In this document: positions 1 to 61,496 of the stretch, in pieces
Position numbering within the stretch: the stretch's first letter is position 1
Layout of the letters: each line of letters starts with the position of its first letter
UHGV virus genome: UHGV-0350099
Origin: a virus
Direction: 5' to 3' (one strand)
DNA length: 61,496 nt
The notes under the pieces: generated by a model
The model's input: the letters and a program-made list of their open reading frames with translations, nothing else
Databases searched by the model: none
What the model was told of the DNA's origin: nothing
Program-made: the position numbers and the translations under genes

Positions 1-3000
1 GCGTCGTCTGCCAGTGCCGCGTCAACAAGTGCCGGGCAGGCCTCAGCCAGTGCCACCGCCGCCGGAAAATCGGCAGAAAGCGCCGCATCATCCGCTTCAA
101 CAGCCACAACGAAGGCTGGCGAAGCCACTGAACAGGCCAGCGCAGCAGCGAGGTCTGCTTCCGCAGCGAAGACATCCGAAACGAACGCGAAAGCGTCGGA
201 AACCCGTGCAGAATCCTCAAAAACGGCAGCCGCATCGTCCGCCAGTTCGGCAGCGTCATCGGCATCATCGGCGTCTGCTTCAAAAGATGAGGCGACCAGA
301 CAGGCGTCAGCAGCGAAGAGCAGCGCCACGACGGCATCCACGAAGGCGACAGAGGCAGCTGGCAGTGCGACGGCGGCAGCTCAGAGCAAAAGTACGGCGG
401 AATCCGCGGCAACGCGCGCCGAGACAGCAGCTAAACGGGCAGAGGATATTGCATCCGCCGTGGCGCTTGAGGATGCAAGTACGACGAAAAAGGGGATAGT
501 ACAGCTCAGCAGTGCGACCAACAGCACATCTGAAACGCTTGCCGCGACACCGAAGGCAGTTAAAGCAGCGAATGACAATGCGAATGGCAGGGTACCATCT
601 AACCGAAAAGTTAACGGGAAAGCACTGACTGCGGATATAACATTAACACCGAAAGATATTGGCACTTTAAATTCAGTAACGATCTCTTTCTCTGGCGGGG
701 CAGGGTGGTTCAAACTGGCAACGGTTACCATGCCACAAGCGAGTTCCATCGTTTACATCGCATTGATTGGTGGCGCTGGTTACAACGTCGGCTCCCCACA
801 TCAGGCAGGCATTTCAGAACTGGTTCTACGAGCAGGCAATGGAAACCCCAAAGGGATTACAGGTGCTTTGTGGAAGCGTACAGCTGTCGGATTAACGAAT
901 TTCGCCTGGATCAACACATCCGGCGATACATATGATATTTACGTTGAGATTGGCAATTATGCGACTAGTGTAAATATCCATTGGGATTGTACTGCAAATG
1001 CGACAGTTTCTATTTATACATCGCCAACATATTCAGCGAGTAAGCCTTCCAGCGTTACCGATGGTGTTGTTTATACGATGTATAGCACACATCAGAAACC
1101 GACGCCGTTAGATATTGGAGCACTGCCAACAACCGGAGGAACAGTTTCAGGTCCGTTGTCTGTTACAGGTGGATTAACTGGTTCATTGAATGGTAATGCA
1201 AGTACAGCCACGAAATTGCAGACGGCAAGATCTATCGGTGGAGTTGTTTTCGACGGTTCTGCAAATATTAACCTTCCAGGTGTAAACACTACGGGTAATC
1301 AGAACACCACTGGTAATGCTGCAACTGCTACAAAACTACAGACAGCGCGTACAATCAACGGTGTTAAGTTTGATGGTTCTGCGGACATAACGCTGACTCC
1401 TGCGAACCTTGACGTATACAGCAAAAGCGAAATAGACAATAAAAAAGGGATGAGAAAATACACTTTTTCAGCGCCTGCAAATGCAGTAAGCGGTAAGTGG
1501 TATCCTATAGTCTTTCGCCGATCTGGAGGCAGTACCGATGAATTAGCCTCACGAGTTGTGATAACTACTTATTCCTCAGCTGGCGGATACGCCATGAATA
1601 ATTGTGAATTTAATGGGTTTGTTATGCCTGGCGGTTGGTCTGATCGCGGTTCATATGCGGCTGGTTTTTTCTCAATATATTCTACTGCTGAGCGAGCTAT
1701 ACACTCGATTATTTCAAGTGTGAAAGATGACGATTTGTGTAGTGTATTTTACGTTGAAGCCAGAGCATTCCCTATCAAGATATTTGCTGAGGAGGGCTTG
1801 AACGTAATTGTTCCAACGGCTGATTATGCAGTTGGTCAAACCACTTATAAGTGGGGGGCAACTGATCCTTTATCAGAAAGTACGAATGCACAGATAATTT
1901 TGGACTTTAAAAATGGACGAGGTTATTACTGTTCACATCCATTTATTTCAAGTCTTTCAGGAAATGCTGCTACAGCAACGAAATTGCAGACTGCAAGAAC
2001 TATCGGCGGCGTGGCCTTCGATGGATCTGCGAACATAAATTTGCCTGGTGTAAACACGGCAGGTAATCAGAATACAACGGGCAACGCGGCTACTGCTACG
2101 AAGTTGCAAACAGCGAGAAACATCAATGGTGTTAAGTTTGATGGCTCAGGCGATATCAACATTAATACACTGGTATCTCGTGGCCAAGTTACGGCGTTAA
2201 GTGGCTCTACTCAGGGTACTGCTGGTATTCAAATGTATGAAGCATATAGCAATAATTACCCAACATCATTCGGCAATGTTCTGCATATGAAAGGGGCGAG
2301 TGCTGCTGGTGAGGGCGAGTTGCTTATTGGCTGGAGTGGTACAAGCGGTGCTCATGCTCCGGTTTATGTTCGTTCACGCCGTGATACTTCGACAGCGAAC
2401 TGGTCTGGCTGGGCGCAGATCTACACAACTGCTCATAAACCCACAGCGAAAGATGTTGGGGCCGCGCAAGCGTTTAGCGCGTCTTACAGCACAGGGGCTG
2501 GCAATTGGACTACCGCTGAATTTATCGCATGGCTGAAGGAGCGTGGTGCTTTCGAAGTGCCGTACTGGATGATGAAGGGTTCCTGGTCATATGCCGACAA
2601 TAAAATTATCACTGATACAGGTGTCGGCAATATTTGTCTTGCTGGTGCGGTTATCGAGGTTTTAGGTCACGAAGGCGCAATGACCATCCGAGTTACTACG
2701 CCTACAACGACAACCGGTGGTGGGATTGCCAGTGCTCAGTTCACCTATATTAATCACGGTAGCGCGTATGCCCCTGCCTGGCGCAGAGATTACAACACTG
2801 CTCTCAAACCTACTGCGGCTGATGTCGGTGCGCTGCCGATTTCTGGCGGGACAATGAATGGTGTGCTGACGCTGCAAAATGTGAGTCAGCCTCTCAAGAC
2901 GCCGGGTGGCGGCATTCTGGCAAATGATGGAAATTTATACATCAATAAGTCAGGATTTGCAGGCTGGATTGATGCGCTGTTTTTGAAGAACAGCGGCGGT

Positions 3001-4026
3001 ACTCTGACTGGAAACCTGCGTTTGTCTGCTGACAATGCCTCCATTGTCTGCGGTAACAATGGGGATATTGGCTTCATCAAAAAACAGGGCTACCCAGGCG
3101 CAATCGTGACTGGTTCGGCAACTAAGTTCATGATTATGCGTAGTAATGCGGCCACGAATATTTCGGCTGCAAATACGCTCACGGAAGTAATGTCCATCCA
3201 GCCAACCTCAAATCGTGCCGACTTCGTAGGTGAGGTGGTTTCGCATTCGGCAAATGCGTTACGCGCGGTTTACGGGAACTACGGCTTCTTTATTCGCAAT
3301 GATGGCGGCACAACTTACTTCCTGCTGACTGCTTCTGGCGATAAATATGGCAGCTGGAACACGTTACGCCCATTGTCCATAAACAACGCAAGCGGTGCAG
3401 TTTCAATGGGGAATGGCTTGAGCGTTGGGGGAGGGGTGAATGTCACGAGCGGAAATATCCGAATCCCGACGTCGAGCACATCGTGGATCGACATGAGGAA
3501 CAATGCCGCTCTGTCTAACAGTTCTGCGGTTGCCACTTCCTCTGCATCGGCCATTATTCGTCAGGAGCACGCCGATCGTCATTATTTTGTTGGTGGTTTA
3601 GGTAACTCTCAGTTCGGATTCTACATGATTAACAAGTCACGAACTGCGAACGGCACGGATGCGAACGCATACCTCCAGAATGATGGCACTTGGGTTTGTG
3701 GCGGTAATGGCAACTTTAATGACGTTTATATCCGCTCTGACCGTCGTAGCAAACGCAATATTCGCAAGATTGAACGGGCGCTCGACAAGCTGGATCGGAT
3801 CGAAGGTGTTCTCTACGAGATTCAGGTCTGTGACCGGTATGAGCAGTCTGGCGGCCTCATCGCTCAGGACGTCCAGAATGTTCAGCCTGAACTGGTAACG
3901 GTTGACCATAACGATCAGTCAGGAGAGCCTCGTCTGCGTCTTAACTACAACGGCGTTATCGGCATGTTGGTCGAGGCTGTCAAAGAGCTGCGCGAGGAAG
4001 TGCGCGAACTGAAGGCAAAAATGTAA
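1..4026 (+). CDS. Tail fibre protein, 5'-partial (frame 1 is open from base 1); C-terminal S74-type intramolecular chaperone domain
   Basis: No stop in frame 1 from 1 to 4026; Ala/Ser-rich N-region with KTSETNAKASE-like motifs; repeated GNAATATKLQTAR blocks; C-terminal SDRRSKRNIRKIE...LVEAVKELREEV resembles autoproteolytic chaperone domain. Confidence 0.8.
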   Translation, partial: ASSASAASTSAGQASASATAAGKSAESAASSASTATTKAGEATEQASAAARSASAAKTSETNAKASETRAESSKTAAASSASSAASSASSASASKDEATRQASAAKSSATTASTKATEAAGSATAAAQSKSTAESAATRAETAAKRAEDIASAVALEDASTTKKGIVQLSSATNSTSETLAATPKAVKAANDNANGRVPSNRKVNGKALTADITLTPKDIGTLNSVTISFSGGAGWFKLATVTMPQASSIVYIALIGGAGYNVGSPHQAGISELVLRAGNGNPKGITGALWKRTAVGLTNFAWINTSGDTYDIYVEIGNYATSVNIHWDCTANATVSIYTSPTYSASKPSSVTDGVVYTMYSTHQKPTPLDIGALPTTGGTVSGPLSVTGGLTGSLNGNASTATKLQTARSIGGVVFDGSANINLPGVNTTGNQNTTGNAATATKLQTARTINGVKFDGSADITLTPANLDVYSKSEIDNKKGMRKYTFSAPANAVSGKWYPIVFRRSGGSTDELASRVVITTYSSAGGYAMNNCEFNGFVMPGGWSDRGSYAAGFFSIYSTAERAIHSIISSVKDDDLCSVFYVEARAFPIKIFAEEGLNVIVPTADYAVGQTTYKWGATDPLSESTNAQIILDFKNGRGYYCSHPFISSLSGNAATATKLQTARTIGGVAFDGSANINLPGVNTAGNQNTTGNAATATKLQTARNINGVKFDGSGDININTLVSRGQVTALSGSTQGTAGIQMYEAYSNNYPTSFGNVLHMKGASAAGEGELLIGWSGTSGAHAPVYVRSRRDTSTANWSGWAQIYTTAHKPTAKDVGAAQAFSASYSTGAGNWTTAEFIAWLKERGAFEVPYWMMKGSWSYADNKIITDTGVGNICLAGAVIEVLGHEGAMTIRVTTPTTTTGGGIASAQFTYINHGSAYAPAWRRDYNTALKPTAADVGALPISGGTMNGVLTLQNVSQPLKTPGGGILANDGNLYINKSGFAGWIDALFLKNSGGTLTGNLRLSADNASIVCGNNGDIGFIKKQGYPGAIVTGSATKFMIMRSNAATNISAANTLTEVMSIQPTSNRADFVGEVVSHSANALRAVYGNYGFFIRNDGGTTYFLLTASGDKYGSWNTLRPLSINNASGAVSMGNGLSVGGGVNVTSGNIRIPTSSTSWIDMRNNAALSNSSAVATSSASAIIRQEHADRHYFVGGLGNSQFGFYMINKSRTANGTDANAYLQNDGTWVCGGNGNFNDVYIRSDRRSKRNIRKIERALDKLDRIEGVLYEIQVCDRYEQSGGLIAQDVQNVQPELVTVDHNDQSGEPRLRLNYNGVIGMLVEAVKELREEVRELKAKM

Positions 4027-4092
4027 TCAAGGTGAATGGTGAGGGGCCACCCTCACCAATTCAGGATATTCACATCAAAAAGGAGATTAGAT

Positions 4093-4875
4093 GTGCCAAT
4101 TGTCGGTGTTCCCGGTTGGATTGGGTCTTCGGCTGTCAGTGTGACAGGCCAGAGATGGATGAGTGCGGCTCGAACGGCGGTGCAACTGCCAGCGGCTGGT
4201 TCAATGTCTCAAATGGCCGGGCGATCTAAAGAAGTTCAGTACAGCATCGGTGCGAATCATAACTACAACAAAGACACACTGATCAACTATTTAAAATCCC
4301 AGGGGGCGACGCCAGTCGTTGTTACCATTACAGGGGATCTGGTGTCGTCCAGTAGCGGCGTGCCATGTTTAGATTTCCCGAGTTCACTTACCAACTCTTA
4401 TATCAGCCTTGTAATCAACGCAGGTGTGACTGTCTATGGACGCGGTGGCAATGGTGGTAGTAACGCTGCCGGTGCTGCTGGTGGTAACGCAATTAATAAT
4501 GGCATCGGTACACGCTTGCGTATTACGAATAATGGTGCAATCGCTGGAGGTGGTGGCGGCGGTGGCGGCGGTAACAGGGGTCGACTAGTATTTGGTGGTG
4601 GCGGTGGGTGCCCATTCGGTGCTGGTGGGTCTTCCTCTCATATGAGTTCCGGTGCAACTGCTGGTACTATTTCCACTCCTGGTAAGGGATCTGTTGGTGA
4701 GGGGTCTCTTAGTGCATATACAGGCGGTTCGGGTGGTAATGTCGGTGCTGCTGGAGGAAGATGTAATACTCAAGGTAACGGTACAGAATATAACGGCGGA
4801 GCAGCTGGTAAAGCTGTTACTGGTAATGCTCCAACTTGGACTAAAGTTGGAGCAATTTACGGCGCTCATGTGTAA
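4093..4875 (+). CDS. Glycine-rich protein, possible tail fibre tip/receptor-binding or fibre-associated protein
   Basis: ORF frame 1; start moved to GTG 4093 after RBS AAGGAG (4079-4085) because ATG 4036 lies inside a hairpin; long poly-Gly tracts; position directly after tail fibre. Confidence 0.4.
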   Translation: MPIVGVPGWIGSSAVSVTGQRWMSAARTAVQLPAAGSMSQMAGRSKEVQYSIGANHNYNKDTLINYLKSQGATPVVVTITGDLVSSSSGVPCLDFPSSLTNSYISLVINAGVTVYGRGGNGGSNAAGAAGGNAINNGIGTRLRITNNGAIAGGGGGGGGGNRGRLVFGGGGGCPFGAGGSSSHMSSGATAGTISTPGKGSVGEGSLSAYTGGSGGNVGAAGGRCNTQGNGTEYNGGAAGKAVTGNAPTWTKVGAIYGAHV

Positions 4876-4949
4876 GTACTTACCTACCAAGTGTGGGCGT
4901 TTTATGATATAAATCCGCCATCCCGATTTGACTTTTCACGGAGGAAAAC

Positions 4950-5273
4950 ATGTCGAACGAGATGGCGGGCGTTACAACAGAGCAAGTTGAGCGTATTGCC
5001 GCGATCGTTGCTCGGGAGGTTGTTGGCAAATTAGGTAAAGAGCTACGTGAAGAAATTGGCCAGGAGGTCAATGATCAGCTGAAAACCTACTTTGGTGATA
5101 TGACCCCGGCGCAACATAGTATTCAACACTCCAATCTGGACAAACTCCTTAACCGGTTAGATTCCATCTCAAGTGGGTTCTTTGGCGGCATTGTTTCTAA
5201 AATAACGTCGTTCATTATTACCGCACTGCTTTTGGGGTTAGCCGCGTATGGCGTAAAAAGTGGACTGCAATAA
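4950..5273 (+). CDS. Small protein with C-terminal transmembrane helix; possible holin
   Basis: 107 aa, single hydrophobic C-terminal segment ITSFIITALLLGLAAYGV; sits immediately upstream of putative endolysin and spanins. Confidence 0.3.
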   Translation: MSNEMAGVTTEQVERIAAIVAREVVGKLGKELREEIGQEVNDQLKTYFGDMTPAQHSIQHSNLDKLLNRLDSISSGFFGGIVSKITSFIITALLLGLAAYGVKSGLQ

Positions 5274-5286
5274 CAGGAGATCAAGG

Positions 5287-5979
5287 ATGAAAACTCCGAG
5301 AGGCATTCGTAATAACAACCCTGGCAACCTCGACAAAGGTTCGCCGTGGCAGGGGCTAATCGACAACCCTGCCGAACCGCGCTTTTGCACGTTTAAAGAC
5401 CCTGTTTGGGGGATTCGTGCGCTGGCGGTGACTCTAATTACCTACCACGACAAACGTCGCGCAAAAGACGGCTCAAGTATCGATACCATTCGTGAAGTTA
5501 TTGAACGTTGGGCACCGCCGAATGAAAACAATACTGACGCCTACATTAATGAGGTGTCTAAAGCCGTTGGTGTAACCGCAGACATGATTATCGATCTGCA
5601 TGATTACGACATTCTTCGACCTTTGGTTGAGGCAATCATTCGCCATGAGAATGGGCGAGGTCCGCTAAAAACGCTGAACACCTGGTATGCGGCAGAAGTT
5701 ATTGAGGAAGGTCTGCGTCGAGCTGGCGTTGTTAAGCCGGCGAAAACCGTGAAGGCTGTTCCTGTAACTAAAGAAACCGCAGGCGCAACTGTTACAGCAG
5801 GTATTGGTCTGGCGCAGCTGGCCGATGTTATGCCGCAGGTTTCCGCTGCTATGGATAAAGCACAAGGTCATATCTCTAGCGGGGATACAGTACGCATCAT
5901 CTTCGGTATTGCCACTATTGTTGTGGCAGGATTCATTGCCTGGTCGCAGGTAAGAAAACACCAGAAAGGGATGGTCTAA
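5287..5979 (+). CDS. Putative endolysin / cell-wall hydrolase (by context), C-terminal hydrophobic segment
   Basis: RBS AGGAG then ATG 5287; lies between putative holin and Rz/Rz1-like pair; no catalytic motif recognised with certainty. Confidence 0.4.
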   Translation: MKTPRGIRNNNPGNLDKGSPWQGLIDNPAEPRFCTFKDPVWGIRALAVTLITYHDKRRAKDGSSIDTIREVIERWAPPNENNTDAYINEVSKAVGVTADMIIDLHDYDILRPLVEAIIRHENGRGPLKTLNTWYAAEVIEEGLRRAGVVKPAKTVKAVPVTKETAGATVTAGIGLAQLADVMPQVSAAMDKAQGHISSGDTVRIIFGIATIVVAGFIAWSQVRKHQKGMV

Positions 5980-5980
5980 T

Positions 5981-6232
5981 ATGCTAGGCAGCCTGATGAC
6001 AAAGCTAAAAGTTGCTTTGATTACGCTGGCTGCCGTTCTTTTCGTTCTTGTCGGCGCTTACACGATGGGCGGGAATGCGGCGCGACGAGCAATGGAAGAG
6101 AAGGCAAAACAGGAAGACAGAAAACGACTTCAAAACACAGTGAAAGTGGTGAATGAGACGAACAGTGAAATACGTCAGAAAGATGCTTCTGCCATTCATC
6201 GTGAGCTGCATGATAAGTGGATGCGTCATTAA
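5981..6232 (+). CDS. i-spanin-like (Rz-like) protein
   Basis: N-terminal TM helix LITLAAVLFVLVGAY followed by charged coiled-coil-like region; next gene overlaps in another frame. Confidence 0.5.
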   Translation: MLGSLMTKLKVALITLAAVLFVLVGAYTMGGNAARRAMEEKAKQEDRKRLQNTVKVVNETNSEIRQKDASAIHRELHDKWMRH

Positions 6233-6368
6233 GCCACAAACCGCTAGCGTGTTGTTCTGCGATGGCGCTGAACCTATTTATATCAGCAATGACGATGTAA
6301 TGACCGAAGAAACCGAACGCCAAATCCTTTTTCACAATACGATGGGAGAGAGAGTTTGCGGTTGGTGA
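6153..6368 (+). CDS. o-spanin-like (Rz1-like) lipoprotein, overlapping the i-spanin gene
   Basis: Signal peptide with lipobox MISGC; starts inside 5981-6232 in a different frame, classic overlapped spanin architecture. Confidence 0.55.
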   Translation: MRRTVKYVRKMLLPFIVSCMISGCVIKPQTASVLFCDGAEPIYISNDDVMTEETERQILFHNTMGERVCGW

Positions 6369-6400
6369 TGTCGAAGTTCCCCTCAAATGAGGGGGACACA

Positions 6401-6922
6401 TTATTCTTCGAACAATTTTTCGATAGATTTTGTTGGATAGAACAAAGAACGATCGTTGTTACCAACCAGCTGGATAAAGCCCAAACTTTTATAAAACGCC
6501 CTGGCTTTATCGTTCAACGCCTCAACGAAAAGCCCATGAATGCCTACCGCAAGAGATGCATTGTACACAACACGCATTGCGTGAGTTACAAGCATTGAGC
6601 CAAGCCCCTGACCTTGAAGAGATTTGTCCAAAGCCAGTCTGCCTAAAGTGATACTTGGGACATTCCGATAAGGCACTTTCTTTTGCTGACTCTTTGAAGG
6701 TAAGGTTTCTTTCTCAAAGCAGCTGCCTGACAAAGTGTAATAACCTAATACCTTTGGTATTTCTTCTTTAGTGCAAAGCACATAAGCGCGAAGAATTTTT
6801 CCTTCATGCTGTCTTTTTAAGTGGTTGGTCAAAAATGCGTTTAGTGACTCTTCGCCGCAATCAAAACCGTTTAGATCATAATCGTTCTCTCCAGAGAAAA
6901 TCTCGATCGTCGTATTGCTCAC
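6401..6922 (-). CDS. GNAT-family acetyltransferase toxin (TacT-like)
   Basis: 173 aa; acetyl-CoA motif LGRLALDKSLQGQGLGSML; immediately downstream of a DUF1778-type small protein on same strand. Confidence 0.7.
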   Translation of the reverse strand: MSNTTIEIFSGENDYDLNGFDCGEESLNAFLTNHLKRQHEGKILRAYVLCTKEEIPKVLGYYTLSGSCFEKETLPSKSQQKKVPYRNVPSITLGRLALDKSLQGQGLGSMLVTHAMRVVYNASLAVGIHGLFVEALNDKARAFYKSLGFIQLVGNNDRSLFYPTKSIEKLFEE

Positions 6923-6929
6923 GAGTAAA

Positions 6930-7199
6930 TTACTCCATGCTTTTCAGACGATTGGCAGCTCGTTTCAGCTTGTCGTTCGGTGCCGGAGGATTGCTTATAG
7001 CATCCATAACCAGATTCCAGGACTCTTCACTTAGAACCAGTCTACGGTGTTGCTCTATCACCTTCACGGCACGTTCGGATGCACTGCTAACCATGAACTG
7101 GGTAATGCTCTGGTTAGACATTGCGGCAGCTTCCTCGATGATGCTTTTATCGTCATCGGTTAATCTCAAATCGATGCGCTGCTTTTTCAGTGCGGACAT
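6930..7199 (-). CDS. RHH/DUF1778-type antitoxin (TacA-like)
   Basis: 89 aa; RIDLRLTDDDKSIIEEAAAMSNQSITQFM pattern typical of DUF1778 antitoxins; 7-nt gap to GNAT gene. Confidence 0.7.
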   Translation of the reverse strand: MSALKKQRIDLRLTDDDKSIIEEAAAMSNQSITQFMVSSASERAVKVIEQHRRLVLSEESWNLVMDAISNPPAPNDKLKRAANRLKSME

Positions 7200-7209
7200 G
7201 TGTACCCCC

Positions 7210-7290
7210 TGATGGCCGGTGATGTAGGAAGGCCATCATTGCTCTCTATTTAAACTGAGTTTTCGACTCAAAGGTTATTTAACTGGGCTA
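7210..7290. promoter_or_regulatory. Inverted repeats upstream of the antitoxin gene (candidate autoregulatory operator)
   Basis: GATGGCC-N13-GGCCATC at 7210-7236 and perfect palindrome TGGGCTATAGCCCA near 7275-7290. Confidence 0.3.
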
Positions 7291-7467
7291 TAGCCCATTG
7301 CGTATGTGTCATCAAATTGTGTACGGCAATTTACCGTACTCGTAATATAGAGATGATTGTCACTTTTTTCAACAGACAAATGAAAACAGTTACTAGCAAT
7401 AGGCAATAACAACCTACTAAATAACCTTTACACCGCAGCCGTAGGCATTTAGGCTATATCACATATA

Positions 7468-7484
7468 AGAAAACAAGTTGTTTC
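7468..7484. promoter_or_regulatory. AAACAAGTTGTTT palindrome upstream of parA
   Basis: AGAAAACAAGTTGTTTC about 35 nt before parA start. Confidence 0.5.
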
Positions 7485-7518
7485 AGACGATAATTATATA
7501 CGCAAAGGGAACTCTCCA

Positions 7519-8187
7519 ATGACCAAGATCTTTGTGGTTGGCGGCACAAAGGGCGGGCCTGGCAAATCCACTGTTGCCCAGCAAATTGCCGTTTGCCTGA
7601 AAGTCAAAAAGAAGAAGAAGGTTTATATCACTGATATAGATATTCAGCGCACGACAACGAGCTGGTGTGAAGACCGTCGACAGAACGAAGACCTTGAGCT
7701 GATTCCTTTTGCATACGTTCAGGATGACATCATTAAGCACCTAAAATCGCTTCAGGGTAGAGCTGAGTATGTAGTGGTAGATGCTGGTGGCTTCGACTCC
7801 GAAATTCAGCGACAAGCGATGCTGATGGCTGACGTTATCATTATCCCGCTGCGTCCTAAGCGTCGTGATTTGAAATCTTTACGTGACATCGATCCTATTA
7901 TCGACAATGTTCGCAATGTAAACGATAAAGTGAAGGTCCGCGCGGTCATGAACCAGTGCCCGGCTTTGCCATCACAAGTGTCTCGCATTCTGGCGGCTAA
8001 AGAGATTGTTGAGACGTTTGGCATCGAGTCTGCGCCAGTCAATCTATATAACCGCAACGTCTATGATGATGCGGAAGAGTCTGGTCGTTCTATCTTTGAA
8101 ATGACCGGTAGCGAGCGCGACAAAAAGGCGGAAGCCGAGTTTGAAGAATTTGTAGATTATCTGTTGAGTCTGGAGGAAGAAGAATAA
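7519..8187 (+). CDS. parA: ParA/Soj-family partition ATPase (small, type Ib-like)
   Basis: Deviant Walker A GGTKGGPGKST at N-terminus; 222 aa without N-terminal HTH. Confidence 0.8.
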   Translation: MTKIFVVGGTKGGPGKSTVAQQIAVCLKVKKKKKVYITDIDIQRTTTSWCEDRRQNEDLELIPFAYVQDDIIKHLKSLQGRAEYVVVDAGGFDSEIQRQAMLMADVIIIPLRPKRRDLKSLRDIDPIIDNVRNVNDKVKVRAVMNQCPALPSQVSRILAAKEIVETFGIESAPVNLYNRNVYDDAEESGRSIFEMTGSERDKKAEAEFEEFVDYLLSLEEEE

Positions 8188-8546
8188 TGTCCATGAAAAT
8201 GGGTGACCTAGCAAAGCGCAAAGAGCCTGATGCACCGGCTAAGAACACAACTCCTTTGCGCCAACCAGTCAGACCACAGGGACGCCCGACTCGTGGCAAA
8301 GAGAAAATTAAAAGCCGCACGATGTCACTGGAAGACGAATACTTCGAACTGCTGGAGATGATGAAGTTCATCCCTCGCTTCGAGAAGTTCACCCGTTCTG
8401 ACGTGATTCGCGCAGCCATTTTCCATCTGGCAGAGAAGTCACCGCAGGAAATCGAGGACATCGTGAAACTTAACGAGGCGATCACTGCTGCCGATGTCAC
8501 GATGCGTACCGATGAAATTAAACGCGAGTTAATGAAGAAAGGTTGA
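8187..8546 (+). CDS. Small partition/centromere-binding protein partner (ParG/RHH-like)
   Basis: 119 aa; start overlaps parA stop (TAATG); basic N-terminus, C-terminal region compatible with ribbon-helix-helix. Confidence 0.45.
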   Translation: MSMKMGDLAKRKEPDAPAKNTTPLRQPVRPQGRPTRGKEKIKSRTMSLEDEYFELLEMMKFIPRFEKFTRSDVIRAAIFHLAEKSPQEIEDIVKLNEAITAADVTMRTDEIKRELMKKG

Positions 8547-8558
8547 TATAAATCTCTA

Positions 8559-8594
8559 AGGCTGGTCTGCATTGGACAGCCTTAGAAATATTTC
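8559..8594. terminator. Hairpin between convergent genes (bidirectional terminator candidate)
   Basis: TAAGGCTG-N12-CAGCCTTA inverted repeat between parB-like (+) and 8607-9680 (-). Confidence 0.35.
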
Positions 8595-8606
8595 GTTCTA
8601 TGAAAG

Positions 8607-9680
8607 CTATTCGTAGTTAAGCTCACCGAACAGACTGAACATCAAGTCACCATCCAAAATTTCAAAGGGCAACTCGACATACTCATCCTTATGTCTCGGA
8701 ATTGCGTTGCCGTCGTTAGGGGCATTCTTGGTATAACCTTTTACATGTTTACCGTTTTCTTTTGTATACGGCAGCACGACAATTCGACCGTGATTTTTTG
8801 AAATGATAGTTCCTTCTTTCCAGAGCGTATTGCCTCTTGAGGTGGTTTCGCTTTCGCTAGCAACTTTAACACTCCAACCTACCTGATTTTTGTCCTCAAA
8901 CCAGAAAACAAAGTTGCCAACAACCAGTACCTTTTGCCCATTCCTGAGAGCTTCATCCAGCATTCTTTTTACGCTGGCGAGTTGCAGTAACCGGTTAGCA
9001 CGCGGCAGAAGCATTGAGCGAATAGTCGCTTTTGTTTTTCCCCAATGTGCAGCGCCTGATAAACCAAAACCTCTGGCTATGCGTTCTTGGTAGCAGATCT
9101 TCGCTGTCTTAGCTTTGTTGTTATATGAACATTCCCAAGTGTTAGGAGCAACGAGTTGAAGTGAAACTTGGAATTTGGGAAGAAAAACAAAATGTAAGTA
9201 AGGCATCTCGCTTAGCACGTCAAAAAGGGGTTGACGCAAAGTTTCGTAATCTGGGTTAATTATTAACTCATTTAATGTCACTCGCGGATCGTTGGCGTGT
9301 GCCTTAATTGCTTCGTTGAGCATTATATGCTCTTCATCCATGAGACGTGATTTGGCTTTGAGTGCTTTGTCAACTTTCAAACGCAATGACTTCTTTTGAA
9401 ACATAGATAGAGGAAGTTTTTCAATGTCAAAGCTCACGTTTTTATTCAGCTCTAATGCCGCTTTTCTTGCTTCAGGATAGTTATCGTAGTCGTCATCAAA
9501 AGCGTGGTTTGGCATACCACGATCAACATATCGCCGATACCAAGCAAGGGTTCCATCATTACGGAGTTTCAGACAGAACATCGACCATTTATTCCGTTCA
9601 TATTTAGGCTGAGGCCAAAAAGCCAGTTCGGGAAGGCCATATCCTGGAAGTCTATTCATGCGCATGGTGACAATATCCAC
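8607..9680 (-). CDS. Hypothetical protein in AT-rich accessory segment
   Basis: 357-aa ORF on minus strand; lower GC than flanking replication genes; no motif recognised. Confidence 0.5.
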   Translation of the reverse strand: MDIVTMRMNRLPGYGLPELAFWPQPKYERNKWSMFCLKLRNDGTLAWYRRYVDRGMPNHAFDDDYDNYPEARKAALELNKNVSFDIEKLPLSMFQKKSLRLKVDKALKAKSRLMDEEHIMLNEAIKAHANDPRVTLNELIINPDYETLRQPLFDVLSEMPYLHFVFLPKFQVSLQLVAPNTWECSYNNKAKTAKICYQERIARGFGLSGAAHWGKTKATIRSMLLPRANRLLQLASVKRMLDEALRNGQKVLVVGNFVFWFEDKNQVGWSVKVASESETTSRGNTLWKEGTIISKNHGRIVVLPYTKENGKHVKGYTKNAPNDGNAIPRHKDEYVELPFEILDGDLMFSLFGELNYE

Positions 9681-9922
9681 GAGGCTAAAACACTGATTCT
9701 AACATGATCTCCCTTGATAAATCTGTCAATGACATAGCATCTGGGGTTGGAGTCAAATTATGTTGTTCTTGGTATCCATTAGGAGCCTGTTTCTGTATAT
9801 AAATAATAAGTAACTTATTAAATATATACGGAAGCAGGTCTTTTAAAAGACACCACCAGACCAACTCCCTTCCGTTTTCACTTCCAAAAACTGACACCAG
9901 TCGCTATCATCCGTTCATTGTG

Positions 9923-9944
9923 ATAAGTAAGTAGCTACCTACCA
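9923..9944. promoter_or_regulatory. Palindromic intergenic motif GATAAGTAAGTAGCTACCTACC
   Basis: Member of dispersed TAAGTA/TACTTA family. Confidence 0.4.
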
Positions 9945-9954
9945 GGTGAGACAC

Positions 9955-10695
9955 ATGAGCCAAATCTTTTTCGATACCATCGACAACGACCAGTACGACT
10001 TCATGACAGAGTGGAATACCGCTGTTATGGACAAGTGGGTCGCTGAAAACATTGGTTTGTCGCGCTGTAAAGATGAGGCTGAACTCTTCGAGACGAAGTG
10101 GTTTGATTACCGCGACATGCATCCTCTGATGGCCACCTGTCTATTTACGGAGGCATACAAACGTCAGTACTCAAATATCATGCTGACGCACGGTCGCGAA
10201 CACTTTGAAACAGCTCCGTTCACCACCGGGTTAAAACGCCTGCCTTATCAGGAGTTGTCGACTGCCAATAAAACGTCGCTATGGAAAGCACGCCAGTTTG
10301 CTGACCGCTATTGCTGCTCATACGACTACTTTATCTCCACCGTTCTTTCCGCAGCTGCACGACGACTGTGGGACAAGCTGCCGCGTCCGCAGCATTTGTG
10401 GCAGCCAGAACTGATTGAGATATTTGAAGAGAAATTAGCCAGACGCGCAACAACCCGTCTGGATGACTCTCTCGTTAGCTTTAAGCATATGGGAGACATG
10501 CAGTTCAACCCGATTCAGGAAAGCTATTTTGGGTGGATTCTGGAGCGTTTACGCACCATCCCCCGCAGCAAGCGCATACGCGCAATTTTCTCCGCTATCT
10601 GGTTAATGGAAATCGTTCCAGAGCGCCTTATTTCCGCCCACTTTCCAGAAGAACTGGAAGAAGCACGGCGGTTTATTGATCCCCTATCTAATTAA
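9955..10695 (+). CDS. Hypothetical protein
   Basis: ORF frame with ATG 9955 after palindromic intergenic motif; no motif recognised. Confidence 0.5.
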   Translation: MSQIFFDTIDNDQYDFMTEWNTAVMDKWVAENIGLSRCKDEAELFETKWFDYRDMHPLMATCLFTEAYKRQYSNIMLTHGREHFETAPFTTGLKRLPYQELSTANKTSLWKARQFADRYCCSYDYFISTVLSAAARRLWDKLPRPQHLWQPELIEIFEEKLARRATTRLDDSLVSFKHMGDMQFNPIQESYFGWILERLRTIPRSKRIRAIFSAIWLMEIVPERLISAHFPEELEEARRFIDPLSN

Positions 10696-10703
10696 CTAAT
10701 ACT

Positions 10704-10723
10704 AGAAAACAATTTGTTTAAAA
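10704..10723. promoter_or_regulatory. AAACAATTTGTTTAA palindrome upstream of helicase gene
   Basis: AGAAAACAATTTGTTTAAAA followed by AAAGGAAAGCACATG. Confidence 0.5.
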
Positions 10724-10738
10724 AACAAAGGAAAGCAC

Positions 10739-12079
10739 ATGACCGAACTTTGCCATACAGGACGCGGGCTGTCCGAAGAGTTTGATGAAGATTTCCAGAA
10801 CAGACTGACGGCATATTTTTGTCGTGATCACGAGTTTCTTACTCGTGCGGGAGATCTGGTTGTGCCTAGCCAATTTGCCAATGCGGCCAATGCCATATTG
10901 GTTAATATGGTTTCGGGCTATTACCGTATGTACAAGAGCGCGCCCTCTTCATCTGCGATTCTGGATATGCTTAAGCGTGCGAAACGCGATAAGACTATCC
11001 GTGAGGAACTATTCGCCGATGTTGTTGCTGCGTTTAAGCGCATCCTTGCAGAAAAATTGTCTGATACCTCGTACATGGTTGACCAGGTATCAACCTTCGC
11101 AAAAAGCGTAGCGTTTGATGATGCTCTGATTAAGGCTGCTGAACTGAAAGAGAAGGGCGACTTTCAGGGGGCGATGGCAATCATGGCCAAGGTTCAGCAG
11201 ATTGGATCGAACGAAGCGACCGGAATCTATGACTACTACACCTCCGCAAGTGAGCGATTGAAAGCGCGTGAATATGAGGCTTCAGAGGAGTATGTGCCAA
11301 ACAGCATTACAACTGGACTCCCTCTGCTCGATAGGTTGCTGTACCAAAAAGGCTGGGCGAAGCGTGAAATGGTGCTCTTCATGGGGTTCGCTAAATCCGG
11401 TAAATCGACCGCAATGGGTGAGTTTTCCATAAACGCAACGCTTGCTGGCTACAATGTTCTGTATCTCTCGCTGGAGGTTCACACCACCATTTTATCCGAC
11501 CGTTTTGATGCAAGATTGTCGGAGACAGAAATGTCCAAGCTGGTGGAACGGCGCGATGAGGTTCATCGTAAGTTGGCAGAGTTGGGAGCCACGAAGGGGA
11601 TTGGTAGTTTGTGGGTTGTTGAGCGTCCGTCAGGAAGTATGTCACCGGCAGATCTGGATCGTATGCTTAACAGCATGAAAGCCAATGGCATGGTGCCTGA
11701 CATGGTTGTTGTCGACTATGCAGATTTGATGCGTGCCAGTTATGACCTTCGTGATGATCGCGCCAACATACGTAGTATCTATACCGACTTACGTGCTCTT
11801 TATGACAAACACAACGTTGCTGGTATCACGGCATCGCAGACAAACCGTGAAGGTGGCGCGTCAGAAGTTGCCACAATGATGCACGCTGCCGACAACATCG
11901 AAAAAGTACGTATTGCTGACCTGGTAATAACGATCAACAAAACCGAAGAAGAAGAAGCGAAAGGAGAGGCTCGTCTCTACTTTGCTGGTTCACGTAACCA
12001 GCAGGGAGGGATCAGCATTCGCGTTAAACAAAACCTCGAACAAATGCGCTTCATTGAGCGAATCTTAGACGTTACCTAA
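10739..12079 (+). CDS. DnaB-family/RecA-fold replicative DNA helicase
   Basis: Walker A GFAKSGKST, Walker B VVVDYADLM; conserved start context AAAGGAAAGCACATG. Confidence 0.65.
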   Translation: MTELCHTGRGLSEEFDEDFQNRLTAYFCRDHEFLTRAGDLVVPSQFANAANAILVNMVSGYYRMYKSAPSSSAILDMLKRAKRDKTIREELFADVVAAFKRILAEKLSDTSYMVDQVSTFAKSVAFDDALIKAAELKEKGDFQGAMAIMAKVQQIGSNEATGIYDYYTSASERLKAREYEASEEYVPNSITTGLPLLDRLLYQKGWAKREMVLFMGFAKSGKSTAMGEFSINATLAGYNVLYLSLEVHTTILSDRFDARLSETEMSKLVERRDEVHRKLAELGATKGIGSLWVVERPSGSMSPADLDRMLNSMKANGMVPDMVVVDYADLMRASYDLRDDRANIRSIYTDLRALYDKHNVAGITASQTNREGGASEVATMMHAADNIEKVRIADLVITINKTEEEEAKGEARLYFAGSRNQQGGISIRVKQNLEQMRFIERILDVT

Positions 12080-12161
12080 AAAATAAGCGTGGAGAACACC
12101 TCCACGCTTGATTCATTGGTGAAACAACTTTTCTTTTGCCAAACCACAAAAGAAAAACACA

Positions 12162-13342
12162 TGAGCCTTTATGTTATATCAACATTTAGGTTGGTCACAA
12201 TATTGCCTGTTAAAAGTGGAATTATCGTGAGCGAGCTGAAAGAGCTAATTACCGAATTAGATTTTGAACAATGGTTGGACACTGAAGGTATCGTTTATCG
12301 ACGTGGAGGCGTGAGTGCTCGCGGTCGTGAAGTGAATATCAAGGAGTGTCCGGTATGCGGCAGCTCCAACTGGAAGGTATATTTCAATCTGACCAGTGGC
12401 GTCGGTAAATGCTTCGCTGGTGATCATCCCGAAGAGATTCAGTTCAATAAGCTGGTCTTCCTCAAGCACTACAGCGGCAAATCACGACGACAGTTCGAGG
12501 AATATGTGCAGAACGCCCTTCTTTCCCAGGGGTGGGCACCAAAGAAAGAAGAGATAGTGCTTGCAAGCACAGTCGAGTTAGAGGGACCACTTGCACTCCC
12601 TCGTCATTACGAACTTCCTATAGATGGCCGTCTTCCAGACTATCTGGTTGAACGAAACATATCGCCTGAAATGGCAAAGTATTTTGACCTACGATACTGC
12701 GTCGAAGGCAAGCACGCTTATGTAGATCCGTATACAGATCAGGTTAAAGGACAGATATTCGATATGCGAATACTGATACCGGTTTACGATCTGGATGGGG
12801 TAATGAAGACATTTCAGGGGCGAGACATTACCGGTACAGCTGAACGTCGCTACCTCTTTCCTATGCAGCTTCCAGCTTCAGGTAAGTTTCTCTACAACGG
12901 CCATAATGCGGTCGGCAAACAGACTGTAGTTGTCTGTGAGGGGGCGTTCGATGTTATGGGAGTTAAACGAGCTATTTTTGATGAAGAAACATTACGTGAT
13001 TACGTGGAACCGATAGGAACGTTCGGGATGCATCTATCTGGTAACACCACTCAGGATGCAGAAGATCAGTTGGGCGCGTTCCTGACGCTCAAGGCGCGTG
13101 GATTACGTAATGTGATCATGATGTGGGATAGTGAAAAGCAAGCTATACGCAACACTATGGCCGCAGCCAGGCGACTGACCAGTATTGGTCTTAATGTCAA
13201 AGTAGCATGTTTGGGCGAGGAAGGACTCGACCCAGGCGATGCAACGCCAGAACAAATTATCAAAGCCTATTATCGGGCAAAACCGTATACCAAACAGTTG
13301 GAGTTGCAAAGCAAGGTTTTGGGCATTAAGGCGCTATCGTAA
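12162..13342 (+). CDS. DNA primase (zinc finger + Toprim)
   Basis: CPVCGSSNW...KCFAGDH zinc-binding motif; Toprim-like VVCEGAFDVMG and MMWDSEK; start chosen at ATG 12162 after AAAAACAC. Confidence 0.7.
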
Positions 13343-13354
13343 CAAGTGCCGCTA

Positions 13355-13377
13355 AAATAAGTAGATGATTACTTATC
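13355..13377. promoter_or_regulatory. Palindromic intergenic motif AAATAAGTAGATGATTACTTATC
   Basis: Member of dispersed TAAGTA/TACTTA family. Confidence 0.45.
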
Positions 13378-13417
13378 TTTCTGTAAGAATACTTTCATCT
13401 GTTAGCTAGGAGTTGGT

Positions 13418-14194
13418 ATGAAAGACGAAATTCAGAAATTAGCCTGCGACATCATTGATAAAACTGGTTTAGAAATCAGCGAGAGCAATCGACTAGACAT
13501 CATTGAAAAAGCGGTAAAAACAGCAATGGATCATATCGCCACTCGTTTGGTCGAGATCCCGCTACCAGGGCTACCTTATCTGAAAGTTGAGTTACACGTA
13601 TGGGGTGAACCTTCTTGTTCACGGCGTTCTGCATTAGTTGTTTTTATTAGCAAAGAAAACCCGCTCAGTCTTAAAGTGCAGGTTGGTGCATGGATGGATG
13701 GAAAAGTGATCTACACAAATACCGTTTTTTGTCTTTCAAACGACGAAACTATTGAAGCGGCCATTCAAGAAGCAGTTCTAGCAATGCGCAGCAGCGGTTT
13801 GATGAAGAATAACTACGAAGAGTACTTGCGTTCGATAAGTGGTGAAAAGACATTATCTCTGAAAGCAGATTTCGTTACCCCGAAAAATCTGTTGGAAGTC
13901 TTGCTTAATAAAGGGGCTAATGATGCCGTAAATGTAATCAGAGAGAGTGAGTATGCGTCTCTTTGCGACATGTGCAAAAGCCAGTTGGATCTGGTGCATA
14001 TCGTTATTGATGCTGGGAAGGCATGTGATGGCGTAATGGCGGAATTTGCTTGGAAGGTGGTCAGGATTGCTAACGAATTACCGATGATAGAGCAAGAGGC
14101 CAAATCATACGCCACCAATCATGTCACAGAGCTTCTTGTCCCCTATCGCTTAGAAAGCAATCAGCGCAAGATGGTTAGCTGGGGAAGTTGGTAA
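13418..14194 (+). CDS. Hypothetical protein
   Basis: 258-aa ORF, plus strand, preceded by palindromic motif at 13355-13377. Confidence 0.5.
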   Translation: MKDEIQKLACDIIDKTGLEISESNRLDIIEKAVKTAMDHIATRLVEIPLPGLPYLKVELHVWGEPSCSRRSALVVFISKENPLSLKVQVGAWMDGKVIYTNTVFCLSNDETIEAAIQEAVLAMRSSGLMKNNYEEYLRSISGEKTLSLKADFVTPKNLLEVLLNKGANDAVNVIRESEYASLCDMCKSQLDLVHIVIDAGKACDGVMAEFAWKVVRIANELPMIEQEAKSYATNHVTELLVPYRLESNQRKMVSWGSW

Positions 14195-14249
14195 TCTCTC
14201 CGCGCGTCGTTTTTTACGCAAATAACGATAGGTAAGTACAAGATTATTT

Positions 14250-14732
14250 ATGGCGGTAGTTGTGAAAGCTGATTTGTCAAAAATCCCTTCTATTTCAGGA
14301 AATAACGGTTATTCACTTCGTTGTGAGGAAGTAAAGATAAACGGTGAGTCGGCATATTGCAGCTATTCCGTTTGCCAGCACACCATTCTTGCCTTCAAAG
14401 AAAACCGTCTTCCTCGAACTTCTTTCCAGTCGTGCGCAGCCGCTATTAAAGCAGGCAAATGCAAGGCGTTAAAAATGATGGTTGAAGAGATTCGTAAAGG
14501 AGAATCTCTGTATTTCGAAGATATGACCGCGCTCATTAAGGAGGTTGAAGAACGGAATAAACAAGCCAGAACTATAAAACGAAAACGTGACAGTGTAACG
14601 ATTAATAGCATGGTTAAGAAGAGCACCACATCACAAACAGCGATCACTGACGTGTATGCGGCGTTGCTTGAAGAAACAACAAAAGAAACACATGAGCAAA
14701 TCGATCAACATATGGAGGCAAAACAACAATGA
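14250..14732 (+). CDS. Hypothetical Cys-rich protein
   Basis: 160-aa ORF with several Cys in the N-terminal half; no recognised motif. Confidence 0.45.
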   Translation: MAVVVKADLSKIPSISGNNGYSLRCEEVKINGESAYCSYSVCQHTILAFKENRLPRTSFQSCAAAIKAGKCKALKMMVEEIRKGESLYFEDMTALIKEVEERNKQARTIKRKRDSVTINSMVKKSTTSQTAITDVYAALLEETTKETHEQIDQHMEAKQQ

Positions 14733-16051
14733 AAAAGTTGATCGCACTTAAGCATAAGCTGGACGAAATGAAAGCTATGGGAACCAATGCAAAAAAAGAG
14801 GCATTGGCCAACATGGATGACTTCGAGCAAAGCATGGTTTCATTGATGCTCAACCCTTTCATCCGTTTTGGGGTAAAGAAATACAAAGTGGCAGAGCCGC
14901 TTAGTGAGTCCATCCCAAGTGACGAAAAAGCCATTGATGTACTGAATAAGCTGGCCTCTCGCGAGCTAACGGGGAACGCAGCAATAGCTGCTGTTGAGTC
15001 TATCGTGGCGTCAATGTGCGCCGATGGGCAGGACGTGTTCCGTCGTTTCCTCTTAAAAGATCCGAAAGCTGGCGTTGGGATTAGCCTATGCAACAAGGTT
15101 TTTGAAAATCCCATTCCGAAATTTGAGGTGCAGCTGGCGTCACCGTATAAAGAAAAAGGCGACAAATACCCCTTCAAGCCAAATCCTAAAGCCAAATGGC
15201 CGATGATTGGCAGCCTTAAGCTCGATGGTTTGCGAGTAATTTGTGAGGTTATTGTTGACGAGGAAGAGGTGAACTTCCTTTCTCGTACTGGTAATCCAAT
15301 CACGTCTCTCGATCACCTAAAGCCAGCCATGCTCGAATTAGGCAAACTTTCAGGCCACAAACACATCTTCTTCGATGGTGAAGGAACAGCCGGTTCATTT
15401 AACCAGTCCGTATCTGCATTGCGCAAAAAGAACGTGCAGGCAATTGGCGCTATTTATCATGTTTTCGACTTCTTCCTACCGGAATGGCGGGCACAGGCTA
15501 AATCCAAAGAGTATGCAAAGACAGGTATGAAGCTGAAAGAGCGCCTGGCTATTCTCGTGGCGTTGTTCAAAAACGATCGCAGTGAAGACTACGCGCAAGA
15601 CATTCACCTACATCCGTTCTACATCATCCATAGCCACGAAGACTTCATCGAACGCTTCATGAAACGCCTGGACGATAACGAAGAAGGGGAGATGGGCAAA
15701 GATCCGAACTCTGTTTACGAGTTTAAACGTACCCGCAGCTGGTGGAAGTTAAAAGACGAAGATTCAGAAGATGGTGAAATTATCGACTTTGAGCCGGGCG
15801 ACCCGGACTCTGGTTTTGCCAACACACTTGGAAAAATTGTTATTCGTCTTGAAAACGGCGTCATCGTTCGTGCGAGCGGCATTAAGCATAAATATCTGGA
15901 CGAGATCTGGAACAACAAAGAGAAGTACCGTGGTCGTATTGTCGAGGTTCATTGTCACGAGAAAACACCGGACGGCAGCTTACGCCACCCACGACTGAAA
16001 TGGCCGCGTTGCTTACGCGATACCGAAGATCGAATCGGAGATAAAGAATGA
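14729..16051 (+). CDS. ATP-dependent DNA ligase
   Basis: Adenylation motif KLDGLR (SLKLDGLRVI); size 440 aa; start overlaps previous stop. Confidence 0.8.
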   Translation: MKKLIALKHKLDEMKAMGTNAKKEALANMDDFEQSMVSLMLNPFIRFGVKKYKVAEPLSESIPSDEKAIDVLNKLASRELTGNAAIAAVESIVASMCADGQDVFRRFLLKDPKAGVGISLCNKVFENPIPKFEVQLASPYKEKGDKYPFKPNPKAKWPMIGSLKLDGLRVICEVIVDEEEVNFLSRTGNPITSLDHLKPAMLELGKLSGHKHIFFDGEGTAGSFNQSVSALRKKNVQAIGAIYHVFDFFLPEWRAQAKSKEYAKTGMKLKERLAILVALFKNDRSEDYAQDIHLHPFYIIHSHEDFIERFMKRLDDNEEGEMGKDPNSVYEFKRTRSWWKLKDEDSEDGEIIDFEPGDPDSGFANTLGKIVIRLENGVIVRASGIKHKYLDEIWNNKEKYRGRIVEVHCHEKTPDGSLRHPRLKWPRCLRDTEDRIGDKE

Positions 16052-16263
16052 TCGTATTAAGTAAAAGGGAGAAAGAAACGCTTCATGAAATCAGTAAGTG
16101 GCCGGAGTTCCCTGAGTACTGGAAGCCTAAAACGCGAGCTAAGTTAGAGCGTTTAGGGTTGGTTGCAAACGTTTCTGAAACGTGGTGCTCGGCCAACTAC
16201 CAGTTAACTGATAAAGGGAAAGTATTGCTACAGCAATTAGTAGAATCAGGAGTGTTAAAATGA
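16048..16263 (+). CDS. Hypothetical small protein
   Basis: 71-aa ORF translationally coupled to ligase (overlapping stop/start). Confidence 0.4.
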   Translation: MIVLSKREKETLHEISKWPEFPEYWKPKTRAKLERLGLVANVSETWCSANYQLTDKGKVLLQQLVESGVLK

Positions 16264-16412
16264 TTCCATACATCTCATTAGCTTTTATGGGTGGCTTCCT
16301 TATCGGCTTCGGCATCTGTCGTGATTTAATTAAGCAGGAACTTAAAACCAAAACACTGTGCATCGGAAAGCGTGTGTATCGGGTAGTTCATGAAATAAAG
16401 GTTAGAAAATGA
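16260..16412 (+). CDS. Small membrane protein (50 aa)
   Basis: Unlisted short ORF MIPYISLAFMGGFLIGFGIC..., ATGA-coupled to both neighbours. Confidence 0.3.
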   Translation: MIPYISLAFMGGFLIGFGICRDLIKQELKTKTLCIGKRVYRVVHEIKVRK

Positions 16413-16699
16413 GCAATTTAACTTCTTGGGACTGGTGGTTGGCCACCTATTTCTTAGCGGCCGGAGTCGCATTCGCCTTTTACGTAGGTCAGTTAGTCGT
16501 AAAACTGTTGCTGATTAAATTTGCTAGTCATAAACGTATCGATGATGGTCTGTGGCGTCTTGGCACACTGGTGGAAACTCGCTACGGGCAACTTAAGGAG
16601 AACGAAACCATTACTATCCAGGCGAAACGATTCACTGCCACCATCACAAGAACACCTAGTCGTAGAGTGGCCTTGATCAAAAAAGTCACAACCGAATAA
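16409..16699 (+). CDS. Small membrane protein
   Basis: 96 aa with N-terminal hydrophobic helix WWLATYFLAAGVAFAFYVGQLVV. Confidence 0.4.
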   Translation: MSNLTSWDWWLATYFLAAGVAFAFYVGQLVVKLLLIKFASHKRIDDGLWRLGTLVETRYGQLKENETITIQAKRFTATITRTPSRRVALIKKVTTE

Positions 16700-16708
16700 A
16701 AACATCAT

Positions 16709-16730
16709 GATAAGTATTTACTTACTTATC
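16709..16730. promoter_or_regulatory. Palindromic intergenic motif GATAAGTATTTACTTACTTATC (dispersed family)
   Basis: Near-perfect palindrome of TAAGTA/TACTTA half-sites; one of about 15 similar intergenic sites. Confidence 0.5.
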
Positions 16731-16895
16731 TTTTATGTATAAGATGACTTTGTTTTCGTTGAGACGCGACTGTTTGAACTTAAATACAAGTGCAAACGAA
16801 GAAGTCTATCTGGCAGTAGCCTAATAAGCCAAACACCAGCGAGGTCAGTTTCCAGCCTCGTTACCGAAATGGGACACACTGAGCGAGTGTGATTG

Positions 16896-17015
16896 CAGAA
16901 CGCAGGAGGGAACATTCATGTTCCCTCCGATGAAGTAACAGAATGGGCGGTTGGTATATTTTCAACTCCATATGACTCCCGGATTCTTAGCCACTGACCG
17001 CCCATTCTGTTACGT
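16896..17015 (+). other. Two strong hairpins in tRNA leader region (candidate small structured RNAs)
   Basis: GGAGGGAACAT-TC-ATGTTCCCTCC (16896-16921) and AACAGAATGGGCGG ... CCGCCCATTCTGTT (16936-17015). Confidence 0.35.
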
Positions 17016-17087
17016 CATTTTGTTCAATTATGTCGTTTATACTGGGTTAAAAAGCGGCGACGTAGCCCGGCTGGTATGGTTAGCCAG

Positions 17088-17271
17088 CACACAACGTTGA
17101 GGCCATTACATTTTTATCAATTCTAAGGTTCTATTCACAGAGATACCGGCGAGCGTTGATATGTAACATGTTGGGCAAACATTCAATCGGAGTAGTGGCC
17201 TCAACGTTGTGAAGACAGGATTGTTGTGTAGGTTTAACCACTGTTGCCATTGGTGCCTGTTTTCACAACAA
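17088..17271 (+). ncRNA. Long hairpins with CACAACG...CGTTGTG stems (structured RNA family, unknown function)
   Basis: CACAACGTTGAGGCCAT (17088-17104) pairs with GTGGCCTCAACGTTGTG (17195-17211); TTGTTGTG/CACAACAA at 17221-17271. Confidence 0.35.
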
Positions 17272-17477
17272 ATGATTCCATACATCACATTGTATAAATT
17301 TCAAAGTAGGTGCTGTCCTCAGAAACATCATCTACTTAAAGATTTTGCCTTCTACTATTGAGCGAAGTCGAAAGCGTCTGGCACTAACGAAAAGTGCAAG
17401 TAGCGGTGCGTTTCCTGGCAGAAACTAAACCGTCGCGATTGGCACTGTTGAGTAATAAATACTGGCAGTGCTGAATT

Positions 17478-17552
17478 GATGGTGTAGCTCAGCGGTAGAG
17501 CAGTTGGCTGTTAACCAACTGGTCGGTGGTTCGAATCCACCCACCATCGCCA
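17478..17552 (+). tRNA. tRNA-Asn (anticodon GUU)
   Basis: Hand-folded cloverleaf: acceptor GATGGTG/CACCATC, D-stem GCTC/GAGC, anticodon loop CTGTTAA, T-loop GGTTCGAATCC, 3' CCA. Confidence 0.8.
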
Positions 17553-17557
17553 ATTTA

Positions 17558-17644
17558 GGGGAGTTAGTCCGTAGGGGCAGCGGGGTAGACTGTAAATCTA
17601 CTGTCATTGCGACTCGGGTGGTTCGACTCCATCACTCCCCACCA
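17558..17644 (+). tRNA. tRNA-Tyr (anticodon GUA), long variable arm
   Basis: Acceptor GGGGAGT/ACTCCCC, anticodon loop CTGTAAA, T-loop GGTTCGACTCC, CCA end; architecture like bacterial tRNA-Tyr. Confidence 0.7.
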
Positions 17645-17648
17645 AATT

Positions 17649-17724
17649 GCCGGTTTAGCTCAGTTGGTAGAGCGCCTGCCTTGTAAGCAGGATGTCAGCG
17701 GTTCGATCCCGTTAACCGGCACCA
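17649..17724 (+). tRNA. tRNA-Thr (anticodon UGU)
   Basis: Acceptor GCCGGTT/AACCGGC, D-stem GCTC/GAGC, anticodon arm CCTGC-CTTGTAA-GCAGG, T-loop GGTTCGATCC, CCA. Confidence 0.75.
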
Positions 17725-17732
17725 ACACAACA

Positions 17733-17944
17733 GGTAAGAGCATTGGGCGAATCGGCGATACTGACCCACAAGCCCGTAAATCGATAGAGTCAGACCAGTG
17801 CTCTTACCGTTGTGAGGAAGTGCAGCTCTTTGAAGCAACCAGAAGATAAGCATCTGGCTTCACAACACAACGATAAGATCATTACGGTTAATCGTCGTTC
17901 ATGTGCACAATGACTGGTCGAAAGGTAGTGATCTTACCGTTGTG
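17733..17944 (+). ncRNA. Three further long hairpins of the same family between tRNAs
   Basis: GGTAAGAGCATTGG/CCAGTGCTCTTACC (17733-17807); GTTGTGAGG/CTTCACAAC (17809-17857); CACAACGATAAGATC/GATCTTACCGTTGTG (17856-17944). Confidence 0.35.
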
Positions 17945-18044
17945 ATGAATGCACAGGCTGATGTGCCGCAACTACAGTAGTGCGCGCTTTGCGGGGCTTG
18001 CTACAACCCTGTGTCGGAGTTCAGCACCGACCATCACAATAGCT

Positions 18045-18131
18045 GGAGAGTAGGGAGCATGGTGCTCAAGCGGTCTTGAAATCCGTCCCATTGTGCAAAC
18101 GATGATGGTTCGATTCCATTACTCTCCGCCA
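18045..18131 (+). tRNA. tRNA-Ser(UGA)-like, long variable arm, possibly degenerate
   Basis: Acceptor GGAGAGT/ACTCTCC + CCA, anticodon loop CTTGAAA, T-loop GGTTCGATTCC; anticodon stem has a T-T mismatch and D-arm is atypical. Confidence 0.45.
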
Positions 18132-18133
18132 GA

Positions 18134-18211
18134 CACAGCGTTGAGCGGTTTGGCCTTTTAATCACCCAGATTAAGACTCCGCTAACATAAACCAGACCGC
18201 TCAACGCTGTG
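18134..18211 (+). ncRNA. 20-bp inverted repeat hairpin following tRNA-Ser-like
   Basis: CACAGCGTTGAGCGGTTTGG ... CCAGACCGCTCAACGCTGTG, same CAACG/CGTTG stem signature as upstream hairpins. Confidence 0.35.
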
Positions 18212-18287
18212 ATAGACAATTACGGCAGACGTTCTTAACCATAGCTTGCTAACATCCTAGCAACACTTTTTTTCAGCGCAAAATTCA

Positions 18288-18309
18288 AAGGGGCTTCGGC
18301 CCCTTTTTT
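18288..18309 (+). terminator. Rho-independent terminator after tRNA cluster
   Basis: GGGGC-TTCG-GCCCC followed by TTTTTT. Confidence 0.6.
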
Positions 18310-18352
18310 GCAACTGAAAGAGTCAAGTCTACGAACTTTGTAGGAAGAAATA

Positions 18353-18703
18353 ATGACCAGCAAAGATAACACACCACTAAAAGTCACCCCTGAACACATT
18401 GAACAACTCATTCAAAGTGAACATTATTTCACTGCATATGATGCCAGCCACGGGGATAACTTCATCTCCGTTTACAATTCAAAAACAGATATCGACAAAT
18501 GTCATGAGTCGTTAAAACTCTTAACGTTCTGCGTTATGGTTCTCAAAAATGGATATACCGTAACGGGAAAATCTGCGTGCGTAAGACCAGAAATCTTCAA
18601 CTTTGATGTTGGTCGCGAGTACGCTCGAAAAGATGCTATCGATCAAATCTGGCCCCTGGAAGGCTATCTCCTGAAGCAAAAGTGGCATGAGGCAAAGCAA
18701 TGA
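18353..18703 (+). CDS. Hypothetical protein
   Basis: 116-aa ORF; no motif recognised. Confidence 0.45.
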   Translation: MTSKDNTPLKVTPEHIEQLIQSEHYFTAYDASHGDNFISVYNSKTDIDKCHESLKLLTFCVMVLKNGYTVTGKSACVRPEIFNFDVGREYARKDAIDQIWPLEGYLLKQKWHEAKQ

Positions 18704-18945
18704 CGATCACTATCTACGGACGAGATAACTGCTCATACTGCAAACGTGCGGTCGAGCTGGCGAAGCAACTAAAGGGACATGGCTACGGTGATTATGAGTA
18801 CATCGACATCACCACTGCCGGTATCGACAAGGAAAAACTAAGTGAAATTGTTGGTAAACCGGTAGAGACTATCCCCCAAGTGCTGATCGATGGCCAACCG
18901 ATTGGCGGATACACAGAACTGGCTGCATACGTCAGCACCCTCTGA
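18700..18945 (+). CDS. Glutaredoxin/NrdH-like redoxin
   Basis: 81 aa; N-terminal TIYGRDNCSYCKRA with CxxC active site. Confidence 0.65.
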   Translation: MTITIYGRDNCSYCKRAVELAKQLKGHGYGDYEYIDITTAGIDKEKLSEIVGKPVETIPQVLIDGQPIGGYTELAAYVSTL

Positions 18946-18949
18946 TTTT

Positions 18950-18976
18950 AACGGCTCACAGGAGCCGTTTTTATTC
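18950..18976 (+). terminator. Rho-independent terminator
   Basis: ACGGCTC-ACAG-GAGCCGT followed by TTTTTATT. Confidence 0.55.
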
Positions 18977-19155
18977 CCACCAAACTCACTCCCGTTTCCC
19001 TTAAAATTCAAAAAACAACGTCAAAATGATTCCATACCTACTATGTATGGAATCATTGCTGAAAATGAGTTACTTTTACTCTTGATCCTATAAGAATCTA
19101 TGCCTAATATACTGTTTACTTATACAGTACATCGGCGTAACTCGGTGATTGTCAT

Positions 19156-20259
19156 ATGAAAAATAGCTTTGACAGAGCACGCGCTGCGGAGAACACCTCA
19201 AAAGAGGCGATTGAGTATCTCGAAAGAGCATCTCAAATGCAGGCCGTTATGATCTCGCAGGTTAGCAATGACATGAGATTCTCGGACGCATTCATGTTAT
19301 TCACTCGCTTATCTCTGCTGATAACCAGACGTCGGCCAGAGATCGCTGTTCATTGTATTTTGATACATGTTTTTCCGCACATTGCCGATGTAAAAGTAAG
19401 TGATATTAATAGGTTCATGGTGAACCAACTGGTCAACCCACTAATACTGGATGGCAAAATTGTTATGGGCCGCCGCGTTTTCTCTCTGATGAAGCAGTTC
19501 CTTAGCTGGTGCGCCTTCCAGGGGATGATAGACGTGTCACCGTTAAACGATATGTCACTTAACAAAGTTGCCGGTGGCGCAAAGCCCACGCCCCGCGAGC
19601 GGAAGCTGACTGACGCAGAGGTATGGGTGTTCTGGAATATATGGGACTACTTCAATGTGTGCGCTGGTACAAAATGGGCGGCCAGACTGTGTCTTGTATC
19701 AGCAAGACGACCTGACGAAGTACTGCGGGCTAAAAAAAGTGAGTTCAATCTTAAGCGTGGAGTTTGGAATCAAGGCAAGAGAAACAAGTCAGCACGTGAG
19801 CATTCGCTGCCTTTAAGCACATTAATGCGCACATGCATTGAAGAGTTGTTCGAATACGGTAAAGACAGCCAGTGGCTCGTGCCTTCGAATAAAAAAATCG
19901 GGAAAGACCTTCCTATGTCTAAAGTGGCAATAGCCCAGGCATTACGTCGTATTCTGGAACGACCAGAACTGATGGAGCTTGAGCCATTTACACCCCGAGA
20001 TTTGCGCCGTACTGCGCGTAGTTACTTCCCAGCATTAGGCATAAGCCAGGAGGTATCACGCAAAATCATGAACCACAGTCTTGAGGGGATAGATCGGGTC
20101 TACGACCGGCACGATTATATGGACGAGATGCGAGACGCCTTAGAAAGTTTCTCGACGTACATCGCATCAATCGTAGAGCAACCGGATTTAGACGAAATTG
20201 ACCACAAATTTAAGGGAGATCGTCTATCAACAGAGCTTATTCGTGTAAATTTTTCATAG
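19156..20259 (+). CDS. int: Tyrosine recombinase / phage integrase family protein
   Basis: 367 aa; C-terminal catalytic-domain pattern ARRPDEV...HSLPL...RDLRRTARS...HSLEGIDRVYDRHDY consistent with R-H-R-Y integrase fold. Confidence 0.7.
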   Translation: MKNSFDRARAAENTSKEAIEYLERASQMQAVMISQVSNDMRFSDAFMLFTRLSLLITRRRPEIAVHCILIHVFPHIADVKVSDINRFMVNQLVNPLILDGKIVMGRRVFSLMKQFLSWCAFQGMIDVSPLNDMSLNKVAGGAKPTPRERKLTDAEVWVFWNIWDYFNVCAGTKWAARLCLVSARRPDEVLRAKKSEFNLKRGVWNQGKRNKSAREHSLPLSTLMRTCIEELFEYGKDSQWLVPSNKKIGKDLPMSKVAIAQALRRILERPELMELEPFTPRDLRRTARSYFPALGISQEVSRKIMNHSLEGIDRVYDRHDYMDEMRDALESFSTYIASIVEQPDLDEIDHKFKGDRLSTELIRVNFS

Positions 20260-20640
20260 AGACTTTATGGCCTCAACAACCTTTTGTGATGCGCCTTTCT
20301 CTTTACCGAATCGCTCGTTATATGCAGCAAGAACCTGTTTTTCGTCCTCGTTAAGAGGAGCAGTGCCTTCTTTGTATAAAAATGCTGCGAGTTCGGGTTG
20401 GCGTTCTTCCAGCACCATCATCATAAGACGACTTGGCTCAATACCCAGCGCCAGCGCCAACGGACGAACCTTATCGATAGGCAAAGGAATTTTGCCACTT
20501 TTAATTAAAGAAAGGTTGTTGGCATTTTTGTAACCAATAAGTCTGGCTATTTGGGCCTGACTCATAGGTGAGGATTCAATCAACCCTGCGATAAAAGCAG
20601 CGTAGCGACTTTCTATAAATTCAATCTTGTTATCAGACAT
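20254..20640 (-). CDS. XRE-family HTH transcriptional regulator (candidate phage repressor)
   Basis: 128 aa; N-terminal HTH MSQAQIARLIGYKNANNLSLIKSGK; convergent with integrase; palindrome GGTAAGTGCTTACC in its upstream region. Confidence 0.6.
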   Translation of the reverse strand: MSDNKIEFIESRYAAFIAGLIESSPMSQAQIARLIGYKNANNLSLIKSGKIPLPIDKVRPLALALGIEPSRLMMMVLEERQPELAAFLYKEGTAPLNEDEKQVLAAYNERFGKEKGASQKVVEAIKSL

Positions 20641-20671
20641 GGTTACAACCTTTGCGCGTTCAATTCTCTCT

Positions 20672-20685
20672 GGTAAGTGCTTACC
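20672..20685. promoter_or_regulatory. Perfect palindrome GGTAAGTGCTTACC in repressor upstream region (candidate operator)
   Basis: Same core as dispersed GGTAAGT..ACTTA motifs found before many replication genes. Confidence 0.45.
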
Positions 20686-20891
20686 GATATTACATCAAAG
20701 GTTAGGGTTGTAAAGCTATTATCATTTTTTTCGATAGGCACTTAAAAGACCGGTTAAAGGCCATTGCACGGAGAAAAATTAGCCCAAAATAGGTAAGAAA
20801 ATCAACTTGCATATGATATGAATGTATTCAGTATTGATACAAATTTTAGTAGTATTCCTTACCATAGTATAAGTTAGAATGGATTGATTGA

Positions 20892-21104
20892 ATGAAAACC
20901 ACTATTTCCAGCCTAATCGCTCTTGAGATCGGACACGTACAGAAATTAGCTGATGAGTGTGTAGCTGACATCCTCACCGATCTACCGAATGAGCAGATTC
21001 AGGTTGGTGTGAATGACACAACTGGATTTATATTCGAACTTAACAACAAACGCTTCACGCTTCTCAATACCGGCTCCGGGTCTTTAGCCGTCAGAATCTG
21101 TTAA
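20892..21104 (+). CDS. Hypothetical small protein divergent from repressor
   Basis: 70-aa ORF on opposite strand across a 250-bp AT-rich intergenic region. Confidence 0.35.
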   Translation: MKTTISSLIALEIGHVQKLADECVADILTDLPNEQIQVGVNDTTGFIFELNNKRFTLLNTGSGSLAVRIC

Positions 21105-21202
21105 CCCCTCTTCTCCCTGCGCGAATGGCTTAGTTCCCTGTTCGCGCAGTGCTACATTAAACACACTAGTAAATAATTTGTTTTCATAACAAAGGATTAG
21201 CC

Positions 21203-23311
21203 ATGTCTAAAAAACGTTCCATCAAAGAGGTTCAGGACTTCCGTGACAGTGTAAAACGAGTAGTCGCTCTCCTTTCAGGTAAAAACATCCCTGTTGCAGA
21301 ACGAGGGGACGACGCTTATGTACGCTATAACGATGATGGAGAGCCAATTCTCGTAAACATCCCATCAATCCCGGATAACGCAACACCGGCATTGATGAAT
21401 GCTGTGCGCGGATTTCTCGATCATGAGGTTGCTCACATTTTGTTTACCGATATTCGTGTGTCCAACAAAATGAGAGAAAAAGGACGCGTTCCTTCCTGGT
21501 CGCTATGGAATGCCTTAGAAGACGTGTTCATCGAGCGAAAAATGGGTCAGGTCTTTAACGGAACAAGACGTAATCTGATGGCAACTCAGCGCCTTATAAT
21601 CGAAAAAGTCTTTAAACCAAAGGCTTCAGAGGCTATTGCTTATTGTGGCAAAGATCAGCGCGCGCTTTTTCTAAACTTCTTTCTCTGTCCGGTTGTAAGA
21701 GCCTGGGATGGCCAAGCACCGTTCGTAGATTTCATGGATGAATATTGGCCTGTCATTGAGAAACCAATTTCATTATTAAAAGAACATGGTATCGATGTGG
21801 CCGTGCGTAACATGTCTTGCACCGAGGATTGTGTAAAGGTGGCTGCGACCATAGCTAAGATCCTCAAAGACACTGAAAGTGAAAGCAAAGGTAAGGAGTC
21901 AGCTCCGGGAAAAACTTCCGATCCTTCAGACGCTGACCAGACGGATGCCTCTGGAGAAAACAATGAAGACAACGAAGATCATGAGACACCCTCATCGTTA
22001 GATAATCACAAATCTATTAAATCAGAGTCACATAGTAAGCACAAACATGATAATAACGACAGTGATGATTCAGATAATCCTGAATCATCAGAAACAATAT
22101 TCGATGATACAGAAAATGATAAAGCGGTATCAGATTCTGATGCTTCTGATAACGCGGCGTCAGAATCATTAACCGCTGACCACGAAAAAAGAAAAACGAC
22201 AGAAGACGGCTCTTCAGACATTCCAACTCCGTCAAAAATGAGTCTGGAAGAGGCTTTAGAGGAGTTGGATAGCATGGAAGATGAAGTCGGAGGCATGACA
22301 GAAGATGCGCTATCCGAAACGATTAAAAGCGAGTTAACAGAAAGCTCGAAAAGCGAATACAGGCCATACAATCGCTCATACGACTTCATCGGCTCGATTG
22401 ATCAGGCAGAAGCCCATATCAAACGGCTTATTAAAACATTCTCCGATATTGATTTAGGTGGATATCCAATCAGCCGTTATCGCATCGTTCCTGAAGGCAA
22501 CCAACTCTTCGACAAATATATTGAAAAGCACCTTTCGTCAGGTGTTTCGTCGACGCTGGCAAAAGACCTGGAACGTGCAATAGCAAGCAGAAACAGAGTT
22601 CAGTTTATACCTGGCCAGCGTCGGGGGCGCATTCATGGTTCAAGTATCTACAGATTAACAATGAATGATGATCGCGTGTTTCGTAAAAAAGAAGAATCTA
22701 AAGCCGTTAACGCCTGTGTTCAACAAGTGATTGATTTATCGGGTTCAATGAGTGGCGAAACGATAAAACTAGCTCTTGCAAGTGCATATACCATCGCCGA
22801 TGCACTTGATCGAATAAATGTTCCCAACATTATCACCGGCTTCACTACATTTGGCAGTCATATGGCAGCAGGAGAACTTAAGGCTATCAAATATGAGTTC
22901 TCTCGCTTTGAATCTTTAATGCTACCTATCATCAAAAATTGGAATGAAAAAGCAAATTCTCGCGAAGTTCGCTCACGTATGGGGTGCGTAGGCTACACAT
23001 TCCCACTTCTTAATAACGTGGATGGTGAAAGCATAGCCAGCCTTGCATCGTTATTTTCCGGTCGCTTGGAGGACAGGAAGATCATGCTTGTTCTGAGCGA
23101 TGGCGCGCCGTGGGCTGTTGGGAGAGGTTTTGACGCCCATTTGCGTTCGGTTACGAAGCAAATTGAAACGCAGACTGACATTGATTTGATGGCAATTGGC
23201 ATCATGACTGATGCACCGGAGAGATTTTACGCAAATCATGCCCTGGTAACTAGTGTTGATAGTCTTGGTTCATCTGTAGTTACTGAACTATCTCGTATCA
23301 TTTTGAAGTAA
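21203..23311 (+). CDS. vWA-domain protein, CobT-like, with long acidic low-complexity linker
   Basis: 702 aa; MIDAS-like DLSGSMSG motif near C-terminal domain; Asp/Ser/Glu-rich linker around 21900-22300. Confidence 0.65.
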   Translation: MSKKRSIKEVQDFRDSVKRVVALLSGKNIPVAERGDDAYVRYNDDGEPILVNIPSIPDNATPALMNAVRGFLDHEVAHILFTDIRVSNKMREKGRVPSWSLWNALEDVFIERKMGQVFNGTRRNLMATQRLIIEKVFKPKASEAIAYCGKDQRALFLNFFLCPVVRAWDGQAPFVDFMDEYWPVIEKPISLLKEHGIDVAVRNMSCTEDCVKVAATIAKILKDTESESKGKESAPGKTSDPSDADQTDASGENNEDNEDHETPSSLDNHKSIKSESHSKHKHDNNDSDDSDNPESSETIFDDTENDKAVSDSDASDNAASESLTADHEKRKTTEDGSSDIPTPSKMSLEEALEELDSMEDEVGGMTEDALSETIKSELTESSKSEYRPYNRSYDFIGSIDQAEAHIKRLIKTFSDIDLGGYPISRYRIVPEGNQLFDKYIEKHLSSGVSSTLAKDLERAIASRNRVQFIPGQRRGRIHGSSIYRLTMNDDRVFRKKEESKAVNACVQQVIDLSGSMSGETIKLALASAYTIADALDRINVPNIITGFTTFGSHMAAGELKAIKYEFSRFESLMLPIIKNWNEKANSREVRSRMGCVGYTFPLLNNVDGESIASLASLFSGRLEDRKIMLVLSDGAPWAVGRGFDAHLRSVTKQIETQTDIDLMAIGIMTDAPERFYANHALVTSVDSLGSSVVTELSRIILK

Positions 23312-23327
23312 TTAAAACAGCCTTAAT

Positions 23328-23349
23328 GATAAGTAACTACTTACCATAG
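23328..23349. promoter_or_regulatory. Palindromic intergenic motif GATAAGTAACTACTTACCATAG
   Basis: Member of dispersed TAAGTA/TACTTA motif family. Confidence 0.45.
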
Positions 23350-23406
23350 TTAATGGTATATTTATATAAGAACTTGAACGCTCATTAGAGAACAAAGGAA
23401 AAGCGC

Positions 23407-24642
23407 ATGACTACTACTGCACTGCAAAATGATAAAAATCCTTCTGATTACCTTGTTTGCAAGTGGTGCGGCAAATCATTTCACTATTTTAAGTCCCATG
23501 TAGCCAATGGTAATTGCGAGGGCATTCCTGAGTCAGTAAAAGATGCCGATCCTGACACCGTACTGAAAATGTACACAACGCAGTTTCCAGATGAACCAAC
23601 GCTATCGAAAAAGGCACTTGATGCAATTCAAGCTAAACGTGCCGAGCAAAAAAGCGAAATGGCGAAATCTTCTGGCTTGACCAGTAGCCCAGGCTACACA
23701 GGCACAGTTGAGTACAAGACAGATCTGGTCGCAGCTCACGAACTGCTAAACGTAACGGTGGAAGAACTCGGAACAAAACGTGGGACGCCGCTCATGGTTA
23801 GCGTCAACGTCAATACGCCGTATCCAGAGTTCGTTCCAGAAGTGAAGAAGGGCTACGTATATGGCGACTTCGAACTGATCAAAGATATTTTCATGATGCT
23901 TGAACTTGGCATACCTGGCTATTTGTGGGGTCATGCAGGAACAGGCAAATCGTCATTGCCTACACAGCTATGTGCTTTGCTCAATCGTCCGTTGATCCGT
24001 GCCCAACATACAGCATCAATGGAAGAGGCACATGTTACGGGGCAAATTCTGGCGCGTGATGGCTCTACGTATTTCGAGCCTGGCTTGCTTGCGCTCGCAA
24101 TGAAGCATGGCTGGGTTTACCTCGCGGATGAATACGACTTTGCGTTTCCACAAATTCTTGGCGTGTATCAGCCAGTGCTGGAAGGTGAGGCGTTGGTCAT
24201 CAAAGAGGCAACTCCAGAATGGCGTCGCATTACTCCGCATGAACGGTTTGCTTTCATTGGCACTGGCAACACAAACGGTTCTGGTGATGAAACCGGCTTG
24301 TACCAGGGTACAAACATCCAGAACGCCGCGAACTTTTCACGTTTTGGCATCGTTTCGAATGTGAAATACATGAGCAAAGAGGCAGAGATCAACATGTTGA
24401 TAAATGCCGGCATCGTGGATGAGTACGCTGAAAAGATGGTTAAGTTTGCCGGTATCGTTCGCGATGGATATGAAGAACACCTTATCAGCCAGCCAATTGG
24501 GCCTCGTGAGCTTTTGTTGTCGGCCAAGATTGGAATGATGCGAGGCGACTTTGTGGCAGGTATTGAGCGTTCTTTCATTAACAAACTCCCTTCAGCTTCT
24601 GCGCAAGCGGCTCGTGAAGTTGTTCAAAAAATATTTGGTTAA
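23407..24642 (+). CDS. AAA+ ATPase, MoxR/CobS-like
   Basis: Walker A GHAGTGKSSL, Walker B-like VYLADEYDF; adjacent to vWA partner. Confidence 0.7.
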   Translation: MTTTALQNDKNPSDYLVCKWCGKSFHYFKSHVANGNCEGIPESVKDADPDTVLKMYTTQFPDEPTLSKKALDAIQAKRAEQKSEMAKSSGLTSSPGYTGTVEYKTDLVAAHELLNVTVEELGTKRGTPLMVSVNVNTPYPEFVPEVKKGYVYGDFELIKDIFMMLELGIPGYLWGHAGTGKSSLPTQLCALLNRPLIRAQHTASMEEAHVTGQILARDGSTYFEPGLLALAMKHGWVYLADEYDFAFPQILGVYQPVLEGEALVIKEATPEWRRITPHERFAFIGTGNTNGSGDETGLYQGTNIQNAANFSRFGIVSNVKYMSKEAEINMLINAGIVDEYAEKMVKFAGIVRDGYEEHLISQPIGPRELLLSAKIGMMRGDFVAGIERSFINKLPSASAQAAREVVQKIFG

Positions 24643-24822
24643 TCGTGCGTAAAGGATGTTTCGGCTCTCTTATCGCTGCTTCTGAAACTGGCAAGGCTTG
24701 TCTGGGGTGTCCAGACAAGCCCGATTGTCACCAATCAGCAAAAGAAGTTGCGATTTCGATGTATGGGAAGTTCGTAGGCTTCCCCAATGACAAAATCAAA
24801 AAAACCAGAAAGGTAAAAACAC

Positions 24823-27800
24823 ATGAAGGCACTGATGGTTCGAACTGACTTCTCACTTGGGGAGTCGGCTCTAAAAGCAGAAAACGCGGTGAAGATTGCC
24901 AGAGAAGCTGGCTACACCGCTGTAATTTCAGCAGATAGCATGAATATTGCGAGCGTTATTCCACTACAACGTGCCGCTGGTGACGACATGGCGGTTATTT
25001 GTGGTGTGAAACTAAACATTGTTGATGATCCCACATACGAGCACCGGGCTAAACTTGCTAAAGAATCTATGAGATGTATGGAATCATTAGAGCGGGGACG
25101 TAACTACTCGTTTACCGCTCTAATTAAAAATGAGCAAGGATATCGCGACATCTGCGAACTAATGACGGTGGCCAACACACGAGAACAGTTCTACTTTGTA
25201 CCGCGTCTCTCGCTCGAACAGTTGGTTTCTACATATGCCAAAGGCAACATCATCCTGCTTACTTCCGACATCGGTAGCGTGTTCCAACGCAACGATTTTG
25301 CAAAAATCATAAGCACACTGATTACAGCGGGTGGAAAAGACAACTTCTATAGTGTGGTTTATCCGCACCCTACCCCATTCTACGACCAGATTAACGTCCG
25401 AGCGATGAAAGTAGCCAGCGCACTGAAAATAGAGCCAGTAGCGTTCTATCCCGCTTATTACGAATCGATCGACGATGCAGACATTAAAGACATTGCGCAC
25501 ATGGTTACGAACAACATAAAAATCGACCAGCCGCATCGTCTGCGTATCCCCCACCAGCGAGATAACGCCATCAATGGTCGTCGCCATCTCCTTGAGGCGC
25601 TTAAAGCCTTCTCCGTTCGCATGGATGTGCCGGTAACAGCTGCAATGGCCTCAACAACGCAGGACTCCATTATCGATGCCTGCACATGGCGCTGGCATGA
25701 ATTGCCACCAGCACTGCCCAAGATGGCAGACGACGAACCTGCAACGCTGATGAAACTGGCTGTTGCAGGGCTGCGTAAACGTCTTACCACAAAAGAGTTT
25801 GGATACACACCACCTGCTTCTGAGAACAGGGTTTATGTTGAGCGGCTAAAGTACGAAATGAACACGCTGACTCGCCTGGGATTTTGTGGTTACTTCCTGA
25901 TGGTACGCGATCTGATGAATCACAGCCGTGAAACTGGCATTCCTGTCGGGCCTGGTCGTGGTTCCTCTGCCGGTTCTCTGGTGGCGTGGTGCATAGGCAT
26001 AACCAACGTCGACCCAATCCGTCACGGTCTTCTGTTTGAGCGTTTCATCAACCCTGAGCGTCTCGACTTGCCGGATGCGGACTTGGACTTCAGCCAGGCA
26101 CGTCGCCATGAGGTGATCGAGTATCTGAATGAACGCTACGGCGAAGATTACGTTGCAGGCATTCCGAACTTCACCTATCTGGGCGCGGCATCTGCACTAC
26201 GTGACACCGCTCGTATTTATGGTGTGGAGTCCGCAGATATGGCGGTATCAAAAGAACTGAAGAACGTCGAGGATGATAGCCTTCCATTGGAAGAGCTGCG
26301 CGAACAACTGGCAAGTCTCGACAAATACGCAACAAAATATCCTGATGCATTCAATGCAGCCTGCAAGTTACAAAGCCTTATGCGTGGCTTTGGTAGACAT
26401 GCGGCAGGGATGATTGTAGCAGGTGTTCCTCTGACAGAACGTACACCGGTTGAGCGCCGTGGTGACGCGCGTTGTATCGCATTTGACAAGCGTTACTGCG
26501 AGGCTATGGGCCTAATTAAGCTGGACGTGCTTGGCCTGGCAACTCTCGATTTGCTCGATAGTGCAAAACGCTACATAAAAGAGAACACAGGTGAAGATAT
26601 CAATCTTGATGCCATTTCTCTTGAAGATCGCAAGGTGCTGGATGGTTTTGCTGCAGGGTATACACAGGGCGTATTCCAGCTGGAGTCCGGCCCCATGCGC
26701 AAGCTGCTTAAAGATCTAGGCGGTGGCATTGAGCCAATGAGCTTTAAAACCGTTGTCGCCACGACCGCACTCTTCCGACCTGGCCCGATCCAATCCGGCA
26801 TGTTGGACGACTATGTTTCTGTCGCCAAAGGCTTTATGACGCCGGAATCATTACACCCCGTTCTTGATGAACTTACCGCGGAAACAAATGGCGTGATTCT
26901 CTATCAGGAACAGACGATGAACGCGACTCGATTGCTTGCCGGCTTCACAATGGCTGAAGCTGACGGTGTGCGTTCCGCAATCGGTAAGAAGAACATGGAA
27001 AAAATGAAGAGCATGGGCGAGAAGTTCATCGTTCAGGCTCAAGCTGGCTGGATAGACGTTGAGCTGGAAGATGGCACTACACAGCGCATTCACCGTGCGG
27101 AACATTTTAAATGCGAAGACGGAACTCTGAAAACTGTCGAAGAGGCACTTGAGCACGGCGCAAAACTACCTATAAACGCAGTACGCGTTACAGCGTCACA
27201 TCCAGGGCTATCAGAGATGAAAGCGAAGGAGATCTGGACCGCATTCGAAAAAAATGGTGCCTACCAGTTCAATAAATCACACTCCGTTGCTTATTCTTTA
27301 ATCAGTTATCAGTCTATGTGGCTAAAGACGCACTACCCTGCTGAGTTCTTCGCAGCTGCGCTCACCATTCTGGGCGAGGATAAGCATCAGGGGCTGGTGA
27401 AGGATGCGCTGACCTATGGCATTCGCGTATTGCCACCAGACGTTAATGTGTCATCTAACCGAATTGAGATCCGCACACTCGAAGACGGCAGTCAGGCACT
27501 GTATGCGCCATTCTCTGCTGTGAAAGGCTGTTCTGAAAATGGTTGTCAGGCAATTATGCGTGCGCGTGAGAAAGTTGGTGGCAAATTCGAGTCAGTGGCA
27601 CAATTCGATGAAGCGGTCGAGAAGCGTGCATGTAACAGTCGTGTACGCGAGTCGCTTCATAAAGTAGGGGCTTTTGCGTCAATTGAGCCAGGCAGTCTGC
27701 CAGCAACTGATCCTGAACGACTGCGCGACCAGGCTGAGCTGATGGGCAATCTCATCATTGACGCTGTTAAAGCATCACGTCCGTTCGAAATGAATCCTAA

Positions 27801-28341
27801 GCGTTCTGCCGAAATCAACGTACTCATGACACGTATGGCGGCTGAAATGGGCTTGGGTGAGGAGTTGATACGCCCGACTATTGGTATTAAACCCAAAATC
27901 ATGATCATTCTGGACAATGCGAACGGCAATGACGCTCGTACCGGCTACTTCATGGAGAACGGATACGACGACTTTAAGGCAAAACTACTGACAGTTGGAG
28001 ATCTGCGCATGGGCGATCTTTATGTCACGGGTGTTTGTAAGAAGGTTAAGGACAAAGAGAAAGACTATACCAAAGACGAGATAGGCCAGTTCACAGACTT
28101 TATGCGGGAAGAAATTAATCTTGTACGACCAACCTACATTTTGACGTGTGGTAGTCGTTCAACCGCACTATTTAACAATAAGAGTAAACCATCAGATCTG
28201 ATTGGTCGTAAGGAGTACTTCCCAGAGCTTGATGCAACCGTCTTCTACGGATTTAACCCGAATATCCTGTACTTCCGACCGGAAGAAGGAGAGCGACTGG
28301 AGGCCATTCTGGCTGATATCGCGGAGACAATAAATAAGTAA
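24823..28341 (+). CDS. dnaE: DNA polymerase III alpha-subunit-like (DnaE-family, C-family polymerase)
   Basis: 1172 aa; N-terminal PHP-like region; core GFCGYFLMVRDLM...GPGRGSSAGSLVAWCIGITNVDP...PDADLDF. Confidence 0.9.
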   Translation: MKALMVRTDFSLGESALKAENAVKIAREAGYTAVISADSMNIASVIPLQRAAGDDMAVICGVKLNIVDDPTYEHRAKLAKESMRCMESLERGRNYSFTALIKNEQGYRDICELMTVANTREQFYFVPRLSLEQLVSTYAKGNIILLTSDIGSVFQRNDFAKIISTLITAGGKDNFYSVVYPHPTPFYDQINVRAMKVASALKIEPVAFYPAYYESIDDADIKDIAHMVTNNIKIDQPHRLRIPHQRDNAINGRRHLLEALKAFSVRMDVPVTAAMASTTQDSIIDACTWRWHELPPALPKMADDEPATLMKLAVAGLRKRLTTKEFGYTPPASENRVYVERLKYEMNTLTRLGFCGYFLMVRDLMNHSRETGIPVGPGRGSSAGSLVAWCIGITNVDPIRHGLLFERFINPERLDLPDADLDFSQARRHEVIEYLNERYGEDYVAGIPNFTYLGAASALRDTARIYGVESADMAVSKELKNVEDDSLPLEELREQLASLDKYATKYPDAFNAACKLQSLMRGFGRHAAGMIVAGVPLTERTPVERRGDARCIAFDKRYCEAMGLIKLDVLGLATLDLLDSAKRYIKENTGEDINLDAISLEDRKVLDGFAAGYTQGVFQLESGPMRKLLKDLGGGIEPMSFKTVVATTALFRPGPIQSGMLDDYVSVAKGFMTPESLHPVLDELTAETNGVILYQEQTMNATRLLAGFTMAEADGVRSAIGKKNMEKMKSMGEKFIVQAQAGWIDVELEDGTTQRIHRAEHFKCEDGTLKTVEEALEHGAKLPINAVRVTASHPGLSEMKAKEIWTAFEKNGAYQFNKSHSVAYSLISYQSMWLKTHYPAEFFAAALTILGEDKHQGLVKDALTYGIRVLPPDVNVSSNRIEIRTLEDGSQALYAPFSAVKGCSENGCQAIMRAREKVGGKFESVAQFDEAVEKRACNSRVRESLHKVGAFASIEPGSLPATDPERLRDQAELMGNLIIDAVKASRPFEMNPKRSAEINVLMTRMAAEMGLGEELIRPTIGIKPKIMIILDNANGNDARTGYFMENGYDDFKAKLLTVGDLRMGDLYVTGVCKKVKDKEKDYTKDEIGQFTDFMREEINLVRPTYILTCGSRSTALFNNKSKPSDLIGRKEYFPELDATVFYGFNPNILYFRPEEGERLEAILADIAETINK

Positions 28342-28347
28342 TAAAGA

Positions 28348-28372
28348 AAACCCGCCTGTTGGCGGGTTTATA
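28348..28372. terminator. Bidirectional rho-independent terminator between dnaE (+) and cspA (-)
   Basis: AAAACCCGCC-TGTT-GGCGGGTTTAT, A-tract and T-tract on either side. Confidence 0.65.
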
Positions 28373-28644
28373 AAGAATTATGGCGCTTGTTGAGGAAGTC
28401 ACTCCTCTTACGCACTTTGTTTTGCCATGCCGGCAGTTAGCTTCTGCCTTTGACTATTCATGCGGCAACCCCGCATTTCGCCACAATGGGCAATTCACTT
28501 TTATGGAATAAACTGGCCGTTGTGTCGATTTAATTAGCATGGCCTTACCATGCTAATTTATTCAACTTGTACAATCCTACAAATCTATCCACTCAGGCTT
28601 ACACCGTCTTCGTTATTGTAGAAATGAGGATCATCAGCGTTGAA

Positions 28645-28860
28645 TCAGCTTAGAGCAACGACATTTGCTGCTGCTGGGCCTTTAGCACCATTCTCGATAG
28701 AGAATTCGACCTGCTGGCCTTCTTCCAAAGTGCGGAAATTATTACTCTGAATTGCCGAAAAATGTACAAAAACATCTTTACTGCCATCAGCAGGAGAAAT
28801 AAAGCCAAAGCCTTTATCAGAGTTAAACCATTTTACTAAACCAGTCATTTTATTAGACAT
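28645..28860 (-). CDS. cspA: Cold-shock protein, CspA family
   Basis: [38 protein letters not shown]... with RNP motifs KGFGFI and VFVHF; start trimmed to MSNK. Confidence 0.9.
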
Positions 28861-29075
28861 AGATATTACCTTCTTAATTTTGTGAGCCACATAGTGCGGC
28901 GAGAATTTGATCTGTATAGATTGGGACTTACTTAGGCACTTAAGGAGGAGACTCACGAAGAAGGGAAATCAGAAGATAACACTGAACTGAGACTGCTTTA
29001 CTAAAACTGCTTACATAAGGTCTGTCTTGCAAACCAACGATGCTATTAACGCATACCCCTTCTTTTCATGCAACC
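28861..29075 (-). promoter_or_regulatory. cspA-type promoter and long 5' UTR
   Basis: On minus strand reads TTGCAT -35-like, TTAAT -10-like and a cold-box-like TGCAAGACAGACC; about 180-nt leader as in enterobacterial cspA (recalled from memory). Confidence 0.5.
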
Positions 29076-29189
29076 TTTATTTTTCAAAGATAACTAATTT
29101 TTGTCACCATTGGTTTAGTAAACGTTAACGAACCAGACGATGCCAGACACCTTTACAGAGAACAGATGCCCGCCAATTGGCGGGCATCA

Positions 29190-29753
29190 TTATGCGCATT
29201 TCGCAATATCTTTGCGGCGTTTAATCAGTTTCTCCGCAATTTGCTCTATTTCGTTGAAATCTTTCGAGACGCTGTTTCGAAGCGCCAGATTCCATTTACT
29301 CAAAGTTCGGGCATTTTGGACAATTTGATCGCCCTCTTTAAGTCGTCCGTTATTCATGAGCCATTCAGCCACATCAGCCCAATCCCAGAGAGGAGACTGG
29401 CCTTTTATGCGTTGTACAGGGCAAGGGAAGTCGCCGCTTCCGCGCTTACCGTCTTTGAGCAACGCCACTGCCTGGCGAGACAGGTCTGTCAGTTCCGCGA
29501 TATCGCTTAAGCCCACAAGAGCCGAGTCGACGGATTCAACAATTGCACCGATACCGGCTGATTCAATATTGTCGACCGCAGATGCGATAGCTGCATCAAG
29601 TGATTGTGCTTCGCGGTCAAATTCTACATAGACGGAGTTTCCATATGCGCAAATTAGCGCATCGTCACAGCCGTTTTGGTACAGCGCGTCTTCCAGTCCT
29701 TCCGTCTCATACGATACGCCTGAGAGCGTCAGAGTGAAGTTATAAAGCGCCAT
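29190..29753 (-). CDS. Putative DNA-binding protein with HicB-like N-terminal fold (antitoxin-like)
   Basis: Start taken at MALYNFTLTL; N-terminal YxFTLTL...YVEF pattern and a C-terminal HTH-like segment; assignment is weak. Confidence 0.3.
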   Translation of the reverse strand: MALYNFTLTLSGVSYETEGLEDALYQNGCDDALICAYGNSVYVEFDREAQSLDAAIASAVDNIESAGIGAIVESVDSALVGLSDIAELTDLSRQAVALLKDGKRGSGDFPCPVQRIKGQSPLWDWADVAEWLMNNGRLKEGDQIVQNARTLSKWNLALRNSVSKDFNEIEQIAEKLIKRRKDIAKCA

Positions 29754-29813
29754 AGTTTTCCTTTGAAGATAGTTGGACAGTTTCTGCAAAAGGCGGCTAA
29801 TGCCGCCTTGAAA

Positions 29814-30038
29814 TCATTTACAACGATCAACCATTCGTTTGATCTGTTTGGCATGGTTTTCGGGATTACCCGGAGTCGACCATACGCTCATTTGGTGAGT
29901 TTTGTGTTCACCTTCTGGATTACCGCATCGCAGTCTGCAAAAACAATGTGCAGCACCACCAGCTGCTACCCAGATCCAGCCTTTACTTAATGCATAGTCA
30001 ATGGCTGCTTGAATATGCTTATTCGGATGTTGCTTCAT
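29814..30038 (-). CDS. Small Cys/His-containing protein upstream of the HicB-like gene
   Basis: 74 aa, HCFCRLRC...H..H motif; first gene of a two-gene minus-strand cassette. Confidence 0.35.
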   Translation of the reverse strand: MKQHPNKHIQAAIDYALSKGWIWVAAGGAAHCFCRLRCGNPEGEHKTHQMSVWSTPGNPENHAKQIKRMVDRCK

Positions 30039-30292
30039 TCGCCTCCGATAATAGTATTCTATTCACAGTGTTGACATCTGTCAACGGCGACTGAATTTCA
30101 TCCGTTCATGCCACACCCCCATCCATCTCATGTATGTGACCTAAAGATGGTCAGCACAGCTTACCAAAATAAGACAACTAATTATCTTCGGTGATCTCAA
30201 TATTTTCCCCTGAACAAAGTTGACATGACGCCATAAACCCGTTCTCTGTTTGATATAATTGATACAGATTTTATAAGTAGGAACCTATTAGA

Positions 30293-30724
30293 GTGAACAC
30301 TGATATTTTTTCTAAAATCATGGCCGATCTGGAGTTCGACCGCGACAACCTTGAGGAAGTATGGCGTAAACAGCCACGGCTTTTAATGGAGTATGGGTCA
30401 AAACTAGCGCAGGCAGATCGAGATGTCGCAGAGGCAAAACTTAACCTTGAAGCTGTTGAAGCAAAGCTATACGACACAGAGCGTAAGAACTTGAGTATGA
30501 ACGGCATTAAGTTTAACGAGTCTGTACTGGACGCTAAGGTTAAAACAAACCCACAGTATCTGTCTAAACGGCAGAAGTTGGATGAAGCACGGCACATCGC
30601 AGACATATACAAACATGCTGTCGCCGCCTTTTCGCATCGCCGAGACATGATCGTTCAGGCGTCAAAGATGGCCATCGTTGAATTAGAGCGATTAGGCTCT
30701 GAACGCTTTATTACTCCCCGTTGA
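30293..30724 (+). CDS. Hypothetical protein
   Basis: 143-aa ORF with GTG start; coiled-coil-like composition. Confidence 0.45.
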   Translation: MNTDIFSKIMADLEFDRDNLEEVWRKQPRLLMEYGSKLAQADRDVAEAKLNLEAVEAKLYDTERKNLSMNGIKFNESVLDAKVKTNPQYLSKRQKLDEARHIADIYKHAVAAFSHRRDMIVQASKMAIVELERLGSERFITPR

Positions 30725-30729
30725 TTTTT

Positions 30730-30758
30730 GATAGATAATAAGTAAGTACTGATCTATC
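30730..30758. promoter_or_regulatory. Palindromic intergenic motif GATAGATAATAAGTAAGTACTGATCTATC
   Basis: Member of dispersed TAAGTA/TACTTA family, upstream of SSB-like gene. Confidence 0.45.
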
Positions 30759-30841
30759 ATTTAACAGCTCGAAAGAGCCACGAATGAACGAAAGCCCAAC
30801 GCGCATAGCGCCATCGGCCAAATCACAACAAGGAGAAACAC

Positions 30842-31870
30842 ATGTCTAAGACATTACTTGATTTGCTTAACAAAACTCGTGAAGACATTGCCGCCAAACG
30901 TGGCAACAACGTTGATCTGACTCGCTTAAAAGACGGCGTCAACTATATCCGCATCTTCCCGAATAAAGACGACCCAAACGGTAAGTTCTTCCAGACTTTC
31001 GGTATGCACTACGTTAAGTATCAGAACGAGGAAGGTAAAGAAGCAACCAACGCTTATATTTGTGAGCAACATACTCACGGTCGCGCTTGTCAGCTATGCG
31101 AAATGGTTATGGAAGGTCGCGCTCGTCACAAGGGTAACAAAGCAATGGAAGAACGCATCGGTCAAATGCGTGCCACTCCTCGCTACCTGGTCAACGGCAT
31201 TCTTTCTGCTCGTGAGGATTTCGCAGATGCTGAGAAATGCCAGTTAATCGAGCTGCCGTCTACTGTATTCGATGATATCTGCAAAGCAATCACCGAAGAC
31301 ATCGCTGATGATATCGGCAATCCACTGAGCAAAGAGGAAGGCTACGCATTCCTGATTAAACGTACTGGCTCTGGTCGCGATACCAAATATGACGTCTCGC
31401 CTAAGCGTAAAGTCTACAAAGGCGATATCGAAGATAAATTCTGGAACACCCAGCATGATCTGATCGCATACGCAAATCAGGCTGATGAAACTCGTCTTCT
31501 GTCGACAGTTCGCACTATGGGTCGTCTGATTGGCATCGCTGCACCAACTGCCGCAGCATCTGCACCAGCAATTTCCTCAACCGCGAAAACATCGGCTGCG
31601 GCACTACCTGGATTTGGCTCTGTCACTGGTCATACGGAGGGTGCGACTGCTGTAGCAACCGCTCACACCCCAGCTTCTGAACCAACCAGTCTGGTTGATG
31701 AAGAAATCCTCCGTGCCGTTGAAACTGAATTTAAACCAGAAGCAAGTTCCGCTGCCGTTGCCGTATCAGTCAAAGAGTCTGAAGCAGTCGCAGCGACATC
31801 TGTAGCAGCCGCATCTGCGACGGAAGATGAAGGTCTGGATGACCTACTGAGAGAGCTGGACTCTCTGTAA
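30842..31870 (+). CDS. Single-stranded DNA-binding protein (gp32-like)
   Basis: Zn-binding-like CEQHTHGRACQLCE; Ala/Ser-rich linker and acidic C-terminal tail DEGLDDLLRELDSL. Confidence 0.55.
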   Translation: MSKTLLDLLNKTREDIAAKRGNNVDLTRLKDGVNYIRIFPNKDDPNGKFFQTFGMHYVKYQNEEGKEATNAYICEQHTHGRACQLCEMVMEGRARHKGNKAMEERIGQMRATPRYLVNGILSAREDFADAEKCQLIELPSTVFDDICKAITEDIADDIGNPLSKEEGYAFLIKRTGSGRDTKYDVSPKRKVYKGDIEDKFWNTQHDLIAYANQADETRLLSTVRTMGRLIGIAAPTAAASAPAISSTAKTSAAALPGFGSVTGHTEGATAVATAHTPASEPTSLVDEEILRAVETEFKPEASSAAVAVSVKESEAVAATSVAAASATEDEGLDDLLRELDSL

Positions 31871-31886
31871 TCCCATTACGTGACCA

Positions 31887-31915
31887 GTAAGGCGTCTACG
31901 GACGCCTTACTTTTT
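31887..31915 (+). terminator. Rho-independent terminator (AGGCGTCC/GGACGCCT family)
   Basis: GTAAGGCGTC-TACG-GACGCCTTAC followed by TTTTT. Confidence 0.65.
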
Positions 31916-31930
31916 GGAAGGAATGTACCG

Positions 31931-32875
31931 GTGAATTATCTCTTCGTAGATGGCAATAGCCTGGGTTATTACCACCAACAATCTGACAAATTGCACAACG
32001 GCGAAATGGAAGTACAGGCTGCTTTCGGCTTTGTTAAGAACGTCCGTCGTTATGCCTCCATCCTCCATGCCCGACCTATGATTCTTTGGGATGGATTTAG
32101 TGACAAGCGTCGCGACTTTTACCCGGACTACAAAGCAAATCGCGACGACGATCCTGATATGAAAAAGATGAAGGAAGGCTTTGCTGTCCAGAAGCCATAC
32201 ATCCTCAAAATGATGACCGCGCTTGGTGTTAACCAAATCATTGCAAAAGATGCAGAAGCGGATGATCTGGCCGGGCTGCTGGTATCCCGCATGGCACCGC
32301 AGCCAACCGTTGAACACATCTATCTGTTAACAGGCGATAGCGACTGGCTTCAGTTAGTTCGTGAAAACGTAAGCTGGGTAAGCCTGCGTGAAGACGCCAA
32401 AAACAAGCAGGTTAATTTTGAGCAATTTGCGGAGCTGACAGGATTCGCCACGCCTCGCGCATTTTTGGAAGCAAAAGCATTACAAGGCGATAACTCGGAC
32501 AACATTAGCGGTGTTGGAGGCATTGGTGCTGGCGGTGCGAAAGAGCTGCTGCATGAATGGGGAAGTGTCGCAACGATGGTACGCGGCATCAACGACGGCT
32601 CAATCGTGGTTAATAAAGGGCGTCATAAGACCGCCTTCAACAAACTAGCGAAGAATGCCTTCAACGAGAAAACAGGCTGTCGAATGCTCGAAGCGTTCAA
32701 GAGAAACATCACGCTAATGAACCTGATTGAGACGAAGTTTCCGCCTACCGAAATCGAAACAATCAAAGGCAATCGTGACGTGAAAGCATTCGAGCAACTG
32801 TGCTACGAGCTGAATTTCCGTTCGTTCCTTGAAGACCTTGAAGTGTTTGTTCTTCCATTCGAAAGGTATTGCTAA
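31931..32875 (+). CDS. 5'-3' exonuclease / flap endonuclease (Pol I 5' nuclease-like, phage RNase H type)
   Basis: LFVDGNSLGYY, AEADDLAG, LLTGDSDWLQLV and H3TH GDNSDNISGVGGIG motifs; start GTG 31931 after RBS GGAAGGA, since the longer ORF start lies inside the terminator. Confidence 0.8.
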   Translation: MNYLFVDGNSLGYYHQQSDKLHNGEMEVQAAFGFVKNVRRYASILHARPMILWDGFSDKRRDFYPDYKANRDDDPDMKKMKEGFAVQKPYILKMMTALGVNQIIAKDAEADDLAGLLVSRMAPQPTVEHIYLLTGDSDWLQLVRENVSWVSLREDAKNKQVNFEQFAELTGFATPRAFLEAKALQGDNSDNISGVGGIGAGGAKELLHEWGSVATMVRGINDGSIVVNKGRHKTAFNKLAKNAFNEKTGCRMLEAFKRNITLMNLIETKFPPTEIETIKGNRDVKAFEQLCYELNFRSFLEDLEVFVLPFERYC

Positions 32876-33141
32876 TGCTTAAATCGATTATCAATGGCGC
32901 TACAACCACCCCTGCCCAACTGGCAAAAGAGATTGTCTTTTATCACGGTGAGTACGCTGTCATCGCACTGCCGTCAATTCTAGGCGCTGCCGGAATGAAA
33001 GCGACAGATCGCGAGTTTGGATTAGTCAGCGAGCAGGTCGTAAAAATCCTCGCTCGTGTATCCAGACTCCTTAACCACGATGCGATTGTATTCGATGAAT
33101 CCGCCGCTTTAAAACGAATCAACGAAACAAAAGGAGCCTGA
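32875..33141 (+). CDS. Hypothetical small protein
   Basis: 88-aa ORF, TAATG-coupled to exonuclease gene. Confidence 0.4.
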   Translation: MLKSIINGATTTPAQLAKEIVFYHGEYAVIALPSILGAAGMKATDREFGLVSEQVVKILARVSRLLNHDAIVFDESAALKRINETKGA

Positions 33142-33143
33142 TC

Positions 33144-35483
33144 ATGGCAAAAGGAAAATCCGCACTGGCACTTGCTCTGAAAAAGAAAATCGGTAGCAAC
33201 GACGAAATTCAGAAAGTAACTCATTGGATTGATACAGGCTTTCCACCGTTAAACAAAGCTATTTCTGGTCGTTACGATGGCGGCTTCCCATGTGGTCGTA
33301 TCGTCGAAGTATTCGGTCCACCAAGCGCGGGGAAATGTGTTACCGCAGACACCATGCTGCTGACGGAGCGTGGAATGGTAACAGTGAAAGAGTTGTTTGA
33401 GATTGAAGGGTACAAAGCGACATGCACTACTCGCGATGTAGAGCATAACGTTGGACTCATCAATGAAAATGGCGTGATAGAGAAGACCTCACACCTGACA
33501 TGGAACAACCGTCGCAAATTCAAGCGTATTAAGCTGGCATCAGGCGGTTATATCGAGGCTACGTTCCGTCACCCAATCCGTGTGGTTGACGACTTAGGTA
33601 ATGTCGTCTGGCGACATGCTGAAAAAATCAGTGTAGGCGACACGATTCCTTCAATGGTTGGCACACATCAATTCGGCGATCAGCACCTGGATGCCAATAT
33701 CGCAAAACTGATGGGCTATTTAATTGCTGACGGATACGTGGCCTCTGAAAATTCAGTGAATTTTTCTAACACAGATCCTTTCATCAAGGATGAGTACTAC
33801 CGCCTCATTTCGCTGGTATCAGACAAGATGCCAGTTGCGAGAAAACATAACGGCTCGGAAGACCATGTGCTGTTTAGCAAAGAGGTGCGTTCGCTGCTTT
33901 TTAAAGAATATGGTCTGGAGTATGAGAAAGCTGCTGGCAAGCAGGTTCCGTTGAGTGTGCGTCGCGCCAATAGCGAGGCTCAAATTGCATTCCTTCGCGG
34001 CTACTTTGAGCTGGAATGCCACGTCAATGATGGTCGCTGCATTGAGGTTGTGAGCGCGAGTGGGCTGCTGCTACAGCAAATTCGCCTCATGCTCCTGAAT
34101 CTGGGGATTACGTCAACTATCTCTGAAAAACACGTCGCGGGTTATGAAAATACATATTACCGGCTGTCATTCAGTGGCTCTAATTACGACCTTTTTCTGT
34201 CAACGATTGGTTTCGAATCTCCGGCACGTTTATCAGTGGCAACCAAACGGGACATTGGTTTTGACCGCACTTACTCAGGCTATGTTCCGCACATCAGCGG
34301 CTTAGTGAAATCACTCTACGAGTCGCTCACCAAGACCACCCGTGAAGACTACGCTCTGGTAGACCACGTTATTGGCCGCGGCGATCGTGTCGGAATAGAC
34401 AAACTGCGAGAAATCTATGTCTCCTTCATTGGCAGAAAGAATCGTTTTAACGAGCATCTGTTTGCACAACTGGCAGCGGTAATTGGCTCTAACTTGTTCT
34501 ACGACGAAGTCGTGGCTATTGAGGAAGGTGAAGCACCAACGTTCGACGTAGCGATGCCGGAAACACACTCTTTCTGGTCTAACGGGATTATCAGCCACAA
34601 CACATTCCTTGCAACAGCAGCGATGATCTCCGCTCAAAAACAAGATGGTCTGGCGGTATTCCTCGATCATGAAAACAGTTTTGACGTTGGCCTGGCTGTA
34701 GCCAATGGCCTGAACGCAGATGAGGATGACGGTCAGTGGGTATACAAGCAGCCAGATACCTTCGAAGACTCTGTAGAGTTGATCGGCACAATACTTAAAT
34801 TGGTTCGTGATGAAGAGCTTATCCCCGAATCAGCACCTATCTGTATCGTGGCTGACTCTCTTGCGTCTATGGTTCCGAACTCCAAAGCCGAGAAGTTCGA
34901 AAAGATGGCTGAAGGCACAGCCAAAGACAAAGATCAGCTAAACATGAACGACAATACGGCACTGGCTCGTGCGACGAGTGCGAACTTCCCTACTCTGGCT
35001 TTGTGGGCACGCAAATACAACGCCTGCATCATCTTCTTGAATCAGGTTCGCACAAAAATCGGTGTAATGTTTGGCGACCCTACTACGTCGCCAGGTGGAG
35101 ATTCACCGAAGTTTTACGCTTCTGTGCGTATCCGTCTTGGTGCATCGGTGATGAAGGATGGTAAAGAGAAGATCGGCCAGGACGTAGGCGCAGAATGCAT
35201 CAAAAACAAAGTTGCACCACCGTATGGCAAATGCACCTGGAAATTCTACTTCGATCCTACTCGTGGCCTCGACGTTATCGAATCGCTCGTCGAGTACATG
35301 CTGGAAGAAGGATACCTGCCAAAGAACGCCAGCGGGCGAGTTGAAATTGGTGACAAGAAATACACCAAATCGCAGATCGTCGAGATGTATCGGGAGAAGC
35401 CACTGGCTGAAATCATTGCGGCTTTGCAGGCAATCGACGACCGAAGAGCAAAAGACAACCCCACCGAGTCAGTAGAAGAGTAA
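33144..35483 (+). CDS. recA: RecA-like recombinase interrupted by an intein
   Basis: Exteins: GRIVEVFGPPSAGK|...|TFLATAAM, AVFLDHENSFD, CIVADSLASMVP, IFLNQVRTKIGVMFGDPTTSPGGDSPKFYASVRIRLG match RecA core motifs. Confidence 0.85.
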   Translation: MAKGKSALALALKKKIGSNDEIQKVTHWIDTGFPPLNKAISGRYDGGFPCGRIVEVFGPPSAGKCVTADTMLLTERGMVTVKELFEIEGYKATCTTRDVEHNVGLINENGVIEKTSHLTWNNRRKFKRIKLASGGYIEATFRHPIRVVDDLGNVVWRHAEKISVGDTIPSMVGTHQFGDQHLDANIAKLMGYLIADGYVASENSVNFSNTDPFIKDEYYRLISLVSDKMPVARKHNGSEDHVLFSKEVRSLLFKEYGLEYEKAAGKQVPLSVRRANSEAQIAFLRGYFELECHVNDGRCIEVVSASGLLLQQIRLMLLNLGITSTISEKHVAGYENTYYRLSFSGSNYDLFLSTIGFESPARLSVATKRDIGFDRTYSGYVPHISGLVKSLYESLTKTTREDYALVDHVIGRGDRVGIDKLREIYVSFIGRKNRFNEHLFAQLAAVIGSNLFYDEVVAIEEGEAPTFDVAMPETHSFWSNGIISHNTFLATAAMISAQKQDGLAVFLDHENSFDVGLAVANGLNADEDDGQWVYKQPDTFEDSVELIGTILKLVRDEELIPESAPICIVADSLASMVPNSKAEKFEKMAEGTAKDKDQLNMNDNTALARATSANFPTLALWARKYNACIIFLNQVRTKIGVMFGDPTTSPGGDSPKFYASVRIRLGASVMKDGKEKIGQDVGAECIKNKVAPPYGKCTWKFYFDPTRGLDVIESLVEYMLEEGYLPKNASGRVEIGDKKYTKSQIVEMYREKPLAEIIAALQAIDDRRAKDNPTESVEE
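33336..34601 (+). mobile_element. Intein (422 aa) with LAGLIDADG homing endonuclease, inserted in the RecA P-loop
   Basis: Begins with Cys right after GPPSAGK, ends HN followed by Thr; LAGLIDADG-like LMGYLIADGYV and FLRGYFELECHV. Confidence 0.8.
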
Positions 35484-35487
35484 ACAC

Positions 35488-35513
35488 AAGGCGTCCACAG
35501 GACGCCTTTTTAT
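35488..35513 (+). terminator. Rho-independent terminator (AGGCGTCC/GGACGCCT family)
   Basis: AAGGCGTCC-ACA-GGACGCCTT followed by TTTATCT. Confidence 0.6.
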
Positions 35514-35524
35514 CTCTTGAAAAT

Positions 35525-35544
35525 ATATAAGTACTTACTTATAT
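35525..35544. promoter_or_regulatory. Palindromic intergenic motif ATATAAGTACTTACTTATAT
   Basis: Member of dispersed TAAGTA/TACTTA family. Confidence 0.45.
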
Positions 35545-35573
35545 TTTCGCATAACAACCACATAGGAAAACAC

Positions 35574-35774
35574 ATGATCAAAATCTATCTATTGGCAGTA
35601 GCCACAGGCCTTTCAGTGGCTCTCATCTACGGTTTACTGGTTCCGTCGCTGATTTCTACCAAGAGTGATTTAGCCGTCATGTTTGGAGTTATCGTTGGTT
35701 TTGGTGCTCCTGTAATCGGTCTTATTGCTGGTCGTAAGTTTATCAACTCATTAATCAAAGCAAAGGGGAAATAA
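35574..35774 (+). CDS. Small membrane protein (two predicted TM helices)
   Basis: Start at ATG 35574 after GGAAAACAC; hydrophobic segments LLAVATGLSVALIYGLLV and VMFGVIVGFGAPVIGLIAG. Confidence 0.4.
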   Translation: MIKIYLLAVATGLSVALIYGLLVPSLISTKSDLAVMFGVIVGFGAPVIGLIAGRKFINSLIKAKGK

Positions 35775-35777
35775 GTA

Positions 35778-36608
35778 ATGAAGAAAGGTTTACTTGCAGT
35801 TGCTCTGGCGGCTATTTGCACAATGGGTCTTACTGGCTGTGATCGCGTGGAGCCTGGATACGTTGGCATCAAAGTAAACAAATTAGGTGAAGACAAAGGG
35901 ATTGGTGAAGTGGTTGGCGTTGGTCGCCAATGGACAGGTCTTAACACCGAACTTTACGTATTCCCGACCTTCAAACAAATGAAGACCTACGACGAGCCGT
36001 TCACATTCCAGATGAGTGACGGTACTGCTATTGGTCACAAAATTGGCGTTGCGTATCTGGTTAATCGTGACAAGGTAACGACGGTGTTCCAGACCTATCG
36101 CAAAGGCGTAGACGATATCACCGAATCAGATCTGCGTCAGAAAATTGCCGACTCTCTAAACCGTTTGGCCAGCCGTATGACCACTGACTCATTTATCGAC
36201 GGTGGTAAGGCACAATTGCTGGACAACGCACTGAAAGATATTCAGAAAGAGATGTCTCCGGTTGGTATTGAGGTACTGAGCCTGTCATGGGTTGGAAAGC
36301 CTGATTACCCAAAAACTGTCATTGAATCTATTAACGCCAAAGTAACGGCTAACCAGCGTACTCTGCAACGTCAGCAGGAAGTTGAACAACGTAAAGCTGA
36401 GGCGAATATGCTACGTGAACAGGCTAATGGTGAAGCTGATGCTATCCGTGCTCGTGCGCAAGCAGAAGCAGACGCCATTCGTCTGCGCGGTGAAGCTCTG
36501 CGTCAAAACCCGAACGTTATGGAACTGGAAGCCATCAATAAATGGAATGGCCAGTTACCGCAGTACATGACTCAAGGGGCTAACACTCCTTTCATTACAG
36601 TGAAATAA
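35778..36608 (+). CDS. SPFH/band-7 (prohibitin/stomatin-like) domain lipoprotein
   Basis: Signal peptide with lipobox LTGC; SPFH-like core followed by Ala/Glu/Arg-rich coiled coil (EADAIRARAQAEADAIRLRGEA). Confidence 0.65.
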   Translation: MKKGLLAVALAAICTMGLTGCDRVEPGYVGIKVNKLGEDKGIGEVVGVGRQWTGLNTELYVFPTFKQMKTYDEPFTFQMSDGTAIGHKIGVAYLVNRDKVTTVFQTYRKGVDDITESDLRQKIADSLNRLASRMTTDSFIDGGKAQLLDNALKDIQKEMSPVGIEVLSLSWVGKPDYPKTVIESINAKVTANQRTLQRQQEVEQRKAEANMLREQANGEADAIRARAQAEADAIRLRGEALRQNPNVMELEAINKWNGQLPQYMTQGANTPFITVK

Positions 36609-36625
36609 CTCCCCTAAAAAGTTCA

Positions 36626-36649
36626 GGCGTCCAGTTGGACGCCTTTTTT
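36626..36649 (+). terminator. Rho-independent terminator (AGGCGTCC/GGACGCCT family)
   Basis: GGCGTCC-AGTT-GGACGCC followed by TTTTTTA. Confidence 0.65.
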
Positions 36650-36666
36650 ATCGCAATTATCTTATT

Positions 36667-36687
36667 AAGAAAACAATTTGTTTAAAA
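36667..36687. promoter_or_regulatory. AAACAATTTGTTTAA palindrome upstream of 36700 gene
   Basis: AAGAAAACAATTTGTTTAAAA followed by GGATAAGAAAACATG. Confidence 0.5.
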
Positions 36688-36699
36688 GGATAAGAAAAC

Positions 36700-37125
36700 A
36701 TGACAGCTATTAAGAAACTCTACGATGCCGCAAACGTGGCTCTGGATGTTATTGATGATGAAGTAGCAAAAGGCTTTCCTGAACCTGATTGGGCGCATCA
36801 GCTACGAAACGCTATCGCAGAAATGACCCCACCAGATCCAACCCCCGACGAGACAGACTGGCAGCGATTCATCCGTATGTACGCTCAGGAAATAGGTCCA
36901 ACGCCAACGGCAGAGCAGGCAATGCTGCTGAAATACTTCAAAGAGGCGGGAGAGGATTTACCAATTGATGACTCAGCATATTGGTTCCACTGCGCATGGC
37001 GTAAGTATGACGTGATATTCACACAAGGCATGGGAAGCAAAGATATGGTTGTGTGGCATCTACTCCATATAGACACAGCCGTTGACAGAGTTATTGAACA
37101 GTTTTTCCCTAAACAAGAAGATTGA
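36700..37125 (+). CDS. Hypothetical protein
   Basis: 141-aa ORF preceded by AAACAATTTGTTTAA motif. Confidence 0.5.
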   Translation: MTAIKKLYDAANVALDVIDDEVAKGFPEPDWAHQLRNAIAEMTPPDPTPDETDWQRFIRMYAQEIGPTPTAEQAMLLKYFKEAGEDLPIDDSAYWFHCAWRKYDVIFTQGMGSKDMVVWHLLHIDTAVDRVIEQFFPKQED

Positions 37126-37180
37126 TCGCCTATTCATAACTAACAAAATAAGTAAACACTAACCACAAAAGGAAAAACAC

Positions 37181-37456
37181 ATGAGAGTTTTAGTTCGAAT
37201 CGTTACCAGCACTGTCTATGACGTGTTTCCGCTTTTTATGGTCAAAGCCGATGGCCTTAACGACGAAGAAACTGACGCGCTGATCCAGCGTATTCTCGTT
37301 GAATATACAGGTCATGACGCTGATTCAGTGATGGTTGATGATGATGGTGTTTGTTGGCATAACGGCAACTGTTGGTACGTAGAAGAGACTCAACAAATCA
37401 GTGATGAAGATGCCGAACATCTTGAGCGTATTTTAAGCATCAGCACTTTTGAGTGA
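37181..37456 (+). CDS. Hypothetical acidic protein
   Basis: 91-aa ORF with conserved AAAGGAAAAACACATG start context. Confidence 0.5.
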   Translation: MRVLVRIVTSTVYDVFPLFMVKADGLNDEETDALIQRILVEYTGHDADSVMVDDDGVCWHNGNCWYVEETQQISDEDAEHLERILSISTFE

Positions 37457-37473
37457 GTTTACAGTAAAATTTA

Positions 37474-37495
37474 TATAAGTTAGTATCTACCTATC
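37474..37495. promoter_or_regulatory. Palindromic intergenic motif TATAAGTTAGTATCTACCTATC
   Basis: Member of dispersed motif family. Confidence 0.4.
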
Positions 37496-37675
37496 ATGAA
37501 GATTTTTATTGAATACTTGTTACTCATCGTTTCAATAGCTTTTGTCATCGACTGCATTTTCACTGGTGTCATTCGTAAAGTCTTTTCCCCGGTGCACGAC
37601 GTAGTCATAAACGCTTTGGCTATCGTGCTCGTATTTAATTCAGCATTTGATGTAATCAAAGAGGTGGCAGCATGA
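37496..37675 (+). CDS. Small membrane protein (about 59 aa)
   Basis: Unlisted short ORF MKIFIEYLLLIVSIAFVIDC...; ATGA-coupled to next gene; preceded by palindromic motif. Confidence 0.3.
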   Translation: MKIFIEYLLLIVSIAFVIDCIFTGVIRKVFSPVHDVVINALAIVLVFNSAFDVIKEVAA

Positions 37676-38007
37676 AGGCCATCCCATTCGCGCTGTTGTT
37701 CCTTTCTTCGATCGTTGTGGCCGACACCACTGTTTATCAGTGTGAAATGTCTGTAGCCGACGTTAAGAATGGCGCTCTTACCGACGTCATAAAAGCACCA
37801 TATGGAGCGATGGTCGTAGACAGCGGCGACCAGTTCTATGTTGTGCGTGACGATCGAGTGTTGTCATCCCCATATCTCACAAATCGTAATGGCAAATTAA
37901 CCGGCGTCGGAGAAGACCACTTCGTATACAACAAATACAAGGGCTTCTATGGCGTTCACGCTTCTCAGCAAAGCTACCTTTTCGATGACTGCAAGGAGGT
38001 TGGATAA
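37672..38007 (+). CDS. Secreted protein (signal peptide)
   Basis: N-terminal MKAIPFALLFLSSIVVA signal-like sequence; 111 aa. Confidence 0.45.
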   Translation: MKAIPFALLFLSSIVVADTTVYQCEMSVADVKNGALTDVIKAPYGAMVVDSGDQFYVVRDDRVLSSPYLTNRNGKLTGVGEDHFVYNKYKGFYGVHASQQSYLFDDCKEVG

Positions 38008-38219
38008 TGGCATTAACACTGGCAGGTCTGGAAATCGAGAAAACAAGCGGCTACTGGCGTGCTAAGGGTTTCAAGCAGCCTGGCATTCTTGAGCGTCTGG
38101 AACGTGAAGATGGGTATATCGTCCACCAGCGGCGTGAATGGCGTATGTACGATCCAGAAACAGGAAAACTGACTACAAAAGCCGGAACACTTTGGGGTCT
38201 GTTGAAGAAAATACACTAA
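38007..38219 (+). CDS. Hypothetical small protein
   Basis: 70-aa ORF, ATGG-coupled to previous gene. Confidence 0.4.
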   Translation: MALTLAGLEIEKTSGYWRAKGFKQPGILERLEREDGYIVHQRREWRMYDPETGKLTTKAGTLWGLLKKIH

Positions 38220-38224
38220 TAGCA

Positions 38225-38708
38225 CCAACCACTGCGGTGAGTAGTCTGCTCACCGCATTCGTATCCAGCTCATTATCCACTGTAGTCAGTAACAAAACCT
38301 TCCTACATATCTGCTAACCACTGTAGCGAGTAGACAGCCTTTCATTCGCATCAAACAACCACTATGGTGAGTATTGGAGTGAGATGTCCAGCGGGTATCC
38401 ACTATGGTGAGTAAGCCTTTGCTGTTTTCAGTGGATATCCACTCGCCACAGTGGATACGCTCAAAGATGAGGGCGACAACAACCACTATAGACAGTAAAT
38501 TTTCCAAGATACCCAGTGACCACTAACCTCGCAGCCCTTGTTTCATCAGTGTTAGTGATCACTAACATTTAATTCAGTATTTGCATTCTACTGCCTACAG
38601 TGGTTATCAACAGATAACGATACTCACTATAGTGGATAGCGAATTACAGATATAAGTAAGGCTCACTACAGTGGATAGTGAGCCTTACTACTAACTACAG
38701 TGGTTGGG
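38225..38708. repeat. Iteron-like repeat array downstream of repA (incA-like copy-control candidate)
   Basis: About 11 copies of CCACTRTRG(N)GAGTA / CTACAGTGGWTA at roughly 40-bp spacing, both orientations; core CACTATAGTG is palindromic. Confidence 0.6.
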
Positions 38709-39764
38709 CTATTTGCGAGTCTTTGCCTTGCGCAACTCTTCGAGAAGCGCCAGTTCTTCTTTACTCAACATGACCATTTTGCCTTCTTTTTCGTCAGGCA
38801 CAACGTCGATAATGTCATCTTGATTCTCATCTGGGAGGCTATATTCCGTCTCATCATTATCGATTTTTGTTGATATTTGTGCCTGGCGTAACTTTGGCCG
38901 CCTATAGTGGATGACGAAGTAGACCGAGTTTCCGCGCTTAACTTCCGTGTAATCGAGATATCCTATCTCTCGCAGCTGTTCCATAGCCTTTCTTACCGTC
39001 GCATTCTGAGTAATAGTGCGACTTGTCAGATTAAGTCTGGCGCGTAAACGGGCTAGTGATATTGGTGCCGGATCAGGCGGCAAACTTTCAATAAAAGTAT
39101 AAAGCGCCTGAGCGGATTCTTTTCTTGAGAGTTCGTTTATAGCCCGGAGTTGCAGAAGAACCTTTTTGTCGAACTGGTAGAGTTCGAAAATCTTGGGATC
39201 TGCTTTCAGTTCGACCGTATCGTGCTTGACACTATATTTTGCCGTTTGCACAAGATGCGTTACGTAAAACTCATCAGAGCCTTTGCTACGGAACGAGATG
39301 GTATTTGTGGCAATACGGCTTAGCGAACTGTCCAGGCGTTTGCGTAACTTCGCTGATGACCTGGCGGTCGGAATGCCACACAGCCTTACAAACTCAACGA
39401 ACGGCAACGTGACAGTATCGCCAACGACCTTGTGTTTGGCAAACGCGTGGATTATTCCCACCCACGTTTTAAAGTCGTTATCCATATCAAGCCGAAGGCC
39501 AGAGATCCTTATGTCTTCGTACCCTTCGGCTTTTGCCAGAGACAGCTGTTTGAGTTCAGCAGAGGCATCCATAGAGACCATTTGCCCCTTTCTTCCTCTG
39601 GATGTCGATTTCAGCGTCGGAACGAAGAGGCCCAGACGCATCAAAGCAACAGGCTGAACAGTGTTATTAGTGTTAGGAACCAACGTAACAACTTCGCCTG
39701 TCTTTTTATCTGTTTCTGAAAATGCTTCAACGATCGCTATGTTTTTATTGCCGTTTTCGCTCAT
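38709..39764 (-). CDS. repA: Iteron-type plasmid replication initiator RepA (P1 RepA / RepFIB-like)
   Basis: 351 aa flanked by iteron arrays; [47 protein letters not shown] segments recalled as matching P1-type RepA (no search run). Confidence 0.8.
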
Positions 39765-39804
39765 TCCAAATGTCTCTTGTTATTCGACGGCTTTGGTGGC
39801 CTTT

Positions 39805-39930
39805 GCTGATTACAGTGGATAGTAGCACTCATCACAGCGGTTATCCTACCGTCTATAGTGGTTTTTCTCCTCTCTATAGTGGTTGCTTTGCTCCCTATAG
39901 TGGATTATTCGCTCTCTATAGTGGATATCG
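39805..39930. repeat. Origin iterons (6 direct repeats, about 21-bp spacing)
   Basis: YTCTATAGTGGWT cores at 39811, 39833, 39853, 39875, 39896, 39917. Confidence 0.7.
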
Positions 39931-39964
39931 ATCATGTCTGAAGGCAGATGGCACAACGGTTTGA

Positions 39965-40050
39965 GGTGGGCGGGGATCTTATTGGGTCTTTATGGGTCTC
40001 TTTGGTTCTCTTTGTGATCTGAATTACTGGATCGGGCCTGTGGATAAAAA
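39965..40050. promoter_or_regulatory. Degenerate GATC-heptamer region plus DnaA-box-like TGTGGATAA
   Basis: GGGATCTTATT/GGGTCTTTAT/GGGTCTCTTT/GTGATCT repeats; TGTGGATAA at 40039-40047. Confidence 0.45.
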
Positions 40051-40204
40051 TCAGAGGATTTCAAGAACAGGTAACTCTACTCTTCTGTGGATATTTAAGG
40101 ACATAAGAATCATGACTAAGAGTAGAGTTTAAAATATATCTATGTATATCAGTATGTTAATGAAGAATTAAGTCATTAAGTTATCCATAAAAGACAATGT
40201 GCTC

Positions 40205-40310
40205 TACTCTCTACAGTGGATATATACAGCTCTCCAGAGTGGTTGTTTTACTCTTCATAGCGGTTATTCAGCTCTCTACAGAGGTTTCTTTGCTCTCCAT
40301 AGTGGATGGC
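40205..40310. repeat. Second iteron set (5 repeats), part of duplicated origin module
   Basis: CTCTACAGTGG, CTCCAGAGTGG, CTTCATAGCGG, CTCTACAGAGG, CTCCATAGTGG at 21-22-bp spacing. Confidence 0.6.
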
Positions 40311-40344
40311 AACACCCTTTCAGACCAGTAACCGCAACGGCTAG

Positions 40345-40420
40345 AGGCGATCGGGGATCTCTTTGGATCTTCTATTTGATCTTACTTGGGATCTCTTATT
40401 TGGATCTATCCAGTGGATAA
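40345..40420. promoter_or_regulatory. Cluster of six GATC sites at 11-13-bp spacing plus DnaA-box-like CAGTGGATAA
   Basis: CGATCGGGGATCTCTTTGGATCTTCTATTTGATCTTACTTGGGATCTCTTATTTGGATCTATCCAGTGGATAA. Confidence 0.55.
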
Positions 40421-40507
40421 CTGGGATAAGTAAAACAGGCAAATGCAGATTAAGGTATGCCTAATGAGTTATCGTAGCATCGGCCAATAACTACTGAAAA
40501 AACGATT

Positions 40508-41152
40508 ATGGATCTAAAACGCACGCGCTGGGTTCGTCGTCTTGAGGACGGCTCCTACACTATCGAATCAAATTCCAACCTGAATAAGCAGAAGTTACTT
40601 TGTGATATCTGCGGTATAGCGGCGAAGTGCCCGATCTACGAAACCAGAATTAAACTTGATAAGGCTGGTGTGAACTTTCATTTGAATAGTTGTATCAGGT
40701 ACGTTCCATTGCTCGCATTTCGTAAACCGATCATCGGATTGGATGCGCCCTACTTCAACACACTCCGTTCAGGAGTAACGTGGCGAGATCGTTTATCACC
40801 AGACAAACTGATTTGCCTTGTATCCGCAGATACAGGAAAAATCATTCGTTTTGGGAAAGTAGACAAGGTTTACTCAGGCCCAGTTGACGAGATGTTGCGG
40901 AAACACAGCCGGTTTAATCACCTCTGCATGGGTGGTGAGAAAATCGAGAAGGTTGAAGAAGTGATCCGCAAATCCTACGGACACTTCCTGACCAAAGATA
41001 GCCTGCTCACCGCAATCTACATCAGACATGTAAAACGTGAGTTCGACCTCGAATACCACAGCGAAGAAGAGCTTAACCTTGTTGACCCACGTCCAAAAGC
41101 TGGCGTCATAAGCATAAACGCAGCGCGTAAAAAGCCCACTGACGCGCTGTAA
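40508..41152 (+). CDS. Hypothetical protein
   Basis: 214-aa ORF next to origin region; no motif recognised. Confidence 0.5.
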   Translation: MDLKRTRWVRRLEDGSYTIESNSNLNKQKLLCDICGIAAKCPIYETRIKLDKAGVNFHLNSCIRYVPLLAFRKPIIGLDAPYFNTLRSGVTWRDRLSPDKLICLVSADTGKIIRFGKVDKVYSGPVDEMLRKHSRFNHLCMGGEKIEKVEEVIRKSYGHFLTKDSLLTAIYIRHVKREFDLEYHSEEELNLVDPRPKAGVISINAARKKPTDAL

Positions 41153-41276
41153 CCCTCCAGATCGTATATTGGCGTAGATAGAATCTACGCCCCCTCAAAA
41201 TAGCTCTCATAGCGTTCTACAGTGATCCTGTCTTATTTTTAGTCATACAGACAAGCAAAGTTGCGTCACAACAAAT

Positions 41277-41294
41277 AGGTATATACTTACTTAT
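41277..41294. promoter_or_regulatory. Palindromic intergenic motif AGGTATATACTTACTTAT
   Basis: Member of dispersed TAAGTA/TACTTA family, upstream of sbcD-like gene. Confidence 0.4.
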
Positions 41295-41406
41295 AAATTT
41301 TGTATATTAAGACGCTCGTTTCATTCCTAACATACCGTTATGCATAGTTGTTTACCTTCTCATTGCTCTTAAAATTTGTATCAAAATAACCACAAAGGAA
41401 AAACAC

Positions 41407-42492
41407 ATGACTTTGCCATACGGCGTCATTTCTGACTGCCACTACCACAAATGGGATGCGTTCTCCACGACGAACGCAGAGGGGCTTAACTCCAGACTTG
41501 AAATACAGTTGGAAGCAACGAAAGAAGCAGCCATCGCCATGAAGAAGGCCGGTTGTAAGTACATGTTGGTTGCCGGTGACACATTTCACGTCCGAGGAAC
41601 TGTGTCCCCTTCTGTTTTGCATTACGTAACTGAAACGTACAAGTGGATTATCAACGAGCTTGATCTGACAGTAGTAATGCTGGCCGGTAATCACGATCTT
41701 GAAACCAACGATTCAGTATATAGCGCCAACGCAGCAGCATCGCTGAGTTCTATCGGCGTGGTAATCGTATGTGGCAAGCGCCCACACTCAATAAAAATTG
41801 GTGATGTGACTGTCCACCTGATTAGCTGGCGTAACAATCATGCGGAGCTTATCAGCGATCTGAAAGCATTACGTAAGAGCGTAGAAGGTGATAATCATGA
41901 CGTTGTTATCCATACATCCATTAACAAAGCCATTCCAACAATGCCTGACGTCGGTATCGATGCGCAGGAGTTAAAGGATATCGGCTTTCGTCTCGTGCTT
42001 AGTGGGCATTACCACAACCACAAAGAGGTCATTCCTGGAGTTATCAGTGTCGGTGCACTGACTCATCAAAATTGGGGAGATGTTGGATCTCTGGCTGGCT
42101 ACATGATCGTAAACCCGGACGGCAGTTTCAGTCACTACGAAACCAGTGCGCCTAAATTCATTAACCTGGAAGATGATGTTGCTGATGACCAAATTCGCGG
42201 CAACTACGTGCGTTTCCGCGCCGTAATTGAGAACGATGAAGAAGGCATTAAGTACCAGAACATCCTCAAAACAATGGGTGCAAAAGGTGTCGTGTGCAAC
42301 TTCATCCGTAAGTCATCAATGATGGAAGGGACAGCCAGCACAACTGAAACCAGCAAAATCGATAGCCTGGGAGAGTCGGTATCTGCTTATTGCAAGATTG
42401 TCCACGATACTGACGGCGGATTTGATCTGAGCAAGTTGGATATTTTGTGTCAGGAAATCCTCACCGAAGCGGAGAGTTCGGAGGCTGTGTGA
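41407..42492 (+). CDS. sbcD: SbcD/Mre11-family nuclease (metallophosphatase)
   Basis: Phosphoesterase motifs SDCHYH, AGDTFH, GNHD, SGHYHN. Confidence 0.8.
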   Translation: MTLPYGVISDCHYHKWDAFSTTNAEGLNSRLEIQLEATKEAAIAMKKAGCKYMLVAGDTFHVRGTVSPSVLHYVTETYKWIINELDLTVVMLAGNHDLETNDSVYSANAAASLSSIGVVIVCGKRPHSIKIGDVTVHLISWRNNHAELISDLKALRKSVEGDNHDVVIHTSINKAIPTMPDVGIDAQELKDIGFRLVLSGHYHNHKEVIPGVISVGALTHQNWGDVGSLAGYMIVNPDGSFSHYETSAPKFINLEDDVADDQIRGNYVRFRAVIENDEEGIKYQNILKTMGAKGVVCNFIRKSSMMEGTASTTETSKIDSLGESVSAYCKIVHDTDGGFDLSKLDILCQEILTEAESSEAV

Positions 42493-42533
42493 GGCAAAGT
42501 CGTTATGGGAGCTTTCGAGACTTTGCCATCACG

Positions 42534-42725
42534 ATGAAAAGACTTGAACGAGGCCAGACGGTGATGTTTCACAAGCCCTACCCGCCACAAGGAAATCCCG
42601 TAGCGTTTTATCTTGGAAGGTTAACCAGAAAAGGCGTATTGAGGCGCAGATCCTTCCCGGCGCATACGGAGTTCAGATTGAAAGAAGGTCAAAAGCTAAC
42701 ACACGGTATCAAAGGTGTTATATGA
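42534..42725 (+). CDS. Small basic protein between sbcD and sbcC
   Basis: About 63 aa from ATG 42534; ATGA-coupled to sbcC start; preceded by hairpin GGCAAAGTC...GACTTTGCC. Confidence 0.3.
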   Translation: MKRLERGQTVMFHKPYPPQGNPVAFYLGRLTRKGVLRRRSFPAHTEFRLKEGQKLTHGIKGVI

Positions 42726-44638
42726 AGTTTTTAAAGCTCCAGGTTGAGAATTTTATGGCTATCGCCAGCGCGGAGGTCGAGTTAGATCAGCGTGGTTTAG
42801 TGCTCATTCAGGGTGTTAATAGTGATGATAGTTCCGCATCAAGTAATGGCTCTGGAAAGTCAACGCTAATGAATAGCCTGATGTGGTGTCTTTATGGCGA
42901 AACAGCTCATGGTGTGAAGGGTGACGATGTGTTGTCTACCGACCATGAAAAGAACTGTCGTGTTGCAGTAACCATCGAGGATGAAGGCAAGAGATATGCG
43001 ATCATTCGTCACCGTAAACACAAAGAGTTCAAAAATCGGCTTATCGTTCGTGGTGAAGACGGCGATATGACGAAAGGCAAAGATGCGCTGACGCAGGAGT
43101 TCGTCGAGCGTCTGATCGGTGCATCTAAAGAGGTTTTCATGGCTTCCATCTATGCGAGCCAAGAAGCTATGCCAGATTTACCTGGAATGTCCGACAAAAA
43201 CCTCAAAACCATCGTAGAAGAAGCCGCTGGCGTTGACAGACTGACACGCGCCTACGCTATTGCTCGTGAGCGAGCTAATGCAGCTGCCGCACGTATGGAT
43301 GTGGTTAAAACCAAATTGGAGTCGACAATCTCGACCATTGAGGCAACACAGTCAGAAATTGAGTCAGCGAAAGCCTCCTCTGAATCATGGGAGCAAGAGC
43401 GTTCTAAACGTTATGACGATGCCCTGGCTGGGCTGGCCAGTGCCGAAGTTGAGTTAACGGAAGTTGAACTTGAGATCCGCACTCTTCCCGAACAGATACG
43501 TGATACCGAGAAGGCAATCGAAAGTGAGCGCAAAAAGTTAGCCTCAAAAGAAGAACATGACGCCAAGTTGCTCAAAGTTCGTGGTGCGATAACTGATATT
43601 CGGGCAAGCATCAAAGCTACAGAAAATAGTCAGGCTGATGCAATGAACCGCGCGCGTAATTTTAAGACCAAAGCAGAAGAGGTTGGTACTAAAGTGGGAT
43701 CACCATGCCCTACTTGTGGCAAAGCCTACTGCGAAGAAGATCTATCAACGGTGAAGGAGAATTTCATTGAACAAGCACGTCAGGAAATTGGTCAGGCGAA
43801 GACACTTGCAGAGGCAATGGCTAAACACAAAACGAATCTTGAGAAAGCGTTAAGCATTGAGTCTGCCCTTGTTAAAACGACACCTGATGTAACGGCTATC
43901 ATTGCCCGGATTGAAGAGCTTACGAAACAACTCTCATCTTTGCGTCATCGTGAGAAGGAGGTTGTTGCTATTGAGTCTCTTGTGACTCGTGCTCGTACTG
44001 AGGTCGATCGTATATCAAAAGAGATTAATCCGTTTATTGCTCTTATCGCCAGACACGAAGATAACCTGGTATCCAGTAAGTCTACCTTCAAGTCCTTAAA
44101 AGATGAGTTGAAGGCTATTCAGGAACAAACGTTGCTATTGGAAAAAGCTCGTCAGGTCTACTCTCCTGCCGGGGTGCGTTCTCATATTTTGACGTCTGTT
44201 ACGCCTTTCCTGAATACACGCACTGCCGAGTATCTCAATACGTTGTCTGACGGGAATATTACTGCTGAGTGGTCGACGATGGATGTCACTAAAAAAGGTG
44301 AGTATCGCGACAAATTCAACATTAGTGTGCAGAAGAAAGGTTCAAGTAAGTCGTTCCAGACCCTCTCTGGTGGTGAGAAGCGGAAGGTTCGCATTGCGTG
44401 TTCTTTGGCATTGCAGGATCTGGTTAGTAACCGGGCGAGTAAAAACATCGATTTGTTTATCGGCGACGAAATTGACGATGCACTCGATACAGCCGGTCTT
44501 GAACGCCTCATGGGTATTCTGGAGTCCAAAGCTCGCGAGCGAGGTACTGTGCTGATTATCTCCCATAAAGAGATGAAGTCATGGTTCCGGGAAACTATTA
44601 CGCTGGAAGTTAAAGAGGGGCGCAGCTATGTCGTTTAA
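42722..44638 (+). CDS. sbcC: SbcC/Rad50-family ATPase
   Basis: Walker A NGSGKST, central coiled coil with zinc hook CPTCG, signature LSGGEKRKV, Walker B LFIGDEIDDALD. Confidence 0.8.
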   Translation: MKFLKLQVENFMAIASAEVELDQRGLVLIQGVNSDDSSASSNGSGKSTLMNSLMWCLYGETAHGVKGDDVLSTDHEKNCRVAVTIEDEGKRYAIIRHRKHKEFKNRLIVRGEDGDMTKGKDALTQEFVERLIGASKEVFMASIYASQEAMPDLPGMSDKNLKTIVEEAAGVDRLTRAYAIARERANAAAARMDVVKTKLESTISTIEATQSEIESAKASSESWEQERSKRYDDALAGLASAEVELTEVELEIRTLPEQIRDTEKAIESERKKLASKEEHDAKLLKVRGAITDIRASIKATENSQADAMNRARNFKTKAEEVGTKVGSPCPTCGKAYCEEDLSTVKENFIEQARQEIGQAKTLAEAMAKHKTNLEKALSIESALVKTTPDVTAIIARIEELTKQLSSLRHREKEVVAIESLVTRARTEVDRISKEINPFIALIARHEDNLVSSKSTFKSLKDELKAIQEQTLLLEKARQVYSPAGVRSHILTSVTPFLNTRTAEYLNTLSDGNITAEWSTMDVTKKGEYRDKFNISVQKKGSSKSFQTLSGGEKRKVRIACSLALQDLVSNRASKNIDLFIGDEIDDALDTAGLERLMGILESKARERGTVLIISHKEMKSWFRETITLEVKEGRSYVV

Positions 44639-45371
44639 ATTAAGCCGCTCGCAGTTTTTGCAGGTATTTGCAGTGATGCAGTCGATAAAACTGATCAATG
44701 GGCATACTTCCAATGGTGCGGCTCCACGTATTCTGTGGGGCAGCAACAATATTGACGGAGTACAATTCGCCGCGTTGCTTGGTCTAATATCCGAGACGCC
44801 ATTGATGCAAAGTTTGAAATCACTACCACCTGGATGTATTGCGCCGATCCTGATTAATCCTTTTGTTGAGGGGGGATATCTTCCCAACGTCGGGCCTGGG
44901 TTTATTGCATCCCATGAAACTGAAGATCTTAACATTAATAGCGAAGGGTTCTTTGGGGGAATGGGTGCGCATCACTGTATGGCTTTCACGAACCTTATTC
45001 GACTTGCCAATAAGCGGGTGGATAGTTTGGCATCGCCAGGTGATGCTTTTACTGGTTTCCTTATCCAAAGGAGGGATAAAAAGTACAGTGCGGACAAACT
45101 ACAGTTTGTTGGTAAGTATGGAGAAATGGTAGAAATCGAACTTCAGCTCCCTCATGTTTTAGCAAACGATAGTGCAGACAGTCGGAGGCTATTGGGCATC
45201 ATGCGTCATTTCATAGCAAGTGGTGTTAAACATGCCGCAGATAAACGTGTCACGCAGGAAAATGAGTATTCAGACTTTGCAAACTATCCCCAACCAACGT
45301 TGCAAACGGCAATAGTAGCCAATTCGTTGGAGGCGAGATTATTGGAAAACCCTATATGGGGAACATGGTAA
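44628..45371 (+). CDS. Hypothetical protein
   Basis: 247-aa ORF overlapping sbcC end; no motif recognised. Confidence 0.5.
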   Translation: MSFKLSRSQFLQVFAVMQSIKLINGHTSNGAAPRILWGSNNIDGVQFAALLGLISETPLMQSLKSLPPGCIAPILINPFVEGGYLPNVGPGFIASHETEDLNINSEGFFGGMGAHHCMAFTNLIRLANKRVDSLASPGDAFTGFLIQRRDKKYSADKLQFVGKYGEMVEIELQLPHVLANDSADSRRLLGIMRHFIASGVKHAADKRVTQENEYSDFANYPQPTLQTAIVANSLEARLLENPIWGTW

Positions 45372-45380
45372 GGAGACTAT

Positions 45381-45950
45381 ATGAGTAAAAAAATCAGCGT
45401 AGTTGGTGTTGATCCCTCAATGAGCAACTTTGGGCTTGCTGTGGGCACTTTAGACCTTGAGACGGACGAACTTGAGATTCACGGCCTTACTCTTGTTGAG
45501 ACTAAAGCGGGGAGTAACAAAAAGACCGTTCGTGTGAACAGTGACGATCTGCGCCGCGCCAGTGAAATATGGCGTGTTGCGAAGCCAATCATTGATAAGG
45601 CAAATATGGTTTTTTGTGAGCTACCGGTTGGGAGCCAAAACTCTCGTTCGCAGACGTCTTACGGTATTTGTATCGGTGTACTTGCGTGTGTGGATAAGCC
45701 ATTGATCCAGGTTACTCCAAACGAAATCAAGCATTTTGTCGGCAATAAACTTACTACATCGAAAGAAGAGATTATCCAGTGGGCTACGAAAAAACACCCT
45801 AAAGCACCGTGGCTGCGTCGTAAGCAATCTGGACAGGATGTTCTCGTGAACAAAAACGAACATTTGGCTGATGCGGTGGCTGCCATCCATACCGGTATGC
45901 AAACAGATCAGTTCCGCCAGGTGCGCGATGTTCTTAAGTCTCTCATTTGA
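45381..45950 (+). CDS. RuvC-like Holliday junction resolvase (RNase H fold)
   Basis: VVGVDPSMSNFGLAVG N-terminus, acidic residues in CELPVG, C-terminal HLADAVAAIHTG resembling RuvC catalytic end. Confidence 0.5.
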   Translation: MSKKISVVGVDPSMSNFGLAVGTLDLETDELEIHGLTLVETKAGSNKKTVRVNSDDLRRASEIWRVAKPIIDKANMVFCELPVGSQNSRSQTSYGICIGVLACVDKPLIQVTPNEIKHFVGNKLTTSKEEIIQWATKKHPKAPWLRRKQSGQDVLVNKNEHLADAVAAIHTGMQTDQFRQVRDVLKSLI

Positions 45951-45957
45951 TTTCATT

Positions 45958-45978
45958 GATAGGTAAGTGCTTATCTAT
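45958..45978. promoter_or_regulatory. Palindromic intergenic motif GATAGGTAAGTGCTTATCTAT
   Basis: Shares GGTAAGTGCTTA core with the palindrome upstream of the XRE repressor. Confidence 0.5.
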
Positions 45979-45984
45979 TAACAT

Positions 45985-46015
45985 GGGCCACTATATTTAG
46001 TGGCCCTCTTTATTT
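45985..46015 (+). terminator. Rho-independent terminator
   Basis: GGGCCACT-ATATTT-AGTGGCCC followed by TCTTTATTT. Confidence 0.55.
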
Positions 46016-46023
46016 GGTGATAC

Positions 46024-48339
46024 ATGATAAGCATCGTAAAACGTAACGGCCAAACAGAGCCGTTATCCGAAGAAAAATACAACCGCGTCGTAATGTATGG
46101 CGTAGAAGGCATTCGTGGTGTAAGCGCATCCGCTGTAGCAATGGGAGCTGCGGCCAGCATTTTTGATGGGATTACCACCAGCCAGTTGCATGAGGCTTTG
46201 GTTAAATCTGCCGCTGATTTGATCTCACCAGAAGCACCAAATTACTCACAGGTGGCTGCCCGCCTGAACATTTTTAAAATCCGCAAAGATGCCTTCGGTC
46301 GTTACGACTATCCGAACTTCTACCAACACATTGTCAAGAACGTTAACAAGGGCGTTTATGACAAGGATTTGCTGACACATTATTCGTTTGAAGAGATCGA
46401 AGAACTCGGCAATTACATTAAGCCGAAACGTGACGATCTTTTTGGCTATGCAGCTACGGTGCAGTTGCAAAGCAAATACCTCGTTCAAAACCGTGTTACT
46501 GGTGAGATTCATGAGGGGCCGCAACATATCTATATGCTGGTAGGCATGTGTCTGTTCCAGAATTGGGAAGACGACTGCGCTGGCAAAACACGTATGGAGA
46601 TGGTCAAAGGTTTCTATGACGTTACAAGTACGTTCAAACTGTCTCTGCCCACACCAATCATGGCCGGCGTCCGTACTCCAACCCGTCAGTTCTCCAGTTG
46701 TGTGCTGATTGAGTCTGGCGATAGTCTGAAAGGGATTAGTGCAGCTTCAGCCGCAATTATCGACTACGTTTCACGTCGTGCTGGAATTGGTATTGGTTTT
46801 GGCCGTATCCGTGCGCTGGGCAGCGAGATCCGCAATGGTGAAGCCACCCATACTGGAGTTATTCCATTCCTGAAGCATTTCCAGACGGCTGTTAAATCTT
46901 GTTCGCAAGGTGGTGTTCGTGGTGGCGCAGCAACAGCGTTTTACCCGATCTGGCATCTTGAAGTTGAAAGTCTGCTGGTGGTGAAAAATAACCGTGGTAT
47001 TGATGAAAACCGCGTTCGCCATCTTGATTACGGCGTCATGAGTAACCGTCTAATGTACCGTCGACTCGTCAGAAGCGAGAACATCACTCTGTTCAGCCCG
47101 CATGATGTGCCTGATATGTACGAAGCCTTCTTCACAGACCAGGAGCTGTTTGAAAAGCTGTACCATAAATACGAAGCCGATGATTCAATTCGCAAGAAGT
47201 CAGTACCTGCCATTGAGCTGTTCTCATCTCTGATGCAGGAACGAGCGTCCACGGGCCGAATTTATATTGCGAACGTCGATCATATTAATGAGCATGGCGC
47301 TTTCATTCCTGCTCTTGCACCTGTTCGCCAGTCAAACCTGTGTATGGAGATCACCCTACCCACCCGTCCACTGGCATTTACCGACGACCCGAACGGTGAG
47401 ATCGCGCTATGCACTTTATCCGCTTTTAACCTCGGAGCCATCCGTTCACTGGAGTCTCTTAAAGAGGTGGCGTTCTATGCCGTTGCTGCACTGGATTCGT
47501 TACTGGATTATCAAGACTATCCGATGGAGGCAGCCGAAGTGCCTGCCAAAGCTCGTCGTAGCTTGGGAATTGGTGTAACCAACTTTGCTTATTACCTGGC
47601 AAAGAATGGCGTTCGTTATTCTGATACCGCTGGCAATAAACTGGTGCATGAAACGTTCGAAGCTATCCAGTATTACCTTCTTGATGCCAGCTGCCGACTT
47701 GCTGAAGCAAAAGGTGAGTGTGACTGGTTTGAGCAGACCAAATACGCAATTGGTCAGTTGCCGATCGACCATTACCGTTCTTCATTAGACGAAAGTGGCG
47801 AAACCAACTTTGAGTTAAAGATGCCGTGGGAAGAACTGCGTGAACGTATTGCAAAATACGGCCTTCGCAACTCCACACTGACGGCACAAATGCCATGCGA
47901 GACTTCCAGCCAGATCACTAATTCCACCAACGGCATCGAACCGCCTCGTGGCCCGGTGTCGGTGAAATCTTCTAAGGACGGCATCGTTAAGATGGTCGTG
48001 CCTGAGTTTGAAAAACTGAAGGAACAGTATGAATACCTGTGGGATATGCCGGACAACCGCGGCTATCTGACAAAGGTGGCGATCATCCAGAAGTTCTTTG
48101 ACCAGGCTATTTCAGCCAATACCAACTATGACCCTTCTCGCTTTGAAGGCGATAAAGTCCCAATGATGACGCTACTGTCAGATTTGCTTCTCGCCTACAA
48201 GATGGGAGTTAAAACGCTTTACTACCACAACACCAGAGATGGGGCAGGAAAGCGTGATGACGACGAACCGCAGAATCCACTGACGCAAGCTGTAGCCGTC
48301 GAGCCAGAAGATGAGTGCGACGGAGCCTGCAAAATCTGA
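46024..48339 (+). CDS. nrdA: Ribonucleoside-diphosphate reductase alpha subunit (class I)
   Basis: 771 aa; N-terminal ATP-cone-like VVKRNGQTEPL; active-site NLCMEI; C-terminal Cys pair ECDGACKI. Confidence 0.9.
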   Translation: MISIVKRNGQTEPLSEEKYNRVVMYGVEGIRGVSASAVAMGAAASIFDGITTSQLHEALVKSAADLISPEAPNYSQVAARLNIFKIRKDAFGRYDYPNFYQHIVKNVNKGVYDKDLLTHYSFEEIEELGNYIKPKRDDLFGYAATVQLQSKYLVQNRVTGEIHEGPQHIYMLVGMCLFQNWEDDCAGKTRMEMVKGFYDVTSTFKLSLPTPIMAGVRTPTRQFSSCVLIESGDSLKGISAASAAIIDYVSRRAGIGIGFGRIRALGSEIRNGEATHTGVIPFLKHFQTAVKSCSQGGVRGGAATAFYPIWHLEVESLLVVKNNRGIDENRVRHLDYGVMSNRLMYRRLVRSENITLFSPHDVPDMYEAFFTDQELFEKLYHKYEADDSIRKKSVPAIELFSSLMQERASTGRIYIANVDHINEHGAFIPALAPVRQSNLCMEITLPTRPLAFTDDPNGEIALCTLSAFNLGAIRSLESLKEVAFYAVAALDSLLDYQDYPMEAAEVPAKARRSLGIGVTNFAYYLAKNGVRYSDTAGNKLVHETFEAIQYYLLDASCRLAEAKGECDWFEQTKYAIGQLPIDHYRSSLDESGETNFELKMPWEELRERIAKYGLRNSTLTAQMPCETSSQITNSTNGIEPPRGPVSVKSSKDGIVKMVVPEFEKLKEQYEYLWDMPDNRGYLTKVAIIQKFFDQAISANTNYDPSRFEGDKVPMMTLLSDLLLAYKMGVKTLYYHNTRDGAGKRDDDEPQNPLTQAVAVEPEDECDGACKI

Positions 48340-48382
48340 CATATGGTGGGGTATAACCCCACCTTCTCTTTGATTTGTAAGC

Positions 48383-48418
48383 CTTGTTTAAACAAATAAG
48401 ATAACAACTTGTTTAAAC
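48383..48418. promoter_or_regulatory. Two adjacent AAACAA/TTGTTT palindromes upstream of nrdB
   Basis: TTGTTTAAACAA and AACAACTTGTTTAAAC followed by AAAGGAAAAACACATG. Confidence 0.5.
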
Positions 48419-48444
48419 ACATCAAAAAGCAAAAGGAAAAACAC

Positions 48445-49587
48445 ATGTCATATTCAACGTTCCGTTTGGGTGCTAATGATGCAACCAAAGAGCCTATGTT
48501 CCTCGGACAATCTGTCAACGTGGCACGTTACGATCAGCAAAAATACCGTGATTTTGAAAAGTTGATTGAACGTCAATTGTCTTTCTTCTGGCGGCCGGAA
48601 GAAGTTGATATTTCGAGCGATCGTATCGACTTCAACACGAAGCTGCGGGACCACGAACGTCACATTTTTCTGAGCAATCTCCGTTATCAAACGTTACTCG
48701 ACTCAGTTCAGGGACGTAGCCCAAATGCAACGCTGCTGCCGCTTATCTCTATTCCTGAACTGGAAACGTGGGTTGAAACATGGTCTTTCTCTGAGACTAT
48801 CCATAGCCGCAGCTACACCCACATTATTCGTGGCATGGTGGACGATCCGAGCATTGTTTTTGACGGTATTGTTACGGATGAAGAAATCATCAACCGAGCG
48901 ATCAGTATCTCTGCTGAATATGACAGGCTTTATGGGATGACCTGCGAGCGCCAGTCGTTAGGTGAGAAAGAGTTTGAACGTCTGTACGTAAATGAATATG
49001 GCTGGGAGCCATACCCTTTGCATCGTCAGCTTTTCCGCACGTTGGTGTCCATTAATGCGCTTGAGGCGATCCGTTTCTATGTAAGTTTTGCATGTACGTT
49101 TGCCTTTGGCGAACGGAAGTTGCTTGAGGGTAACACCAAAATTATGCGCTTTATTGCCCGTGATGAAGCTCTGCATTGCGAAGGAACTGAACGCATGATC
49201 CGCTTCATGCGTACCGGTCGCGAAGGTTTATTGTGGAAAGAGATTGCTGCTGATGAAGAAAACGTCATTTACGACACCATGAAATCAGTCGCCGAACAAG
49301 AAATGAACTGGGCAGACTATCTCTTCAAAGACGGTTCGATGATTGGTTTAAACGCGGATATTCTGAAGACCTATGTAAAATACCGAACCAATCTGGCTAT
49401 GAATCGTCTTGGCCTGAAGGCTTTATTTCCAGAAGTTACCACTGATCCGCTGGTCTGGATGAACAAGTGGTTGTTAACCGACACACTGCAAATTGCACCA
49501 CAAGAGGCAGAGCAAAGCACATATCTGGTAGGTCAGATCGATTCTACCGTGGATAAGGCTTCTCTAAGCCAGTTTGCTGACCTGTAA
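48445..49587 (+). CDS. nrdB: Ribonucleoside-diphosphate reductase beta subunit (class I)
   Basis: Di-iron ligand pattern [13 protein letters not shown] and RDEALH; start at ATG 48445 in conserved start context. Confidence 0.9.
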
Positions 49588-49664
49588 ACCGATACAAAGC
49601 ATTATGTGGCCTGGCAACGCTGGTCCACAATGGATCACAAGAATTAAGAAGGAACAAAACTAGC

Positions 49665-50534
49665 ATGAACTTTACCAAACTGACTGACCACCTGAAACTT
49701 GCCACCGATCGACTCATTGGATTTAAGCCAGAACCATATGAGTTGCATGAAGGTCATGGTGTAGCTACTGAAAGTATTTACAAGATGGTCGATCAGTTTC
49801 ATGAACTCTTCCAGCATCCGAGACGCGTTATGCCGACACCAGAGCTGCTTCGTCTCCGTGCAAGCCTGATTCATGAAGAAGCTGTAGTGGAAGGTATTCC
49901 AGCCGCAATGAATGGGGATATTGAGCAACTGCTGGATGCAATGGCCGACTTTTTATACGTTGGTGTTGGTACGATGGTCGCCATCAAAGGTGGTATTTCT
50001 ACCGGCATGACCTATTACACGCAGGAACAGAGCATTGATCGCTTTATGCAGACAATTTTTGTGCCCGGTAACACTGTTTTCGATGATATGGCAATGCCAT
50101 TTCAGGAAGCTCGTGAGGCGTCATGTATGCTCGAAGAGCTGGCAGATAAACTTGAGAACAAGACTGTTAAGGATTCTGAGCTGATTCAGGAACTGCGCCG
50201 TGTCATGAACAAAATCTATGTGGCGTGCATGATGACCTATCGACTGGCTGATTTCCTCGGTATCAATGTAGTCGAGCTGGTTGGCGAAATTCATCGGTCT
50301 AACATGACAAAATTATGGCCTGCTGATGTTGAGGAACGTCGCCAGGCTGTGGCCAACTGCAAATACGACTCTTCAGACCTGGGATTTCGCCATGCTGATG
50401 GTACCGATAAGATGATCGGTTTTCGAATTTCCGATGGAAAGATTCTGAAGTCTCCAACCTATAGTGATGTCGATTTATCCTCCTTTGTTGAGCAAGCTAA
50501 AGCCTCAGCAATGTACGGAATGATCAAAAAATAG
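49665..50534 (+). CDS. Putative all-alpha NTP pyrophosphohydrolase (MazG/dimeric dUTPase-like)
   Basis: Glu/Asp-rich helical motif HEEAVVEGIPAAMNGDIEQLLDAMADF; context among nucleotide metabolism genes; weak. Confidence 0.4.
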   Translation: MNFTKLTDHLKLATDRLIGFKPEPYELHEGHGVATESIYKMVDQFHELFQHPRRVMPTPELLRLRASLIHEEAVVEGIPAAMNGDIEQLLDAMADFLYVGVGTMVAIKGGISTGMTYYTQEQSIDRFMQTIFVPGNTVFDDMAMPFQEAREASCMLEELADKLENKTVKDSELIQELRRVMNKIYVACMMTYRLADFLGINVVELVGEIHRSNMTKLWPADVEERRQAVANCKYDSSDLGFRHADGTDKMIGFRISDGKILKSPTYSDVDLSSFVEQAKASAMYGMIKK

Positions 50535-50536
50535 TT

Positions 50537-50557
50537 GTAGGTAGTTATCTATCTATG
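50537..50557. promoter_or_regulatory. Palindromic intergenic motif GTAGGTAGTTATCTATCTATG
   Basis: Member of dispersed motif family. Confidence 0.4.
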
Positions 50558-50603
50558 TATATTGTGTTGGCGCGTTAAATTCCTGAAACAACTATTCGTT
50601 TTT

Positions 50604-50628
50604 GGTGGCCTATGGCCACCATTTTTTT
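50604..50628 (+). terminator. Rho-independent terminator
   Basis: GGTGGCC-TAT-GGCCACC followed by ATTTTTTT. Confidence 0.65.
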
Positions 50629-50673
50629 ATCTATCTGGCCTTGTTCTCTCAATAAATGTAAACTCACGTAATG

Positions 50674-50691
50674 AATAAGTGGTTACTTATC
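50674..50691. promoter_or_regulatory. Palindromic intergenic motif AATAAGTGGTTACTTATC
   Basis: Member of dispersed motif family, directly upstream of thyA. Confidence 0.45.
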
Positions 50692-50705
50692 TTTGTGAGG
50701 TTTTT

Positions 50706-51809
50706 GTGTCACTCCTTTTGAATCGTGAGCATACGAACGGTCAGGTAACAAACGCATCGTATGCAAAAGTTATTGAGACGGTGCTTAAAAGCGGCGTGCA
50801 GGCTGATGATCGCACAGGCACTGGTACTTTAAGCACCTGCTACGTTCCCTCTTACTACATGCTTACTGGTGGGACTGTGCCGCTTATTTCTGGAAAGGCG
50901 GTAAATCTTAAGCCACTGCTTGTCGAACTTGAGTGGTATCTGAAAGGCACGGGCAACATCCAATTTCTCAAGGATAACGGCGTTAAGATTTGGGATGCAT
51001 GGGCCGATGAGAATGGCGATTTGGGGCCGGTTTACGGTAAGCAGTGGCGTCGATGGGAAGATACCCGCATCGTGAGCCATAGTGAATATCTGAGCAAGAT
51101 CGATACTTTCCGTGAACGCGGGTACAAAGTCGAGGGATACCTGGGTATCAGTGAAGATCGCGTAGTGCTGTCCCGTGAAATCGATCAGCTACAGCGTATT
51201 GTCGATACACTGCGCACGAACCCTACCGATCGTCGCATCATGCTTAACGCATGGAACGTAGGCGAGCTTGAGGATATGAAACTGCCACCTTGCCACTTTG
51301 TCTTCTCTTTGTGGAGTCGTGAGCTGGATTTTGAAACCCGTTTAACGATGGCAACTGACATTGGTCTTCAACACAGTCGCCTCGGTTACGAGTCTATCTA
51401 CACCAAGATGCTATACGATCTGGAGATGGACGGCAGTGTTACTGAAGCTGAACTGGATGAACTTGGAATCCCCAAACGCATCCTCAACTCCTGCCTCGTA
51501 CAGCGTAGCGTAGACACTTTTGTTGGTATGCCATTCAATATTGCTGGCTATGGCATTCTCACTCATTTTCTCGCGAAGATTACGGGTCACATGGCCGGTG
51601 CATTTGTGCATTTTGGCTTTGACGTGCATTTGTACAACAACCACATGGAAGGTGTGTGTGAGCTAATGAAACGACAGGCTCCAGAGCATTCAGATCCGGT
51701 CGTTATTTTCCCTCATGAATGGTCAGAGTTGGATGATTTCAAATGGGACGAGGTTTTAATTCTTGGCTATGACCCTCTACCGTGGATCAAGGTTCCAGTG
51801 GCGGTGTGA
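50706..51809 (+). CDS. thyA: Thymidylate synthase (ThyA family) with two insertions
   Basis: DDRTGTGTLS, IWDAWADENGDLGPVYGKQWRRW, RRIMLNAWNVGEL, LPPCH, GMPFNIAGY, C-terminal GYDPLPWIKVPVAV; start at GTG 50706 is tentative. Confidence 0.85.
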   Translation: MSLLLNREHTNGQVTNASYAKVIETVLKSGVQADDRTGTGTLSTCYVPSYYMLTGGTVPLISGKAVNLKPLLVELEWYLKGTGNIQFLKDNGVKIWDAWADENGDLGPVYGKQWRRWEDTRIVSHSEYLSKIDTFRERGYKVEGYLGISEDRVVLSREIDQLQRIVDTLRTNPTDRRIMLNAWNVGELEDMKLPPCHFVFSLWSRELDFETRLTMATDIGLQHSRLGYESIYTKMLYDLEMDGSVTEAELDELGIPKRILNSCLVQRSVDTFVGMPFNIAGYGILTHFLAKITGHMAGAFVHFGFDVHLYNNHMEGVCELMKRQAPEHSDPVVIFPHEWSELDDFKWDEVLILGYDPLPWIKVPVAV

Positions 51810-51810
51810 T

Positions 51811-52224
51811 ATGGCAAGAGGTATGTATGTCTTATGCGAAATTGAAGGTGTGCTGGCAAATGCCAGCCATCGTAAATCAGTATCTGACGCGGATGCAGGC
51901 CAGCTCATTGCCGGTGATGAACTCATTTTCCCCACCAGCCGTATGTTGCGTGGTTTTGCTCGCTCAGGGGCTGAAGTGGTGCTTATCAGTAGCCGCTCTG
52001 AAACTCTTGAAGCGCCAACTAAACGATGGCTGAAAGATTTTGGCGTTGATTATGACTGGCTTCATCTCGTACCGAATGGCACCAGTTATGAGAAGCATAT
52101 TAAGCGCACATTAGCGGAGCATAAAGGCGATCTGCTTATCGCTGCGCTGGTGCACGATCCTCGACTCCGTGCCGCTTTAGCCGACTCTCACCATCGACCG
52201 GTCATCTATGAGGTGAGCAAATGA
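51811..52224 (+). CDS. Hypothetical protein
   Basis: ATG 51811 overlaps thyA stop (TGATATG); 137 aa; no confident motif. Confidence 0.45.
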   Translation: MARGMYVLCEIEGVLANASHRKSVSDADAGQLIAGDELIFPTSRMLRGFARSGAEVVLISSRSETLEAPTKRWLKDFGVDYDWLHLVPNGTSYEKHIKRTLAEHKGDLLIAALVHDPRLRAALADSHHRPVIYEVSK

Positions 52225-52697
52225 AGATGATCGCTGCTGTTGGCCGTAACTATGAGATCGGCATAGCGAATGAACTCCCCTGGCGTTGTTCTACCGATCT
52301 GAAGCTATTTAAGAGACTCACCAAAAACGCCACTGTCGTTATGGGGCGTAAAACGATGGAAAGTCTCAAACGCCCTCTTCCAGAGCGTCATAACCTCGTT
52401 TTGACGCGCTCTCATGGCTTTGTACCAAATGGATTCTACCCTGCTGGTGTGGATGATGTGTTGCGATTACCAGAGCCTGTGTGGGTGATTGGCGGGGAAC
52501 AAATTTACTCGCTATTCATGCCGCATGTTGAAGAGATTTGGCTCTCCCACATCGGCGTTGATGTACCAAACGCCGATGCATTCTTCCCGGCAAGCATGAT
52601 GCGTAACTTAGGCTTTGTGCCTGTTGAAACAGCTTATACCCAACGAGCCAGCGAGGAAGAGCCTGGCTTTTCGCAGATCGTATACAGAAGGTCGTAA
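52221..52697 (+). CDS. Dihydrofolate reductase
   Basis: MIAAVGRNYEIGIANELPWRCSTDLKLFKRLTKNATVVMGRKTMESL matches DHFR N-terminal signature. Confidence 0.9.
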   Translation: MKMIAAVGRNYEIGIANELPWRCSTDLKLFKRLTKNATVVMGRKTMESLKRPLPERHNLVLTRSHGFVPNGFYPAGVDDVLRLPEPVWVIGGEQIYSLFMPHVEEIWLSHIGVDVPNADAFFPASMMRNLGFVPVETAYTQRASEEEPGFSQIVYRRS

Positions 52698-53341
52698 TGG
52701 ATTACCGGATTGGGATCACTGGTGCTCAGGGCAGTGGGAAAACAACCCTGGCTAAATATATCGACAAACATTACGGAATCCCTTACGTGGATGCTGGTGT
52801 CGGAAGTTTGATGAGCCGCCTCGGTGTTCGAGTAGGTGATTCTATGCCTCTATATGAGCGGCTTCAGATTCAAATGGAAATAGCAAAGCATATAGAGCTA
52901 CTTACGCGTGGAGTTGAAGGCTTTGTTATCGATCGCACACCTGCTGATGTTATGGCCTACACGTTGGATTTGGTCGGCCATACAAATGAAGATCGGTGTA
53001 TTGAGTTAGCCCTCGATATCGAAAAGTTTTGCCACAAAACTGCTATTTCAAACTTTAACGCCATTGCTGGCTTACGCCCGGGAGTCGCTCTCTCAGAGCG
53101 AGATTACTTGCGGTCACAACGAGCATCATTAGACCGTCTGTATGTCGCTCGTATTGATGCGTTGATGTGCGGGGAACTGACAAAAATTCACCTGCATCCG
53201 CAAAGGGGAGATCTGCAAACCTTCGTCGTTTCCAACCGGTATCGCACAGTTGAAGCAAGAGCCAGATCAGTGATGAGAATGCTAGATAACGCTGTAGAAA
53301 AGATAGAAAACCGGTTCTGTGGCCGAGTGACCGTTCATTAG
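52697..53341 (+). CDS. P-loop kinase, possibly deoxynucleoside monophosphate kinase
   Basis: N-terminal GITGAQGSGKTTLAKY Walker A; context; function inferred. Confidence 0.4.
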   Translation: MDYRIGITGAQGSGKTTLAKYIDKHYGIPYVDAGVGSLMSRLGVRVGDSMPLYERLQIQMEIAKHIELLTRGVEGFVIDRTPADVMAYTLDLVGHTNEDRCIELALDIEKFCHKTAISNFNAIAGLRPGVALSERDYLRSQRASLDRLYVARIDALMCGELTKIHLHPQRGDLQTFVVSNRYRTVEARARSVMRMLDNAVEKIENRFCGRVTVH

Positions 53342-53402
53342 AAATTGTTCGCCTCTTCGACATTGCGACAATAAAACTCTCAAAATGGGTTAAGGATAAA
53401 AA

Positions 53403-53822
53403 ATGTTTAGTGAAATGTTGCTTGAAGATGAACTGGATCGGAAAACAACAGAGGCTTTGATTCGTGTAGCGGACGAACATTCCCGGTCGCTTATGAGCGA
53501 TCGAGAGGCTCGTCTGGCTATTCGTGCCATATTCGAAACTGCGCAGGGGCTTGTTGGTACACAAGTGGGTGAAGCCATTAACATCGCCATGTCTCAGTTC
53601 AGTGAAGGCAGTAAAAAGCCTCTGTTTCCTATGCATTTGATGCTGGCTGGTGGCACGGTGCTTTATATCTCTGTTTGTCTGGATAGCAACCAAATCAATA
53701 TTCTCAACACTGTGTCAGGTAAGTGGAAAGATCCGATTGTCTGTGAAACCAGTGAAGAAACTTTGAAAAAAGCGGCTCAATTTGTACGTAGCGCACTACT
53801 TAAGGGCGCTAAGAAGTTGTAA
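53403..53822 (+). CDS. Hypothetical protein
   Basis: 139-aa ORF; no motif recognised. Confidence 0.45.
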   Translation: MFSEMLLEDELDRKTTEALIRVADEHSRSLMSDREARLAIRAIFETAQGLVGTQVGEAINIAMSQFSEGSKKPLFPMHLMLAGGTVLYISVCLDSNQINILNTVSGKWKDPIVCETSEETLKKAAQFVRSALLKGAKKL

Positions 53823-53831
53823 GGAGTTCTG

Positions 53832-54389
53832 ATGACAACGATTGTTGCAGGCATCGATATCGAGTCTACGGGACTGGATTTCCTTGCTGGTCATAAAATT
53901 ATTGAAATCGCAATTACCCGCTATGAACTGGAGACACAGAGACATATTGATAGTCTGGAGATGCGTTTTAACCCTCGCAGAAACATAGATCCGAAAGCTC
54001 AAGCCGTTCATGGCATTTCATTGGAACAGCTCGCAGCTGAACCTTTGTTGTCAAATCATGCCAGCGAAATTGGCGCTTATATGGGGGCATGTAGTGTGTG
54101 GGTTGCTCATAACGGCGAAGCATTTGATATACCATTTATTCGACACGAGTTTTCAGGGTATGGAGTAAGACTGCCAGAAGTTCCTGTTATAGATACTATG
54201 TTATCGGGATTGTGGGCCACAGAAGACGGTAAACGTCCCCGCCTTGAAGAGTTGGCCTTCTCTCTTGGCTTTATATACGATCATGCCAAAGCACATAGTG
54301 CCTTATATGACACAAACTTAATGATGCAATGCTTCTTTAAGGCACGTAATAAGTACGGATTTTTTAAATTACCCTCTGAAATTGTGTAA
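53832..54389 (+). CDS. DnaQ-like 3'-5' exonuclease (DEDDh family, epsilon-like)
   Basis: Exo I GIDIESTG, Exo II VAHNGEAFDIPF, Exo III HSALYDTN. Confidence 0.7.
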   Translation: MTTIVAGIDIESTGLDFLAGHKIIEIAITRYELETQRHIDSLEMRFNPRRNIDPKAQAVHGISLEQLAAEPLLSNHASEIGAYMGACSVWVAHNGEAFDIPFIRHEFSGYGVRLPEVPVIDTMLSGLWATEDGKRPRLEELAFSLGFIYDHAKAHSALYDTNLMMQCFFKARNKYGFFKLPSEIV

Positions 54390-54394
54390 AACAA

Positions 54395-54433
54395 AAGCCT
54401 ACTTTAAAAAGTTTAAAGTAGGCTTTCTTTTAA
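54395..54433 (+). terminator. Rho-independent terminator (long AT-rich stem)
   Basis: AAGCCTACTTTAAA-AAG-TTTAAAGTAGGCTT followed by TCTTTT. Confidence 0.55.
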
Positions 54434-54547
54434 AGAACAGTCGCCTTTCAATCATTTCCTGCCTGTATTTAATACTTTTCCGCCTGATAGGTTTAGTCAA
54501 AATGTAGCCATCGAAACGCAAATGTAACCAAACAGAAGGAGACTTAC

Positions 54548-55357
54548 ATGAGTTCGGTTGAAAATGTAATGACAAATGATGATCTGGACGAGCTGACAGC
54601 CATGTTGCAATCACTTGATGAACCAGTAAAAAAAGCTGCACAGGTTGAAAATACTGATGATATTGACGATCTGCTGCTCGGCCTAGATGCTGGCGTAGCC
54701 ATGAGTTCTGATGATGTTGCCGAAGAACTGTTCAATGAAGAAAAAGCAGGTGATTTCAGCTCTGCTTTAAATGAGTTGGAGTTAGCGCATGAGCCTATAA
54801 ACGTAATTAACGTTGAAAGTGTTGAAGCTGCCGAAAACGAGCCAGAACAATTGGGATTTATTGAGGTTGAAGAGTGTGTTGAGGTTAATGATGAATTAAA
54901 AGTTCAACAGTCAAATGATAGCAATACAAATAAAAAAGCTCGTACTGCAAGAGGTCCTCGTTTTACTTTAAGTGATAAAGATGATTCGTTTTTCAATAAA
55001 GCGGGCTTAGAAAAAGATATTTTCTTAGACGCTTACGATAACGCGCCTGTCAAAGCAAAGGATAAGATATTAAACCTTCTTAATTGGTTTAGCGGAGGTC
55101 CAGATATTAGTGTTTACACGGTAATTTCCATGAGACACCTTCTCACAGAAAAGAAGGCTACAAGTAATAGTATTAAGATTGCTTTAATGAGCAATCCAGA
55201 AAAACCGTATCCGCTTAACACTGCGTCAACTCAGGCTGGGCAAATGATGGCTGTATTTCCAGCGACAGGAATTGCCGTTAGAGACGGTGGAAATCTAACA
55301 TTGAACGAAGAATCACCGATCGTTAAGAAGTTTGTCGCGGAGTACACTATTGGATGA
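54548..55357 (+). CDS. Hypothetical acidic protein (AT-rich gene)
   Basis: 269-aa ORF, Asp/Glu-rich N-terminal half; lower GC than neighbours. Confidence 0.45.
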   Translation: MSSVENVMTNDDLDELTAMLQSLDEPVKKAAQVENTDDIDDLLLGLDAGVAMSSDDVAEELFNEEKAGDFSSALNELELAHEPINVINVESVEAAENEPEQLGFIEVEECVEVNDELKVQQSNDSNTNKKARTARGPRFTLSDKDDSFFNKAGLEKDIFLDAYDNAPVKAKDKILNLLNWFSGGPDISVYTVISMRHLLTEKKATSNSIKIALMSNPEKPYPLNTASTQAGQMMAVFPATGIAVRDGGNLTLNEESPIVKKFVAEYTIG

Positions 55358-55432
55358 CGTTCCCCTACTGAAAATAAAGCCCATAGAGAGCTTTATAGTG
55401 CTGGGTAAGCCAATCACATACCCAGCACCACA

Positions 55433-55480
55433 AAAACGCGCCAGAGAGCTTCTCGTTTGCATTTCTGGCGCGTTTTATTT
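55433..55480 (+). terminator. Rho-independent terminator (12-bp stem)
   Basis: AAACGCGCCAGA ... TCTGGCGCGTTT followed by TATTTGATT. Confidence 0.55.
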
Positions 55481-55509
55481 GATTGCCAGACATAAAATCA
55501 AATGCAAAA

Positions 55510-55530
55510 ATAGGTATTTACTTACCTATC
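55510..55530. promoter_or_regulatory. Palindromic intergenic motif ATAGGTATTTACTTACCTATC
   Basis: Member of dispersed motif family, upstream of methyltransferase gene. Confidence 0.45.
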
Positions 55531-55540
55531 GAGAAAGAAG

Positions 55541-56134
55541 ATGATTGCAGCCGAAAAAATCAAACAGCGAAAGCGCGACAACTCTCTTCGTGACCTCTGG
55601 AGAACACCTGACTGGCTGTTTTCTGCCATTCAACGTTATCTTGGAGTGACATTTGATGTTGACGTTGCCTGCAACAAGGACAATGCAAAGCTGCCTAATT
55701 TCATAGGCGTTGAGCGTGATGCTTTGAAATCTGAATGGGGACAGCCAGGTACAATTGCCTTCCTCAATCCACCCTACTCCAAAATCTCCCCCTGGATTGA
55801 TGCAGCTATACGTGAGCAGGCTCGCGGAGTTACAACAGTGATGCTAATTCCTCAATCCCTAGATACAAAGTGGTATGAGCGTGCAACAGAGTGTGCGAAT
55901 GAGACGATTATTCTGTCTGGTGGCCGCGTAGCGTTTGTCGAGCCTGACGTCAATCTGGGTCAGGTAGAAGTAAACATCAACCCCGGTGGCAGTATGCTCG
56001 TTGTTTTTCGAGGATTCTGTCAGGACGCTGGGCACTCTATAAGCAAGATCCCTTTGGACGTCATGAAAAGTCTGGGAGGGTATGATCCTGCGAATGTGGT
56101 CAGAAAAAAAAGACCATCAAAGAAGGCTGCTTAG
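55541..56134 (+). CDS. DNA N6-adenine methyltransferase (phage Dam-like)
   Basis: Motif IV AFLNPPYSKI (NPPY); 197 aa typical of small phage N6A methyltransferases. Confidence 0.6.
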   Translation: MIAAEKIKQRKRDNSLRDLWRTPDWLFSAIQRYLGVTFDVDVACNKDNAKLPNFIGVERDALKSEWGQPGTIAFLNPPYSKISPWIDAAIREQARGVTTVMLIPQSLDTKWYERATECANETIILSGGRVAFVEPDVNLGQVEVNINPGGSMLVVFRGFCQDAGHSISKIPLDVMKSLGGYDPANVVRKKRPSKKAA

Positions 56135-56320
56135 TTTGTTCTGGCGTCTGTAATTAGCCTGCTTCTGTATATATAAATAACTACATATTAATTATTAATA
56201 TACGGAAACAGGCTGTTTTGTATCAGAGACTCCAGACCTGAACATCACTACAGAATCCACTAGAACCCCTTCCCAGACGCTTTAAAATCGATTTTATGAA
56301 CCACTTTAAGGAAAACTAAC

Positions 56321-56551
56321 ATGCCATACCCGACCAATGTTGTTGCGCTCGTAGAGAGCGATTTTCTGGCTAAGGCTCGTGAAATGATGAAAGACCGCGA
56401 GCAGGCTTTCAACTTGTACGAATGGGCAATTAAGTGCTTGCATCTTGGGGAACATCGCGAACTTGTTGAACAGCTTTTAGGTGAGTTGATCAACGAGGTG
56501 TTTGCCTTGAATGTTCAACTACATGGTCGAGAAAATAATCAATCGAAATGA
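56321..56551 (+). CDS. Hypothetical small protein
   Basis: 76-aa ORF. Confidence 0.4.
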   Translation: MPYPTNVVALVESDFLAKAREMMKDREQAFNLYEWAIKCLHLGEHRELVEQLLGELINEVFALNVQLHGRENNQSK

Positions 56552-57135
56552 TAGATAAGTACAAACTATTCATAAAATGAATTGTAAGTGCTAAGATCTG
56601 ATAGTTTCCAGTCGTAGACTGGAGACTCGACCTGATGGGTGGGGGTAAGCGTCACTGGCGTCAGGTTTAAAAAAGCTCACTACCAGCGTAGAACCGGTGC
56701 CGTTTAGGTGTCGGGGAAGGGGGAACCAAAGTGAGCGGAGACAAGGGTCACTTTATGATTGTCGAGTCTGGGGTGTTTCGAGAGGTTGAATCCAGTACTC
56801 CCCTTCATAAAGTGTGGGAAGATCTCGGTTCTGGGGTGCTGTCATCCATAACTTCCCAAGTCTAAGCTGGCAGTAGACTTAGGCCATAACTTTTCAGGTT
56901 ATGAAACGACCAGGTTGGTGAGGGATTTTTATACTCACCTCCCTGGGAGAGTATTACCTGAAAAGACAACCTCTCACTTCGTTCGAGGTGAACTTCACTC
57001 ACTTCGTTCGTTCAGTTCAGGTTTATAAAAACCTGTTCTGGGAAGTAATTTGTTTATTTTAATAATTATTAACACGCACGCGTGTGCGCACGCGCGAGGA
57101 AAAAAATCGGCGCGGCGCTTGATTCAGGAGTTTAT
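56552..57135. other. About 580-bp non-coding region with direct repeats and a GC-rich double palindrome
   Basis: No ORF of 60 aa or more; CACTCACTTCGTTCG tandem repeat near 56985-57015; CACGCGTG/GTGCGCAC palindromes at 57073-57098. Confidence 0.4.
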
Positions 57136-57729
57136 ATGACGACGAAGACACCAGCCCGATCGCAAGACAAAACTCGCAAAAAAGCCAAAAACAAAAATTC
57201 TCCCCGCACCAATTCCACAACGCCTGTCGTAGAGTTCAATCCCCAGCTTAAAACCGTGAAAATCTTCAGTGATGGCTCTTGCCTTAAAAATCCGGGTGGC
57301 CCGGGCGGTTACGGTATAGTTCTCCAGTATCGTGGTGAGGAACGCGAGTTCTCAGATGGTTTTCATAGCACCACCAATAACCGCATGGAGATGATGGGGG
57401 CACTTATCGGGCTGGAGCGTTTGAAATATCCATGCAACGTTATTTTGCACTCTGATAGCCAGTATCTGAAAAACGGCATGACACAGTGGATGAAATGGTG
57501 GAAACGCAATGGATGGGTGACTTCTGACAAAAAACCGGTAAAGAATGTTGATCTGTGGAAGCGTCTGGATGAGGCTGCAAGTCGACATAATGTTCGCTGG
57601 AAGTGGGTTAAAGGTCACGCCGGGCATCGTGAAAATGAAATATGTGATCGACTCGCGAAGATCGCAGCTTTTTCCGCAGCAGATATGCCTCACAAGAAAG
57701 ATATTGGTTTTGTTTACAACAAGCAGTAA
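57136..57729 (+). CDS. rnhA: Ribonuclease HI with basic N-terminal extension
   Basis: [57 protein letters not shown]; start at ATG 57136 after RBS AGGAG. Confidence 0.9.
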
Positions 57730-57747
57730 GTAAGTGTTTACCTATCA
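57727..57747. promoter_or_regulatory. Palindromic intergenic motif GTAAGTAAGTGTTTACCTATC
   Basis: Member of dispersed motif family. Confidence 0.4.
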
Positions 57748-57874
57748 TTTTAAATCATGTATCTTATCGGCGTCAGGATGACAATGTGTCGGTAAGACAC
57801 AGTTCCAGGATGGAACGAGAAAGGCGGCTGGCAATCGCCAGCCGCAACTCTTTCTGACACTGGATGGAGTCCAC

Positions 57875-58369
57875 ATGGCACGTCAAACCTATTTCACTTC
57901 TGCAACTAAACGTCCTCGTTCACTACGTCAAATTTTGGCCGAATTATTTAGCGGTCGTGTTCTGTCACGTCTTGATGAACTAGAGACTGCCGTTCGGTTG
58001 CTGAATGAACGTTTAGATAAGCAAGCGTCAGTTGTTGCGAACGTGGGGGCGATTGTTACCTCTGGTTCTTCACGCGAAGCGAAAAGTACACGGCCTTTAG
58101 TGAAGGAGAAAAACAACAAGGACAGTTCGAATGGAAAATTTTCAAAGAAAGAGGCTGAAACCAATGGCCTACGTTCTCATTATAGTTTCACTGGCGACGG
58201 TAGCCGTTCCAGCCGGCCAGAGCCTTTTGATGCCGGGTTCATCCATCACCACACCTCCGTCGACGACAATTACCACCACTCCAGTAGAGCGTCCTGTCAC
58301 TCTGGATGGGATGACGGTGGATGCGATACCTCAAGTTCATCCAGTTACTCAGGATCATGCTGTGACTAA
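57875..58369 (+). CDS. Hypothetical Ser-rich protein
   Basis: 164-aa ORF; low-complexity C-terminus. Confidence 0.4.
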   Translation: MARQTYFTSATKRPRSLRQILAELFSGRVLSRLDELETAVRLLNERLDKQASVVANVGAIVTSGSSREAKSTRPLVKEKNNKDSSNGKFSKKEAETNGLRSHYSFTGDGSRSSRPEPFDAGFIHHHTSVDDNYHHSSRASCHSGWDDGGCDTSSSSSYSGSCCD

Positions 58370-58378
58370 GGCGGTTGT

Positions 58379-58576
58379 ATGAACTGGTTTTCAAATCACT
58401 TTGGAAAAACTTGGCTGGCGATTCTGGCTTTCATAGCTCTCATGGCCGCCGGTTGGGTATCGAACATTGTAAAACTCGTTTGCTCTGGTGATCTCCAGTT
58501 TCAGGCTGGTATGACCTTGGCTCGTGTTGTTGGGATTTTTGTTTTTCCAGTCGGTTCGGTACTTGGTTATTTCTGA
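58379..58576 (+). CDS. Small membrane protein
   Basis: 65 aa with two hydrophobic segments. Confidence 0.35.
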   Translation: MNWFSNHFGKTWLAILAFIALMAAGWVSNIVKLVCSGDLQFQAGMTLARVVGIFVFPVGSVLGYF

Positions 58577-58628
58577 CGGTTGTTAGTGCATATGCATTGC
58601 CCGTCTTTTCGTAAGCAATTCATGTAAC

Positions 58629-58651
58629 TAGAAAACAACTTGTTTTAACAA
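58629..58651. promoter_or_regulatory. AAACAACTTGTTTT palindrome upstream of TerB-like gene
   Basis: TAGAAAACAACTTGTTTTAACAA followed by AAAGGAAAGCACATG. Confidence 0.5.
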
Positions 58652-58669
58652 ATAACAAAAGGAAAGCAC

Positions 58670-59095
58670 ATGTTAGGTTTATTCAAAAAGAAAACTCGTA
58701 AAGCTGTTATCGAGGTCAAAAAAATGGAGAACCGAGATGCGGTTGAAGCCACCGTGTGGGGCGCGTACATGATCTCCTATGCCGATGGCACATGCGACGC
58801 AAAGGAAATTTCCATTCTTGAGAAAACAATTGCAGCTCTGCCTGCGTTTTCTCCGTTTGCTGGTGAGATTGCCCAAATGAGCGCCAATATCCGTGCTCAA
58901 TACGAAGCCTCACCGCGCCGCGCTAATGCCCAGGCTTTACGTGAGCTGGCTGATGTGGCCGGGACTAATGATGCAGTAGATGTACTGTGTCTGTGCCTTG
59001 ATATTGCCGACCAAGACGGTATTGGCGAACAAGAAGAGCTGGCCCTGAAAAAGATCGCACAGGCGCTCCAGTTGTCACTGGATGCTTATCTCTAA
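58670..59095 (+). CDS. TerB-like domain protein
   Basis: 141 aa; pattern AYMISYADGTCDAKEISILEK...CLDIADQDGIGEQEE resembles TerB/tellurite-resistance-like fold; weak. Confidence 0.35.
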   Translation: MLGLFKKKTRKAVIEVKKMENRDAVEATVWGAYMISYADGTCDAKEISILEKTIAALPAFSPFAGEIAQMSANIRAQYEASPRRANAQALRELADVAGTNDAVDVLCLCLDIADQDGIGEQEELALKKIAQALQLSLDAYL

Positions 59096-59255
59096 TGCTT
59101 GAGAGATTCCGGCTTGTGACCGTCATTGCTCTTCTGGTGATGGCGGTGTTGGTGGATTTTACGGGAAAGATGATGTCTGTCATTTCTGATGGCGTCCTCA
59201 TTGGTCTGGCGATCTACTTCGCTTATCCGCTAGTCCGTAAAGCAACGTGTTAATG

Positions 59256-59285
59256 ACAAGGGCCAAATGGCCCTTGTGTTTCGTT
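59256..59285 (+). terminator. Rho-independent terminator
   Basis: ACAAGGGCC-AAAT-GGCCCTTGT followed by GTTTCGTT. Confidence 0.5.
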
Positions 59286-59357
59286 GACCGAAATAGAGAG
59301 TTTGCACCTTTACGTTTAGCTTGCTCCCCTTTTATGCCACATCACAATAAAGCCAAT

Positions 59358-59378
59358 AAGAAAACAACTTGTTTAAGC
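59358..59378. promoter_or_regulatory. AAACAACTTGTTTAA palindrome upstream of 59393 gene
   Basis: AAGAAAACAACTTGTTTAAGC followed by AGGAAAAACACATG. Confidence 0.5.
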
Positions 59379-59392
59379 ATTAGGAAAAACAC

Positions 59393-59962
59393 ATGTGCAA
59401 GAAATGCAAAGCGATAGCTGATGAACAAAACGCCTTATTCGAAGAAATGGATGCTAATGAACTGGTCAAAATGTTAGCCATTCTTCGAGGAATAGAAGAC
59501 GTTTCCATATTTGAGAGAGTGGTTACAGCACTTAATTTTGAGTCCACCTTTGAAGAGCCAACTCAGGTTGTAGCTTTAGCACATCATTTCGGTGTTCATT
59601 ATCTTGCTGAAAAAGAGCGCGCTGATAAGTTGCAGGCGACTTTGGATATGGTGAGCGAGACTCAACGAACTGATGACACTAACAAGAGTGAGGCGATTAT
59701 TGCCAGCAAAGATCGTGAAATTGCTGGGCTTAAATCCTCTCTAACGATGTTGATGTCTGCGTTCAATCTTATGTCTTCTCAGGCGGGTTATAAAATGCCA
59801 TCACTAAACAGCGATGATCCGATGGCCGTTCGTCAGCTTTTGGGAGCAATGGCCGACCAACTCGACGACACAAAGAGTCGGCTTGAAGACATGATGCGTG
59901 AGTTAAGCCATCGACATAACCTCGCAACACAGCCACACAAAGCCTTTCAAAGCTCTAATTGA
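59393..59962 (+). CDS. Hypothetical protein
   Basis: 189-aa ORF with conserved start context. Confidence 0.45.
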   Translation: MCKKCKAIADEQNALFEEMDANELVKMLAILRGIEDVSIFERVVTALNFESTFEEPTQVVALAHHFGVHYLAEKERADKLQATLDMVSETQRTDDTNKSEAIIASKDREIAGLKSSLTMLMSAFNLMSSQAGYKMPSLNSDDPMAVRQLLGAMADQLDDTKSRLEDMMRELSHRHNLATQPHKAFQSSN

Positions 59963-60244
59963 TCTGATATGGCCGCATGATCGGCCATATTGTGTTGATA
60001 AAAAACAAGGATGAAAAATGGCATACGGTACAGGGATTTACAACAATAAAGGAATTAACGTTACTGGCTTCCTTACTCCTATTTTTTTTCTTGATCGATT
60101 TACTGCGTCATCAGGCTCTAAGACGTACTCCAATCCGCCACCGGGTAAATCGCTACATGCCGTGTGGTCATTGATGCCTCTTAACAACGACAACTACATT
60201 AATTTACCTGTTCCAACAGTTACTATTAATGGAAATACGGTTAG

Positions 60245-60916
60245 TTGGTCAAATTTATATACGGGGCTTGGTTCTTACATATACACATACTGGGGATAAT
60301 TATGTTCGGGATGTCAATTACTCAATCAGATGGAAGTTTGTGGATGAGTCCAGAATTTACTCCGCAAAATCTGATTAATAAAGGGACAATGTCTACATCT
60401 AAAGGTTCTGTTTTTCAAACATCAATCCCATCAAACAAATCATGCTTTTTCTTCATAAAAAGCAGTAATAAGGCGAACATGATGTTTATTCATGAGCATA
60501 GTAACGGATACAATGCTCTCAGATTGCATCAGGTAAATGGTAGCCCCGGAACAATAACAGTTTATGCTTTTTCTGATATGGTGTTACCACATTCTGGCTA
60601 TGGCATTGCCATGTATAACAGCGCAGGCGCAATGGTGTATCACGGTGAGATGATGCCCCTTGATGCGAAACTTATCACTATTTCTGACCCTCAATTTACA
60701 ATAGATATGGGGTATCCATGTGCGGTAATGCCTGCTATGGTTGGGGTATATAACTATAGACGAACCGATTACGACAGACCTGTCTATGTAACTATGACCG
60801 GTGCAACTGGAAACCAAGTATATAACGGTCAATGGTATTCCGGTAATGTCACATGGGATATTAAGAAGATTTATACAAACAAAATCCTGGTTATAAATAC
60901 CTCAAAGTATGATTAG
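60245..60916 (+). CDS. Hypothetical protein (AT-rich gene); true start may be internal ATG
   Basis: 223-aa ORF in low-GC segment; overlapping 60018-60299 ORF may be alternative/upstream gene. Confidence 0.35.
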   Translation: MVKFIYGAWFLHIHILGIIMFGMSITQSDGSLWMSPEFTPQNLINKGTMSTSKGSVFQTSIPSNKSCFFFIKSSNKANMMFIHEHSNGYNALRLHQVNGSPGTITVYAFSDMVLPHSGYGIAMYNSAGAMVYHGEMMPLDAKLITISDPQFTIDMGYPCAVMPAMVGVYNYRRTDYDRPVYVTMTGATGNQVYNGQWYSGNVTWDIKKIYTNKILVINTSKYD

Positions 60917-61019
60917 CAAATACCTTTATTTAAAGGATTGCCTGTTAATTTCTATTTAGCACCTTTTCATTTTTGAAATAATTGCACCATTAAACAAATC
61001 TTTTCTTAATGGTGCAATT

Positions 61020-61496
61020 ATGAATACAGCTCTTTCCATCATCGACGATGCCAACTCAAACACTGCTATCGATTATCGTCAGGAAATGAACGTCATCCAC
61101 GAAATTGTGGCCGAGTGCGAGAAAGAGATCGCCTTCATGTATCAGGTTCACGACTTCGTTTATGGAGACGAACGCCACAACATGATTAATCGCCTGCTGC
61201 AACTGAACCACCGACCAGATGAAGAACGCTCACGTTTGAATCGAGCTTGGCTGGATAAAGTCGATCTGGAATGGGTGAAACAGAATATTTGGGCCGAGTA
61301 CTGGAGGAAGGTCACGGATATGACTAACGTTCTGCTGATCATGCCAGCTTCCCGTCGTGACGAGTGGTATGAGCAATTTATCGAGGGCAAGCAGGAAGTC
61401 ATCAAAACTGACAGAACCGGCTATCAGATGAAGGTTAAAGAGTTCGTTGGTGTACCTGAGTTCAAAGTGGATACAGACATCCCTACGATGGCTTGA
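61020..61496 (+). CDS. Hypothetical protein
   Basis: 158-aa ORF ending with TGA at window end. Confidence 0.45.
   Translation: MNTALSIIDDANSNTAIDYRQEMNVIHEIVAECEKEIAFMYQVHDFVYGDERHNMINRLLQLNHRPDEERSRLNRAWLDKVDLEWVKQNIWAEYWRKVTDMTNVLLIMPASRRDEWYEQFIEGKQEVIKTDRTGYQMKVKEFVGVPEFKVDTDIPTMA

Follow-up and report, generated by a model that had tools for sequence, protein, structure and literature searches.

The window analysed here, a stretch of 61,496 nucleotides from the virus genome UHGV-0350099, represents an SSU5/pHCM2-like phage-plasmid. Between the stop codon of an open reading frame of 76 residues (56549–56551) and the start codon of rnhA at 57136, it contains a gap of 584 bp (56552–57135). 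The gene order around this gap is conserved and comprises a 3'-5' exonuclease, a hypothetical protein, a Dam-type methyltransferase, the 76-residue protein, the gap itself, RNase HI and small unknown genes, with the genes around the gap all residing on the plus strand within a module for nucleotide metabolism and replication. The element carries a full replisome set consisting of DnaE, a DnaB-like helicase, a primase, a ligase, a 5'-3' exonuclease of the FEN type and a DnaQ-like exonuclease. Its plasmid origin, which is defined by a Rep_3 initiator with associated iterons and DnaA-like boxes, lies elsewhere, at 38.7–40.4 kb and thus at a distance of 16 kb. The features of the locus are compiled in Table 1.

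Table 1. Features of the locus and of the plasmid origin, with positions referring to the window of 61,496 nucleotides.
Feature	Position	Strand	Remarks
Rep_3 initiator gene	38712–39764	−	Plasmid origin
Iterons	39807–40419		Plasmid origin; at least nine in 21-bp phase
DnaA-like boxes	40039–40420		Plasmid origin; four
Dam-type methyltransferase	55541–56134	+	Neighbouring gene
76-residue ORF	56321–56551	+	phrog_5343, a PHROG family without assigned function
Sigma-70-like promoter	56569–56597	+	−35 TTCATA (56569–56574), 17-nt spacer, −10 TAAGAT (56592–56597)
5'-terminal stem-loop	56605–56625	+	Predicted; shape conserved, sequence not
Type-A RNA core	56626–57048	+	417–425 nt in relatives; conserved above flanks
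Helix H1	56629–56667	+	RNAalifold prediction; three compensatory pairs
H2 domain	56675–56736	+	Predicted; stem 56675–56680/56731–56736 with compensatory changes
Long hairpin	56738–56826	+	Predicted; compensatory changes in 56749–56758/56805–56814
Small hairpin	56834–56847	+	Predicted; part of core fold
3' multi-helix domain	56851–57046	+	Predicted; closed by ACUUCCCA (56851–56858) pairing with UGGGAAGU (57039–57046)
13-nt direct repeat CTCACTTCGTTCG	56973–56985 and 56998–57010	+	Exact, two copies
Last local hairpin	57018–57035	+	Predicted; CAGGUUU-AUAA-AAACCUG; kept in most lineages with altered stems
U-rich tail TTTGTTTATTTT	57049–57060	+	Putative 3' end or partial terminator, just past the closing helix
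Variable spacer and rnhA leader	57061–57135	+	AT-rich stretch, alternating tract, A-run, GC hairpin, Shine-Dalgarno sequence
Alternating purine/pyrimidine tract ACACGCACGCGTGTGCGCACGCGCG	57072–57096	+	Holds both GC palindromes
A-run	57100–57106	+	rnhA leader
Shine-Dalgarno sequence AGGAG	57126–57130	+	rnhA leader
rnhA (RNase HI)	57136–57729	+	Pfam RNase_H, E = 1.6e-44

The two genes bordering the gap differ in how well they are characterized. RNase HI is about 60% identical to its chromosomal counterpart from residue 38 onwards and carries a basic N-terminal extension of about 37 residues, and a scan of genome contigs with the rnhA protein retrieved only chromosomal housekeeping rnhA loci. As the element encodes a full replisome, the presence of this enzyme is explained by the removal of Okazaki primers, a task shared with the ligase and the FEN-type exonuclease. 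The 76-residue protein is found in 728 plasmids and is invariably encoded directly upstream of the slot described below. Its AlphaFold model shows three helices with a pLDDT of 80, for which a Foldseek search of the PDB did not return any hit with E < 6. A possible role of this neighbour as Rop-like RNA-binding helical hairpin was dropped in light of the three-helix model and the lack of a fold match in the PDB.

The 584-bp region is found in 12 phage records, including the Escherichia phages CMS-2020a, PhiR41_1 and Cyrano, Salmonella phage SSU5 and Klebsiella phages, and in 687 plasmids of PLSDB, which originate from Klebsiella, Escherichia, Enterobacter, Salmonella, Citrobacter and Cronobacter and are nearly all non-mobilizable. 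Among complete E. coli genomes, 232 of 5426 contain it, with 232 of its 234 places being plasmid-borne, and RefSeq does not assign any feature to the locus in these carriers. A further 52 metagenome contigs contain the region, nearly all of them genomic pieces of several kilobases that in complete form reach about 110 kb, and no contig is of the size expected for the predicted transcript.

The first-pass annotation of this DNA had described the gap as about 580 bp without a plausible open reading frame, which holds up in our analysis. The largest frames reach at most 46 residues and none of the five biggest is conserved, each of them having either lost its start or acquired a frameshift or stop in 17–45 of 61 distinct homologous sequences whose DNA is more than 86% identical. 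The gap is thus non-coding, since its small frames are broken across relatives. The translations of these frames are not hydrophobic, and a small hydrophobic peptide of the hok kind was not found among them. With ARAGORN, neither a tmRNA nor a tRNA-like element was detected in this region.

The conserved element itself is real but narrower than the entire gap, to which it had initially been assigned, and consists of a core, termed type A, and an upstream promoter (Table 1). Beyond the closest E. coli relatives, all sequence matches have a sharp start at 56626, and their ends fall between 57104 and 57130. Between lineages from E. coli, Salmonella, Klebsiella and Enterobacter, the core is 83–97% identical, compared to 67–80% for the flanking genes. 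When related to SSU5, pJN2-26 and three IMG/VR lineages, the segment 56626–56739 shows 83–94% and the segment 56740–57048 shows 91–97% identity, while 67–80% is reached by the methyltransferase, the 76-residue ORF, rnhA and the ORF behind it for four of these five; the remaining one, L127, is a closer relative on the rnhA side. As its identity exceeds that of the flanking genes, the non-coding core is the most constrained stretch of the neighbourhood. The 3' 300 bp of the core are nearly invariant, including the predicted loops, a feature that could reflect a constraint at the DNA level, a dual constraint or recombinational spread.

The promoter upstream of the core is of the sigma-70 type, and its sequence predicts a transcription start at around 56604. 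Taking the highest-scoring promoter candidate in the 85 nt that precede the core, one obtains the same layout in all 78 examined loci that carry the element, which comprise 46 distinct upstream sequences. It consists of a −35 element TTnnnn, a spacer of 17 nt (or of 16 nt, at a single locus) and a −10 element TAnnAT ending 26–29 nt before the core, in surroundings that are barely alignable between loci. The predicted transcript would open with a short stem-loop that folds in all 18 distinct versions found in relatives, with energies ranging from −2.8 to −15.7 kcal/mol and with stems of at least six mutually unrelated sequences. On the minus strand, the only promoter-like site (56610→56581) is directed away from the element.

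The sequence of the core can be folded into a succession of helices. For 61 distinct sequences, RNAalifold predicts 114–118 pairs, with standard pairs in 99.9% of 6951 cells. Compensatory double changes are observed in 7 pairs (74 cells), as opposed to 0–2 pairs (0–4 cells) in slid controls where the partners were shifted by 1–3 columns, and the covariation score was not matched in any of 500 shuffles. Besides the helices listed in Table 1, compensatory changes are found in 56860–56869/56874–56884, and the substitutions retain G-U, A-U and G-C pairs. These events are few and reflect about 3–4 independent lineages, because the sequences are closely related, and it is for the 5' half that the alignment provides base-pair covariation. 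The helices of the 3' half, which are enclosed by 56851–57046, do not vary in the alignment, so that covariation neither supports nor contradicts their pairing. The last local hairpin exists with different stems, such as CAGGGG/CCCCUG and CAGGGA/UUCCUUG, and is weak in the Klebsiella type-A lineage. The fold is strongly asymmetric with respect to the strand, with alignment energies of −132 kcal/mol for the plus and −98.7 kcal/mol for the minus strand, and the predicted transcript on its own displays a z-score of −5.87 relative to dinucleotide shuffles.

The 3' domain also contains the repeats that had been noted at the locus. The exact 13-nt repeat CTCACTTCGTTCG is real but the tandem arrangement ascribed to it is not: its copies start 25 nt apart and thus constitute a direct repeat, and TRF did not identify a tandem array in the region. 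The two copies are the only matches in the 61.5-kb window, where 0.10 are expected by chance, and both are invariant across the 61 sequences. A 15-mer that had likewise been quoted as a repeat occurs once, and the supposedly repeated GTTCTGGGGTG blocks do not exceed chance, with one exact copy and, at up to two mismatches, 15 matches in the window compared to 12.1 ± 3.2 expected, three of them inside the element. The CTCACTTCGTTCG copies flank a segment (CGAGGTGA, 56984–56991, or CGAGGUGA) that is complementary to either of them. RNAalifold pairs this middle segment with the downstream copy, and an alternative hairpin, UCACUUC-GUUC-GAGGUGA, can be read from the sequence. As the region is invariant, covariation cannot choose between the two. 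Both GC-rich palindromes, CACGCGTG (57077–57084) and GTGCGCAC (57084–57091), are present as described and sit in a tract of 25 nt that strictly alternates between purines and pyrimidines. This double palindrome is located outside the conserved RNA core, in the spacer preceding rnhA, where both the length of the tract and the A-run (5–9 A) vary even among copies of more than 98% identity, which gives this part of the rnhA leader the appearance of slippage-prone sequence.

In 39 plasmids, the homologue of the 76-residue ORF is less than 60% identical. Examples such as pCAV1015-111 from K. oxytoca and AR_0096 from K. pneumoniae retain the gene order and a gap of similar length with a sequence that cannot be aligned. 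The sequence in this gap, which we termed type B, is common to 30 Klebsiella plasmids and would give rise to an RNA of about 430 nt. Since nhmmer searches with the type-A profile did not produce a hit in type-B loci, the two types are not linkable by sequence. Type B is preceded by a promoter of the same kind as found in type A (TTTACT-17-TATGAT) and has a covarying 5' hairpin, and its fold contains 125 predicted pairs, 11 of them compensatory among 7 sequences, with energies of −133 kcal/mol for the plus and −96 kcal/mol for the minus strand. It ends with a canonical intrinsic terminator (UUCGGCC...GGCCGAAG followed by U7–8), where a G-C pair is changed to A-U in a compensatory manner, and an A-run segment, CGAGAAAACAAAAAC, is located downstream. 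A loop motif, GGGGG..AGCG.C, which by eye appeared to be shared between types A and B, was dropped as it is absent from some type-B members. The slot is not universal, as a relative from Moellerella contains neither the RNA nor rnhA behind the 76-residue ORF. The occurrence of discrete, unrelated types in one slot is a pattern that is typical for specificity determinants.

With both types at hand, it is possible to weigh a role of the locus at the level of DNA, as site for packaging (pac/cos), as recombination hotspot or as protein-binding array, with its RNA features being incidental. The near-invariance of the 3' 300 bp and their predicted loops, the presence of direct repeats and palindromes and the proximity of cargo-replacement junctions would all suit such a site. 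It would not be expected to provide one strand with a folding advantage of about 33 kcal/mol or to keep base pairs upon substitution, nor does it account for a conserved promoter that is directed into the element or for relatives with homologous neighbours that hold an unrelated sequence also folding as RNA. Additionally, there are just two repeat copies in place of a tandem array. In pMB3825A_2, which contains an identical copy of the element at 92.3–92.8 kb, the large terminase is encoded at 60.4–61.6 kb and thus about 30 kb away. With its pattern of constraint resembling that of an RNA, the proposal of a pac/cos site finds no support, and we regard any purely DNA-level function as barely credible.

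The relationship between the RNA and the downstream gene is less clear-cut. A terminator scan did not reveal a canonical compact terminator at the 3' end of type A, where the U-rich tail is conserved in its T-richness and not in its sequence, with at least 7 T in 12 nt at about 60 of 76 loci and about 5 T in 12 nt in the Klebsiella type-A lineage. Neither a scan nor reading by eye identified a convincing promoter between the RNA and rnhA. The non-canonical 3' end in conjunction with the lack of a good rnhA promoter makes read-through into rnhA plausible. The main rival to a stand-alone gene is thus a cis-acting leader, where the promoter at 56569–56597 drives rnhA and the co-directional block and where the RNA serves as attenuator, as riboswitch-like switch or as antiterminator of the kind of HK022 put. 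In line with such a leader, every gene around the element is on the plus strand, transcription of type A could proceed past a 3' end that consists of just a U-rich tract behind a long-range helix, the 13-nt repeats permit two mutually exclusive hairpins, and the order of promoter, RNA, terminator and genes in type B corresponds to that of put and nut leaders. Conversely, the RNA is intact in relatives where rnhA is deleted or replaced (L141, L124 and L121 of type A, L165 and L166 of type B), with homology in relatives devoid of rnhA stopping immediately past the A-run, and it is kept even if a convergent gene is inserted behind. As the RNA is retained without rnhA, it is not merely a leader of this gene. 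The strong type-B terminator with its tract of 7–8 U, the size of 420–450 nt, which far exceeds that of known put RNAs (about 70 nt) or riboswitches, the lack of a match to any cis-regulatory family in Rfam and the presence of a single copy in the genome, compared to putL and putR of HK022, further speak against a leader, which we consider not very likely.

The location of the element in a replication module and next to rnhA also brings to mind an R-loop-primed lytic origin in the style of ColE1 RNA II, T4 or mitochondria, where a transcript would hybridize near the AT-rich spacer and A-run and where RNase HI would trim it to a primer used by the replisome of the element itself. This mechanism would fit with invariant G-runs of the RNA-like strand, GGGTGGGGG (56637) and GGGGAAGGGGG (56714), and with an AT-rich stretch followed by the purine A-run GAGGAAAAAAA, which in type B corresponds to the A-run segment described above; rearrangement junctions cluster directly past the A-run. 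A run of this kind also forms the end of the ColE1 primer. As to the order of elements, the type-B terminator precedes the A-run and type A contains a U-tract, which both argue against a primer RNA running into an origin. At the site, we found neither a switch in GC skew nor DnaA boxes or an iteron array, and in both strands there is no match to an RNA I-like antisense RNA (RF00106) in Rfam. A DnaE-type polymerase is available to the element together with its own primase and helicase, with the genes lying about 60 kb from the site, RNase HI is otherwise accounted for by its role at Okazaki primers, and rnhA is dispensable in cis. Finally, covariation across the 5' half that includes G-U pairs points to a folded, free RNA, and we thus hold an R-loop origin for quite improbable.

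The RNA does not belong to a family that is represented in current collections. Scanning the window against Rfam 15 at gathering scores, as had been suggested as a check, returned only cspA and tRNAs, which are located elsewhere, and an E-value scan of 56100–57900 gave only chance-level hits of the miRNA type (E ≥ 0.09, far below gathering scores). Families without match include ROOL, GOLLD, OLE, HEARO, CsrB, RNase P, tmRNA, group I/II introns, riboswitches, C4, RNAI and sok, and type-B loci equally lack a match. Searches for antisense targets, covering complementarity of at least 12 nt with seeds below 11 nt being beyond their reach, revealed one 12-mer in the window compared to about three expected, no hit with E < 0.5 and no second copy in a complete relative of 114 kb, and no antisense hit in E. 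coli chromosomes, with two chromosomal places set aside. In the literature that we searched, no non-coding RNA or origin at this locus is tied to SSU5, pHCM2 or pECOH89.

Among the candidate functions initially offered for the gap, a structured non-coding RNA has thus found good support from the promoter, the compensatory changes, the strand asymmetry, the z-score, the broken reading frames and the existence of a second RNA. The locus combines features of a stand-alone RNA gene, namely a promoter, compensatory changes and the lack of coding potential, with a 3' end that is clear in type B and a U-rich tail in type A. It is in our view highly probable that it harbours a real structured RNA gene. 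A trans-acting, fold-dependent mechanism of its product is a more tentative proposal, to which we attribute somewhat less than an even chance. Blending these two estimates, we arrive at a moderate probability for our best explanation as a whole, which describes the locus as a stand-alone gene on the plus strand for a structured non-coding RNA of about 450 nt, the type A, that acts through its fold.

In this mechanism, host RNA polymerase would start at the conserved sigma-70-type promoter and produce a transcript that opens with a protective 5' stem-loop, continues with the multi-domain fold of the core and most likely ends, at least in part, at the U-rich tract around 57050–57060 following the long-range closing helix. 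The RNA would work via its three-dimensional fold, probably in conjunction with a protein of the phage-plasmid or the host, for which it may serve as scaffold, decoy or regulator, and would neither engage in long antisense pairing nor act as mRNA. The segment flanked by the repeats could pair with either CTCACTTCGTTCG copy and thereby form a conformational switch. Since we found neither an antisense target nor a second copy, an RNA acting through its fold is favoured. High conservation within a type, including the loops, together with discrete unrelated types, is what would be expected of a specificity determinant fitting a partner.

A comparison with known systems reveals partial similarities to several classes of RNA. 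With the phage- and prophage-encoded ROOL and GOLLD and the bacterial OLE and raiA, it shares a length of several hundred nucleotides, a fold of multiple helices with covariation and the lack of translation, and its carrier, as for large RNAs of the ROOL/GOLLD type, is a temperate mobile element. Unlike these four RNAs, it does not match any covariance model of Rfam 15, and in contrast to the ROOL/GOLLD group, which occurs in Firmicutes and others, it is found in phage-plasmids of Enterobacteriaceae, where it is not located beside tRNA genes and where two unrelated sequence types occupy one locus. RNA II of ColE1/pMB1 likewise measures about 0.5 kb, is structured and is transcribed from a sigma-70 promoter of its own, with segments rich in G and an A-run downstream, and the adjacent genes for RNase H and a small helical protein evoke its relationship to RNase H and Rop. 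The element differs from ColE1/pMB1 in the absence of a detectable RNA I-like antisense RNA, in a terminator or U-tract preceding the A-run, in the presence of a separate Rep_3/iteron origin and its own DnaE replisome, and in a 76-residue protein for which no resemblance to a solved fold, including that of Rop, was detected.

A different set of similarities concerns the CI RNA of P4, c4 of P1 and P7, the CA RNA of N15 and put of HK022, which as non-coding RNAs are also found just behind a promoter in a co-directional block of a temperate element and which also come in discrete sequence types among related elements. In the arrangement of seqA-seqB-seqC in P4, two direct repeats are both complementary to the segment between them, as is the case here. 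Unlike these RNAs, type A is 5–6 times larger and its repeats are only 25 nt apart within one hairpin region. There is no match to the C4 model of Rfam and no complementary target elsewhere in the genome, and, different from the immunity RNAs of P4, P1, P7 and N15, the locus is part of the replication and not of the immunity module. With hok/sok mRNAs, it has in common its presence on plasmids, a size of about 400 nt, long-range pairing between the 5' and 3' ends and possible metastable alternative hairpins, whereas it lacks a conserved small ORF, a hydrophobic peptide and a match to a sok-like antisense RNA in Rfam.

We classify types A and B as two new RNA families of a known kind, the large structured non-coding RNAs of temperate mobile elements, which match neither Rfam nor RefSeq nor the literature searched. 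On a broader and more speculative level, SSU5-type phage-plasmids may carry an undescribed class of large RNAs of about 430–450 nt with A and B as unrelated types that occupy the same fixed slot within the replication module, where the RNA could be the lineage-specific part of a ribonucleoprotein or of an R-loop device controlling replication, the lytic switch or the compatibility with co-resident relatives, or where it could be a catalytic or cage-forming RNA, a proposal that in this extended form we consider unlikely. Large structured RNAs of bacteria and phages are rare and have repeatedly been found to have unusual functions. With its constraint exceeding that of neighbouring proteins, the RNA is very likely important for the life cycle of the element, and as its hosts E. 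coli and Salmonella are genetically tractable, its function lends itself to direct testing. Phage-plasmids like SSU5 and pHCM2 are frequent among clinical Enterobacteriaceae, with some carriers containing ESBL genes such as CTX-M, and the locus constitutes a gene that is overlooked by annotation pipelines in hundreds of sequenced plasmids.

In 30 SSU5-like plasmids of Klebsiella, the slot that holds the type A RNA in the window, a putative structured non-coding RNA of about 450 nucleotides upstream of rnhA, is filled by a different sequence, termed type B, which is unrelated to type A. Type B is itself predicted to form a structured RNA, which contains 11 compensatory pairs. Judged from its sequence, this RNA would be transcribed from a promoter of its own, begin with a hairpin at the 5' end and stop at a clean intrinsic terminator. 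A comparison with Rfam gave no match for this RNA.

The RNA slot is always preceded by a 76-residue ORF (phrog_5343, window 56321-56551), which is confined to this SSU5/pHCM2-type plasmid family (29 clusters among 5.8 billion proteins). A fold of three helices is predicted for its product, and the model has no fold match in the PDB. The inverted repeat preceding this ORF is predicted to fold into a hairpin of about 100 nucleotides (dG -34.9 kcal/mol, z = -5.3), and a reverse-strand BLAST match indicates that its counterpart in the Salmonella phage SSU5 is likewise palindromic. It could serve as terminator, regulatory hairpin or DNA unwinding element.

On the opposite side of the slot, the A-run preceding rnhA varies between 5 and 9 residues across near-identical copies and, in five independent relatives, homology breaks off directly past it, with other genes standing in place of rnhA. 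Together with the alternating purine/pyrimidine tract before it, the A-run may constitute a hotspot of slippage and recombination. The RNase HI of the phage-plasmid is extended at its N-terminus by a segment of about 37 residues that is rich in lysine and arginine (window 57136-57250) and might bind nucleic acids. Chromosomal RNase HI genes share about 60% identity with the protein but, since their alignments mostly start near residue 38, the extension apparently has no chromosomal counterpart. In the intergenic region following rnhA (57730-57874), two GGA-loop hairpins resemble CsrA binding sites, and the CsrB model matches this region weakly (E = 0.048).

Features of the window and of a Klebsiella relative
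Feature	Position	Details
tRNA cluster	17478-18131	4 genes: Asn-GTT, Tyr-GTA, Thr-TGT, Ser-TGA
Plasmid-mode replication origin	38712-40420	Rep_3 gene, iterons, DnaA-box-like sites
Rep_3 initiator gene	38712-39764	- strand
Iterons	39807-39927, 40208-40419	two arrays; at least 9, TCTCTATAGTGGATA-like, 21-bp phase
DnaA-box-like sites	40039-40420	4 sites
Inverted repeat	56135-56241	long, AT-rich; between methyltransferase gene and 76-aa ORF
Alternating purine/pyrimidine tract, then A-run	57072-57106	tract 25 nt, strictly alternating, Z-DNA-prone
GGA-loop hairpin 1	near 57775	GUCAGGAUGAC
GGA-loop hairpin 2	near 57803	UUCCAGGAUGGAA
Perfect GC hairpin	57824-57845	9 bp; intergenic region behind rnhA
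Type B RNA (predicted)	L159 (K. oxytoca pCAV1015-111) 2766-3205	about 430 nt; likewise in relatives L160, L162-L166

Elsewhere in the window, the cspA 5'-UTR thermoregulator (Rfam RF01766) is matched over its full length (28620-29038, - strand, 187.6 bits), and the phage-plasmid therefore contains a cold-shock gene along with its RNA thermometer.
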